Part shown: positions 1 to 64,000 of the stretch, one piece after another
Layout: each line of letters opens with the position of its first letter
How positions within the stretch are numbered: the stretch's first letter is position 1
Position numbers and translations under genes: made by a program
Notes under the pieces: model-generated
What the model was told of the DNA's origin: nothing
Seen by the model: only the letters and a program-made list of their open reading frames with translations
Databases searched by the model: none
Origin: Eledone cirrhosa
Taxonomy: Eukaryota
NCBI GenBank assembly: GCA_964016885.1
Contig: OZ024741.1
Coordinates: 352,532,001-352,596,000 of the forward strand
DNA length: 64,000 nt
Direction of reading: 5' to 3'

Positions 1-419
1 ATATGTCGTGGATTAGATTAAATGATTGTAAATCACTGGTATTTCAAGTATTCTTTTTTGTCTTGGCTGGGGCTTTTATGACCCTTGTTATTGTTTTTAT
101 TTTCAAGGGTCTATCCCTATTTTTATTGTATTTAAATCTCATTTGAAAGTATTCTTGAATACGGGGCAGGCACGCACAAGCATATTGTTTACGCACATAT
201 ATCCCAGACCATTCACATATATTCACGTCCACAGACACACCTATATATGCACAAACATCTATAATTCAAAACAATCAAGCCACACACGAACGCTAGAATC
301 TGACAAAATTGTTTTCAAATTTATATTTAGAACTTATGAAATACAACTTCAAATAAGACAAAAAAGAAAAAGAAAAATATATATATGTGGTGTGCGGCAA
401 ATGTTTGACCTGTCCTAAA

Positions 420-1330
420 ATGGTTTTATTCACGCCAGAAGTTAGCGTTCGCTGCAAACGGTATCCCCCCTCCCCTCCTTGGATTGGATTGGGTGGGTTG
501 TCATGATCTGACATCAGACATGTTGAAGCGACTTCGTCTTGTTCATTTGGCATGGTTTCTCCGGCTGAATGCCCCTCCTAACGTCATTCACCTTACAAAA
601 TGTACTAGGGCCGTTTTTCGTTGCACCAGCACGTATTGTGTGTAGTTTACCTTTACTTTCCTAGTGCTTGTACTGGTGGAGGGGCTTTTGTATTATGGCA
701 TATCACGAGTTAGCTCAGTCCTTTGTCATTTACTTGTTGAGGTTCAGTTTCTTAATGTCATTCCTCACATCTTTATCCTATGTTTTCCTTCGTCTCCCTC
801 TTTCACAGCACTTTTTTTTATGCAGTTCTTATTCTCCTTATGAATCACATGTCCATACCAATGCAATCATCTCATTTGCACACTGCATTCAATTCCTTTT
901 ATACTTAGATTTTCTCTCAGTTCACTTGTCCTCTGGCATTCATGCACACTAATATTCCACATCCAGTGAAGCATGCATGCCTCATTTCTTTTTAGTCACC
1001 ACAAATCTTCTGCACCCTTATAGTTTCAACACATGCATCATATAATCTGCCCTACACTCTGATTGAGAAGCATTTTATTATCAGCAGAGGTAACAAGCTC
1101 CCTGAATTTTTTCCACCCCATTCTCACTTAAGCTACATTTTCAGTACATCCATCTCCACTGCTAATGAGGTGACCTAGATAGCAAAAGTTTTCTTCTACT
1201 TCCATTGAACCATCTGTCCATAGGCTACGGTGCATACATTGAGTGAAATTCTTACCTACTATATATTGAGCATGGGCATTTCCTAATAGTAGCAGTCTTT
1301 TCGTATATGTAAGTTGCGGACTTAGAATTG
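420..1330 (-). mobile_element. Old, degenerate RTE LINE 3' fragment
   Basis: ORF 1128..1340 contains EVEENFCYLGHLISSGDGC, matching [17 protein letters not shown] of the intact RTE copies. A decayed RTE 3'UTR motif lies near 560-630. Boundaries approximate. Confidence 0.7.
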
Positions 1331-1339
1331 GTGTGGCCA

Positions 1340-2540
1340 ACAGTGTTCAGGAAAAAAGGCATACAATCTTTGTCTTTTAAGATTTATTAAAAAGTCAAAA
1401 TACTCAAAATTACTGGACCGTTATACTACATAAATATTCAGTATAACCTCTTCAAGGTGACTTCGGAATTGGGACCAGGTGTATTTTATAAGGCCTGACA
1501 GATGCGTTGCTTCAGCTCGTCCTTTGTGTTGATGGCTGTCTTGTTGGTGACTCCCTCAACTGTGCACCAGAAAAAAATACTTCAAGGGATTGCAATTTGA
1601 AGAGTTAGGAGGCCACATGTCCAGGCTGTCATGGTTATAAAAGTTGTGTAAGAGTCTTCCTGAGTGTGTGGGTGCAGAACCTTACTGGAACACATAAGGT
1701 TTTCCTTCTGCCACCTCTTCAATCCGGTGCTTCACCACAGTCTACAGAATCCCCTGGTACAAATCCTGGTTCAGCTTCAGGCCCACATTAAAGATGTGAG
1801 GCGGCATGACATGTCCCTCACTGCTGATCACACCCACAAAAAAAAAAAAAAATGATGTGGACAGGAAACTTCATTTTCATGACCCTGAGAACATCATGAG
1901 GGCTAACTGCTAACCACCAATTATTCTGCTTATTGTGTGCCTTGTTTTGGCAAAAGTTTTTTCACCTGAGAAAAACTACGTTTCATTCCAGGAGATGCTT
2001 CAACTAGTTCAACAGCTTCTTGGCCCTCGTCATGCAGTTCTCCTTGAACTTCTGAGAAGCTGTCTTGTCTGCATCTTGTAATACTTGTAACATAGATCTT
2101 TATTCACACACATCCTAACATTCTTCTCATCACAGCCTAGTTGCCTGACAATCTTATGAGTCCTAATAGATGTGTATTCCTCAATGAACTGTTCAACTTT
2201 TAAAATGAAATCAGCATCTCTCACCCTTTGTTTACTCTGATTATGAGTTTTCCTAGCAGCCACAGTGTTATCGTCAAAGTTATTGTCCTCTAAACTCCTT
2301 ACTCTCTGGACTGTGCACAGTGAGAGCTTTAATTTTTCAACAATGGCCTTGTTATTCATGCCAGCGCAAACTGTGTACACCACCATCTTACTTTTTCACT
2401 CCTCAGGCTTCTTTTCTTTTAATCTGCTAGGCTTCGCCATATTTTTAAAACCAGGTACAAAATGAAAAGAAAACAATGTAGCTTTCAAAATTTTCTTTAT
2501 TTTAAAAAAGAGGCACCAAATTAAAATCTGCACCCTATAT
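1340..2540 (-). mobile_element. Tc1/mariner-superfamily transposon relic
   Basis: ORF 2030..2386 resembles the HTH N-terminus of Tc1/mariner transposases. The minus strand near 1565-1620 reads WPPNSSNCNPLKYFF, close to the WPxxSPDLNPxE/D motif. Frameshifted; TIRs not clearly recognisable. Confidence 0.75.
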
Positions 2541-2676
2541 AGTTGGTGAGTAATGTTAATTACTATAGGTGGCTCTGGTTCAGTACTGTTTTTGCATGAA
2601 TTGGATATGCAGTATTAAAAATGTGGATTAACACTGGCATCTGTTTGTTATTGGATTAATATGCAGAGTGTTTATA

Positions 2677-2903
2677 TTAACACTTTAGCATTTACATTAC
2701 TCTATATTTACTATTGTATTTTCACAGTAAAAGCTTTATCATACATAATTATCTCACATAACATCGAATCTATGAGATTTTAATGTTATTTATTTTGAGA
2801 ACAATACCTTAATGTAGGTATGAGTGGCCAGTTTCAGCTGGTTTGAACAGAAAGAGGTGAGAGTTCTGGACAGATATGGCTAGTTTAAATGTTAACGGGT
2901 TAA
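2677..2903 (+). mobile_element. TTAA-flanked MITE (piggyBac-type), family M1
   Basis: TTAA-cactttagcattta ... taaatgttaacggg-TTAA; homologous to five other copies in the window. Confidence 0.75.
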
Positions 2904-3949
2904 GAAGTTGATTGTATTCGATTAAAGATGGTGATTTGTGAAATGCGTTGTATGTTGAACTGAAACTTTGATCGCTCTTTCTTAATACATGTCTTTCATT
3001 ATAAATATGGTAACAAAAATGTTAAAACCAATGTAGATTGTAGGACTCTTTAGACAAATTACAGACCACTGCCCTCTCTTGATACAGAGTGAAAAGAACT
3101 AATTTGCCCAATTGGACAACCTCTATCCTTTTTATATACTAGTTGCACGATAGAAAATATCCCCTATCAACACATCCAGTTATGTGCAAAGTAAATGTAC
3201 AAAGTCACCACAAAGGGACTCTCTTAAATTTTGTTAGAGATAAAACTTCTCTGGTGCTAGTAAATGAACAGATGAGGCCAATATGGGATATAGAGGACTC
3301 TTTAGTCTTGTTGGGGACAAGACAACATATTTAATGCTGCTGCAATGATAGAATTTTTCAAGGGTTATTTGGATAGGAAAGTGCAGCATATATATATATG
3401 TGTCTGTGTTTTTACGTGTATTATTGTATGTGTGTGAGTGCACGTGCGCGCGTTACTGTGTTTGAAGTGAGGCAGAGGTTTCATGCTCTAGCAGATGGAG
3501 AACATAAAATTGAAAAGAAATAACAGTTAAACTGACAGATATTTTGACAGACAGAGGGAGACAGGTGACAGAAAGGAAAAAAAAAGAGAAATGAAAATAA
3601 TTTCAAAACAAACAGGTAGACAGATAGATATAAATGAAATGGAAGATGTCTCTTTGACAAGCTGGTTAAAATTTGAGGAATTTCAACAATGTGTTAGTAA
3701 ATAGTGGTTGGAAAAACTTGCTTTTTTTATTTAACTTGACCTTTGAAGCATTCATAGAGCAAGCTCAAACAATGGAGCCAAGTAAGCAGCGCACAAGCTC
3801 CAATTTGTGACCTAGTTTCCATTTCTTTTGAAATCATTTTGAAAAATTTATATATTGTATGTAGTGTCTTCAGAAAAAGGCTCAAATCCTTGAATTATTG
3901 CTATATCATAGGTTAGTTATGTTTTACTATTTGTATTGTTATATGTGTA

Positions 3950-4245
3950 GGAGCTCTGTCAGTTCCAATGACGAATATTCAAGTTGATTTGATGAACAGA
4001 ACGTGGACCTGCTTGTGAAATTAACGTGCTAGTGGCTAAGCATTCCATAGAACTTTGTGCCCCTAACATAGTTCTCAAGGAGATACATTATGACACAGGA
4101 TGAATTACAGTTACCAACTCATTTTATGTTGTCAGCTGAGTGGACTGGAATGACATGAAATAAAGTGTCTTGCTCATGGTCACAACATACTACAGGGAGA
4201 TGAATTGTCGGCCTTACATTCATGAGCCATTCATGGTAGCTTTTG
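3950..4245 (-). mobile_element. tRNA-derived SINE, CORE-like group (degenerate)
   Basis: Reverse complement of GAGCAAGACACTTTATTTCA..TCCAGTCCACTCAGCTG shared with copies at 22.8, 54.7, 58.0 and 60.7 kb. Confidence 0.6.
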
Positions 4246-4489
4246 ACTCCTTCATCCACCCCTCACACACCACCATACACATGCCCTTCCCGACCCCTAC
4301 ACCCCTCTCATCTTTTTACAACTTCTATTTTAACTTTTATTTTCCACTTCATGTTTTATCTTTATCCCCCCCCCCCCGCTAACTCCCTCCTCACTCCTTT
4401 TCGGAATCTCCCCCCCCCCACTCTCACTAACCGTGAAACTAATACTATCTGTAACTTGTACTCCTGCATTGTTGTTTTTGTATTCCGAA

Positions 4490-4522
<33 letters not shown>

Positions 4523-4762
4523 GACCTGTAATTCCTGATTGAGTGATAGGGGTGGGGTGGTGTAGTGACAGATGGCATGTCTTGGCCTTTATAAACTTAG
4601 AGTGCCTGTCTTACTCCAAGTCTGAATATGGCTGATTTCTTCCAGAGAAGGAGAGAGATAGAGAGAATGGGGGTGAAGAATCAATCCCAGTACTGAAGTT
4701 TTTTTTTTTTATCAACCTTTAAAGGATGAAAAGCAAAATTGACCTTGGTGGGATTTGAAGTC

Positions 4763-4964
4763 AAGAGCACATACAGTTGGAATGAATGCTACAAAGCATT
4801 CTAAGAGCACATACAGTTGGAATGAATGCTACAAAGCATTCTAAGAGCACATACAGTTGGAATGAATGCTACAAAGCATTCTAAGAGCACATACAGTTGG
4901 AATGAATGCTACAAAGCATTCTAAGAGCACATACAGTTGGAATGAATGCTACAAAGCATTCTAA
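4763..4964. repeat. 40-bp tandem repeat x5 inside a SINE
   Basis: aagagcacatacagttggaatgaatgctacaaagcattct repeated five times, identical. Confidence 0.95.
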
Positions 4965-6744
4965 CCTATGCTTCTGAATATGTACATTTCTTACTGACCT
5001 GATATGTAGGGGGATGATAGGGCTTGGCATTTAGTTGGGAGAAACCACCTGCAACAAGATCAAAGAGTTTGTAACTTACCTGTTTCTGACCAGGTGTGTA
5101 ACAATCACTACACGCACGCACACGCACACTGTTGTAAGTTATGATAATGTTGATAATAATTGAAGTGTTTGCCTTGGTAGTGGTTGTATTGTGGCTGTTG
5201 CAGAAAAAGAGGCTGATATGATATTGACAATAGCCATGTCCTTTTACATCCTCATCACCCTCTCCTCCCTCTCTCGCTAATGGATGTTGCAGGTTAGGGT
5301 GGTAGTTAGTTTGTAGCTGTGAAAGATAGTGTTGGTGGTTGGTGGTGTTGTTGGTCAGTAATAGTAGTTATTGTTGTTCCACTCCTTGATTGAAACTCCA
5401 AACAGGGGCATTCCAGCAGTGACAATACCTCCTTTTTTTAAAGGTATTTGACCTTCCTTGGCGAAGGTGTGGTTTGGAGGAAATTTGGCTGCTATTTGTA
5501 GCAGGTCAAAATATTATTTGAAGTAGGTTTTTACCCTGTCCTATTTAGGAGAAACTGTTATTTGTCATTAGCCATGAATGAAACTTACATCAATCTCTCA
5601 ACTGGTTTGTGACTATTTCTAATGAAATACACTCAATTTCTATTAATTAATGAAGAATTTTGAAGGATTTACTAAAATTATTTCATTACTAAGATAGTAA
5701 CTTAACTTATGGTTCTTATATAAATTCTATTAGTAGATTTTAATTTAAACTAGGTAGTTTTGTTTCATAGGATCTGGGCCAGTTTTGGCCAAGTTGGTAA
5801 CAAATGGGTTAAAATTGTTTGGATCTTATACATTTGCAATACAGTTGTTGTTAATTAATAAATGATTTCTAGCATTGACAAAAAACCGCACCTTTTTCGG
5901 AAGGTAGGATACGGTCACATCATTAAATCAATCTAAATATTTCATCATCATCACTTTCATCATAACCAACACCATCTTCACCACCACTGTCATCACTACC
6001 ACCACCAACACCATCACCATCATTTATACCCTCAATACTACCATCAACATACCACCATTAATACTACCATCATCATCACCACCACTACCACCACCTGATT
6101 CATCTTCATCCTTTGTCCTTTTCTTCCTCATTTTAACCTCTTTGGAGATGAAACTGCATCTTGTTCTGTGATAAAAGAAATCCCTTACTTTAAAGCGATG
6201 TTATTTGTATTAAACTTATCATAATTTTTGTTCGCATCATCAGTTTAATATACTAATAAATTCTTGATTATTCAAAAAATTAACTGCAAAATATAGACTA
6301 CATATTTCTTTAGATATCTAATCACATAGGGTTAAATTGTTCAGAATATAAAGACTATACAATAGTTACTCATCCTTTTTATTCCAATCATTTTTTTAAA
6401 TAACAAGGATCTGAAGAGGTGTTGTTTATCTCCAGTTTTGCCTTTTCAATTTCACATTTGAGTTAACATTAACTTTTTTTTTATACCAAACTGTCTGAAA
6501 CTGCCTCTAGTTCTATGACATAAAACTATTCATTTTAAAGTGTTTATATTCATCTAAAAACCTATAATCATTTTATGTCAGAACCTTTATGTCTCAAACA
6601 TCAATTTAATAATTAGAAAGTTATTTGATTAAATTTCTCCAAATCCTTGATTATTTAAAAAAATCATTTGAAACATATAGACAGTGTCTTTTATTAGAAG
6701 AAATATGGTAAGGAAAAGTTATATCTAAAAAAATAGTCTGTTTC

Positions 6745-7005
6745 AAGCCAGGAGGCTTGTTAGGCCAGTGCTTATCCTAGTTTCATGGCATGAAGTGACA
6801 GAGTACAAAACTCCCCACTGGGCAGGATGCCAGTCCATTGGAGGGTTAAACCCCCAGCTATTGCTGGTACTCATTTTCAGCTGAGTATACTCGAGCAACG
6901 TGAAATGAAATGTTTTGTTTAAGAACACAATATACAACCCAGCCCAGGAATTGAACCTATGACATTATGATCATAAATCCAACACCATTACCACTTAGCC
7001 ATGTG
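6745..7005 (-). mobile_element. tRNA-derived SINE, CORE-like group
   Basis: Minus strand starts ggctaagtggtaatgg (A box) ... ggttcaattcc (B box), then the actcagctgaaaatgagtacc body. Confidence 0.65.
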
Positions 7006-7555
7006 TCTCTATTTATATAGATGAAATAAATCTTTTCTTGGATATATCATAGAGACCTTTTTCCCAAGTGACACATTGGATAATGTAGTTCCAGATACAC
7101 TATTTGAAAATTAAAAAAATGGATGGTTTTATTTGGAATACCTTTGTTTATAAGGCTTCTTGATTATGGCTAACTTGGTACAAAAAGCTACATGGACATA
7201 GCTACTCTCAGGTCCCAGGGGTGGTGGTGGAATAAATTGGTGAGGGAATCGGTAATTTTTCCAGGTTTAGTAATTTAGTTTACATATTGAGACCCCAACC
7301 CATCCTATTTTATAACATATGGGATTTCTAGTAATGTACTTTTTTTGTCATGTATAATTTTTAATGTATAAAGAAAATTAATTGTTCCAGGAATGCTACC
7401 ACTTAAAATAAAATTCTGCTGCAGATAGATTAGCAAAATTTAATGTGGGTGAGGTGGAATAAGAGCGAAGGGGCAGATATGTGGAAAAAATCTGAAAAAT
7501 TAATAATGGTGGGGGGATTATGAAAGATCTGAGAGTATTTAGATCTAAGTGCTTT

Positions 7556-7796
7556 TAGCCCTTTCATTACCATATTTCTAATGAAAGCTAATTTTGAAAA
7601 TAATCAAACAATTTGAAAGGATCTAGTAATATAACTAGCTTCCTTGTTATTAAACAGGTGTCTGGAACATAACAAATGTTCTTACATAAAATTCTGATGG
7701 AATGATCCTAGATAAACCACAAAAGTTTTTGTAATAAATAAATTTGTATCACAGAGTCAAAGCTGGTTTCAGGTGGTTTTGTATCAAAAGGGCTAA
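7556..7796 (+). mobile_element. Second TTAA-type MITE family (M2), degenerate
   Basis: ccctttcattaccatatttc ... gtatcaaaagggctaa; related copies at 59471..59686 and near 5600-5812 and 6469-6720. Confidence 0.5.
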
Positions 7797-7868
7797 CAGG
7801 GATAGTAGTGGTAACATGTGGAAGATCATGCCTGTCATTCAGCTTCGTTGGGTGAGTTGTTTTCTGCT

Positions 7869-8072
7869 TTAACCCTATAGCATTTACATTACTCTATATT
7901 TACTATTATATTTTCACAGTAAAAGCTTTACCTCACATAATATTGAATCTGAGATTTTGATATTTATTTTGAGAACAGTAACTTAACAGAGTGGCTAGTT
8001 ACAGCCGGTTTGAACAGAAAGAGGTCAGAGAATTTTGACTGGATACAGCTAGTTTAAATGCTAAAAGGTTAA
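7869..8072 (+). mobile_element. TTAA-flanked MITE, family M1
   Basis: TTAA-ccctatagcattta ... taaatgctaaaagg-TTAA terminal inverted repeats. Confidence 0.8.
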
Positions 8073-8336
8073 TCTTGGTTCTGTGTGGAATGGTTACCAT
8101 TGCTGATGCTCTTTGTAGGTCGTATCTCCTTTTAGGAGGTGGGACTCAGGATTTGAACTCAGAATGCACAGAGCTGGGTCAAATACCATGAAACATCCCG
8201 TTCAACTCTTTAGCAATTCCACCACTCTACCACCCCTGGATTGGTTCTTTATTCATCAATCCCAATAAAAATGATAAACTGGTCTTGACAAGATTTTAAT
8301 TCAGAACATAATCAACTGAAACAAGTATCATAGGAT

Positions 8337-8552
8337 TTAACCCTTTAGCATTTACATTACTCTATATTTACTATTATATTTTCATGGTAAAGGCTTTACC
8401 TCACATAATATCAAATCTATGAGATTTTGATATTATTTATTTTGAGAACAATACCTTAACATCAGTATGAGTGGCTAGTTACAGCTGGTTTGAACAGAAA
8501 AAGGTGAGAGAATTCTAACTGGATACAGCTGGTTTAAATGCTAAAAGGTTAA
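8337..8552 (+). mobile_element. TTAA-flanked MITE, family M1, inserted in a SINE
   Basis: TTAA-ccctttagcattta ... taaatgctaaaagg-TTAA; SINE sequence continues on both flanks. Confidence 0.8.
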
Positions 8553-8619
8553 TCTAATGCACTAACAATATTGCCAATTTACCTTTCATGGTAATATGTA
8601 ATTTAGGCACATGGGAAGA

Positions 8620-8790
8620 GGAAGTTGATCACATCGACCCCAGTATGTGGCCGGTATTTTATTTTATTGACTAAAGAAGGATGACAGGCCAAGTTGACCG
8701 TGGCAAGATTTGAACGCATAACATAAAGGACCATAGCTAAATGTTGCAAAACATTTTGTCCGATGCTGTAATGATTCTGTCAATCCACCC
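8620..8790 (-). mobile_element. tRNA-derived SINE, group 2
   Basis: Reverse complement of gttcaaatcttgcc..ggtcaactt..catcctt..aataaaataaaaatacc; homologous to 52555..52731. Confidence 0.6.
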
Positions 8791-9866
8791 CTATTCACCA
8801 GTCACAAACATTATTCTGTTAGTTTGGTGAGTAACCAAACATTAATTATTCCATTCATAAACCAACGGGTTATGTACTAGTAATAATATTTCAGTTTTAA
8901 TTAGTTCTTATTGAACATGAAAAAAATCAAAAGTTTCTTATTTTTGTGGTCTTGCAGTATTTTTTTTATTACTGACATGAATTTACATTTGAAAAATACA
9001 AAAAAAACAAAAACTTACAAAATTTTACATTTTATACAAGTATGTTAAAATCTGTCATTTTTACACACATACACACACTTTTAGAGCACGGATATTACTA
9101 TGCTATATTTAGTTTCTACTGTATACATGTATGTGTATGTATATGTCTGTGTGTGTCATTGCTGCTCTTCTACTTTTAGTAAATCCTTCACCATATAACA
9201 TACAGTAAGAATAAATCTTTAAAAAAAGTCTGTTGTACATGGAATCTGTTACTCCATCTGCCATCAAATAAAAACAAAACTTCCACATTTAGCTGTTTCG
9301 CTCTGAGTGAATTTCTTTTCTTTTTGTCTGTCTGTGTGTGTGTGTGTGTGTGAGTGTGTGTGTGTGTGTGTGCGTGTTTTTTCTCTATTTCAAGGCACTT
9401 GAGGAATTTGTCCTACTCAACAGTTGTTTTCTTATTTTTGGAAAAAATACTGGCGCCTATATACAGATCCTTATATCTCTCTCTCACACACATGCACACG
9501 CACACACACAGAGGCACACTTATACATGTATACAGATGCACTTATGCACACATACATGTGCGTTCATACATGTACACACACACTCATACAAACACATGTT
9601 CACACAGATTAAAAGGACATTCACTCAACACATTTCATTCTTTTATTTTAGGAAGTAAATTCTTTTTACTACAGACCATAAAACAAAACCACATATGCAC
9701 ACTTCACACACACACTCAACTACATACCACATACACACACTCAACTACATACCATATACACACAAATCCTAGATACCACACACATACACACACAAATTTA
9801 CTTCACTCTAATTCATGTAATTCATTTGATTTTGGTGTGTGTATGTATGTGTGTATATATATATAT

Positions 9867-10090
9867 ATATGTGTGTGTGTTTATGAATATATGTGTGTGT
9901 GTGTTTATGAATATATATGTGTGTGTGTGTGTTTATGAATATATATGTGTGTGTGTGTGTTTATGAATATATATGTGTGTGTGTGCGTTTATGAATATTT
10001 ATGTGTGTGTGTGCGTTTATGAATATATGTGTGTGCGTGTGCGTTTATGAATATATATGTGTGTGTGTGTGTGTTTATGAATATATATCT
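9867..10090. repeat. Minisatellite (gt)n-ttatgaatatat
   Basis: About nine ~24-28 bp units sharing gtttatgaatat. Confidence 0.85.
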
Positions 10091-10169
10091 ATATATACAT
10101 GTCTGTCAGTATATTGCAACTAACCATCATATCTTACTGGCCGTATCGCTATCTGCCACCTGCGATCTG

Positions 10170-10340
10170 TTCTCTAGCAAAACTAACTGGCAGGAAACCC
10201 AGGGGTAGACCCCGAGCAAGATGGTTGGATAACATCTATGAGCTTGGCTGGTCTTGCTTGGGGATCCAGCTGGATCAGTTGGAGAGGGTTGCTTCTGACA
10301 GGGCCTGCTGGAAGGAGTGTTTGATGACCCCCCCCCCCCC
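10170..10340 (+). mobile_element. 3' fragment of a different RTE-clade LINE
   Basis: Translation GRKPRGRPRARWLDNIYELGWSCLGI..ASDRACW; homologous to 61737..62210. Confidence 0.7.
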
Positions 10341-12393
10341 CGGAATAAGTGGGTGAAGAAGTGTCAGTATATTTACATATCATCATTGTTTAACATTGTG
10401 TGTGTGTGTGTGCATATATGCATGTTAATATGTGTGTCTGCAGTCTTTTATCCTTTTACTTACTGTAGCCATGCTGGTCTTTAATCGATCACATTGACAC
10501 AAGCACTATTTTATTTCAAGTTTGGTACATATACTATCAATCTTTAGTTTGTCAAACTACTAAGGTGCAGGACATAAACAAAGAGTAAATGGAAAACACA
10601 AGCACTGTTGGATAACAAAAGTAAATGTAGGCCTGAAAGATTCACTGCCCTTGTTTTCCATGAACTAAGCTAATATAATGTATATATATATAGCTGCTTT
10701 TGGTATAGTCAACTTTAGGACATTGGAGGTGGTTATATCTTTTTCTGGAAATGCCAATCAAAAGATGAGCACAGAGAAGCTGGTGTTGGCTTTACAGTGT
10801 GATTTGGAATATTTAAGAAGTTGGAAGAGTTTCTCCATTGTAAATCATTGATTGATGACTCTACATTTGAAAGATAAGCAATCCTCTATTCTGATAAATG
10901 TCTATGTTCCTCTTTGATCAGTCCTGATGAATACAAAACTGCATTCTATCCTTACCTGATAGTTGTATTCTCAAGTCAAACAAGATAATTTTACTGGTGA
11001 ATTTCGATGCCACAGTTGGAACAGATTGGCAAACATGGAACTCTCTTAGTCATTTTGGCGTGGGAAAGATAAATTGCAGTGGTCTTATACTCTGAGAATT
11101 TTGTGAAGAATATGATCTTCCTATTGCCAACACTCACTTTAGGCACAAATGTGATTAAACAACAACATGGATACATCTGAGGTTTAAGGCACTTGCTGGA
11201 TTATGTAATCATTCAGAGGTGTGGTATGTGTAATGTCAAGTCTTTTCATGGTTCAGAATGTTGGACCCCATACTGCTGAGCTCCTCCACAAGATCTGAAT
11301 GTCAGCAGCCCGTCTGAGGAAGGAGCCGTGCTAGGGGGGGGGGGGCTGCTGCAGCGGGTGTTGCTGGCTATTGTCAGTGGGGCACAGCCCCAATGCTGCC
11401 GCGCCCTAGGCTTGGGGCTTTTCACCCTCCCCTTCCCCCTCTCATTCTTCTGTGACCCTAGAGCCCTTGCCTTTCCCTTAATTTTCCGTTTTCATAGCCA
11501 CAAAAGACACTTCCTATTTTTCAATATTATTGTAATTGATTTAAATAAATCAGTATGTTTTACACACAACAAACAATACGATCAGGCTGTCTAAAGTCTA
11601 AAAATGTTTACATAATCTAGAAAGATGAAGGCATTGTATAATAATTCAAATAAACACAATTTGTAGATTGTAGATTAGAGTGAGCAAAGTTCCAGATAGT
11701 TATTTGGGTGAGAGGAAGAAGGGGCTAATATGATTCCTCAGTGCTTGAATGTCTACAAGATGTATGATCCTACTGTGAGGGCTTATTCTTAGCCAAGTAT
11801 TTCTCCAGCACTTGTCTCACTAGGAAGATGCCATCAGTAGTACTAGGGTTGATTTTTTTCCACTATATCTCTTTCTCACTTCCTCTCTTTCACTCTCTCT
11901 CTCTCTTTCCTTCTATGGAAGAAATTGGCTGTACTCTGACCTGGGGAAGGGATGGGTTCTGCTTAGTTTAAAAGTACCCAAGACACATAGCACCCTTAAG
12001 ACTTCATTAGGAGTTACAGGTCCATCTACATACAACAAAAGGGTTAAGATTAACTAATATCTCTATGTACAGCTCAACATTGGTTTCTGCCTTGACTTTT
12101 ACATTATCTAATGTATCCATTTTAAAAAGAAGTTAGTGTGATTCACACATTACAAGCTTCCTTATTGGATTTTGTTGTTCTTGTTCATCAACTCTAGGTC
12201 AGACCAGGTCAAGCAAACCTTTCATGAAAGATGTTCCAGCTGTAACAATCCTATCTCTCTTCTAAGCCATAGTGTTATTTATGACTACATTGTTCAATAT
12301 GTTTTTATATTTTGTTATACTAGGATTTTTTTGTGTATAGGTGGTGCATGTGTATATGCATACATTTATATGTATGTACATATAAATGTGTAT

Positions 12394-15300
12394 ATCATCA
12401 TCATCATCAACGTTTAACGTCCGTGTTCCACGCTTGCATAGGTTTGGACGGGGGTAGTCCCACTTGAGGCAAGAGTGATTGTCTTGCTCGCATAGGACTG
12501 TCTGGCAGGTTTTCTACAGTTGGATGCCCTTCCTAACACCAACCACATTTACAGTGTGGGTCTGGGAGGTTTTTACCGTGTTGCCTACACGGCCACATTA
12601 CAGCGTGGACTGTGTGTTTTTTTGTCGTGACACCTACACGATCTCATTTGTTTCGGCCTCGATGGCGCGGCACCAACATAACTTTACATAGAACGGGGTG
12701 GTGTGGATGGGGTGGGGGTGGTGGTGGTGGGACGGGGTGTATTTTGTTAGAGATGCCTACTGGCTGGAGTAGGTTTTACTATATATTTAGGTAAGGCGGG
12801 TCTTCTCTGTTACTGAGTACCGCCAAAGGTCTCGGTCCAGTGACATTGTCTTGGAGAGGTGTAAGTGTGTGATGTCGGAGTTTATCAGCTCGTCCCAGGT
12901 TTTTCTAGGTCTGCCTATTCCGTGACTACCGTCTATCTTTATTGCCCTGCACTTTGTTATACAGCTATCGACTTTCATGCGCATCACGTGTCCATACCAA
13001 CGTAGCCTTCTCTCGAGTAAACAACATCTGATCCCTCTTATCTCTAATTTTTTCCTTAGTTCGTTTATGCTTTGCCGTTCACGTATATTACTGTTACACA
13101 TCCAGCGGAGCATGCAAGCTTCGTTCCTCTCTAGTCTGCGTATATCCTCTGCACACAATGCCCAGGTCTCACTGCCATGCAGCATTGCTGTTCGTATGCA
13201 GGCATCGTACAACCTGCCTTTCATTTTTAGTGAGAACCCTTTAGCAGCTAATAGTGGTATAAGCTCTCTGAACTTTTTCCAACCAGTTCTGACTCTAGCT
13301 ACAGTACTTTCAGAGCACCCTCCCCCACTGCTGATTTTATCGCCCAGGTAACGGAAGCTGTCCACTATTTCTATAGAACCCTCTGCGCAATTGAAAGAGC
13401 TAGTATTTTGTGGGCACTTGCTGCTACTTATTGCACCAGAGCACCGGCCACATGTAAAATCTATGTTCTTAGTTAGCTTACCTGTGATCCCACTACATCT
13501 TTTATGCACCCATACTTTGCATTTAGGACATAAAATGGAGTTTCTACCTACGCCTTTCCTACACACCGAGCACGACCATTTCCCAGAAGGGACCGCCGCC
13601 TTGTTTTCTTTCCTACAAACTAGTACTTTGGTCTTAGCCAGGTTAATTTTAAGTCCTTTTGACTCTAGGCCGTGCTTCCATGTTTGGAATTTCTTCTCTA
13701 GCTCGGCCATTGATTCCGCTATGAGTGTCAGGTCGTCTGCGTATAGGAGTTCCCATGGGCAGCCTGTCTTGAACTCCTCTGTTATAGCCTGAAGGGCAAT
13801 AATAAATAGTAGTGGGCTGAGAACAGAGCCCTGATGGACGCCAACTTTTACGCGAAACTCTTCACTATATTCGTTGTTAATTCTAACCTTGCTGACTGTT
13901 TCTTTATACATGGCTTGTATAGCCCTCACAAGCCATTCGTCAACGCCTAGTTTTCTAAGAGCCCACCAGATAATGGAGCGGGGCACTCTGTCGAAGGCTT
14001 TCTCCAAGTCGACAAAAGCTAAGTAGAGGGGTTTACCTTTAGCTAGGTATTTCTCCTGTAGTTGTCGTACTATGAAAAGAGCGTCTGTGGTACTTTTGCC
14101 TGACACAAACCCAAACTGCATTTCATCTAGGTCAATTCTCTCTCTGATTAGTTGCGCTATTACTTTTTCCGTGACCTTCATGACCTGGTCGATTAATTTA
14201 ATGCCTCTATAGTTACTCCTATCTAGGGCGTCTCCTTTACCCTTATAACAGTTAACGATGATGCTGCTATGCCAGTCCTTCGGAACAACCCCATTCTGTA
14301 CGACTTGGTTAACTATGCGGGTGACCATGGTGTGTCCCACCGTGCCAGATGCCTTCAGCATCTCAGCAACTATTTCCGAAGGCCCAGCCGCCTTACCCGT
14401 CTTCATATCCTTGATTGCCTTACTTATTATACTCCCCTCGACTAACACTGCTGGTCCCTCTATTGGGTCGATATGGCGGAGACTGTCTTTCTCCCATTTA
14501 TTCTCCTCATTTAGTAGCCTTTCATAGTGACACTTCCAAGCTACCTTCTTATCAGCGTCGGTGATGGCAAGTGTGCCATCGTCGTTTAGTACACACTTCT
14601 CCCCGACAATATCACGGTTTTCCTTGACGCATTGCCTAGCAATCCTGAACACCTCACGTTTTTGGTCATCGCGTTGTAGAACATGCTTGAACTTTCTTTC
14701 CTCAGCTTCCCTTCTTGCTAAGTACACTTGTCTCCTAGCTTCCCTCCTGGCCACTTGATAGTCTTCTCTACTTCCCCCATCCCGCCTTACTTTCCAAGCC
14801 TGCTTTTTGGCCTTAATTGACCCCTCCACCTTACTGTTCCACCACCATGTTACTCTCCTCCTGCCTACAGGCCTGCTCCAGCCACAGACTTCGTCTGTCG
14901 CCAACAGCAGGTTTGCTTTCAGAAATTCCCACTCTCCCTCTATATTGTCCGACTCTAAATGTTCTTCCTTACTGTCGAAAGCATCAAGTAATATGCTTTG
15001 AAATTTATTCCTGGCTGTGGGGTCCTTTAGCTTCCATATTTTTCTCCTGAGGATAGTCCTCTTCTGCTGTCGAGTACGTCTCGTCCTGACTATGAGGTCG
15101 CTAATTATCAGTCTATGTTGGGAGGTGCATTCTTCATGGGGGAGGGATTTAGTGTTTACAACAGACACTCTGTCACATCTTCTGGTAAGGATATAATCTA
15201 CCTGGCTTGTGTGTTCCCCGGATCTATAGGTGATCAGGTGATTGTCACGTTTTTTGAAGTTAGTGTTACAGATAGTTAGGTTATTTGCATCACAGAATTC

Positions 15301-15585
15301 CAGGATTCTGGAGCCTTCCTCATTTCTAGTACCAAACCCATAGCCTCCATGGATTTCGTCGTAGCCGTCACAATGTTGTCCAACGTGACCATTTAGGTCG
15401 CCTGCGATAATTATATAGTCACTGTCGGATATTTGGGAGGTAGTTAGCATCAGTGTCTCATAGAATCTGTCTTTTATAGTGCCGGGCAGCCCGGATTGGG
15501 GTGCGTACGCAGATATTACTGTCACCGTAGTTCTATTGAGGACAAGTCGTATTTTAATTATTCTGTCGTTCACAACACAGGCTCA
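12394..15585 (-). mobile_element. RTE-clade LINE, subfamily A, 5'-truncated (copy A1)
   Basis: Uninterrupted ORF, ~390-bp 3'UTR and (GAT)n tail, read as atcatcatc at 12394 on the plus strand. Confidence 0.95.
12787..15573 (-). CDS. RTE ORF: partial APE endonuclease, reverse transcriptase and PHD-type zinc finger
   Basis: EN motifs SAYAPQ, AGDLNGHVG, SQVDYIL, TSQH. RT motifs [44 protein letters not shown]4HC3 motif at 13441..13572. RTE C-terminus [19 protein letters not shown]. The N-terminus is cut by 5' truncation. Confidence 0.93.
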   Translation of the reverse strand: MNDRIIKIRLVLNRTTVTVISAYAPQSGLPGTIKDRFYETLMLTTSQISDSDYIIIAGDLNGHVGQHCDGYDEIHGGYGFGTRNEEGSRILEFCDANNLTICNTNFKKRDNHLITYRSGEHTSQVDYILTRRCDRVSVVNTKSLPHEECTSQHRLIISDLIVRTRRTRQQKRTILRRKIWKLKDPTARNKFQSILLDAFDSKEEHLESDNIEGEWEFLKANLLLATDEVCGWSRPVGRRRVTWWWNSKVEGSIKAKKQAWKVRRDGGSREDYQVARREARRQVYLARREAEERKFKHVLQRDDQKREVFRIARQCVKENRDIVGEKCVLNDDGTLAITDADKKVAWKCHYERLLNEENKWEKDSLRHIDPIEGPAVLVEGSIISKAIKDMKTGKAAGPSEIVAEMLKASGTVGHTMVTRIVNQVVQNGVVPKDWHSSIIVNCYKGKGDALDRSNYRGIKLIDQVMKVTEKVIAQLIRERIDLDEMQFGFVSGKSTTDALFIVRQLQEKYLAKGKPLYLAFVDLEKAFDRVPRSIIWWALRKLGVDEWLVRAIQAMYKETVSKVRINNEYSEEFRVKVGVHQGSVLSPLLFIIALQAITEEFKTGCPWELLYADDLTLIAESMAELEKKFQTWKHGLESKGLKINLAKTKVLVCRKENKAAVPSGKWSCSVCRKGVGRNSILCPKCKVWVHKRCSGITGKLTKNIDFTCGRCSGAISSSKCPQNTSSFNCAEGSIEIVDSFRYLGDKISSGGGCSESTVARVRTGWKKFRELIPLLAAKGFSLKMKGRLYDACIRTAMLHGSETWALCAEDIRRLERNEACMLRWMCNSNIRERQSINELRKKLEIRGIRCCLLERRLRWYGHVMRMKVDSCITKCRAIKIDGSHGIGRPRKTWDELINSDITHLHLSKTMSLDRDLWRYSVTEKTRLT

Positions 15586-16786
15586 CTTACAAAAATACAC
15601 ACTCAGACATACATTCACACTCAGACATACATTCACACACACACATACATTTACACACACATACACATACTCGCACACAGCATAGCAAATGGAACGCAAC
15701 CGCTCTTTTGCTATAGTTTTTTCACCGTCCCCTTTCATCCTTTTATACACACATACATTCACACAAACACACACACACACGCACACACATTATGTGACTG
15801 ACAGACGGATGTCACTCAGATTTATATATAGAAGCTTGTAGGATGTGTTTGGCGGTAGATTTAGTTGCTATATTTAAGTGTTCAAACAACCAAATACATG
15901 TTCCCATATAAACTTTTCATTGTGATGTTTGTCAACTCTGATTGAAGGTATTGTTGTTTAGCCCCTGGTCATCTCTGATTGAGTAAGCAATCATTCTGTG
16001 TCCATTCCACATGTTTCCTTTGTTAAAAAAACTCAAGACCACATTATTCAATGATATTTTTAAAAAGATGGTATGGTGTGATTTGAGGTAGATATGGCTT
16101 CTGTTTCTAGCAAGTCAAGTGACCATGTAGAGGCTTCCTGCTTGTCTTGTGGCCAGTTCAGACTGGTGGTGGTCATGGTGGTGCTTGTAGTAGTGTCAGT
16201 AGTGATGTATTTCATCCATATCCCCCTACCCCAGTAACAGCTTATAAGAAAGGAAGTGAGATATTATTAATTGAAGTGTCTTATACTGTGGCTGGTTTCT
16301 GGAGTTTAAAGTGGTGTGTGTGTGTCCTGTGTGTCCTGTGTTTGTGTGTGCGCCCTGTGTATGTGTGTGTGTGCATGTGTGTATGTGTGACCTCTTTGTG
16401 TGTGTCGGTGTCCTGTGTTTGTGTGTGTGTGTCCTGTGTTTGTATGTGTGTGTAGCCTGTGTGTGTCTGTGAGGGGGAGGGGGGGGGCTGTGTGTGTGTG
16501 TCTGTGTCCTGTGTGTGTGAGTCCTGTGTATGTGTGTGTGCACGCATGTATGCGTGTGTGTGTGTGTGTGTTTGTTTTCTCCCCACCCTCTTCTCTTCCA
16601 CATTTCTGTCTGTTTCTATCTGTCTCTCTCTCGTGACATCAATTTGTACCTCTGCATGTCTGAGTGTGCCCGAGAGGTTTAGCTATAATGTGCACACATG
16701 TTGTTTATACATTTACATTAATAAATACAATGTGGGGAACCTTATTATGTGTGTGTGATGTTCCTTATACACACACACACAGTGTG

Positions 16787-17153
16787 TTTCATCCTTTCAT
16801 TTTACGTCCGCTTTTCCCTGCTTGTCTTGCTCATACGGGAACTGATTCTGGCTTGATTTCTACAGCTGGATGCCCTTCCTAACACCAACCTCATTTACAG
16901 TGAGTGCTGGGTGCTTTTTTTCCGTGGCACCTACACGTCCACTTTTGAGTGGAATAATAGGGACCCCAATCCTATCATCTCATTTCTACAGCTGAGTAAA
17001 CTGGAGCAATGTGAAATAAAGTGTCTTGCTCAAGGAAACAACACATCACCCGGTCTGAGAATTGAACTCACAACCTTTCGTTCAATTCTCAGACCGGGTG
17101 ATGTGTTTCCTTGAGCAAGAACCCATGCTAGCGTGGAAGAATGGACGTAAAAC

Positions 17154-17185
<32 letters not shown>
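16787..17185 (-). mobile_element. CORE-like SINE with RTE-B tail, fused to an inverted partial copy
   Basis: 16787..17079 is the reverse complement of the SINE at 60742..61122. 17080..17120 is an inverted copy of its head, followed by an RTE-B 3' end and (GAT)n. Confidence 0.75.
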
Positions 17186-17186
<1 letters not shown>

Positions 17187-17596
17187 ATATATATATATAT
17201 ATATATATATTAGTGTGTGTATGTGTCTATGTATGTGTGTATGTATGTGTATGTGTGTATGTGTGTATGTATATATATAGTGTGTATGTATATATAGTGT
17301 GTATGTATGTATGTATATATAGTGTGTATGTATGTATGTATATATAGTGTGTATATATAGTGTGTATGTGTGTGTGTATGTATATATATATAGTGTGTAT
17401 GTATATATATAGTGTGTATGTGTGTGTGTATGTATATATAGTGTGTATGTATATATATAGTATGTGTGTGTGTATGTATATATAGTGTGTATGTATATAT
17501 ATAGTATGTGTGTGTGTATGTATATATAGTGTATGTATATATATAGTGTGTATGTGTGTATGTATATATATAGTGTGTATGTATATATAGTGTGTA

Positions 17597-17645
<49 letters not shown>

Positions 17646-17675
17646 TGTGTATGTATATATAGTATATATGTATAG
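17186..17675. repeat. Compound (TA)n/(TG)n/(TATG)n microsatellite
   Basis: Direct inspection. Confidence 0.9.
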
Positions 17676-18491
17676 TGATGTCAGGTCACCAGTTGGTGCT
17701 ACTGGTAACATGTATCCCAGTACAACCTGTCTCATGGTCGGGTCGTTGGCGACTAAACTGGCAACCCCACCAAAGTTTCTTGGTGAGGAGGGTGACTTTG
17801 GACATCCTGCAGGACTAAAAACAAAACCTGTCAAAGGGCAAAGGAGCTCTTAAGAGTCAATGGCCATCCAAAATCACCGGGAGAGATGACCCCTTAGCCT
17901 TTGTAAAGGCAGAATTCTAGGAGAAGGAAAACTCTGATATAACACCTGCAACCCTGACGGTATCCAATGATGTTGACTTGTTCTTCCTTTTGGTAAATAT
18001 CATCTTGGTTAAGAGAGTGGGACTGGCTTTGTGCAGTGCCTTTGCTCACTATAAAAGTTTCACGGCACAGGCATTGCTTTATATCTAGAGATCTCTCTGC
18101 ACTTGTCGTCACATGGAACCATGGGCCCAGCACTATGTGTCAATAATTGTCACAAGTGTAGTGTTTGTACCAGAGTTTTCAAGTCGCTGGCTGGACTAAA
18201 ATGTCACACTCGTTCAGCGCATCGGTAGGGGTTCTCCTACATGGATATAAAGTAGTGGCCGTACTCGAAAACGAGTTGGCAGCCACCATAGTGTGTATAG
18301 TGTGTGTATTATGTTAGTGTGTGTATGTATATATAGTGTGTGTGTATGTATATATAATATAATATATAATATAATATATAATATAATGAAATTATTGTAT
18401 AAAGTGCTCAGGTGCACTACAACTTGTCAAAGGTGTATGTATAGTACATAGAATAATACACAAATGTCAGGGAAGTACGTATGTGTATGTG

Positions 18492-21190
18492 TTAGCTGTA
18501 GTGTTGGCGAATCTCAGGAAGCATGGCGGCCTTAAAGGATGCAGTGTGTCGACAGCTAACAACCGATGCAGGTACTTTGTTCCATGCTTCAGCAACTCTT
18601 GAGCGTGAAAAAATGTTTCCAAAAGTCATGGGAACTGTGCTGTTTTCTGACTTTGTTAGACACATAGAAATTGTTAGACACATAGAAATCAAAAAGGTAC
18701 TCAGTGTTGTTGTTGGCAAGATGGTTAACAATTTTGTGGGTGTTTACCAAGTCAGTTGCCAGGCGTCGGAGCTTCAATGTATCCACCCCAGGGAAGCAAG
18801 ACGCTCAGAGTATGGTAGATGCCTGATGGAGGGTATTCGCTTGGTTGCACGTCTCTGAACAGTTTCCAGGCGGTCAATGTTCTGAGCAAGATAGGGGTTC
18901 CAGACTGGTGATGCAAATTCTAAGTGTGGCCGCACCATAGCCATGTACAGCCTTAAATAGATAGCTGGAGAGCGGCTGACAAAGGTCTTGCTGAGTGATG
19001 CTAAGACACCCTCGGCCCTCTTGACAATTTTAGAGACGTGCTTCGTCCAACGCAAATCGTTGCTGACTGTAATGCCCAGGTCACGTTCACAAGAAGACTT
19101 CTTGATATTAGTGCTGTGGAGGGAGTATGTGGACGCTGGGTTTTTACTCCCAAAATGCATGGTGGTGCAGTTGTCCACAGCTAGCTTGAGTTGCCAGTCT
19201 GAGATCCATTGTTGCATTGTGTCCAGGTCAGACTGCAAGCAAGATCTATAGTGCTCAGGATCTGTCCTTTTTATCTCAAGGTACAGCTTGATGTCATCTG
19301 CATACTTTAGTACTGTGGCATTCTTTAAGTTGGCATCTATGTCATTGATATATGCCACAAACAAAAGGGGGCCAAGAACAGATCCCTGTGGTACACCAGA
19401 TGACATCTTATATGGTGAGGAATGCTGTCCCAGAACCGTGACTACCTCTCTTCAGTTAAAAAGATCATCCCTCACACCCATTGCAGAGAATTTTGCCATA
19501 AGCCTTTTGTGTGGCACAGAATTGAAAGCTTTCGCAAAGTCAAGGTAAACAACATCCACCCATGAGCTGCCATCAGTGATCTGGGTGATGTCTTCAAGAA
19601 ACTCGATAAGTTGATCACAGCAGCTGGAGTTGGGGATAAATCCAAATTGCGAGGGCCGGATAAGACTGTGAGAGTTCCAGAAGTTCCAAAGTGTTTCTCT
19701 GACACATGATTCCATCAGTTTGGCAAATCAACTAGCAAGGCTGACTGGACGATAGTTCACAGGTGATGTGCGGTCACCCTTTTTGAACAGAGGAATGACA
19801 CTGGCAGTGTTCCACTGTTCTGGAGTAGCACTGTTGTTCAGACAGAATTGGAAGAAGCATGATAACTGGTGCAGAAGGAAGTACCCACCACGTTTAAGAA
19901 GTAGGTACGTAACACCATCAAGACCAGGAGAGGCATGGTTGCGTTTTTAGGTGACGTCGCAGCATTGCAGGTGTAAATTCCATGGTTGTAATAGAATCCG
20001 GTGTCATAGGTGGTGGAGACGGTACACTCTGGTCTTCAATAGTGAAAATGTCAGCATAGCATTCAGCAATGAGCTCTGCGCATTCCTTGGGGTCGTCAGT
20101 AACCTGGCTTGTGTGGGGATTGTGAAGAGGACCAACTGGAGAGTGAGGCCTCTGCTTTGAGTGAACATACTTCCAGAACACCTTACTGTCAGGGCTGGTT
20201 GCTATGCACTGCCTTTTTTGTCACCTGTTTGAGGTGGTTGGACGATCTATTTCGCCTCTTCCTATTACTGTCTGATTTGTGCAGTTTGTACTCATGTTCA
20301 GCATTGCGACGTTCTTTTCTGGCAAGACGGACTGCTGCAGTCTCCCAAATTGCACTTTTGGGATGTTTTTTTCCGCTTACGTGGCACTGATGCTGCACAT
20401 GCTGTCCATATTGAGCTCAGGATGTTCTGGAGTACAGTGTTGACATCTCCAGAGTCGTAGAACTCAAGCCAGTTTGGCTGTTGCAACTCGGTGCAGTAAC
20501 AGTTCCAGTCTGCTTTATTCCAGTCAAAATGAGCAGCTTGGAGATGGTTGTGGTTCTTGTTACTGCCCATGAGGGATAGATTGGCAAGGATCATAGCATG
20601 ATCAGTCACCTAAAGGTTCCTCAGCAGTAACACTAATGACTGTTTCAGGAGTAGTGGTGAAGAGTAGGTCCAAAGTGTTGTCACTTCTTGTTGGGGAGGT
20701 GACTATTTGGGACCAATTCGAGTCCAGCACTAGCTCAAGGAAGTCATTTGCTCTTGGCGGCCAACGAAAGGTTTCCCAGTCAATCTCAGGGTGATTGAAG
20801 TCTCCTGCAATGAAAACATAAGTGGCTGTTTTCCTGCCAGCAACTCTGAGGATATCACAAAGTTGAGTGTCCTGATGGTAATTTGGGGGACGGTAAACGA
20901 CTCCAAGTAGCAGTGTTGACATGGTCATACGTATATCGGAGAAAAAAACTTCCTGCTGTGATTGGTTCAAATCAACACAAGGAATTGCCGACAAATTTGA
21001 CCGAACGTAGACCATTACACAACCACCACAACGATTAATGCGGTCTTTACAAAACAGGTTGTAGCCAGTTATGCTGAAAACCCCATCACAGAGTAAGGGA
21101 TGTGCCCAAGTTTCCGTGACTGTAATGAAGTCAGGGTTGATACTTTTGACGTAGGAGTCAAAAAAATGAATCTTATTGCAATCTTATGTG
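18492..21190 (-). pseudogene. CR1 ORF2 (endonuclease and reverse transcriptase), frameshifted
   Basis: Fragments VYRPP, AGDFNHPEIDW, PTRSDNTLDL, FWKYVHSK, QFGF, VYLDFAKAFNSVPH, GVPQGSVLGPLLF, YADDIKL, RDLGI and VRPHLEFASPVWNPY in different frames. Confidence 0.9.
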
Positions 21191-21231
21191 CATTCAAGGA
21201 CAACAATTTGTACCTTGATTCCAGTATATGA

Positions 21232-21840
21232 TTATGTGCAGGGGATGGCAGGTTGTTCTGATTTAGTTTCCCAGAGTTTTTTCAGTTTCTTTATTGTCAG
21301 TTCTTGTGGGTACAGTGTTTTCAGACCACCCTTAACAAACTTCCATATCTGCCCATCATCGCGTAGGCTGAAGCTTTCATGTTCTGCCGAGCTGCGGTTT
21401 AAGGAAGCTGCAGCACGCAACTTTGGGCGGACATCAGGTGGAAGACTAGGGCGTGTTCGGAAAGCAATCCGACTTTCACGATTAGCTTTATCAGAGGCTA
21501 CAAGGTATGAACGTGCCTCAGTTGAGTCAGAAAATGACAGTCTAATTAGCCTGGGTTTCGGGCCTGGTCGGCCAAGGCGTAGAGTACCCTTTGTGGGAGC
21601 ACAGCCCAAGTCTTTGGATGAACTGGCAGCAAATGCCTGAAGATCAACTACGTCTTCTGGTACACCAATGGCAATCACTTCGTGGTTTGCAGATTCAGTG
21701 GCATTCTCAATGCGTCTAGGTTCAACATGAGGTACGCGGAGATTTTTTAACAAGGCACTCCGGTAAGATCCCTCATTGTGGGGTTCTACACGAACGCTTG
21801 ATTTTATTCCCGCTATTTCTCGGCTTAAAGCGGAAATCAT
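21232..21840 (-). CDS. Putative CR1 ORF1 protein (202 aa)
   Basis: Directly upstream of ORF2 on the same strand. VIAIGVPE ... RLGRPGPKPRLIRLSF resembles RRM-type LINE ORF1 proteins. Confidence 0.65.
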   Translation of the reverse strand: MISALSREIAGIKSSVRVEPHNEGSYRSALLKNLRVPHVEPRRIENATESANHEVIAIGVPEDVVDLQAFAASSSKDLGCAPTKGTLRLGRPGPKPRLIRLSFSDSTEARSYLVASDKANRESRIAFRTRPSLPPDVRPKLRAAASLNRSSAEHESFSLRDDGQIWKFVKGGLKTLYPQELTIKKLKKLWETKSEQPAIPCT

Positions 21841-21939
21841 TTGCTGTATTTCCTCAAACTCCGTATGTGTGTATATATGTATATAGTGTGTGTGTATGTA
21901 TGTATATAGTGTATGTGTGTGTGTGTATCTATGTATATA

Positions 21940-21996
<57 letters not shown>

Positions 21997-22764
21997 GTAT
22001 ATGTGTGTGTGTATATATATATAGTGTGTGCATTTTATTTATATGAGAGTGTGGGGACGCATGTATTTATATGTGTAAGTATGTACTATTAATAGGTAAG
22101 GAAGTTAAGTAGCAAAAGGCATTAATTAAGCATATGATAATGTGACTAACATGTTACTGTATAATTTGGCTTTGTTTTAGATAAAACTTTGTAATATATA
22201 CATATGTATATGCCCATGCATGTATTGTGTGTGTATATAGATAGAAAGGTAGCATATTGGTAGGAGAGAATGCTTTGTGGTATTTGTTCTAGCTCTCTGC
22301 TCTGAGTTCAAATCCTGCCGAGGGCAGCTTTGCCTTTTACTCTTTGAGGTTAATAAATGACCGTTCAGTACTGGGTTGATTCCTTCTCTATTTTTCTGTC
22401 GCACTTGCTCTTCTCCTAAAAAGAAAAATCATAAAACATATTTAGATAGGTATACATAGACTCATACATGCAATTGTGTATGCATATGTACATTTTTATT
22501 ATGACACAGATATACTGCATGTAGGTTATCATGTACAAATTAATGACATGCGGTCATCCTTTGAAATTCCATCACCATTGTAGTATGTTCATGAACAAGG
22601 TACATAACTCTGCTTGCTTCAGTTTGCCTGACTGACAGTGTGTGCCTCTTCAGTTTCACGACTGAGCATTTTTCATGTTTCTATGATATACATCACATCT
22701 GATCAGCTGCAGATAAGATAGAGGCGGGTCAGTTGGCATGCGCCTACAAATTTTAGGAGCCTAG

Positions 22765-23080
22765 GGATGTGGCTTAGTGGTTTGGGTGTTCAGCTCACAA
22801 TCATAAGGTCATGAGTTCGATTTCTAGTGGTGTGTTGTATCCTTGAGCAAGATACTTAATTTCAAATTGCTCCAGTTATTTCAGCTTGCAAAAATGAATT
22901 GTCCTTGTAATTCAAAAGACCAGCCTTGTCACAAACTGTCATGCTGAATCTCCCTGAGAACTACACTAAGTGTAAACGTTTCTGGAATGTTAAGTTGGTT
23001 ACACATTAATTTCACAATCAGGCTGTTTTGTTGTTCAAACAACTGGAACTCTTGTCATCAGAACTGACAGAGGTCCAAGG
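22765..23080 (+). mobile_element. tRNA-derived SINE, CORE-like group
   Basis: gtggcttagtgg (A box), gagttcgattt (B box), tccttgagcaagatactt core. Confidence 0.7.
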
Positions 23081-25083
23081 TTAAAATTTATCTCAAGTTC
23101 TGTTTTGTTGTTATCTTACTTATACATGTTATGTACATGATGCACTTACATGTCACATGGCCCTTACATAAATCATATGTATTTAGCATTGATTACTAAA
23201 ATACTTAATAAGCATTTAAAATGGAGCCTACATTTCACATTTGGCTTGGGCCTATTACCTGCTTTGGTGGTGATGGTGGGGGCTTTAATATACATGTGGC
23301 ATGGCTCTACTACCAACTTTGATGCTAATAGTGGTAGGGCTACATTTTACATCTGGCCTGGACCTATTATCAGCTTTGATGGTGGTGGGGTCTGAGCCTT
23401 TCACCAGATTTGGTGGTAAAAGCAGGGTATTACATTTTACATGTGGCTGGGGCCTATTACCAACTTATATATGGGCCTGATCATCTGTAGGTTCCTTATT
23501 CTTGAATATAACAAATCTCTAGGCTAGGTTTGAACTTAAAATGTTTATTTCTAATACAAGTTTTCCTTTAATGTTCTTGAGCAAACCTATGACCAAAGAC
23601 ATTCTAGACATAATCACCCTGACCTTGTCTCTGACATTTCATATCTAGAACTATATTATCTAATATGTTCCTCTTTTTACAAGCTAGTAGAGTGTAATTC
23701 GAGAGCTATTTAGCTGTTATTTCTAGCAGTTAGAATGGCTTTGTAAATTATTTTGTCTGAGGAGGAAAAGTGTCCAAAAATAGAATGTTTTAGCAAGATG
23801 TGGTCCTGTGAATAAGAGCTGACTTGGACCGTCATAACCCATTGAAACCCATATCAGCGTAGAAAGCAGACATAAATTGTTGATGAGGATGATGAAGCTT
23901 AGTAGGAGTCAGTAAACATGGAGCTGGTGAATGTGCAGTGGCTTTGTCTGTACATGAGTGGTATACAGATATAGTGTCAATAGAAACTATAGCAGTAATG
24001 ATAGTTGAAAAAAGAGGAGGGAAGCCAGCAAGAAGACGTCAATAGATTAATAGGGGTACTGATTTGATGAGAGCAGGTTTGGTCTTACAGTCTAGAATGT
24101 TCATTGGAATAGCTACTATATTATAGCAGATTATGTGCACAGTGGTCATGAGTCACATTTGTGCCTTGAAAGAAGGTCAGAAATTTTGAAAGAGCAGAGA
24201 CCAATATAGTCTTTAGACAAGGAGGAAATGACAATGCCCATGATCCTTTTTAAGGTTTCAGAGACTGGTGGGTGAGAGGTAGGAAGATATCCTCAAACTA
24301 GAGACCTGTTCTGAATGTTTGCAACATAGTGGATTCTGCTAAAGGCACCCAAGGACCATATGATTGTGTGAATTAGGTGGCAGATTAAGTCTATTACTCA
24401 AGTAGGCCACAGCAGGATTTGAACTCAGAATACAAAGAGCCAGAACAAATACTGAAAGGTATCTCATCTGATGTTCTGATAATTATGCCAGTTTACTGTC
24501 CTTGATTAGTACTTTATTCTATCGACCCTGAAAGTTAAAAGTTGACCTCAGCAGGATTTGAACTCAGAGCAGAGAGAGCTGGAAAAAATACCATGAGGCA
24601 TGTTGTCCTATGCTCTAATGTGACTATCAGTGTGCCACCTATGTGAAACAATAGTATTTATATTAGTTAAGTTTGGTGGATATATAACATGATTTCACAA
24701 TTTATCTTGTCTTTGTTTTTGTAATAGCAGCCATATTGTACCCAAGCAAACTAAAGGGGTGGAAGGTAGGCCAGTGGGTATAGGACTACAATTTTAAGGA
24801 AATATAAAATTCTAGTTCTTTTATTCTGATATCTTACTTGTAAGTATGTCAAGTACATGTGCCCATACATAAACCAGATATGTTTAACACTGATTACTAA
24901 AATATTTAACATGCAGTTTGAACATTGGATCAGCATTTTTTCATCTGGCCTTGGCCTATTATCACCTTTGTATGGGCCTGGTTTTGTTGAAGTCTGCACT
25001 GAGTTTACTGATTTGGTGTTCAGCACAATGTATACTGTTCCTTTGGTTTTTTTTTAGTAAGTTTTATCCACCGTTGTTCTCTT

Positions 25084-25290
25084 TCATCATCATCATCATC
25101 ATCATCACCATTTGACTTCCATTTTTCATTGCTAGCATGGGTTAGACAAGTTGTCCTGTTGTGCAACAAGCCAGGTTAGATGACCATGTCTTGCTCATAC
25201 AAAACTGATTTTGGCTTGGCGTCTATGGCTGGAGGCCCTGCCTAACACCAACTACATTTACAGCGTGAACTGGGTGCTTTATTGTTGTGA
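25084..25290 (-). mobile_element. RTE or SINE 3' end with (GAT)n tail
   Basis: (CAT)n followed by gctagcatgggttagac ... ggctggaggccctgcctaacacc, a decayed RTE 3'UTR. Confidence 0.7.
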
Positions 25291-26398
25291 CAAAAAGTAT
25301 ACCCGACGTATACACTATACATGAGCAGAGGAGACACACACACACATGCACACACATCTTTCTGCATTTTAAATAAGTGTGTGGTTTCATTATAGTAAGC
25401 TAATACACATTTTCTCAAATAACACTACCTCACTGTAACCTTATAAATATGTTAGTCGATATTGAACTTACTTTGTTGTAATTTGACACTTTCAGTTTAT
25501 TATTGGTAGATTGGAAACATTACAAAGCTTCCTCCTCATTTTCAAGGCGAAATTTACAAAGCCTCCTTTTGTAAGGCGAAAGTGAACTTTGATATTTTAT
25601 TAGGTAAACATATTTGAGAAGTGAAAGACTGAAAGTCATTTGAAGGTTAATATTTTTACACACCTGTCCCTATTATTCTCATCTCTGATTACATGTACTC
25701 CCACCACCTCAGTGTAAAGCCTAGCACCTATCTATCGGACTTTAGACTAATTAGTGTTGCAAATGTAATTAATGTTTGTCTAATTAATAATGTGATGTTA
25801 GTATACAAATGAATAGCCTTCTTGATATGTCTATTTCTGAACCCAAAGTATACACTATACACGAGTAGAGCAGACGTGTGTGTGTGTGTGTAAGTTTGTG
25901 TGCATCTATATGCCTCTGTCTTTCTCTTTCACTCTTTCTCCCCTCATGCATATTAAGAGGTTGTGTCAATAGATAAGATATTTGATTACCACTCACATGT
26001 TTGTAAGTTCATATCCAGTGTCTCTGTTGTGTCTCCAGCATGGCACTTAAGTGTGTGTGTCTCTGTAAACCTTACATGTAGCCAGCTACTAAATATTTCG
26101 GGAGTATTACTGGTGCTAGACTTTTGTCCCCCATAGCAAATCATTCAGTATCCATTGACAGAATGTCATAGAATCCATACATGAGCTAAAGTTTTGTGAC
26201 ACCACATACATTACATTGCATACATATACATACACATACAGACAGACATACATATACATACATACAGACATACATATACATACACACAGACAGATTTACA
26301 TATACACACACATACATACACACAAATATATATATACATACACACATGCAGGCTGACACGCACATACACATAAACACAAACACTGACATGGTAGCAGA

Positions 26399-26596
<198 letters not shown>

Positions 26597-27199
26597 CGGA
26601 CACGCACAGACTGATAATAAAAGACACACACAGACACAAGCATACTGTCAGGAATGAGGCTGTATTTAAGTGCACTTTATATCATGAAATCTGACAGAAT
26701 TATCGTGCAAATCTGCTCATGTTGCTGCCAATTAATCCTAGCCAGTCAATTTCACACTATAAACAGACATGCAAAAAAGCATATAAGCCATAGCTCTTTC
26801 TTGTTTCAGTACTGAGTGAGAAAACGTCTTACATGGCTACTGAGATATCTGTGATGTGATCACAGCTTAAACAATTCATAGCGAATCTTATATGTTTATT
26901 ATACATAAACACTCTATATACCTTCATATATTCCCCTATATATATGGCTCTTTGGATTGCTCAAAATATTCTCATTGAAGTAAATAACAAATTTATATAT
27001 ATATATATAAATTTGTTATTTACTTCAAGGTGCTATGCAGTTTTATGAAAGCCCCGCCCTCTATTGTTCTCGGAACGAGGCTTATACCTACTAGGCAACA
27101 CCTTTCTCAACCTGCAATCCCCTCTCCTCCACCTCCCTTAGCGGTAACCATACTTCCCCTACTACCCTGACCACATCTTTTCCCTCTAAACCCCACTAC

Positions 27200-27482
27200 C
27201 CTGTGTTGTGTCGGTGACACAACGAAGGTGCCCAGTCCACACTGTAAAGAACATCCAGCCCACACTGTAAAGTGATCATGTAGGTGTCATGACAAAAAGT
27301 ACCCAGCACACACTGTAAATGTGGTCGGCGTTGGGAAGGGCATCCAGCCGTAGAAAACCATCCAGAAACTCTCCTATATGAGCAAGACATCGTCACCCGA
27401 CCCAACTTGCCTCTAATTGGGATAAACCTGTCTAACCCATGCAAGTGTGGAAGATAGACGTTAATCGCTGATGATGATGATA
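27200..27482 (+). mobile_element. Older RTE 3'UTR with (GAT)n tail
   Basis: ccacactgtaaa subrepeats, ggaagggcatccagccgtagaaaacc, aacccatgcaagtgtggaa..gacgttaa..gatgatgat. Confidence 0.8.
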
Positions 27483-27564
27483 AATGAAATTTGCCTATGT
27501 TCTACAATGTGAGGTTCATACTTATATATATATATATATATATATGAAGTTTGCTTGTGTTCTA

Positions 27565-28735
27565 CAATTTGAGGTTCAGAGTAAGCAGAGACAAAGTGTT
27601 TTTTAAATGATTGAGTACATGCTCTGACTGAGGCCAAAAAGAAGGTGGCATGGAAGTCTTGAGTGAAGAGAATAAATGTATGAGTGAGGACCTACCCCAT
27701 CTAGACCCAGCTGATAGACCAATCATAAAAGTTGATAGCAGTGTGATAAACAAAGCAATTAAGGACATGAAGGTATAGATAGCAACCAGAGCATCTGGCA
27801 TAATTGTTCAGATGCTAATAACATCCAGCATGGTATGTTATGAGCTAGTTAGATGCATAGTTAATCAAGTAGTACAAGATGGTTTCATAATGAATGGCTG
27901 GTATTGTAGTATCATTGTAAACTACTGTTAAAGCAAAAGATATGCACACGAGGGAAGTAACTGCAGAGGTATCAAGTTGATGGATCAGGTCATGGTTTAT
28001 AGCACAATTAATTGTGCTATAAACCATGATGAGATGAGATGCTGTTCGGTTTTATGCGAGGTGAGAGTACTACCAATGCCCTCTTCCTTGTGAGATAAAT
28101 AAAGAAGTACTTAGCTAAGAATAATCCACTGTACCTGGCATTTGTGGATATGGAGAAGGCCTTTGACAGAGTCCACTGCTCTGTAATCTTGTGAGCACTA
28201 AAGAAGCTAGGTGTAGACGAATGGATTGTGAGGGCTGTGCAACCAGCAAGATGAGAGTTGGGAATGAGTACAGTAATGAATTTGGAGTGCAAGTGGGTTC
28301 TGCTAGAACTGAGTCTTTAGTTCACTTCTGTCCATCGTTGTTCTTCAGTCTAAGACCAACACTCCATGGTAACTCCTGTATGTTTATTGCCTTTATAGCA
28401 GAATCTGTGGAAGAGTTACAGGTGAAATTTCAGGAATGGTAGAAAAACCTAGAATTGAAAAGCCTAAATGTAAGCTTAGCAAAGTAGGAAAGAAGACAGG
28501 GAAGTGGCTTTGATATGTCGAGAGGAGGACGGAAACTCTGTATGATGCTCAATGTAATATATGGATAAATGCACAAAAAATGTAGTGGGATTGCAGGCAG
28601 GTTAATGGAGAAGATAGACTTTGTATGCAGCAAATGCACAGAAGAAGTAAGCACTATGTGCACACATGGAATAGAATGCCTTGGAGGCTCCCTAGACATT
28701 GTTGGCAGATTTTGAGACCTAGGTGACCAAAATTA
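27565..28735 (+). pseudogene. Ancient RTE RT-PHD fragment
   Basis: Degenerate homology to the intact RTE ORF (LPHLDP.., [30 protein letters not shown]) with stops and frameshifts. Confidence 0.85.
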
Positions 28736-30059
28736 CAGAAGAAGTGTAGGACTCGTGGAAAAAGTAAACCTAGGAAGACAAGGGATGAAAACAGTTGTGA
28801 AAACTGACATTAGGAAGCTGAATTTTATGACATAGATGACTATGGAATGAGAACTTGTGTGTGTATAATTTATGATAGGTCCTCTGTGTCCCTCTGTGTT
28901 GGAAGGTGACTGTGTTGATGCCAAAATTTAAGGGGGATTTGGCTACTATTTTTAACAAGTCTAATGGCAATGTAGAAGCCTCTCTCATTGACTTATACGT
29001 ATACAGATTCAGACATAAGCTAATAAGATTGAAATTTGAAGTTGATGTGATTGTTATTTCTATCAGATCTTTCTTATTGGTACCTATATATTCCTGCATG
29101 TTGTAAGAATTGACCAAAAGGGTTGGCATAAGGAAGGGCATTCCACTACAAAATATTGTTTTAGCACATCTCTACTCGTTCCAGCATGGAAAAGTGGATG
29201 TAAAAATGGTGATGATATATATGCCTCTATTTTTGTGTATGTGTGTATATACATGCATAAGAGAGTAGAGTGTGATTTGAGGGGCATTTGGCTGCTATTT
29301 GTTTTTAGATCTAGCTATCATATGCAGAATGCTTCGTTAGCTCATGCACAAATATGTACATACATAAGACAGTATGGAATGATTTGAACTGAGGGAAGGT
29401 TTCATTGATCATAAATGTAGAGATCTCTCTCTCTCTAATTAAAAGAAAAAGGACAAACACAGAGATACAACAATGGTTTTATTAGTTTCATGCTTAAAAG
29501 GAAAGTTCAATGTATCGGATGTTAATCTTTTAACAGGAGTTGAGGAAACACAGAGACGAGTCTCACAGATTAGAAGAGGATAAAAAGGGAGAATTTGAGT
29601 GTGGGTTTTGTAATTCTTCTTTGTGTGTATGTGTTGTTGGAGTGGTATATACATTGTTTGTGATGGTGTGTATGTTTGTCTGAGTGTATTAACATCTTAT
29701 AAGTGTATGGTTTGTTTTTGTGGTATCAAATATAAATAAAAATAAATGTGAAAAAAACACAACCTAACTTCAAAAGGTGAAATAACAGTGAAAATAAACA
29801 TATAATGACTGTTAAGTGAGAATGCATGTGTACACAGGCAGATGTATCTGTGTGCAAGTATGCGTCTGTTTCTATGTGTATGTTTATTAATGTATTCAAG
29901 TTTTTTGTTTTATGTGTAATGTATCTATCTGTGTGTGTGTGTGTAAGTTATAGTTGATGTATGTTGGTGTGCATGTGGGTGTAGGGTGCAGTGGGGAGAG
30001 CAGATTAGAGAAAGTGCAGCAGTGCATTTAGGCCATAGGGGGTAGATGTTTGCAGAAAA

Positions 30060-30390
30060 AATGAGCTGCTGTTACCTCTGGTGGCATCTGTCCATGGGTC
30101 CGGTACAGGATGCAAGACTGAAGACAGTGATGTGACATGTAGAATGGCTAGTGGAATAGAAATGTTGGATGTATATATGCACATACGTATATGTATGTAT
30201 CTTTATGTGTACATGTATGTTTATATATGTATATTGTTCCACACTGTAAATGTAGTTGGTGTGAAGTCTCCGGCCAAATTTACAATCCTGTCGAAGCAAG
30301 GTATGGCGTGGCCAGACACGTCTCTTGTCGTGGACAAACCGTCTAATCCATCCATGCAAGTATGGAAAATGGACGTTAAACGCTGATGAT
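30060..30390 (+). mobile_element. Decayed RTE 3' fragment
   Basis: ccacactgtaaatgtagttggtgt and ccatgcaagtatggaaaatggacgttaaacgctgatgat terminus. Confidence 0.6.
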
Positions 30391-30403
30391 TATATGCATG
30401 TAT

Positions 30404-30443
30404 GTTCTTCTGATGAAGAACTAGCGCCCGAAACGTTAAGACC
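30404..30443 (+). ncRNA. Degenerate minimal hammerhead ribozyme motif
   Basis: tctt-CTGATGA-agaactagcgccc-GAAAC-GTT-aaga: core boxes and stem I (TCTT/AAGA) present, stem II poorly paired. Confidence 0.45.
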
Positions 30444-30521
30444 CTCTTCCTGCTACATCAAGCGTTAACCTAATATATCCCTTCCATATATTGTACCGAT
30501 TGTGTTGTTTTTTCTGTTTAC

Positions 30522-30608
<87 letters not shown>

Positions 30609-30611
30609 TTA

Positions 30612-30660
<49 letters not shown>

Positions 30661-30735
30661 TTATATATATTTATATATATATATATTTATATATATTTAT
30701 ATATATTTATATATATATATATATTTATATATATT

Positions 30736-30770
<35 letters not shown>

Positions 30771-30827
30771 TTATATATTTATATATATATATATTTATAT
30801 ATATATATATTTATATATATATATATT

Positions 30828-30859
<32 letters not shown>

Positions 30860-30927
30860 TATATATATATATTTATATATATTCCAATATATATATATAT
30901 ATTTATATATATTTATATATATATATT

Positions 30928-31003
<76 letters not shown>

Positions 31004-31071
31004 TATATATATATATTTATATATATTTATATATATATATTTATATATATTTATATATATATAAATATATT

Positions 31072-31104
<33 letters not shown>

Positions 31105-31225
31105 ATTTATATATATTTATATATTTATATATATATATTTATATATATTTATATATATATAAATATATTTATATATTTATATATATATAAATATATTTAT
31201 ATATATATATTTATATATATATATT

Positions 31226-31292
<67 letters not shown>

Positions 31293-31491
31293 ATATTTAT
31301 ATATATATTTATATATTTATATATATATATATATTTATATATATATTTATATATTTATATATATATATATATTTATATATATATTTATATATATTATATA
31401 TATATATATTATATATATATATTATATATATATATATTTATATATATATTTATATATATATATTTATATATATATGATGATGATGATGATG

Positions 31492-31531
<40 letters not shown>

Positions 31532-31550
31532 GATGATGATGATGATGATG

Positions 31551-31586
<36 letters not shown>

Positions 31587-31677
31587 ATTGATGATGATGA
31601 TGATATATATATATATTTATATATATATATATTGATGATGATGATATATATATATATATTTATATATATATATATAT

Positions 31678-32002
31678 CCTCGATATGAATACCCCCTCCG
31701 CCTCCGTGGTATTTTCTTCGTGGTTATAAGAGGCTTAGCTCTGTTTCTCGACCGTTATATCGCGTGACTATCTCCCCCTCCGCCTTTTGGGATTCTTTCT
31801 CACGTCGTGTAGACGCGTTCTTGAGACTAGTAAAATGAGGTATCCTCTTGATAAGTCGGCAGACCTCGCAAGGACTCTATATCTTTGATATATTGTTTTT
31901 GTTTATGCCACGAAACTACGTAGTCGAGGAATTTAGGAACAGTTTAGGTATGATACATTTTATTACTAATTATATCTAAATGTTTCTTCTCTCTTCATAA
32001 TG
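31678..32002 (+). mobile_element. Hammerhead-containing non-coding insert (family C), Penelope LTR-like
   Basis: 325-bp unique insert bounded by (TA)n on both sides, with a complete hammerhead fold and no ORF. Confidence 0.65.
31817..31940 (+). ncRNA. Type I hammerhead ribozyme, U3-A8 variant with long stem II
   Basis: Stem I TCCTC/GAGGA; TTGATAA at 31848-54; stem II GT(C)GGCA/TGCCAC; GAAAC at 31912; palindromic stem III ACTACGTAGT; GUC site ending 31925; distal pairing GTTCTTGA/TTAGGAAC. Confidence 0.8.
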
Positions 32003-32157
32003 TATATATTTATATATATATATATTGATGATGATGATGATATATATATATATTTATATATATATATATTGATGATGATATATATATATATTTATATATA
32101 TATATATTGATGATGATGATGATGATATATATATTTATATATATATTTATATATATA

Positions 32158-32252
<95 letters not shown>

Positions 32253-32253
32253 T

Positions 32254-32309
<56 letters not shown>

Positions 32310-32331
32310 TATATATTTATATATATATATT

Positions 32332-32389
<58 letters not shown>

Positions 32390-32411
32390 TATATATTTAT
32401 ATATATATATT

Positions 32412-32468
<57 letters not shown>

Positions 32469-32471
32469 ATT

Positions 32472-32621
<150 letters not shown>

Positions 32622-32622
32622 T

Positions 32623-32676
<54 letters not shown>

Positions 32677-32698
32677 TATATATTTATATATATATATT

Positions 32699-32756
<58 letters not shown>

Positions 32757-32778
32757 TATATATTTATATATATATATT

Positions 32779-32811
<33 letters not shown>

Positions 32812-32836
32812 ATATATTTATTTATATATATATATT

Positions 32837-32928
<92 letters not shown>

Positions 32929-32974
32929 TATATATATTTATATATATATATTTATATATATATATTTATATATT

Positions 32975-33009
<35 letters not shown>

Positions 33010-33012
33010 ATT

Positions 33013-33483
<471 letters not shown>

Positions 33484-33498
33484 ATATATTTATATATT

Positions 33499-33597
<99 letters not shown>

Positions 33598-33600
33598 ATT

Positions 33601-33637
<37 letters not shown>

Positions 33638-33662
33638 TTATATATATATTTATATATATATT

Positions 33663-33697
<35 letters not shown>

Positions 33698-33704
33698 ATT
33701 TATT

Positions 33705-33737
<33 letters not shown>

Positions 33738-33819
33738 ATTTATATATATATATATTATATATATATATATTTATATATATTTATATATATTTATATATAT
33801 ATATTTATATATATATATT

Positions 33820-33925
<106 letters not shown>

Positions 33926-33930
33926 ATATT

Positions 33931-34004
<74 letters not shown>

Positions 34005-34156
34005 ATATATATATATATTAGAATTGTAGCTCTGAAATAGCAATATATATATGGATGTAAATATAATGTATTTTGCAATACACTTTATGCTTAATTAAAA
34101 GCATTTTGAAGACCGTAAGCTATTGTTTTAAAGTAGTGACAAATTCACTCACTTCG

Positions 34157-34248
34157 ATCTCAGCAAACAGGAGGAGATAAGCCGACATGACATGTTTCGC
34201 TTTTGTTGAAGCTTATCAAGGCCAACTACCCCGCCCGTCTGCTGAGAT
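34157..34248 (-). ncRNA. Type I hammerhead ribozyme, family A
   Basis: Reverse complement of the motif at 34440..34531. Confidence 0.85.
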
Positions 34249-34439
34249 TAATGATGTTATATTCTTATAGAAATCTAGTAAATAATCAGGAGCTGATTAT
34301 GCAGAGCGGGTTGTTGGTCAGGCAGAAATTAAAAATTAGAATTGTAGCTCTGAAATAGCAATATATATATGGATGTAAATATACTGCATAATCAGCTCCT
34401 GATTATTTACTAGATTTCTATAAGAATATAACATCATTA

Positions 34440-34531
34440 ATCTCAGCAGACGGGCGGGGTAGTTGGCCTTGATAAGCTTCAACAAAAGCGAAACATGTCA
34501 TGTCGGCTTATCTCCTCCTGTTTGCTGAGAT
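34440..34531 (+). ncRNA. Type I hammerhead ribozyme, family A (U3-A8 core)
   Basis: GCC-TTGATAA-GCTT(caacaa)AAGC-GAAAC-AT(gtc)AT-GTC-GGC, cleavage predicted after 34504. Stem I extends through GGGTAG/TTATCT and ATCTCAGCAGACGGG/CCTGTTTGCTGAGAT. Confidence 0.87.
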
Positions 34532-34756
34532 CGAAGTGAATGAATTTGTCACTACTTTAAAACAATAGCTTACGGTCTTCAAAATGCTTTTAATTAAGCA
34601 TAAAGTGTATTGCAAAATACATTATATTTACATCCATATATATATTGCTATTTCAGAGCTACAATTCTAATTTTTAATTTCTGCCTGACCAACAACCGCT
34701 CTGCATAATCAGCTCCTGATTATTTACTAGATTTCTATAAGAATATAACATCATTA

Positions 34757-34849
34757 ATCTCAGCAGACGGGCGGGGGTAGTTGGCCTTGATAAGCTTCAA
34801 CAAAAGCGAAACATGTCATGTCGGCTTATCTCCTCCTGTTTGCTGAGAT
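34757..34849 (+). ncRNA. Type I hammerhead ribozyme, family A
   Basis: Tandem copy of 34440..34531 with one extra G. Confidence 0.87.
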
Positions 34850-35074
34850 CGAAGTGAGTGAATTTGTCACTACTTTAAAACAATAGCTTACGGTCTTCAA
34901 AATGCTTTTAATTAAGCATAAAGTGTATTGCAAAATACATTATATTTACATCCATATATATATTGCTATTTCAGAGCTACAATTCTAATTTTTAATTTCT
35001 GCCTGACCAACAACCGCTCTGCATAATCAGCTCCTGATTATTTACTAGATTTCTATAAGAATATAACATCATTA

Positions 35075-35166
35075 ATCTCAGCAGACGGGCGGGGTAGTTG
35101 GCCTTGATAAGCTTCAACAAAAGCGAAACATGTCATGTCGGCTTATCTCTTCCTGTTTGCTGAGAT
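35075..35166 (+). ncRNA. Type I hammerhead ribozyme, family A
   Basis: Third tandem copy with an identical core. Confidence 0.87.
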
Positions 35167-35304
35167 CGAAGTGAGTGAATTTGTCACTACTTTAAAACAA
35201 TAGCTTACGGTCTTCAAATGCTTTTAATTAAGCATAAAGTGTATTGCAAAATACATTATATTTACATCCATATATATATATATATAAATATATATTTATA
35301 TATA

Positions 35305-35351
<47 letters not shown>

Positions 35352-35384
35352 TTATATATATATTTATATATATATTTATATATA

Positions 35385-35429
<45 letters not shown>

Positions 35430-35616
35430 ATATTTATATATATTTATATTATATATATATTTTATATATATATATATGAAATTGGAATAAATGCTCTGAA
35501 ATAGCGATATATATGTGAATATAGACATAGAATATTCGAAAATATTCTGTATGTTATAATAAACATTTTGAAGACCTAATCGCTATAGAATAGAATACGT
35601 CACGTATTACAATTAG

Positions 35617-35705
35617 ATTCTCGATAAAAGCAAGGGAAGTAATCTACGCGTTTCATTCTTATTAGAAATCTTCAGGACTACATATCCAGTGCTTTTATCG
35701 AGAAT
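35617..35705 (-). ncRNA. Type I hammerhead ribozyme, family B
   Basis: Reverse complement of 35998..36086. Confidence 0.83.
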
Positions 35706-35997
35706 GACACAGCTAGAGACTTATAGAATACTTAGCTGTGTACAGGAACTGGTTTGAAAGAGCGGTTGCCGGTCCGGCAGAAATTAGAAATTGGAATAAA
35801 TGCTCTGAAATAGCGATATATATGTGAATATAGACATAGAATATTCGAAAATATTCTGTATGTTTATGTCTATATTCACATATATATCGCTATTTCAGAG
35901 CATTTATTCCAATTTCTAATTTCTGCCGGACCGGCACCCGCTCTTTCAAACCAGTTCCTGTACACAGCTAAGTATTCTATAAGTCTCTAGCTGTGTC

Positions 35998-36086
35998 ATT
36001 CTCGATAAAAGCACTGGATATGTAGTCCTGAAGATTTCTAATAAGAATGAAACGCGTAGATTACTTCCCTTGCTTTTATCGAGAAT
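35998..36086 (+). ncRNA. Type I hammerhead ribozyme, family B (canonical core)
   Basis: GTAGTC-CTGAAGA-tTTCT(aata)AGAAt-GAAAC-GC-GTA-GATTAC; palindromic stem III ACGCGT; cleavage predicted after 36058; perfect distal helix ATTCTCGATAAAAGCA/TGCTTTTATCGAGAAT. Confidence 0.85.
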
Positions 36087-36202
36087 CTAATTGTAATACG
36101 TGACGTATTCTATTCTATAGCGATTAGGTCTTCAAAATGTTTATTATAAACATACAGAATATTTTCGAATATTCTATGTCTATATTCATATATATATATA
36201 TT

Positions 36203-36275
<73 letters not shown>

Positions 36276-36322
36276 ATATATTTATATATATTTATATATA
36301 TATATATATATTTATATATATT

Positions 36323-36414
<92 letters not shown>

Positions 36415-36426
36415 TATATATATATT

Positions 36427-36459
<33 letters not shown>

Positions 36460-36648
36460 TTATATATATATTTATATATATATATTTATATATTTATATA
36501 TATATTTATATATTTATATATATATTTATATATATATATTTATATATATATATTTATATATATATTTATATATATATATTTATATATATATATTTATATA
36601 TATATTTATATATATATTTATATATATATATATATTTATATATATATT

Positions 36649-36739
<91 letters not shown>

Positions 36740-36744
36740 ATATT

Positions 36745-38864
36745 TATCCGGAATGATAAAGGTGAGCTTGCCCTCACAAGTGCTGAGAAGAAAGATGCAT
36801 GGAAGAGTCATTATGATAGATTACTAAATGAGGAGAATGCATGGGAAGAAGAGACCCTACCCCACGTAGACCCTATAGAGGGACCAGCAGTACAAGTCAG
36901 CGGCAGCGTAGTAAGTAAGGCAATCAGAGATATGAAGATAGGGAAGGCAACCGGTCCATCGGGTATAGCTGCCGAGATGCTGAAGGCATCTGGGTCTGTA
37001 GGTCACACTATAACCACACGTATCGTTAACCAGGTAATACTAGAGGGGGCCATACCAAAAGATTGGTGCAGTAGCATCATTGTCAACTGCTACAAAGGTA
37101 AAGGCGATGCACTAGATAGAGGAAACTATAGAGGTATAAAGTTGATGGACCAGGTCATGAAAGTAACAGAAAGAGTTATAGCACAGCTGATTAGGGACCG
37201 GGTGAATATAGACGAGATGCAATTTGGGTTTGTACCAGGGAAAGGCACCACTGATGCGCTCTTCCTTGTGAGGCAATTACAGGAAAAGTACCTAGCTAAA
37301 AGTAAGCCACTCTACTTGGCATTTGTCGACCTTGAGAAAGCCTTTGACAGAGTTCCACGTGCAGTAATCTGGTGGGCTCTTAGAAAACTAGGAGTAGATG
37401 AATGGCTTGTGAAAGCGGTACAAGCCATGTATAGGGGAGCAGTCAGCAAAGTTAGGATTGGCAATGAGTATAGCGAGGAATTTAGCGTACAGGTTGGGGT
37501 CCACCAGGGCTCTGTTCTTAGCCCTCTCCTGTTCATCATAGTCCTGCAGGCAATAACGGAGGAGTTTAAGACCGGATGCCCATGGGAACTCCTGTATGCT
37601 GATGACCTCGCACTCATAGCTGAATCTATGGTAGAACTAGAGAATAAATTCCAAACCTGGAAGCAGGGACTAGAGAGAAAGGGCCTCAAAGTCAACATGA
37701 CAAAGACTAAGGTCCTTATAAGTAGACGAGAAAACAGAACCCAGATCCCCTCAGGGAAATGGCCTTGCTCAGTATGTAGGAAAGGTGTAGGTAGGAACTC
37801 CATTCTTTGCCCCAAATGCAAACAATGGGTACACAAGAGATGTAGCGGGATCTCAGGAAGCTTAATTAAGAATGTAGGATTCACATGCAGCAGCTGTGCT
37901 GAAACAGCAAGCAAACAGCCACAGGAAACAAGTACCACCAATCTCTGGGAGGGCCCTGTAGAAACAGTAGACAGCTTCTGCTACCTAGGTGACCGAATTA
38001 GCAACGGAGGTGGGTGCTCAGAAAGTACAATAACTAGGGTAAGAACGGGATGGAAGAAGTTTAGGGAACTACTACCACTGCTAGCTGCAAAAGGCTTCTC
38101 CCTCAGAATGAAAGGCAGACTGTATGATGCGTGTATCCGAACAGCGATGTTGCATGGTAGTGAGACCTGGGCGCTGAAGGTGGAAGACTTACGTAGATTA
38201 GAGAGAAACGAAGCCTGCATGCTCCGATGGATGTGTAACAGTAATATACGTGAACGACAAAGCATAAATGAATTGAGAGAGAGACTGAGCATAAGAGGAA
38301 TCAAATGCTGCGTGCAGGAGAGGCGGTTACGCTGGTATGGACATGTGATGCGTATGAAGGATGACAGCTGCATAAAAAGGTGCAGAGCACTAGAAGTTGA
38401 TGGAAACCGCGGAGTGGGGAGACCCAAGATGACTTGGGATGAGGTGATAAAAGCCGACCTTACCCAACTACACCTCTCAAAGTCAATGACACACGACCGT
38501 GACTTCTGGCGTCACGCAGTAATACAGGGTACCCGACCTCCCATGAGTACATGCTGAAGCATATAAACAATATGCCCCCCCCCCCCCCCCCCCACCGCAA
38601 GGTGGTCGTGGAGGTGCCACGGCAAAAAAGCACCCAGCCCACACTGTCAAGTGGACGTGTAGGCGCCACGAAAAAGCACCCAGCACTCACTGTAAATGAG
38701 GTTGGTGTTAGGAAGGGCATCCAGCTGTAGAAATCAAGCCAGATCAGTTCCTGTATGAGCAAGGCATGGTCAGCCGACCAGACACTGCCCACAACAGGAC
38801 AACCCGTCTAACCCATGCTAGTGTGGAAGAACGGACGTAAAACGGTGATGATGATGATGATGAT
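36745..38864 (+). mobile_element. RTE LINE subfamily B, 5'-truncated (copy B1)
   Basis: Open RT-PHD frame to the stop at 38557, then 3'UTR and (GAT)n tail; both flanks (TA)n. Confidence 0.95.
36746..38557 (+). CDS. RTE reverse transcriptase and PHD finger, 5'-truncated
   Basis: IRNDKGEL...YADDL...CSVC..CPKC..HKRC..CSSC...RRLRWYGH. The upstream IY-rich part of the 806-aa ORF is microsatellite read-through. Confidence 0.85.
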
Positions 38865-38897
38865 ATTTATATATATATTTATATTTATATATATATT

Positions 38898-38990
<93 letters not shown>

Positions 38991-38992
38991 TT

Positions 38993-39025
<33 letters not shown>

Positions 39026-39027
39026 TT

Positions 39028-39095
<68 letters not shown>

Positions 39096-39143
39096 AATAT
39101 ATATATAAATAAATATATATATATATAATATATATAAATATAT

Positions 39144-39198
<55 letters not shown>

Positions 39199-39221
39199 AA
39201 TATATATATTTATATATATAT

Positions 39222-39291
<70 letters not shown>

Positions 39292-39335
39292 TATATATAT
39301 ATATATTTATTTATATATATATATATTTATATATT

Positions 39336-39366
<31 letters not shown>

Positions 39367-39383
39367 TTATATATTTATATATA

Positions 39384-39428
<45 letters not shown>

Positions 39429-39497
39429 TTATATATATATTTATATATATATTTATATATATATTTATATATATATTTATATATATATTTATATATA

Positions 39498-39544
<47 letters not shown>

Positions 39545-39697
39545 ATATTTATTTATATATATATATATTTATTTATATATATATATATTTATATATATAT
39601 ATATATTTATTTATATATATATATATTTATTTATATATATATATATTTATTTATATATATATATATTTATATATATATATATATTTATATATATATT

Positions 39698-39728
<31 letters not shown>

Positions 39729-39779
39729 ATTTATATATATATATATTTATATATATATATATTTATATATATATATATT

Positions 39780-39828
<49 letters not shown>

Positions 39829-39837
39829 ATATTTATA

Positions 39838-39890
<53 letters not shown>

Positions 39891-39895
39891 ATATA

Positions 39896-40036
<141 letters not shown>

Positions 40037-40039
40037 ATT

Positions 40040-40078
<39 letters not shown>

Positions 40079-40109
40079 ATTTATATATATATATATTTAT
40101 ATATATATA

Positions 40110-40212
<103 letters not shown>

Positions 40213-40215
40213 ATT

Positions 40216-40310
<95 letters not shown>

Positions 40311-40313
40311 ATT

Positions 40314-40352
<39 letters not shown>

Positions 40353-40355
40353 ATT

Positions 40356-40386
<31 letters not shown>

Positions 40387-40487
40387 TTATATATATATAT
40401 ATTTATATATATATATATTTATATATATATTTATATATATATTTATATATATATATATTTATATATATATATATTTATATATATATT

Positions 40488-40520
<33 letters not shown>

Positions 40521-40586
40521 ATATTTATATATATTTATATATATTTATATATATATATATTTATATATATATATATATTTATATAT

Positions 40587-41732
40587 ATCATCATCATCGT
40601 TTAACGTCCGTGTTCCATGCTTGCATGGGTTTGGACGGGAGTTTTCCCACTTGAGGCAAGAGTGGTTGTCTTGCTCGCATAGGACTGTCTGGCGGGTTTT
40701 CTACAGTTGGATGCCCTTCCTAACACTAACCACATTTACAGTGTGGGGCTGGGAGGTTTTTACCGTGTTGCCTACACGGCCACATTACAGCGTGGACTGT
40801 GTGTTTTTTTGTCGTGACACCTACACGATCTCACTTGTTTCGGCCTGGATGGCGCAGCACCAACATAACTTTACATAGAACGGGGTGGTGTGGATGGGGT
40901 GGGGGGTGGTGGCGGGACTGGGTGTGGGGTGGTGTGGATGGGGTGGGGGGTGGTGGCGGGACGGGGTGTAATTTGTTAGAGATGCCTACGGGCAAGGCGG
41001 GTCTTCTCTGTTACTGAGTACCGCCAAAGGTCTCGGTCCAGTGACATTGTCTTGGAGAGGTGTAAGTGTGTGAGGTCGGAGTTTATCAGCTCGTCCCAGG
41101 TTTTTCTAGGTCTGCCTATTCCGTGGCTACCGTCTATCTTTATTGCCCTGCACTTTGTTATACAGCTATCGACTTTCATGCGCATCACGTGTCCATACCA
41201 ACGTAGCCTTCTCTCGAGTAAACAACATCTGATCCCTCTTATCTCTAATATTTTCCTTAGTTCGTTTATGCTTTGCCGTTCGCGTATATTACTGTTACAC
41301 ATCCAGCGGAGCATGCAAGCTTCGCTCCTCTCTAGTCTGCGTATATCCTCTTCACACAATGCCCAGGTCTCACTGCCATGCAACATTGCTGTTCGTATGC
41401 AGGCATCGTACAACCTGCCTTTCATTTTTAGGGAGAACCCTTTAGCAGCTAATAGTGGTATAAGCTCTCTGAACATTTTCCAACCAGTTCTGACTCTAGC
41501 TACAGTACTTTCAGAGCACCCTCCCCCACTGCTGATTTTATCGCCCAGGTAACGGAAGCTGTCCACTATTTCTATAGAACCCTCTGTGCAATTGAAAGAG
41601 CTAGTATTTTGTGGGCACTTGCTGCTACTTATTGCACCAGAACACCGGCCACATGTAAAATCTATGTTCTTAGTTAGCTTACCTGTGATCCCACTACATC
41701 TTTTATGCACCCATACTTTGCATTTAGGACAT
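40587..41732 (-). mobile_element. RTE LINE subfamily A, 5'-truncated (copy A2)
   Basis: Highly similar to the 3' part of A1; ORF 40976..41710; (GAT)n tail; (TA)n flanks. Confidence 0.95.
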
Positions 41733-41733
41733 T

Positions 41734-41906
<173 letters not shown>

Positions 41907-41917
41907 ATACATATATT

Positions 41918-41956
<39 letters not shown>

Positions 41957-41967
41957 ATACATATATT

Positions 41968-42096
<129 letters not shown>

Positions 42097-42100
42097 ATAT

Positions 42101-42179
42101 ATGTTTCTCGTTTCTTACAACGAACTCTTTCAAAACATTTTTTGTTTTGAAAGTGTTCGTTGTAAGAAACGAGAAACAT
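42101..42179. repeat. Fold-back palindrome (37-bp arms, one mismatch, T5 loop) in (TA)n
   Basis: atgtttctcgtttcttacaacgaactctttcaaaaca / tgttttgaaagtgttcgttgtaagaaacgagaaacat. Confidence 0.9.
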
Positions 42180-42191
42180 ATATATATATAT

Positions 42192-42784
42192 TGGTGAAAT
42201 GCGACAGTTAATTGATGCGTGAGAGAAAAAGTATGTCTGTGCGAATTCCACATGTGCGTGTGTGCGTGTCCTTGAGTATTTTCATAGTTTGTCGCTAAAT
42301 TTGCTGTGTATTCGTAATGTTACTCACAAAACCAGATGTGCTATTTTTTTCTTTTTTTGGGGGTGACCACTTATAGCGATGAACGGCTGCGTGTTCGTAT
42401 CACGTCGGGGTCACCAACATAGCGAGGATACTGGGTTGTATGAATGTAACAAAACGAGACAATGTTTGTGTATATAATATTTAATTAACGGTAGATAGAA
42501 TACTTGACATGTCAAAGATAGATGTTAGAATGAAACAAAGTTAGTAGTTACCGTTTTGATTGCCAGGCAAACGCGGCTGGCAGAGGGCGCCTGGCTAAGG
42601 CCAGGCGCCTGTTGGCCAAATTAATGGCAGAGCCAAATGAGAGGCTCTTCGACCTGGTGCCGAAAAGGCAAAGAGAGAAAGGAAGCTTAAAGTTGTTAGT
42701 TTTATAGGGCTCTGACCGGAAGTTGCAGAAAGGGTTCCACTTCCCGTCTAGATCCTAATCAAAACAAGGGAGACAACCGCTACA
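42192..42784 (-). mobile_element. LTR retrotransposon fragment: LTR (~42417..42784), PBS and leader
   Basis: Minus strand begins TGTAGCG, has TATAAAA near 42700 and ATTAAA near 42480, ends cgctatgt, then TGGTGACCCCGACGTGAT. Confidence 0.75.
42385..42416 (-). promoter_or_regulatory. tRNA-Trp primer-binding site with extension
   Basis: Plus strand ggctgcgtgttcgtatcacgtcggggtcacca matches the 3' 32 nt of metazoan tRNA-Trp including CCA, recalled from the conserved sequence. Confidence 0.8.
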
Positions 42785-42816
42785 TATATATATTTATATA
42801 TATATTTATATATATT

Positions 42817-42935
<119 letters not shown>

Positions 42936-42974
42936 ATATTTATATATATATTTATATATATATTTATATATATT

Positions 42975-43040
<66 letters not shown>

Positions 43041-43050
43041 TATATATATT

Positions 43051-43081
<31 letters not shown>

Positions 43082-43121
43082 ATTTATATATATATATATT
43101 TATATATATATATATTTATAT

Positions 43122-43455
43122 ATGGGTACATGGGTACATGGGTACATGCTGAAGCATATAAACAATATGCCCCCCCCCCCCCCCACCGCAAGGTGGTCGT
43201 GGAGGTGCCACGGCAAAAAAGCACCCAGCCCACACTGTAAAGTGGACGTGTAGGCGCCACGAAAAAGCACCCAGCACTCACTGTAAATGAGGTTGGTGTT
43301 AGGAAGGGCATCCAGCTGTAGAAATCAAGCCAGATCAGTTCCTGTATGAGCAAGGCATGGTCAGCCGACCAGACACTGCCCACAACAGGACAACCCGTCT
43401 AACCCATGCTAGCGTGGAAGAACGGACGTAAAACGGTGATGATGATGATGATGAT
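43122..43455 (+). mobile_element. RTE subfamily B, 3'UTR-only copy (B3)
   Basis: Nearly identical to the 3' end of B1 and B2; (GAT)n tail. Confidence 0.93.
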
Positions 43456-43494
43456 ATATATATATATTTATATATATTTATATATATATATATT

Positions 43495-43543
<49 letters not shown>

Positions 43544-43563
43544 ATATTTATATATTTATATAT

Positions 43564-46151
43564 ATCATCATCATCATCATCACCGTTTTACGTCCGTTCT
43601 TCCACGCTAGCATGGGTTAGACGGGTTGTCCTGTTGTGGGCAGTGTCTGGTCGGCTGACCATGCCTTGCTCATACAGGAACTGATCTGGCTTGATTTCTA
43701 CAGCTGGATGCCCTTCCTAACACCAACCTCATTTACAGTGAGTGCTGGGTGCTTTTTCGTGGCGCCTACACGTCCACTTTACAGTGTGGGCTGGGTGCTT
43801 TTTTGCCGTGGCACCTCCACGACCACCTTGCGGTGGGGGGGGGGGGCATATTGTTTATATGCTTCAGCATGTACCCATGGGAGGTCGGGTACCCTGTATT
43901 ACTGCGTGACGCCAGAAGTCACGGTCGTGTGTCATTGACTTTGAGAGGTGTAGTTGGGTAAGGTCGGCTCTTATCACCTCATCCCAAGTCATCTTGGGTC
44001 TCCCCACTCCGCGGTTTCCATCAACTTCTAGTGCTCTGCACCTTTTTATGCAGCTGTCATCCTTCATACGCATCACATGTCCATACCAGCGTAACCGCCT
44101 CTCCTGCACGCAGCATTTGATTCCTCTTATGCTCAGTCTCTCTCTCAATTCATTTATGCTTTGTCGTTCACGTATATTACTGTTACACATCCATCGGAGC
44201 ATGCAGGCTTCGTTTCTCTCTAATCTACGTAAGTCTTCCACCTTCAGCGCCCAGGTCTCACTACCATGCAACATCGCTGTTCGGATACACGCATCATACA
44301 GTCTGCCTTTCATTCTGAGGGAGAAGCCTTTTGCAGCTAGCAGTGGTAGTAGTTCCCTAAACTTCTTCCATCCCGTTCTTACCCTAGTTATTGTACTTTC
44401 TGAGCACCCACCTCCGTTGCTAATTCGGTCACCTAGGTAGCAGAAGCTGTCTACTGTTTCTACAGGGCCCTCCCAGAGATTGGTGGTACTTGTTTCCTGT
44501 GGCTGTTTGCTTGCTGTTTCAGCACAGCTGCTGCATGTGAATCCTACATTCTTAATTAAGCTTCCTGAGATCCCGCTACATCTCTTGTGTACCCATTGTT
44601 TGCATTTGGGGCAAAGAATGGAGTTCCTACCTACACCTTTCCTACATACTGAGCAAGGCCATTTCCCTGAGGGGATCTGGGTTCTGTTTTCTCGTCTACT
44701 TATAAGGACCTTAGTCTTTGTCATGTTGACTTTGAGGCCCTTTCTCTCTAGTCCCTGCTTCCAGGTTTGGAATTTATTCTCTAGTTCTACCATAGATTCA
44801 GCTATGAGTGCGAGGTCATCAGCATACAGGAGTTCCCATGGGCATCCGGTCTTAAACTCCTCCGTTATTGCCTGCAGGACTATGATGAACAGGAGAGGGC
44901 TAAGAACAGAGCCCTGGTGGACCCCAACCTGTACGCTAAATTCCTCGCTATACTCATTGCCAATCCTAACTTTGCTGACTGCTCCCCTATACATGGCTTG
45001 TACCGCTTTCACAAGCCATTCATCTACTCCTAGTTTTCTAAGAGCCCACCAGATTACTGCACGTGGAACTCTGTCAAAGGCTTTCTCAAGGTCGACAAAT
45101 GCCAAGTAGAGTGGCTTACTTTTAGCTAGGTACTTTTCCTGTAATTGCCTCACAAGGAAGAGCGCATCAGTGGTGCCTTTCCCTGGAACAAACCCAAATT
45201 GCATCTCGTCTATATTCACCCGGTCCCTAATCAGCTGTGCTATAACTCTTTCTGTTACTTTCATGACCTGGTCCATCAACTTTATACCTCTATAGTTTCC
45301 TCTATCTAGTGCATCGCCTTTACCTTTGTAGCAGTTGACAATGATGCTACTGCACCAATCTTTTGGTATGGCCCCCTCTAGTATTACCTGGTTAACGATA
45401 CGTGTGGTTATAGTGTGACCTACAGACCCAGATGCCTTCAGCATCTCGGCAGCTATACCCGATGGACCGGTTGCCTTCCCTATCTTCATATCTCTGATTG
45501 CCTTACTTACTACGCTGCCGCTGACTTGTACTGCTGGTCCCTCTATAGGGTCTACGTGGGGTAGGGTCTCTTCTTCCCATGCATTCTCCTCATTTAGTAA
45601 TCTATCATAATGACTCTTCCATGCATCTTTCTTCTCAGCACTTGTGAGGGCAAGCTCACCTTTATCATTCCGGATACACTTCTCTCCAATGACATCACAA
45701 CTATCTCTGACACACTGCCTCGCAATCTTGAATACCTCCTGTTTCTGGTCCTCACGTTGTAAAACATGCTTGAATTTTCTATCCTCTGCTTCCCTCCTAG
45801 CTAAGTATACTTGTCGCCTAGCTTCCCTCTTGGTCTCTATGTAATGTACCCTGCTCCCCCCGTTCTTCCATTCTTTCCATGCCTGTCTCTTGGCCTTGAC
45901 TGCTTCATCTACCTTATTGTTCCACCACCAAGTCACTCTCCTCCTGCTTGAGGTCTTACTCCAGCCACAAACCTCATCCGTCGCCTCTAGTAAGTTATTT
46001 TTTAGGAACTCCCAGTTCTCTTCTACGTTAAATGTCTCTATCTGTTCTTCTTTACTGTCGTAGGCGTTGAGTAAAATATCTTTAAATCTGTTACTGGTTG
46101 AGGGGACTTTCAGCTTCCAGATCTTTCTTCTCCAAGATCTTTCTTCTCCAG
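43564..46151 (-). mobile_element. RTE LINE subfamily B, 5'-truncated (copy B2)
   Basis: Nearly identical to B1 over the shared length, extends ~470 bp further 5'; (GAT)n tail; (TA)n flanks. Confidence 0.95.
43864..45936 (-). CDS. RTE reverse transcriptase and PHD finger, 5'-truncated
   Basis: 690-aa open frame with all RT motifs and the C4HC3 motif. Confidence 0.88.
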   Translation of the reverse strand: MTWWWNNKVDEAVKAKRQAWKEWKNGGSRVHYIETKREARRQVYLARREAEDRKFKHVLQREDQKQEVFKIARQCVRDSCDVIGEKCIRNDKGELALTSAEKKDAWKSHYDRLLNEENAWEEETLPHVDPIEGPAVQVSGSVVSKAIRDMKIGKATGPSGIAAEMLKASGSVGHTITTRIVNQVILEGAIPKDWCSSIIVNCYKGKGDALDRGNYRGIKLMDQVMKVTERVIAQLIRDRVNIDEMQFGFVPGKGTTDALFLVRQLQEKYLAKSKPLYLAFVDLEKAFDRVPRAVIWWALRKLGVDEWLVKAVQAMYRGAVSKVRIGNEYSEEFSVQVGVHQGSVLSPLLFIIVLQAITEEFKTGCPWELLYADDLALIAESMVELENKFQTWKQGLERKGLKVNMTKTKVLISRRENRTQIPSGKWPCSVCRKGVGRNSILCPKCKQWVHKRCSGISGSLIKNVGFTCSSCAETASKQPQETSTTNLWEGPVETVDSFCYLGDRISNGGGCSESTITRVRTGWKKFRELLPLLAAKGFSLRMKGRLYDACIRTAMLHGSETWALKVEDLRRLERNEACMLRWMCNSNIRERQSINELRERLSIRGIKCCVQERRLRWYGHVMRMKDDSCIKRCRALEVDGNRGVGRPKMTWDEVIRADLTQLHLSKSMTHDRDFWRHAVIQGTRPPMGTC

Positions 46152-46187
46152 TATATATATATATATTTATATATATTTATATATATT

Positions 46188-46513
<326 letters not shown>

Positions 46514-46538
46514 AATATATATAAATATATATATATAG

Positions 46539-46732
<194 letters not shown>

Positions 46733-46761
46733 AATATATATATAAATATATAAAAATATAT

Positions 46762-46926
<165 letters not shown>

Positions 46927-46952
46927 AATATATATTATATATATAAATATAT

Positions 46953-47017
<65 letters not shown>

Positions 47018-47030
47018 TATATATATATAA

Positions 47031-47111
<81 letters not shown>

Positions 47112-47131
47112 AATATATAAATATATATATA

Positions 47132-47171
<40 letters not shown>

Positions 47172-47172
47172 A

Positions 47173-47227
<55 letters not shown>

Positions 47228-47228
47228 A

Positions 47229-47652
<424 letters not shown>

Positions 47653-47697
47653 AATATATATATATATAAATATATATATATATAAATATATATATAT

Positions 47698-47749
<52 letters not shown>

Positions 47750-47780
47750 TATATATATATAAATATATATATATATAAAT

Positions 47781-47901
<121 letters not shown>

Positions 47902-47932
47902 TATATATATATAAATATATATATATATAAAT

Positions 47933-47969
<37 letters not shown>

Positions 47970-47970
47970 A

Positions 47971-48065
<95 letters not shown>

Positions 48066-48093
48066 TATATATAAATATATATATAAATATATA

Positions 48094-49813
48094 TACTTAG
48101 CTTTTGTCGACTTGGAGAAAGCCTTCGACAGAGTCCCCCGTTCCATTATCTGGTGGTCTCTTAGAAAACTAGGTGTTGACGAATGGCTTGTGAGAGCTAT
48201 ACAAGCCATGTATAAAGAAACAGTCAGTAAGGTTAGAATTAACAACGAATATAGTGAAGAGTTTAGCGTAAAAGTTGGTGTCCATCAGGGCTCTGTACTT
48301 AGCCCCCTACTATTTATTATTGCCCTTCAGGCTATAACAGAGGAGTTCAAGACCGGCTGCCCATGGGAACTCCTATACGCAGATGATCTAACGCTCATAG
48401 CTGAATCAATGACCGAACTAGAGAAGAAATTCCAAACGTGGAAGCACGGCCTAGAATCAAAAGGCCTTAAAATTAACCTGGCTAAGACTAAAGTTCTAGT
48501 TTGTAGAAAAGAAAATAAGGCGGCGGTCCCATCGGGGAAATGGCCATGCTCAGTGTGTAGGAAAGGCGTAGGTAGAAACTCCATTTTATGTCCCAAATGC
48601 AAAGTATGGGTGCATAAAAGATGTAGTGGGATCACAGGTAAGCTAACTAAGAACATAGATTTTACATGTGGCCGGTGCTCTGGTGCAATAAGTAGCAGCA
48701 AGTGCCCACAAAATACTAGCTCCTTCAACTGCGCAGAGGGTTCTATAGAAATAGTGGACAGCTTCCGTTATCTGGGTGACAAAATCAGCAGTGGGGAGGG
48801 TGCTCTGAAAGTACAGTAGCTAGAGTCAGAACTGGATGGAAAAAGTTCAGAGAGCTTATACCACTATTAGCCGCTAGAGGGTTCTCCCTAAAAATGAAAG
48901 GCAGGTTATACGATGCCTGCATACGAACAGCAATGCTGCATGGCAGTGAGACCTGGGCATTGTGTGCAGAGGATATACGCAGACTAGAGAGGAACGAAGC
49001 TTGCATGCTCCGCTGGATGTGCAATAGTAATATACGTGAACGGCAAAGCATAAACGAACTAAGGAAAAAATTAGAAATAAGAGGGATCAGATGTTGTTTA
49101 CTCAAGAGAAGGCTACGTTGGTACGGTCACGTGATGCGCATGAAAGACGACAGCTGTATAACAAAGTGCAGGGCAATAAAGATAGACGGTAGCCACGGAG
49201 TAGGCAGACCCAGAAAAACATGGGACGAGCTGATAAATTCCGACCTCTCCAAGACAATGTCACTGGACCGAGACCTTTGGCGGTACTCAGTAATAGAGAA
49301 GACCCGCCTTACCTAAATACAAAGTAAAAACCTACTACAGTCAGTAGGCATCTCTATCAAAACACACCCCCGTCCCACCACCTCCACCCCACCCACACCG
49401 CCCCTTTCAATGTAAAGTTATGTTGGTCCCACAACATCCAGGCCGAAACAAATGAGATCGTGTAGGTGTCACGACAAAAAACACACAGTCCACGCTGTAA
49501 ATGTGGCCGTGTAGGCAACACGGTAAAAACCTCCCAGCCCCACACTGTAAATGTGGTTGGTGTTAGGGGCATCCAGCTGTAGAAAACCCGCCAGACAGTC
49601 CACGCTGTAATGTGGCCGTGTAGGCAACACGGTAAAAACCTCCCAGCCCCACACTGTAAATGTGGTTGGTGTTAGGAAGGGCATCCAACTGTAGAAAACC
49701 CGCCAGACAGTCCTATGCGAGCAAGACAACCACTCTTGCCTCAAGTGGGAAAACCCCCGTCCAAACCCATGCAAGCGTGGAACACGGACGCTAAACCTGA
49801 TGATGATGATGAT
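48094..49813 (+). mobile_element. RTE LINE subfamily A, 5'-truncated and frameshifted (copy A3)
   Basis: ORFs 48112..48819 and 48894..49316 match A1. Frameshift near 48795, a 5-codon deletion near the C-terminus, a partly duplicated 3'UTR and a (GAT)n tail. Confidence 0.95.
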
Positions 49814-49984
49814 ATATTTATATATATATATATTTATATATATATATTTATATATATATATATTTATATATATATATATTTATATATATATTTATATATA
49901 TATATATTTATATATTTATTTATATATATATATATTTATATATATATATATTTATATATATATATATTTATATATATATATATT

Positions 49985-50019
<35 letters not shown>

Positions 50020-50372
50020 ATATATTTATATATTTATTTATATATATATATATTTATATATATATATATATTTATATATATAATTATATATATATATATT
50101 TATATATTTATTTATATATATATATATTTATATATTTATTTATATATATATATATTTATATATTTATTTATATATATATATATTTATATATTTATTTATA
50201 TATATATATATATATATTTATTTATATATATATATATATATATTTATTTATATATATATATATATATATTTATTTATATATATATATATTTATATATTTA
50301 TTTATATATATATATATTTATATATATATTTATATATATATTTATATATATATATATTTATATATATATTTA

Positions 50373-50405
<33 letters not shown>

Positions 50406-50514
50406 ATATATATACATTTATATTTATATATATATATATACATTTATATTTATATATATATATATATATATACATATATATTTATATATATATATTTATA
50501 TTTATATATATATT

Positions 50515-50549
<35 letters not shown>

Positions 50550-50584
50550 ATTTATATTTATATTTATATATATATATTTATATT

Positions 50585-50667
<83 letters not shown>

Positions 50668-50670
50668 ATT

Positions 50671-50735
<65 letters not shown>

Positions 50736-50743
50736 ATTATATT

Positions 50744-50774
<31 letters not shown>

Positions 50775-51004
50775 ATATTTATATTTATATATATATTTAT
50801 ATATATATATATTTATATATATATTTATATTTATATATATATTTATATATAATGTGTGTGTATGTATGTATGTAGCTAATAAAGAAACAAAACAAAACAC
50901 AGGAATGCAAAAATAATGTATATGTATGTATATATGTATACGCATGTATATCTCTTTCTCTGTCTGTATATATGTATATTAATGTTTGTTTATTAATGTA
51001 TGTG

Positions 51005-51340
51005 AAGGTGACAAATTGACAATTGTTAGAATGTCAGATAGAATACCTTCTGGTATTCACCTTGGCTCTCTGCTCTGAGTTCAAATCCAACTGATGTCAA
51101 TTTTGCCTTTCATCCTATTGATGTTGATAAACAAAGTACCAGTCTAATACTGGGGTTGATTCTTCCTCTATATCTCTTTCTCATTTCCATTCTCTCACTC
51201 TATCCTTGTCTGGTAGAAATCTGCTGTATTCAGGTTTGGAGAGGAGATGGGTTCCGCCAGGCTTAAGAAATACCCTAGAAGCACCATTATACCACTATGG
51301 TACCCCTATGACTCCCTCGGGAGCTACAGGATCTTGTATG
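51005..51340 (+). mobile_element. tRNA-derived SINE group 2 with long 3' part
   Basis: ctgagttcaaatc..ttttgcctttcatcc..gataa..aagtaccag; the 3' part is shared with 11830-12040, 56110-56320 and 62240-62440. Confidence 0.65.
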
Positions 51341-52402
51341 TATATATATATATATATATGTATGTATATGGACTCTTGATGGAGTAGTAGGGGTTTTGTC
51401 ATGATATAGAGCATGTCTTATGTGTATTAGATTTGACAAAGTTCATCTCTCTCCATGTATGAACATAGCTGATTTCTCCAAGAGAGAGATAGAGAGAAAA
51501 TCACCCTCAGTACTGAACTGCTGCTCTTTTTTGTCAACCAAATTTGACCTTGGCAGGTTTTGAACACAATGCGGCAGAGAGCCCGAATGAATACCACAAA
51601 ACATTCTCTCCAATTTTCTAATGGTTTTGCCAATTTGCTGTATATGTATGTGTATAGTCATATTATAAAAAGCATTGTCTGTGTGTATGAGTGAGACACT
51701 GATTCATGAATCGGCTGACTAATTGTTGATCTAAGAGATAAATGGGGGGAGGGGAGAAATAATTGCAGCAAAGGTCATGTCAGCATTGGTGAAATAGCTT
51801 ATCAACAGAGTGTGTGTGACAACAATAATGAAATTGTGGCCAAATCTCACTCAAATCAGATCGTACTATCTTATGTTTGCATGAACTAATAGGAAAGACC
51901 ACTACTTGGTAGCTATAACTAATAGAAATAGTAGTCAAATATTCCTCAAATTACACCCTTCTGTGTGTATATGTGTGTGTATATATGTACATGTAGGTGG
52001 CAAATTGGCAGTCATTAGAATGGTGGATAGAATGATATGTGGTAGTCACTCTTGTTATGTGCTCTCTGAGTTCAAATCTTGCCAAGCTTAACTTTGCCCT
52101 TCATCTTTTTGAGATTGATAACAATTACCAGTCCAGTTCAGTAATGTTGATTCTTCCTTTATATCTCTTTCATACTTAGTCTATATCACTCTCTCTCCAT
52201 TGGATGTGTAATGTTAGTGTGCATAAATGACGTGGCATGGATGAACTTAGAAAAAAAGCTGGGTATAAGAAGAATCAGATGTGTGATAGAGAAAAGACTG
52301 CTGGTATGGACATATGTATGAATGATGAATGTTGGATAAAGAAGTTCTATGTAATGCCAGTGGAAGGAAGATGTAGTAGAGGAAGACTGAGAAAACTGTG
52401 AG

Positions 52403-52776
52403 TTAACCCTTTTGCATTTAAACCAGCCGTATCTGGCCAGAATTCTCTCACCTCCTTCTGTTCAAACCTGCTGAAACTGACCACTCATACTGTTAAGGCA
52501 ATGTTCTCAAAATAAATATCAAAATCTCATAGATTCGATATTATGTGAGATAATTTTGGCACAAGGCCAGCAATTGTCCAGTGTATTACTGGTACTTTAT
52601 TTTATCGACCCCGTAAGGATGAAAGGCAAAGTTAACCTCGGCGGGATTTGAACTCAGAATGGCAAGGGCCGTAACTCTATGCGTCAAAGCATGGCGTCCG
52701 ACCCTCTACCGATACTGCCAATTCACCGCCCAGTATATATAGTATATATAGAGTAATGTAAATACTAAAGGGTTAA
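52403..52776 (-). mobile_element. TTAA-flanked MITE M1 carrying a SINE insertion
   Basis: TTAA-cccttttgcattta ... taaatactaaaggg-TTAA. Confidence 0.8.
52555..52731 (-). mobile_element. Young tRNA-derived SINE, group 2
   Basis: Minus strand gggcggtgaattggcagtatcggtaga ... gagttcaaatccc (B box) ... gcctttcatccttacggggtcgataaaataaagtacc; nearly identical to 60525..60702. Confidence 0.8.
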
Positions 52777-54461
52777 GGTAGAGCTGATTTGAAAATGCTG
52801 AAAACTCACAGTGAAGATGACAAAGGAATGCTACGGTTGAAAAGAGGTTGTGCTGGAAATGACATATCAAATTCATGCCAGCATGGAAAAGTAGATGTAG
52901 AAATGATGATGTTGATGATATACACACAATGCAATCAACCTTTTATATAAAAAAGAAAACAGCCTTGTTTGAAATAAACTGGAATTAGATTTAAAGTCCT
53001 TGCTGTGGTTAACAAGAACAAGATCAATAATAGATAAAATAGAAATAAAGTAAAAAAAGCGTTTTGTAATTGGACTGTCTCCTATTGTTTAAATAGTGAC
53101 ACAACCCAAATACTTGATGGAACTTCTTTTTTTATTTTGTCTTGTTTTTGGTTGTGTCAAGTGTAACATGTCCTTTTTTTATGTTGATAATCTTGGTGTG
53201 CTGTTAGGTCAAGTGTTAGAAGGACTATTTTCTAGGAAACTCTGTTATCTTACAATTCTCTTTTGTCTGTTTGCTGCTTATCTCTGTGAGAGTTCAGTGT
53301 CCAATTTATTAGTGAAATGTATTGTACTTTGAGTGAGTAAGGTGGGAGATTTAATGTAGTTGATGTTAAGTGTAGCAAAGGTCAACTAATAAATTTAAAT
53401 TGCATGTTTTTTTAATTTTTTTTTAAAGTTTCGACTGTAGGAAGGGGCTATGTCCATGGTTTTTTCAGCCCATCCAAAAGTGTGTCAGGGTAGGGAGGAG
53501 AGTGGAAGTATTAACCCATTGATGCTCTTTTTGAGCTGATGAGCACAGGAAAAAAACATGGATAGGGAGGGAATTCCAAAGAATTCTCATTATAGGAAGA
53601 CAGGAATGAAAATAGTGTTTAGTATGGGGTCAGATGGGAAGACAATATAGATAAGAGGAAGAGAGATAAGTGTTGGTGGTACTAGACCAGCCAGCTTTGA
53701 GAAACAGAGATCAATGTAGTAGTAGTAGTAGTAGTTGTAGAAAAAGGCGGTGAAGAGAAAATGTATTTGTAGGCTGGAGTGGTCTTTTGGGGGGGGGGGG
53801 GGATACAATCACACAAGCCAATGAGGGAACCTCTTTGTAGTCTCATGATCTGCTAGAAATAGCAATTAAATCTCCCTTAAATTATATCCTATACCTGACC
53901 ACCTTAAATAAGGAAATATATATATACAGTGTAGTTTCATATATACAAAAAGACGAAGTGATTACCACTAGAATGCTTTTGATTATGGGTCTGACTGATC
54001 AGAACTAAGTCAGGGCATCATCATCATCATCAACATCAACATTCTCTCAAGTTAAGATGTAAATCCCATGCATGTATAGAGGTAAAAATGCACATATTTA
54101 TATCTTATATGCATCATCACCATCTTTAATGAGCAATAGATTTGGATATAACAACCTAATTATTTCTAGGGTACTTCATGTTAAGTATGAAGTGTAGTAA
54201 CTTACTAAGTGTCAATAACATACATGTGCACACACATATACACACATACACACATATATATATATACATACATACATAGACATAGCCATGCATAAATATT
54301 TACTTGCGTACACACTATTACACCATAAACAACAAACTTCTGCTGCTACTCAAATACAGACTCATTATAATGTTTTTGTATAATTTTAATTTGTATAACT
54401 TTAAGTCTATATATGGTAAAATTAATCTGTGGAAAGGGCAAATGAAATGGCTTATTACATT

Positions 54462-54665
54462 TTAACTCTTTAGTATTTAAATTGGCCAGAATTCTCTCAC
54501 TTATTTCTGTTGAAACCGGTCGTAACTGGCTGCTCATGCTTATGTTAAGGTATTGTTCTCAAAATAAAAATTATCAATCTCGTAGATTTGATATTATGTG
54601 AGATAAAGTGTTTACCATGAAAATACAATAGTAAATATAGAGTAATGTAAATGCTAAAGGGTTAA
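54462..54665 (-). mobile_element. TTAA-flanked MITE, family M1
   Basis: TTAA-ctctttagtattta ... taaatgctaaaggg-TTAA. Confidence 0.8.
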
Positions 54666-54704
54666 GATATATTTATTCTTGAGATTGTTACCCTAGCTTG
54701 TGAA

Positions 54705-54850
54705 GAAATGTGGCTTAGTGGTTAGGGTGCTGGGCTCATAATCATAAGGTTGTGAGTTTGATTCTCAGACCAGGTGGCATGTGTCCTTGAGCTAGACATT
54801 TTATTCCATGTTATCCAGTCTACTCAGCTGGAAAAAATGAGTTGCAATAT
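54705..54850 (+). mobile_element. tRNA-derived SINE, CORE-like group
   Basis: gtggcttagtggttaggg, gagtttgattctc, gtgtccttgagctagacatttt. Confidence 0.7.
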
Positions 54851-55339
54851 TAGGGAAAAATTGCATTGGTCTTTGCCTTTCCTTTGAACAACACTCTTAT
54901 TCCAGCCCCCATTAACCTTTGCTAATCTATCTAGTGAAATTTTATTTTAAGTGGCAGCATTCCTACAACAATCAATTTTCTTTATTCATTAAAAACATTA
55001 TACATGACAAAAAAAAAAGTACATTACTAGAAATACCATATGTTATAACATAAGTAGGATGAGTTGTGATCTCAATATGTAAACTAAATGACTAATTTAA
55101 AAAAATCAATGGAAACAACCTTGAAAAATTGCCAACACCCCCCCTTTTAATAACGACCCGAAAGTATCTAGATTTATTGGAATGAATGTTTAAAATACCA
55201 TTGTTCTTAGAATGTTCGAACATTAACTGTATGAGCACATGATACTTGTAAGGAGAATAGAGACTGAAACTTACATTAGGATTTAAAGATCAATTCTATG
55301 ATAAATAGAAGTAAAGTTTAAAAATCCAAAGAATTAAAT

Positions 55340-55714
55340 TGCACAACTACTTATAAGGACCCTGCACAACTACTTATAATGACCCTGCACAACTATTTAT
55401 AATGACCCTGCACAACTACTTATAATGACTCTGCACAACTACTTATAATGACCCTGCACAACTACTTATAATGACCCTGCACAACTACTTATAATGACCC
55501 TGCACAACTACTTATAATGACCCTGCACAACTACTTATAATGACCCTGCACAACTATTTATAATGACCCTGTACAACTACTTATAATGACCCTGCACAAC
55601 TACTTATAATGACCCTGCACAACTACTTATAATGACCCTGCACAACTACTTATAATGACCCTGCACAACTACTTATAATGACCCTGTACAACTACTTATA
55701 ATAACCCTGTATAA
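55340..55714. repeat. 23-bp minisatellite, ~16 copies
   Basis: gcacaactacttataatgaccct in head-to-tail copies with few substitutions and no spacers. Confidence 0.95.
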
Positions 55715-55979
55715 TGTTGGATAGATAAAGTTTACCACACATGTAAACCACAGCAGGAATACATACCACAAGGTAATATCATCCAATGCTCAAACAATTC
55801 TGTCAATCTACCAATCTTGACTGGTACTTTATTTTATTGACTTTGTAAAGATGAAATAAAGTTGAACTTTGTTGGATTTGAACTCAGACTACAGAGAGCT
55901 GAAACAAATACCATGAGACAGTTTCTCCCATGCTCTAATGACTCTGCCAATTTGTCTGAAGTGCATTAGAACTTGAAGA

Positions 55980-56330
55980 TGGTGAATTAGCAGTCATTAG
56001 AGCACTGGATAGAATGCTTTGGGGTATTTGTTCTGGTTCTCTGCACTATATGAGTTCAAATCTTGTCTGTCAACTTTGCTGTTTATCCATTTGAGCTTTA
56101 TAAAAAAGTACCAGTCCAGCACTGGAGGTCGATTCTTCCTCTATATCTCTTTCTCATTTCCTTTCTCTCACTCGTTATCATTCTCTGGAAGAAATTGGCT
56201 GTGTTCAGATCTGGAGAGGGGATGGGTTATGCCAGATTTAAAATTCCCAAGACACACTGTATGTCAATGAAGGTGCCCATATGGCTCCATCTGGGGTTAA
56301 GGGTCCATACATGCATTAGAACGCGAGACT
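55980..56330 (+). mobile_element. tRNA-derived SINE group 2 with long 3' part
   Basis: ggtgaattagcag..gagttcaaatc..aagtaccag; another group 2 copy lies head-to-head at ~55820..55955. Confidence 0.65.
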
Positions 56331-56827
56331 TTTGGAGGTGTATTTTACTTGACAGTTTCACATCTCATTTTGACTGTTTTGCCTGGCAGCACAAGGTCAG
56401 TGTGGGGGCCAACAGTTTCGCCCACCTCTTGCAATGTAAAACAGAACTCCACCCTAAAAAGAGAGAAAGTGAAAGAGAGAGAGTCTCTGTTGACTTCTGC
56501 ATTCAATAAAATGTCAAAAATAAACTGTTGGTGCCATGTCACTTCAGATGTAACATTTCGCTCTCTCGTTTGTGTAAGGGGTTGGGATGGATATTTGGTC
56601 CCTGAGGACATTATTTTCTAACCAATTTTACACTTAGTGACTCAGTAAACTTTATTCCGAGTGATCCTATGACACATATACTCATAAATACCCTCACCTC
56701 TCTTTTTCACTCACTAAAAACAAACATGCTTGCATGTAAAGTTGTTCCTATGTATTGTACATATATGTATTCATATGTGCATCTACTGTCAATTGTACAT
56801 ACATGCATCCATCTATATGTATGCTTA

Positions 56828-56870
<43 letters not shown>

Positions 56871-56879
56871 AATAAAGTG

Positions 56880-57140
56880 AAGGTGTGTTGCTGAGTGGTG
56901 AAAGAATTGGTGTGAGTTCCATTCCCGGGCCGGGCAATGCTTTATGTCCTTGAGCAAGACACTTTATTTTATGTTGCTATTTCTGCCTGGATTTGCAACC
57001 AGTAGATAGTATTAGCAATTGCAAAGACCGATGGACACATTGTTTCCTCGGTCGATTTTGATGAGCTCCACCCTGCTCGTTAAGCAAATGAGGTCTGGGA
57101 TGTTGTTAATCAACTGTTTTATATAAATGTAAAAACGATG
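56880..57140 (+). mobile_element. tRNA-derived SINE, CORE-like group
   Basis: gctgagtggt, gagttccattccc, tgtccttgagcaagacacttt. Confidence 0.65.
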
Positions 57141-57974
57141 ATATATATATATATATAATCGTTTTTGCATGTGTTACACACATATATATGTGTGTGTGTC
57201 TGTGCTTATGTACAAGCATCAATGCATTTATATGTCTAGTTATTTACATACAAATGGACATACCAACTATATAGATACTCATAATGTACATACACTCACA
57301 GTTCTACCTGTATGTGTGTGTGTTTGCATGCATGGATAACAAATAAATGTGGAAATGCACAGCATTTTGTTTAAGATTTTTCTTTAATGAGACAAAACAA
57401 ATATTTCTTTATTTGATAAATCAAGTAAAGTTTTATCAAATAATTTTACTGGTTTTGACTGTTTAAGACAACCTTTTCTAAAAAATATCCACTTCAACAA
57501 ACTGAGTTTTCATTTTGTAAAGAATAGTACTGTTCTCTCTCTCTCTGTCTTTGTTATTGAAAAATTTAGTCTTGACTGATAGTTAAACTCTACTTCAGTA
57601 TTGAGAACGTTTTTTTCACAACTGTCAATAATACATGGACATGCACACACACACACATACATATATATATATATGTGTGTGTTTCTGGTCGGAAAAGTAG
57701 AAGTAGAGTTCAAAGTTCAAATTTCAGCATTTAAGATTCCATTGAATTCTAGAAGCTCTCCAGAGTTTAAACAATAGAAGTTTCTAGTGTTCTGGTCAGC
57801 AGTGCTCTGTGATGTTTTTAAACAGTGTTGATATGGTGATAGACACATGTGCATACTATTTAAAAGCAAGTGGCGAGATTTGTTTGTCTTATAGCTTTGA
57901 TTAAATGAGTTGGTTGTTATGGTGCAGGGTCTATACTTGTTAGAGGGTGGGGTAAATTGTGTTGTTTGTGTGTC

Positions 57975-58280
57975 TGAGCATGGTTAGGGTAGTTGTTTCA
58001 CAATTGTAAGGTCATGAGTTTGATTCCTGGCTGGAACCTTGATTCAGATTGCAACCTTGAATATGATACTTTATTTTACGATGCTCCAGTTCACTCAGCT
58101 GGCAAAGATGAATTGTACCTGTAATTCAAAGGACCAGCTGAATATTCATGAGGACTACGTTAAGAGTACACGGGTCTGTAGAATGCTTAGCCACTTGCAC
58201 ACTAATTTCAAGAGGTGATTGTTCTATTGTTCAAACAACTGAAACTCTTGTTGTTTGAACTGAGAGAGGTCCAACAGAGA
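57975..58280 (+). mobile_element. tRNA-derived SINE, CORE-like group
   Basis: Homologous over its length to 22765..23080. Confidence 0.65.
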
Positions 58281-58311
58281 TATATACGCACGCACACACG
58301 CACACACGCAC

Positions 58312-58359
<48 letters not shown>

Positions 58360-60322
58360 TTGAAAAAAAGAAAAGAATGACTTCACTTGTAGTTCTAAAC
58401 AATTTGATTTAATTTTATAATATAAAATTAAATCAAATTGTTTAGAACTGTTTCAGCTGACTTATGATCAAAGGTATTCAATCATAACTACTCCAATTTT
58501 TAAGGGATTTCTAAGAAAGACTACATTATCTAACGTGTTCTGTTCTTATATAAATGATGGCATGCAATTTGAAGATTTGGTTGCTATTTCTAGCAGATTA
58601 AGCGACTGTGTAGGGGCTCTCATGTTATTTTTGTTTAGTCAGTGGTCAGCCTTGATTGAGCAAACAGGCCTATTAATAGCATAGTATACCGAGGACTATA
58701 CGACACAGTATAACTAGGAATACATGACACAGTATACCTACGATTACATTATCTTTTTAAAAGACTGTTTGGTATGATTTGAAGATTTGGCCTTTATTTC
58801 GAGCTGGTTGAGAAAATGTATAACAGGCTTTATGGTGTTTAGTGGCAAGTATGATTGGTGGTGGTGCTATGGCCGATGGTTGTAGTGGTGTTGTGGATGA
58901 TGAGGGGGTTTTGTGGGGTGATAGTGATAGTGGTGGTTTTGTGGGTGATGGTGTCCATGGTTAATTAAATGTTATCAGTGACAGAAGAAACTGTTGTTAT
59001 GTCAACCAGCAGCCAAGAGACATCCACCCCCACCATTCCTTCCTCTTGCACTTTGCCCTTTCTTCCTTGTTAATCTTATCAAAACAACTAATCATTGTTG
59101 TTTTTGCTACTGCTACTGTTGTTGTTGTAATTACTGACTTTGTATGCTGTAATTGTTCATCATGTAGTTTCTCTTTCATTGTTTGGCTTGTTTTTGTTAT
59201 TGTCATGGTGTGGTTGTAGCTATCCTTATTGTTAAAGTTGTTGATATTGTAGTTGTTCTTGTAGCTGCTTTGTTGTAATTGAAGACATCTCCCCCTAATA
59301 ATTAAAAAAATACTAAAGTCACATGAAAATCCATTTGATTTGGTTAGTTTTAGCATTAAGGTTTTCAATTATTGTAGAATTTCACGTGAATAATATAGTG
59401 AATTAAAAGACTTCGATTAACTTGAGATTATCCAAACTATTGGTAAACTAAATCTCCCATGTAGGTGGCGTTAACTCTTTCATTACCATATTTCTGATTC
59501 AAATACATTGTATTTGAATTAATCAATGAAGAATTTGGAAGGATTTACTAAAATTATTTCAATTATTGAGATGGTGTTTGTATCATAAAGAGGTTTTTAT
59601 AAAAAAAATCATGATGGAAGATTTTAATTTAAACAGGAACCTTCCAAATGGATAGTTTGTGAGCGGGTTGGTAAAGAAAGAGTTAAAATCTAAAAACAAA
59701 AAGCAATAACCTCAATAAAATGAGTTGATCAAATTCTTTTGTATAGTAGAGACAATCCAGAAAGCTGCTGGCATGAGTGTAATTTTCGTTTATTGTTTTT
59801 CATGTTGCCATTGTTGTCCTTGATGATGTAGTAGTTGTTAGGTAGGCTTTTATTAAAAGAAGGCCACAATGAAAGGCTAATTACTGTGGCTGTTGGCAAT
59901 GAAATGATGCTGATGCTGATCATGATGATGGCTTATTGTCTGGTGTGCTCTAATTAAAAAAGGAGATTGAAAACCTAGTTTAGTTATATTTGTCGATTTG
60001 GACTTGGTTCTTATTTGCTCCAACATTTCCTTTTCATATACTAGCTATGGTTATATATATTTCTCTCTCTCTCTCTAACATCTATATATGTCTGTTTATG
60101 CATAAACATGTGTGGGCACAATACTTAATGTGTGTGGTGTGTGTGTGTGTGTGTGTATAATATATATATATAATATAATACAATATATATCTATCTATAA
60201 TATTATAAAGCTGAGCATCGTATGTATGTATTATGTATGTATGTATATAATAAAGTACCAGTAATACACTGGGTAATTGCTGGTCTTGTGCCAAAAGTAG
60301 AAACAATTATGTATGTATCCTA

Positions 60323-60522
60323 NNNNNNNNNNNNNNNNNNNNNNNNNNNNNNNNNNNNNNNNNNNNNNNNNNNNNNNNNNNNNNNNNNNNNNNNNNNNNN
60401 NNNNNNNNNNNNNNNNNNNNNNNNNNNNNNNNNNNNNNNNNNNNNNNNNNNNNNNNNNNNNNNNNNNNNNNNNNNNNNNNNNNNNNNNNNNNNNNNNNNN
60501 NNNNNNNNNNNNNNNNNNNNNN
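60323..60522. other. Assembly gap (200 N)
   Basis: Run of N. Confidence 0.99.
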
Positions 60523-60524
60523 AC

Positions 60525-60702
60525 TTTTGGCACAAGGCCAGCAATTACCCAGTGCATTACTGGTACTTTATTTTATCGACCCTGTAAGGATGAAAGGCAA
60601 AGTTAACCTCGGCTGGATTTGAACTCAAAATAGCAAGGGCCGTAACTCTATACGTCAAAGCATGGCATCCGACCCTCTACCGATACTGCCAATCCACTGC
60701 CC
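60525..60702 (-). mobile_element. Young tRNA-derived SINE, group 2
   Basis: Nearly identical to 52555..52731. Confidence 0.8.
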
Positions 60703-60741
60703 TATATATATAATATAATTGTTTATATATATATATATACA

Positions 60742-61122
60742 TGGCTTAGTGGTTAGAGCATTGGCCTTGCAATCGAAAGGTTGTGAGTTCAATTCTCAGA
60801 CTGGGCAATGTGTTGTTTCCTTGAGCAAGGTAGTTTATTTCATATTGCTCCAGTTTACTCAGCTGTAGAAATGATATGATAGGGACTGGGGTCCCTATAA
60901 TTCCACTGCAAAGTGGTCGTGGAGGTGCCATGGCAAAAAGCACCCCAGCCCACACTGTAAAGTGGACGTGTAGGCGCCACGGAAAAAAGCCCCCAGCACT
61001 CACTGTAAATGAGGTTGGTGTTAGGAAGGGCATCCAGCTGTAGAAATCAAGCCAGAATCAGTTCCCGTCCCACCCTTGCAAGCAGGGAAAAGTGGACGTA
61101 AAATGAAATGATGATGAAATGA
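60742..61122 (+). mobile_element. CORE-like tRNA SINE with RTE-B-derived 3' half
   Basis: A and B boxes, a tccttgagcaag core, ~160 bp matching the RTE-B 3'UTR, and a ggacgtaaaatg..gatgatg end. Confidence 0.8.
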
Positions 61123-61166
61123 TATATATATATATAAAATATATAATACAATATGTATATATATAT

Positions 61167-61404
61167 ATCATCATCATCATTTAACATCTATCTTCCACGC
61201 TAGCATGGGTTTAGACGGGAATTGTCCCACTTGAGGCAAGATTGGTCGGGAGACCGTGTCTCGCTCGTATAGGACTGTCTGGCAGGTTTTCTATGGCTGG
61301 ATGCCCCTTCCTAACACCAACCACGTTTACAGTGTGAACTGGGAGGTTTTTACCGTGTTACCTACATGGCCACATTACAGCGTGGACTGTGTGTGTTTTT
61401 TTTA

Positions 61405-61405
<1 letters not shown>
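61167..61405 (-). mobile_element. RTE-A-like 3'UTR fragment in a short (TA)n
   Basis: (CAT)n then sequence homologous to 12410-12625; TA runs on both sides. Confidence 0.85.
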
Positions 61406-61445
<40 letters not shown>

Positions 61446-61736
61446 TGTGTGTGTGTATTTGTATGTGCATGTATACATGCAAGTATGCATAGATAAACAT
61501 AAATATGTAACTGTACTGAAACGGTGTAAGGCTTAAATAAATAGGCTGATAAATGTAATGTATTTTTTTAATTTCATATTTCCCTGCAGATTGAAAGAGT
61601 ATAGATGGTCTGACTTCTGATTTAATTCTAATTAGAGCCTTATTCAGAGACTGTTCACCTCTCTCTGTCCATAGAGAAATATGTAATTAATGGCTCCATA
61701 AGCACTTCAAATTGGAAATTCTTCTTCTTTACACAT

Positions 61737-62210
61737 TTATTCATGGGAAGGTAATGGAGGGTAGAGTCTGCAAATATTCCTTCCAGTGCGTCCTGTCAGA
61801 AGCAACTGTCTCCAACTGATTCTGCTGGATCCCCAAGTAAGACCAGCCGAGCTCATGGATGTTATCCAACCATCTTGCTTGGGGTCTACCCCTGGGTCTC
61901 CTGCCAACTTGTTTTGCCTGTAAAATCTGTCCAGTGGTTCTGTCTTGAGACATTCTAACCACATGCCCTGTATGTGGTTAGTACTGGAGCTGTGATTTCT
62001 CAATTCGAAGAAGTAGTGGCTCTACATGGAGTGGTTCCGAGCTATGCACTCTATCAAGTAATGTTACTCTAAAGACCCTTCGGAGGAATCCCATTTTGGC
62101 TGCTTGTATTCACGATTGTATTCTTTTGGTCATTACCTAAGATTCATGACCATAGGTAAGGGTTGGCATGAATACCGAATTGAAGATAGTGAGTTTGGCT
62201 TTTACACCAA
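61737..62210 (-). pseudogene. 3' fragment of a second RTE-clade LINE
   Basis: AKLTIFNSVFMPTLTYGHES and VGRRPRGRPQARWLDNIHELGW in different frames. Confidence 0.75.
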
Positions 62211-62724
62211 TCTCCCTTCTGATAAAAAAAAGTACCAACTTAGTACTGAGGTCGATTCTTCCACTGTGTCTCTTTCTCATTTCCATTCTTTCATTCTCTA
62301 TCCTTTTCTGGAAGAAACCTGCTGTATTAAGACATGGATAGGTGATAGGCTCTGCCAGGTTTAAAAAATTTCCTAGAAACATATGTCAATAGAGTGCCCC
62401 TATGACTCCCTCAGGAATTACGGGTCTATACATACATTAGGTAGGGCACTAAGCAGTTAAGTTACATGATAATTATATCTGTAGAGAAGCAGTACAAGAT
62501 TTAATGAAGCTATGTAAATGTGTTAATAATAAGTCAAAAGGATTCCAGCCATGACCTTCCTTTTGGAGAATTGCATATCGAGGACTACATTAACCAGTGT
62601 GAACCATCCTTTTGAAGATGGCAGGGTGTAATTTAAATAAGATTTAGCTGCTTATTAGAAGTAAATGTTTTTTAAGGCACATATTATTTCACTTTTACTA
62701 TAGAATTATGTCAGCTAAATTCAC

Positions 62725-62940
62725 TTAACCTTTTAGCATTCACATTACTCCATATTTACTATTGTATTTTCTCAGAAAAGGTTTTATCTCACATAATATC
62801 GAATCTATGAGATTTTGATAATAGTTATTTTGAGAAACAATACCTTAACATCAGTATGAGCAGCCGGTTACAACTGGTTTGAATAGAAAAGGTGAGAGAA
62901 TTCTGGTCGGATATGGATGGTTTAAATGCTAAAGGATTAA
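62725..62940 (+). mobile_element. TTAA-flanked MITE, family M1
   Basis: TTAA-ccttttagcattca ... taaatgctaaagga-TTAA. Confidence 0.8.
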
Positions 62941-64000
62941 AACACAGTTTATTGTTTTGAAAGAAAAAAATAAAAAAGGGACATGTTGGATACTGTGGTC
63001 ATTTGTTCTCTGCACATGGGAAAAAGATGAGATGGTCAAGGGTTGAGTGCCTTTGATTAAAAGCCTGTTTTATCATGGTGAGTTGGGGCTAAACAACAGC
63101 AGCACACTACAACCACTAGCACACCAATGTACTTTGTTTTTGATGGTATACAAAATATATCCTTCACCTCTTCATGAGGCAGAAGTATGTCATCTTTGTT
63201 GCATGTTTTTAGACAAATTCCTCAGGTAAAAAGACAGTCCTACACCACTGCCAGACTTCTTTCTCTGACTTGGATCATATCCAAAATTGGACAATGTCCA
63301 AACTATTCTAATTGTAAATAATATCTGTAAAGCTGTGTGTTCTTGTTATTCCTAAGCAAGTTTCTAAGACTATTCTCAGTGGTCATTATCAACAAAAAAA
63401 AACTCATTTAACATGCATGTGTCTTGGCACAGCAAAATATTTCTATTCACATCCTGTTTAGATCGTTTTCAGTATAGTTATCAAAGATTTTCTTTGAGGA
63501 GTGTTGCTTCTCATCAACATTTTCTGTTGAATGCAAGCTAGTCAAACCAAACAATTAGTTCAAAAATATCTTTTTGCCAACAGTGTAAAAAGTTTTACAA
63601 TGTTTCTCTTACTTTTCTTTGTAATGCTTGTATAGAAAACAACTCAGGAAAAACATTCACTTTAAAAAAAAAAAAAGGCTCAATTAAATGTAATTGAAAC
63701 ATAGGAACAATGCATAAACAAGTGCTGCTGTGAGAAAACAATAATACACTGGGCTACAAAAAAAAATTTTTGTCTGGTGTCTGGAATATTTCTACGAATT
63801 CTTAAGTGATTTTTGCCTGCTAAATTCAAAAATAACTTCAGTTTTTCTCTATCAGGTCTAGTCAGAAAACTAGACCTGATAGAGTAAGTATTTTATTCAT
63901 ACAAGAGGCATATAATATGAATCAATAAAGAGAGTGTAACACAAAACAAAACAAAGTACAAATAAAAATTCAAAATTGAAAATGCACATTGGCAAAGATT

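What the first reader, a model, noticed from the sequence alone, without database searches (positions are those of the whole stretch)
35255..35500. Matching end geometry suggests a built-in TA patch guides insertion
Seen: each unit has an internal short TA run (catcca-tatatatat-tgctatttc in A; attcaca-tatatat-cgctatttc in B). In both elements the right end stops at that run and merges into genomic (TA)n. The left, inverted end runs ~30 nt further and stops at the homologous aattc/aatttc. Known: inverted Penelope insertions have one end with a short extra tail. Inference: Penelope-type integration in which the RNA's UA patch anneals to the TA target.
Basis: partly seen in the sequence, partly recalled or inferred. 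Interest (0 to 1): 0.75.

Follow-up and report, generated by a model that had tools for sequence, protein, structure and literature searches.

The report
Two-start retrozyme insertions in TA repeats
Two non-coding, ribozyme-bearing jumping repeats sit in a TA microsatellite as back-to-back arms that almost always end at two different fixed points, which likely marks copying from both cut DNA strands by a Penelope-type enzyme; their internal TA run possibly pairs with the target at one of the two points, but relatives without it land in TA just the same.

Summary
A (34019-35269) and B (35478-36187) are hammerhead retrozyme arrays with head-to-head arms. In family A, 211 of 221 mapped 3' ends fall at two sites: P, the 5' edge of the 10-nt TA patch, and T, 34-43 nt further (the known Penelope tail). 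Inverted copies pair one P with one T in 84 of 87 (B 9/9; coding Hydra-type element H1 35/35). Both arms share an allele in 41/41 loci, and simple fold-back cannot explain 34 of 84. The patch does not choose the target: T ends pair only 0-2 nt, a 1,700-copy relative has AUGUAUACAU, and two coding Hydra-type families have only 2-4 matching bases, yet all insert in TA. The terminal 'patch' is mostly target DNA. In most relatives the patch is the 3' strand of a predicted stem whose AC-rich loop ends at P. Pairing may still set the register at P (1/107 ends out of phase against 17/97 at T). The mobilising partner was not identified. The scan had already noted the two-end pairing on other DNA, also in this genome.

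The parts
34019..34389 (-). Element A, inverted arm (1.2 units); outward 3' end of T type, 24 nt past the patch (26 with 2 nt shared with the flank)
34384..35269 (+). Element A, forward arm (2.8 units of 317-318 bp); outward 3' end of P type; 6-nt overlap with the other arm at the inversion point
34450..34527 (+). Type I hammerhead motif of unit A (also 34770-34845 +, 35090-35156 +, 34161-34238 -); core reads U3...A8, palindromic stem III, predicted cut after 34499
   Evidence: Rfam HH9 30-31 bits, E 3-5e-5, below the gathering score of 52; core read from the sequence; activity untested
34902..34941 (+). Two conserved predicted hairpins upstream of the patch (second with a tetraloop: GCAA in A, UUCG in B)
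   Evidence: 97% and 96% of cells paired; 1 and 2 pairs changed on both sides
34942..34959 (+). Predicted third hairpin: 5' UA-like strand, AC-rich 6-nt loop ending at the P site, 3' strand = first part of the patch; weak in A and B, strong in A2 and D-prime, absent in the ATAC subfamily
34954..34963 (+). Internal 10-nt TA patch of A (also 34636-34645); its 5' edge is the inferred start site P
34965..34977 (+). 13-nt motif conserved in A, A2, B and D, starting 11 nt after the P site; lies inside the tail
35270..35477 (.). Degenerate (TA)n target between A and B
35478..35864 (-). Element B, inverted arm (1.3 units of 309-310 bp); T-type end 29 nt past the patch with no base shared with the flank
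35850..36187 (+). Element B, forward arm (1.1 units); P-type end in which the internal ACAT start of the patch is replaced by target ATAT
35878..35887 (+). Internal 10-nt patch of B
36013..36078 (+). Type I hammerhead motif of unit B (also 35625-35690 -), canonical CUGANGA/GAAA core
   Evidence: Rfam HH9 only 17 bits, E about 1; core from the sequence; fold z -2.85

Best explanation
A and B are non-coding hammerhead repeat arrays whose inverted insertions pair two different fixed ends, likely because a borrowed Penelope-type enzyme cuts (TA)n on both strands and primes reverse transcription from each strand at a different site of likely one RNA; the TA patch possibly sets the register at one site, while the target is likely chosen by the endonuclease. 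SHOWN: two end classes 34-43 nt apart; one of each per inverted copy; the same allele in both arms and all units; in 34 of 84 copies neither arm can be a fold-back copy of the other; terminal patches are target-derived; each end class also occurs alone in single-direction copies. INFERRED: site P is set by RNA structure (the end of an AC-rich loop, 11 nt before a conserved 13-mer); site T is a looser window primed with 0-2 bp; the two cDNAs run upstream and join head to head through a few matching bases; a circular or uniform multimeric RNA gives the tandem units. LESS SURE (about 0.55): at P the primer's (AT)n end pairs with the 8-10 complementary patch bases, taking the place of the hairpin's own UA-like 5' strand.
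For: End pairing: A 84 of 87 pairs with both ends classed (p=7e-22 against 50%); 68 of 70 from exact patterns alone; 28 of 30 in loci found without end patterns; B 9 of 9; D 9 of 9 read by eye, one with a shortened tail; coding H1 35 of 35; coding H2 3 of 3 clear cases. One template: allele at unit position 111 concordant in 41 of 41 loci, 57% expected; 52% of variants shared between arms against 23% across loci. Independent priming. Target-derived patch: 29/1080 mismatches at terminal against 9/2910 at internal patches; in D, 86 of 100 listed internal patches have G at place 3 and none is pure TA, yet 67 of 76 TA-flanked ends have lost the mark (by eye). Register: 1 of 107 P ends out of phase against 17 of 97 T ends (p=2e-5); the 9 D ends that keep part of the patch are all in phase. 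The P end followed by (AT)n also appears in raw DNA reads of another organism (267 and 253 reads). In vitro precedent: a Poseidon protein cuts and extends both strands from two internal sites, in an AC-rich stem loop, and is a predicted dimer (PMC11167929).
Against: No coding element with a terminal repeat homologous to A, B or D was found; the only link is one chimera. Shared alleles fit one RNA or two RNAs from one donor locus, and sharing was no higher in register than shifted by one unit. Fifty of 84 copies are compatible by length with fold-back. Phase-keeping upstream shifts also occur in H1 and H2, which have little to pair, so later slippage could make them. P flanks are no purer than T flanks. 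One P end lies in non-TA DNA with 5 of 10 matches (L063). In vitro, PAc started at a site not homologous to the cut DNA and showed no difference in start site between strands. Three of 87 pairs break the rule.
Confidence: 0.65

Rival explanations
1. The patch is purely structural (3' strand of the stem that presents the AC-rich loop, or a spacer of fixed length). Both sites are primed without extended pairing, as for PAc. In-phase junctions come from one sharp start site, a fixed cut phase and later slippage. The two-site, two-strand part of the best explanation stays.
For: C-G pair in the stem of the dominant D-prime patch; patch predicted paired above 0.9 at its core positions in A2, A-prime and D-prime; no purity gain at P; H1 and H2 have sharp P ends without a patch; L063; PMC11167929.
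Against: The stem is weak in the young families A and B and absent in the ATAC subfamily, which still uses P. No odd-numbered downstream shifts were seen among 108 A ends and 76 D ends, though T ends use both phases. Family-level patch variants are transitions that keep 8 or more of 10 bases able to pair in phase.
Confidence: 0.4
2. One reading: the UA patch guides the RNA to TA targets.
For: The P site abuts the patch in four families, 10 nt long across relatives about 70-80% alike; phase lock at P.
Against: T ends, the D lineage, H1 and H2 all land in TA without a pure patch. D ends almost never lie in targets matching their own patch. TA preference in Hydra, Neptune and Naiad elements is attributed in print to the protein (PMC8557442).
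Confidence: 0.1
3. Fold-back or self-priming: one cDNA is primed at one site, folds back, copies itself and is joined to the second target strand, at the patch by microhomology or at the tail by endonuclease resolution (as proposed in PMC8557442 and PMC3846280).
For: Would explain one-of-each ends and shared alleles; 4 of 84 junctions start at the same unit position in both arms; 50 of 84 fit by length.
Against: 34 of 84 fit neither direction. Both end types occur alone in single-direction copies (24 loci). D ends replace rather than copy the patch. It would survive only with an antisense or longer circular template.
Confidence: 0.15
4. The patch is a TATA-like promoter element 25-30 nt before a start site, and its position next to the end is incidental (a TATATATA box was noted in a rotifer Penelope pLTR, PMC3846280).
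For: The spacing to the T site resembles TATA-to-start spacing (recalled).
Against: The abundant D patches are not TATA-like; no transcript ends are available.
Confidence: 0.05

Closest known systems
Metazoan non-LTR retrozymes (PMC7229834, passages; bioRxiv 10.64898/2026.07.22.740005, parts 1-3 of 5)
   Same: Tandem units of about 300 bp, low GC, type I hammerhead in each unit, no coding frame; proposed to be moved by Penelope-like elements.
   Different: The text read does not describe their ends ('inverted' and 'microsatellite' gave 0 hits in PMC7229834). Here the arrays carry the full Penelope footprint: inverted arms, tail, TA target.
Poseidon from Anolis carolinensis, PAc (PMC11167929, parts 1-2 of 4; figures and supplementary figures not seen)
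   Same: Two internal start sites whose distance is the 30-40 nt tail; start in an AC-rich stem loop; both target strands cut and extended; AT-rich targets.
   Different: PAc starts at a site not homologous to the cut DNA and showed no strand difference in start site. Here one site is followed by 8-10 target-complementary bases, and the two strands use different sites in 97% of inverted copies.
Insertion units of endonuclease-bearing Penelope-like elements, the Hydra clade in particular (PMC8557442, passages and section 11; PMC3846280, passages)
   Same: [quoted passage not shown] Coding elements with the Hydra RWK and DKT motifs are abundant in this genome and show the same pairing of ends.
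   Different: A and B encode nothing and their partner is unknown. The papers state the one-sided tail qualitatively and ascribe it to endonuclease resolution or self-priming.
Endonuclease-less Athena/Coprina elements and telomerase (PMC8557442 passage; telomerase alignment region recalled)
   Same: An RNA stretch complementary to a repeat target lies beside a hammerhead and would align the primer.
   Different: Those attach to telomeric overhangs without an endonuclease. These insert inside chromosomes in (TA)n, and only one of two ends has the stretch.
L1 priming (PMC3649969, abstract only) and L1 twin priming (recalled)
   Same: Primer-template pairing within about 10 bases, with tolerated end mismatches; two target strands priming one RNA give an inversion.
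   Different: L1 primes at the poly(A) end and its second site is variable, with non-overlapping arms. Here both sites are internal and fixed, and the arms cover the same sequence.

Membership tests
Metazoan non-LTR retrozyme | Type I hammerhead in each tandem unit | tested here: met
   Core and stems read from the sequence; Rfam HH9 31 bits (A) and 17 bits (B), both under the gathering score of 52
Metazoan non-LTR retrozyme | Tandem units of 150-450 bp, low GC, non-coding, dispersed copies | tested here: met
   317 and 310 bp units; 30% GC over 34001-36000; no frame of 120 aa inside the units; over 120 A loci
Metazoan non-LTR retrozyme | No LTR, primer-binding site or polypurine tract | tested here: inconclusive
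   No flanking direct repeats beyond the tandem units; a primer-binding site was not searched for
Metazoan non-LTR retrozyme | Self-cleavage and circular RNA | not testable with these tools
   Needs RNA data or an assay
Autonomous EN+ Penelope-like element | Frame with RT and GIY-YIG endonuclease | tested here: not met
   None in A or B; coding Hydra-type frames nearby are separate insertions
Penelope-mobilised insertion | 30-40 bp tail at one end of inverted 5'-truncated arms | tested here: met
   34-43 nt between the sites; 84 of 87 pairs
Penelope-mobilised insertion | Homology to the terminal repeat of a coding element | tested here: inconclusive
   None found among the fetched loci; one A2-H2 chimera, absent from 29 other H2 loci
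Penelope-mobilised insertion | Target-site duplication | not testable with these tools
   Cannot be read inside (TA)n
PAc-type priming | Start in an AC-rich stem loop | tested here: inconclusive
   Predicted for P in A2, A-prime and D-prime, weak in A and B, absent in the ATAC subfamily
PAc-type priming | Start site not homologous to the cut DNA | tested here: not met
   True for T (0-2 nt), not for P (8-10 of 10 complementary)
Athena/Coprina EN- elements | Attachment to telomeric repeats through reverse-complement telomeric stretches | tested here: not met
   Copies lie inside contigs in (TA)n
L1 twin priming (recalled) | Variable second site and arms covering non-overlapping parts of the RNA | tested here: not met
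   The second site is fixed and the arms overlap in sequence; 5' ends are spread over the unit

The most novel reading that the evidence does not exclude
An endonuclease-bearing Penelope enzyme works as an asymmetric dimer on a single RNA, priming the two strands of a cut at two different sites. At the upstream site a UA-rich hairpin acts as a telomerase-like alignment region: the target's (AT)n end displaces the hairpin's own 5' strand and fixes the register. Hammerhead retrozymes carry this cassette and are written into the genome from RNA circles by two polymerases at once.
Probability: 0.3. Interest if true: 0.75.

Novelty: new variant of a known kind. Interest (0 to 1): 0.5.

Why it matters
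How Penelope-like elements make their inverted arms and one-sided tail is an open question, and how animal retrozymes are mobilised is untested. The counts turn 'often at one end' into a near-strict rule that holds for non-coding and coding elements alike. They show that the arms share a template haplotype and that a third or more cannot come from fold-back. That gives sharp predictions for the existing in vitro system, and natural patch variants (pure TA, G/C-interrupted, absent) that separate pairing from structure.

Tried and rejected
Patch as target selector: rejected. Left/right asymmetry: rejected. In-register sharing of unit-specific variants between arms: not detected, too few such variants. 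Search for the coding partner: H1 and H2 have unrelated terminal repeats; the A2-H2 junction at L102 is a single chimera; the join of A to an RT frame in L053 looks like two neighbouring insertions. Pfam found no RT family for the Hydra-type frames; they were classed by the RWK and DKT motifs named in PMC8557442. Expression: no RNA holder listed. Single unit-length contigs that loop back in runs X1 and X2 could be collapsed tandems and were not used. Read-end pile-ups fall on AATT sites and were taken as restriction ends of the RAD library (enzyme inferred). Rfam microRNA hits only reflect B's inverted repeat. The first flank-purity comparison (47/1020 against 23/1080) was biased by where counting began and was replaced. 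One search read the wrong end of minus arms and was replaced. Paper searches listed no paper whose title or abstract start shows a count of end pairing or a target-complementary patch in EN+ elements. Most subscription papers are not in the library, the bioRxiv supplements are closed, and the PAc supplementary figures could not be seen (one search found none of 4 terms in 3 text files).

Full report
WHAT IS THERE. The window lies in a 3.0-Gb genome (G000:C2). Between long (TA)n arrays sit element A (34019-35269, unit 317-318 bp) and element B (35478-36187, unit 309-310 bp). Each has two arms joined head to head, with the 3' ends pointing out. The units are non-coding and each carries a type I hammerhead motif (Rfam HH9 31 bits in A and 17 in B, both under the gathering score). 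They fit the description of animal non-LTR retrozymes (PMC7229834, passages; bioRxiv 10.64898/2026.07.22.740005, parts 1-3 of 5).

TWO END SITES. A whole-unit search scored 40 of 877 candidates. In the 39 loci taken from it, 69 of 71 non-gap 3' ends fall at the patch (P) or about 24-35 nt past it (T). Patterns that do not demand a TA flank gave 113 non-standard patch matches and 102 tail matches, with 0 in the reversed controls (100 rows listed of each; a few are internal variants or chance). Over 128 non-redundant loci there were 108 P, 103 T, 10 other and 2 gap ends; 8 loci gave no arm passing the filter. Flanks are TA-rich at 100 of 108 P and 100 of 103 T ends. The P end followed by (AT)n is also seen in raw DNA reads of another organism, and a T end in two of its contigs, so the geometry is not an assembly artefact.

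ONE OF EACH. Of 97 inverted pairs, 84 are P/T, 1 P/P and 2 T/T; 8 have one end elsewhere and 2 touch a gap (p=7e-22 for 84 of 87). One T/T case has mirror-image flanks (L043). B gives 9 of 9 (13 loci examined) and the older relative D 9 of 9 (29 examined, read by eye). A coding element with the Hydra-clade RWK and DKT motifs (H1, L229) has sites about 110 nt apart and gives 35 of 35 among 98 P and 57 T rows on the first 197 Mb of C1 (2 internal P rows and 1 non-TA T row left out). A second, H2, gives 3 of 3 clear cases. Both arms and all units agree at the common polymorphism in 41 of 41 loci (57% expected), and locus-private alleles run through both arms in several loci. In 34 of 84 copies neither arm is short enough to be a fold-back copy of the other. 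Each end type also occurs alone in 24 single-direction loci. I infer two priming events on one template haplotype. One RNA versus two RNAs from one donor is not resolved: sharing in register was not higher than shifted by a unit.

WHAT THE PATCH IS. The run at a P end is mostly target. Mismatches to (AT)5 are 29/1080 at ends and 9/2910 inside arrays (16/1060 without two non-TA ends, p=1e-4). The D lineage settles it. Of 1,744 internal matches, the 100 listed show AUGUAUACAU in 67, G at place 3 in 86 and pure TA in none. Of 1,897 non-standard matches, the 100 listed hold 76 TA-flanked ends; 67 of them have lost the mark and 9 keep part of the patch (counted by eye, 24 rows were internal variants or other). 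Copying therefore starts at or within 2 nt of the patch's 5' edge, 11 nt before a 13-mer conserved in A, A2, B and D. The distance to T is then 34-43 nt, the known tail. Upstream lie two hairpins with changes on both sides of pairs (10 related sequences, structure taken from their own folds, so the controls lean in its favour). The patch can close a third hairpin whose AC-rich loop ends at P. This is predicted strongly in A2, A-prime and D-prime, where a C-G pair replaces U-A, weakly in A and B, and not in the ATAC subfamily. PAc starts in an AC-rich stem loop (PMC11167929).

DOES IT GUIDE INSERTION? Not the choice of target. T ends share 0-2 nt with the flank and their flanks are as pure as P flanks (6/68 against 7/95). 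D ends lie in TA rather than in repeats matching their own patch. H1 has only TACAT and H2 only TA after the P site, yet H1 alone has 1,135 matches for a P end with an A/T flank. One A copy ends at P in non-TA DNA (L063).

DOES IT PAIR? Possibly, to set the register. P ends are out of phase in 1 of 107, T ends in 17 of 97. The D ends that keep part of the patch are all in phase, where pairing-free starts would give odd shifts too. A C-to-T change just before the patch occurs at 3 of 108 ends and 0 of 291 internal sites (p=0.02). Family-level patch variants keep at least 8 of 10 bases able to pair. Against this, phase-keeping upstream shifts also occur in H1 and H2, so slippage after insertion can mimic part of the signal, and PAc primed without homology. 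I put pairing at about 0.55. L1 needs as few as 4 matching bases and tolerates end mismatches compensated within 10 (PMC3649969, abstract), so such a role would be chemically ordinary.

COMPARISON AND NOVELTY. The tail, its usual presence at one end, the inverted arm and the TA preference are in print (PMC8557442, passages and section 11; PMC3846280, passages). Two internal start sites are shown in vitro (PMC11167929, parts 1-2 of 4). A Penelope origin of retrozymes is argued in the 2026 preprint. Eight searches did not list a count of end pairing or a target-complementary patch in EN+ elements; the library lacks most subscription papers. Earlier notes of this scan reached the two-end reading on other repeats, also in this genome; they are unchecked and are not evidence. 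The mobilising enzyme is unidentified: the only link is one insertion in which about 40 A2 units join the 3' untranslated region of H2 through 4 shared bases. Labels from memory: L1 twin priming, the telomerase alignment region, the tolerance of U3-A8 in hammerhead cores, AATT as a RAD enzyme site, TATA spacing.

VERDICT. A real, sharp footprint and a new variant of known kinds. The targeting claim fails; the register claim stays open and is directly testable. Interest 0.5.

Noticed in passing
window 36745-38589 and 43832-45676: A 1,845-nt pair of perfectly complementary arms of a LINE-type RT element (Pfam RVT_1 E 4e-32) with (GAT)n 3' ends in TA arrays; further pieces near 12787-15582 and 48100.
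   Followed up: no
L102:8690-8815, L301, L302 (G000:C2 about 208.895-208.910 Mb): About 40 tandem A2 units (13 kb) joined on the same strand to the 3' untranslated region of a 5'-truncated Hydra-type element (H2) through 4 shared bases; a possible template switch that would name H2 as a mobiliser. Not seen in 29 other H2 loci.
   Followed up: partly
window about 34865-34870 and 34968-34973: A splice-donor-like GTGAGT (GTAAGT in A2, D and in reads of another organism) and an acceptor-like TTTCAG inside the conserved 13-mer would bound an intron of about 110 nt that includes the patch; B lacks an obvious donor.
   Followed up: no
L053:1778 and L205:1055: Two independent A arms stop at exactly unit position 191 and run into other inverted elements; may be chance among 10 'other' ends.
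   Followed up: partly
L043 (G000:C4 358.176-358.180 Mb): The clearest T/T exception has mirror-image flanks that encode Hydra-type RT, so it lies in a larger inverted duplication.
   Followed up: partly
window 42103-42177: A 75-nt near-perfect palindrome inside TA, like a minimal head-to-head insertion.
   Followed up: no
many loci: At least ten further repeat families end sharply at TA arrays, several with hammerhead-like cores; TA arrays here act as a shared landing ground with nested insertions.
   Followed up: partly
L032, L182: Variants repeat with a three-unit period or in one arm only, which points to tandem duplication or conversion after insertion.
   Followed up: no
window 55340-55709 and 4763-4964: Homogeneous minisatellites of 23 bp (16 copies) and 40 bp (5 copies).
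   Followed up: no

Follow-up and report, generated by a model that had tools for sequence, protein, structure and literature searches.

The closest described systems are the metazoan non-LTR retrozymes and the Penelope-like elements (PLEs). Retrozyme circles have been demonstrated in coral, mussel and axolotl (PMC7229834). In the same study, transcription, cutting by dimeric hammerheads and ligation into circles were shown for these other retrozymes. The return of retrozymes to the genome is, in the available text of three reports, a proposal only (PMC7229834, PMC4209133, bioRxiv 10.64898/2026.07.22.740005). The class-level idea, a retrozyme being a non-autonomous PLE, is already in print. 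The evidence from Xenopus consists of co-distribution and pLTR homology (bioRxiv 10.64898/2026.07.22.740005).

PLEs carry a tail of 30-40 bp, which is often found at one end only (PMC8557442). In the Anolis PLE, this tail lies between two internal start sites of the reverse transcriptase (RT) (PMC11167929). With this element, hammerhead cleavage is unnecessary for insertion in vitro, and uncut RNA is the main substrate (PMC11167929).

The window analysed here is a 64-kb stretch of Eledone cirrhosa DNA. It contains a two-armed element (35478-36188), which is arranged head-to-head (5'-to-5') and flanked on both sides by (TA)n. It belongs to a 310-bp hammerhead family, referred to as family B. 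The features of the locus are as follows.

34017..35279, no strand assigned: family A insertion, 318-bp unit, 1.2 units on the minus strand and 2.8 units on the plus strand
35270..35477, no strand assigned: (TA)n target microsatellite, left flank
35478..35864, minus strand: left arm, 387 nt, 1.25 units, the RNA sense being the minus strand
35478..35515, minus strand: "tail", the ~35-38 nt between both preferred 3' ends, at the left end only
35617..35705, minus strand: second hammerhead copy, core start 35675, predicted cut after 35645
35865..35867, no strand assigned: inner 5'-to-5' junction, 3-nt microhomology TAT
35865..36188, plus strand: right arm, 324 nt, 1.05 units, the RNA sense being the plus strand
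35998..36086, plus strand: type I hammerhead with extended stem I, core CTGAAGA at 36028-36034
36156..36175, plus strand: AGAATATT-TTCG-AATATTCT hairpin, immediately 5' of the short end
36189..36747, no strand assigned: (TA)n target microsatellite, right flank

The outer end of the left arm corresponds to unit position ~167-168, which is the long ("tailed") end. For the right arm, copying of the unit begins with position 117, where the UUCG hairpin has its 3' foot, and the outer end is at position 130 (short end). Related families have a hairpin of different letters at the equivalent position, and the hairpin at 36156..36175 is a candidate RT-recognition element. The inverted arms of the element amount to 285 nt. 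They are not identical: the left arm has a 1-nt deletion in its outer part, near 35555, and the right arm differs from the left arm by a single substitution at 35937. The haplotype of this copy is 284A/294T, with A (not G) at position 276, i.e. 36024.

The plus-strand ribozyme has the hallmarks of type I hammerheads: a CUGANGA core, GAAA, an NUH site, three stems and an open stem I. Its stem II (36035-36048) consists of a U.U at the base (36035/36048), 4 bp and the loop AATA. GAAA is found at 36049-36052, the palindromic stem III ACGCGT at 36052-36057, and the GUA site has its predicted cut after 36058. Stem I is formed by GTAGTC/GATTAC and by a perfect 16-bp distal helix (35998-36013/36071-36086). 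A strict hammerhead scan of the 64-kb window gave two matches, both inside this element. An Rfam scan of the window at the gathering threshold detected no hammerhead. The fold of the 106-nt ribozyme region has a z of -5.56, and none of 200 shuffles was equally stable. Two 11-mers with ACGCGU cofold into a 6-bp helix at -9.5 kcal/mol, so that the palindromic helix III has a predicted dimer form.

An earlier note on this DNA had described the head-to-head architecture (as in family A), the CTGAAGA core, the GUA site, the ACGCGT stem III and the 16-bp distal helix. All of these were found, with a hammerhead in both arms. The expectation of a highly structured RNA was also borne out: the circularised unit folds with a z of -3.9 against 60 shuffles, the three further hairpins named in that note are present, and among 11 relatives, 19/52 predicted pairs, some of stem I and some of stem II, are changed on both sides. 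The note had suggested that the U.U below stem II may lower activity. Whatever its effect on the rate may be, it does not single out this copy as impaired: U.U is the majority state in the 310-bp family, it also occurs in an autonomous PLE of the same genome, and it is shared with axolotl HHR_Amex2, which shows weak monomer cleavage and good dimer cleavage (PMC7229834). The natural variant 287T>A turns the U.U into A-U (L056, L063, L066, L080, L116, L117, L121).

A 22-nt ribozyme motif of family B has 15,002 matches in the 3.0-Gb genome; the reversed-pattern control has 0. The first 100 matches fall into 16 loci, among which 10 show a minus-then-plus arrangement and none the reverse order. The unit is non-coding, of a size between 150 and 450 bp and low in GC; it has one hammerhead and is found as tandem multimers at many loci. 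These are traits of non-LTR retrozymes, to which the family belongs. Its length is 310 bp in 160/176 full units. The 309 bp given earlier hold for this copy, because of the 1-nt deletion in its left arm, and not for the family. The element is also not a rare second element, being one copy among about 15,000 units. Its relationship to family A stood. The earlier note had missed that its ends are of PLE type, as well as what the family as a whole reveals about the template.

The element at 35478-36188 is a single, young copy of a hammerhead retrozyme whose 310-bp unit is non-coding; a PLE enzyme likely inserted it. Arrays of family B reach 26+4 hammerheads, and this copy has only one per strand. 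Because of this single ribozyme per strand, no monomer would be released, and the copy is probably a dead end from which no new circles arise. A read-through transcript of the locus is predicted to fold into a single long hairpin in which the ribozyme is masked, and RNA reads beginning at 36059 would not be attributable to this one locus. The single copy in the window is ordinary and probably inactive. Within the family, nearly all units of a locus have the haplotype particular to that locus, and the units are near-identical.

Family A and other relatives have ~66-80% identity to family B (family A 66-77% over the shared parts). Their hammerhead cores have C3-G8 in some cases and U3-A8 in others, a swap that is known from PLE hammerheads (PMC4209133). 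Contigs from sequencing runs contain the family B unit (4/6 runs examined), and they speak for its presence only. Looped contigs of 340 nt were rejected as evidence for circles, since any tandem DNA repeat yields such contigs. A 340-nt contig of the family B unit was also seen in runs labelled as three other organisms.

The ends of the insertions were analysed at 44 mapped loci (28 plus 16, the latter being the first along contig C1 and not chosen by similarity). Exactly one minus arm followed by one plus arm was found in 33/44 loci; the other 11, which are single-armed, degenerate, noisy or N-gapped, were left out of the end-pairing count, as were two further two-armed loci that extend beyond the fetched stretch. 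In all 31 complete two-armed insertions (31/31), one outer end is short (121-139) and the other is long (158-172). The two orientations are both common (18 one way round, 13 the opposite), and 11 of the 31 come from the 16 loci of contig C1. If the ends were independent, the chance of such a pairing would be 0.5^31. The short and long ends of family B are ~35 nt apart. Nine further two-armed family B loci were inspected: eight are clearly short/long and one is ambiguous. In family A, the same pairing was seen in 10/10 insertions, which had been picked for the presence of both orientations. Most outer ends adjoin (TA)n. At L011 and L090, where the target is not TA, inspection by eye shows target duplications of ~13 nt; such duplications are undefinable in pure (TA)n, including the locus 35478-36188. 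The layout of the ends matches the tail that PLEs often have at one end only.

Autonomous PLEs with RT and GIY-YIG nuclease are present in the genome, with open frames of 938 and 1096 aa that include the RT. There are 10,597 GIY-YIG candidates, of which 150 were scored. We term these PLEs Neptune-like from the Cys motif that precedes the nuclease (after PMC8557442). Their 3' regions carry hammerhead-like motifs, and in the four two-armed insertions in view (L094, L102, L141, L154), the short/long rule is obeyed in 4/4. A local alignment of the unit to 13 PLE 3' regions from 7 families revealed no significant DNA homology (z at most 1.2). When a profile of 8 family sequences was searched against 35 PLE loci, no match was found at the PLE end; there were only nested retrozyme copies or weak matches.

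One Neptune-like family, N2, has 1,552 candidates. Its terminus is CATTTTCCAAT, and its short and long ends lie 38 nt apart; family B terminates in CATTTATTCCAAT, and its ends are 35-38 nt apart. By eye, the final 18-21 nt and the end spacing are alike. From this resemblance of the termini, we tentatively suggest that N2 might be the mobilising partner of family B, although we consider this rather doubtful. Two other PLE families have hammerhead motifs at their 3' regions. N4 (L092, L093, L096, L102, L103) has a 3' hammerhead with CUGAAGA, U.U at the stem II base and the palindromic AGUACU, which is family B-like, and its two ends are ~45 nt apart. N1 (L073, L074, L094, L098) is young, with open frames up to 938 aa; it has a motif with a UUGAAAA core, and its two ends are ~60 nt apart.

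Conserved blocks in the family units are GACCGGCA-CCGCTCT and TTCTATAAG. A U6-type internal promoter was considered and rejected, as the blocks are unlike the DNA upstream of U6 genes (9 distinct regions compared, none with a z above 0.9). A tandem array of ~30 U6-like genes with a spacing of ~1.8 kb is located at C19:31.78-31.84 Mb.

It is almost certain that family B is a retrozyme with PLE-type mobilisation. That the template is a single circle seems probable to us. We likewise have good, though not full, confidence in the combined reading, a PLE-type mobilised retrozyme for which both broken DNA ends copy one circular monomer RNA. The proposed course of events would be as follows. Tandem arrays would be transcribed, cut by dimeric hammerheads and ligated into 310-nt circles, some of which may be A-to-I edited in stem I. 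A PLE protein (reverse transcriptase/GIY-YIG) would cut both strands within (TA)n. One DNA end would prime at ~127-139 and the other at ~160-172 of the same RNA. From each start, copying would roll for 0.3-10 or more turns, and the two cDNA ends would then be joined via microhomology-type repair. For the copy at 35478-36188, this would mean about one turn in each arm. We lean, with less confidence, towards the most specific version, double rolling-circle reverse transcription: a dimeric PLE would use each of two fixed starts once on a single, sometimes edited 310-nt circle.

The haplotypes of the arms bear on the template. The majority haplotype is the same in both arms at 23/28 loci that have full units on both sides. 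The five non-concordant loci comprise three with extra changes in a one-unit arm, one noisy contig and one that is truly mixed. A change in stem I, A276>G, is found in 846 units genome-wide (about 5.6% of units); the first 14 loci listed already show it on five backgrounds. Control changes are rare (A276>C/T 5, T275>C 0, U3>C 2, A270>G 3); two of them would preserve or better the pairing. It is the strand of the ribozyme that has the A>G excess. In 38 arrays that were not chosen for G, 34 are all-A, 4 are all-G and none is mixed; a per-unit null predicts a mean of 18.3 mixed arrays, with a minimum of 10 in 20,000. The simplest reading of these counts is that the array-wide A276>G may reflect A-to-I editing of one monomer, which was then copied repeatedly. 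ADAR sites are depleted of an upstream G (PMC5625713), so that the low count for A270>G, where the A follows a G, fits. However, the preferred downstream base in invertebrates is A, not G (PMC5625713), and the base after A276 differs from this reported preference, which counts against the editing reading. Since A276>G retains a G.U pair, selection may add to the excess. As a sign that the family is expressed as RNA, the A>G pattern is indirect only.

Mixed arrays do exist. Among arrays selected for G, 2/11 are mixed (L112, with 1 A in 13 units, and L115, with 4 A then 9 G), and these are left unexplained by a single fixed template. In L115 (C1:61293000-61299000), the arm with the long end has A276 in its four outer units and G in its two inner units; all seven units of the other arm have G. 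Possible readings of this mixture are a template switch, editing during copying, conversion or an assembly mosaic. In L058, variants recur in non-adjacent units, which points to exchange between DNA copies, to a template of more than one unit or to an assembly error. Both observations would suit a different template, namely an uncut linear multimer or short precursor, which is also mobilised by a PLE and gives arrays that homogenise or expand later in DNA, by unequal crossover and gene conversion. The preference of the Anolis PLE for uncut RNA in vitro (PMC11167929) is in line with such a template, and local DNA amplification is the preferred explanation in bioRxiv 10.64898/2026.07.22.740005. 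Nevertheless, we consider this unlikely. With per-unit editing, ~18/38 arrays should have been mixed and none was. Furthermore, both inverted arms are multimeric, have their haplotype in common and are correlated in length, and the units are near-identical. We thus favour that the multimers are made at insertion and not by local tandem amplification.

The template might also be a cut linear monomer, with the RT jumping repeatedly from the 5' end to the 3' end. This would likewise yield uniform arrays and array-wide edits, and a change of the template molecule would account for L115. It is very unlikely from the positions at which the arms end on the inside: copying of a cut linear monomer should stop within unit positions 1-10, yet none of 66 inner ends is located there, and 6/66 are at position 117, the foot of the UUCG hairpin. 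Run-off at the ribozyme cut site is ruled out by the same count. The arms usually run through the predicted cut site, and the junction GTA|GATT is indel-free in aligned full units, except in contigs that are noisy and in a single array, where an insertion at position 2 is fixed.

The inner joints have inserted bases in 13/33 cases. Where there is no insertion, an overlap of at least 2 nt was found in 13/20 (null 18%, p 4e-6). The two arms of an insertion are not of the same length, but longer arms tend to go with longer ones (Spearman 0.59, p 4e-4, n 31). The end pairing, the joint types and the unequal but correlated arms point to two cDNAs that were joined end to end; a simple fold-back of one cDNA is ruled out by the same three observations. 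A palindrome of DNA-level origin (cDNA fold-back, MITE-like element or satellite), to which the hammerhead is incidental, would be in keeping with the long perfect inverted arms and the AT-rich unstable surroundings, and is yet highly improbable. The arms differ in length and inner position, the outer ends are always different, covariation of the stems is seen between families, whose cores have C3-G8 or U3-A8, and the strand with the excess of A>G is that of the ribozyme. This alternative is largely refuted by the end pairing and the covariation.

Family A has the core UUGAUAA (U3-A8 swap), a longer stem III and 529 motif matches genome-wide. It is a sister family of B, and its copy at 34017..35279 is a separate insertion, located 200 bp away because of the common (TA)n target. 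The two copies are homologous and only 200 bp apart, which might suggest that their two ribozymes work together here as one functional unit. The probability of this is negligible, as each copy is complete and independent, with both a short and a long end of its own within (TA)n, and motif matches differ greatly in number (B 15,002 vs A 529).

Other hammerhead-bearing repeats occur in the same (TA)n neighbourhoods (L031 5736-7250, L036 4653-4778, L041 3387-3393); these have a 464-bp unit or are short palindromic CUGA-N-GA elements. In the window, an open frame at 36749-37498 (plus strand) has an RT match (PF00078, E 2.4e-13) and begins right where the (TA)n run ends. It is a LINE fragment, which we take to be RTE-like. 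A weak tRNA-like match (29.9 bits) at 60740-60803 (plus strand) is probably a SINE head.

This young family offers countable footprints: the strict pairing of two RT start sites, one haplotype per insertion, and editing-like changes that are array-wide. An in-vitro system for PLEs exists (PMC11167929), so that the two-start rolling-circle model can be tested directly. This model may account for the long-unexplained tail and inversion of PLEs. Double rolling-circle copying, if true, would explain both the "tail at one end" of PLEs and the inverted arms, and edits made in RNA at one stem-I site would have been written into germline DNA.

In L1 twin priming, a single RNA is primed from both ends of the target, and microhomology serves to join the resulting cDNAs 5'-to-5'. 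Family B resembles this in its two proposed priming ends and its 5'-to-5' microhomology joint. In L1, the RNA is linear, with priming at its poly(A) end and at an internal site that varies, whereas both putative priming sites of family B are fixed and its arms can exceed the unit length.

Among the open-access papers listed (titles and abstract openings; supplements aside), none describes a cephalopod retrozyme, priming from two starts on a circle, or editing marks in retrozyme arrays. A strict short/long pairing, read as two starts on one RNA, is unstated in the available text of PMC11167929, PMC8557442 and PMC4209133.

Family B is like the metazoan non-LTR retrozymes (PMC7229834) in its non-coding tandem units of 150-450 bp with GC below 50%, its one type I hammerhead per unit, its thousands of copies and its predicted structured circle. 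Circles are demonstrated for those retrozymes, whereas family B is known here from sequence alone. It differs in that most insertions consist of two opposed arms in (TA)n, with 3' ends fixed at two positions; the available text of PMC7229834 does not contain the word "inverted". With the retrozymes described as non-autonomous PLEs (bioRxiv 10.64898/2026.07.22.740005), it shares tandem hammerhead units and the co-occurrence of EN+ PLEs. Unlike those of Xenopus in that report, it has PLE-marked ends and no pLTR homology in the sampled PLE families. Its palindromic helix III, and the U3-A8 variant of family A, are as in PLE hammerheads (PMC4209133). Compared to EN+ PLEs (PMC11167929, PMC8557442), family B has no ORF, and both of its arms are often many units long. 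It is like them in its AT-rich target, with both strands presumably cut and extended (as for Poseidon PAc), in a pair of neighbouring putative RT starts within the unit, which delimit a tail of 30-40 nt at one end only, and in an inverted, 5'-truncated partner copy.
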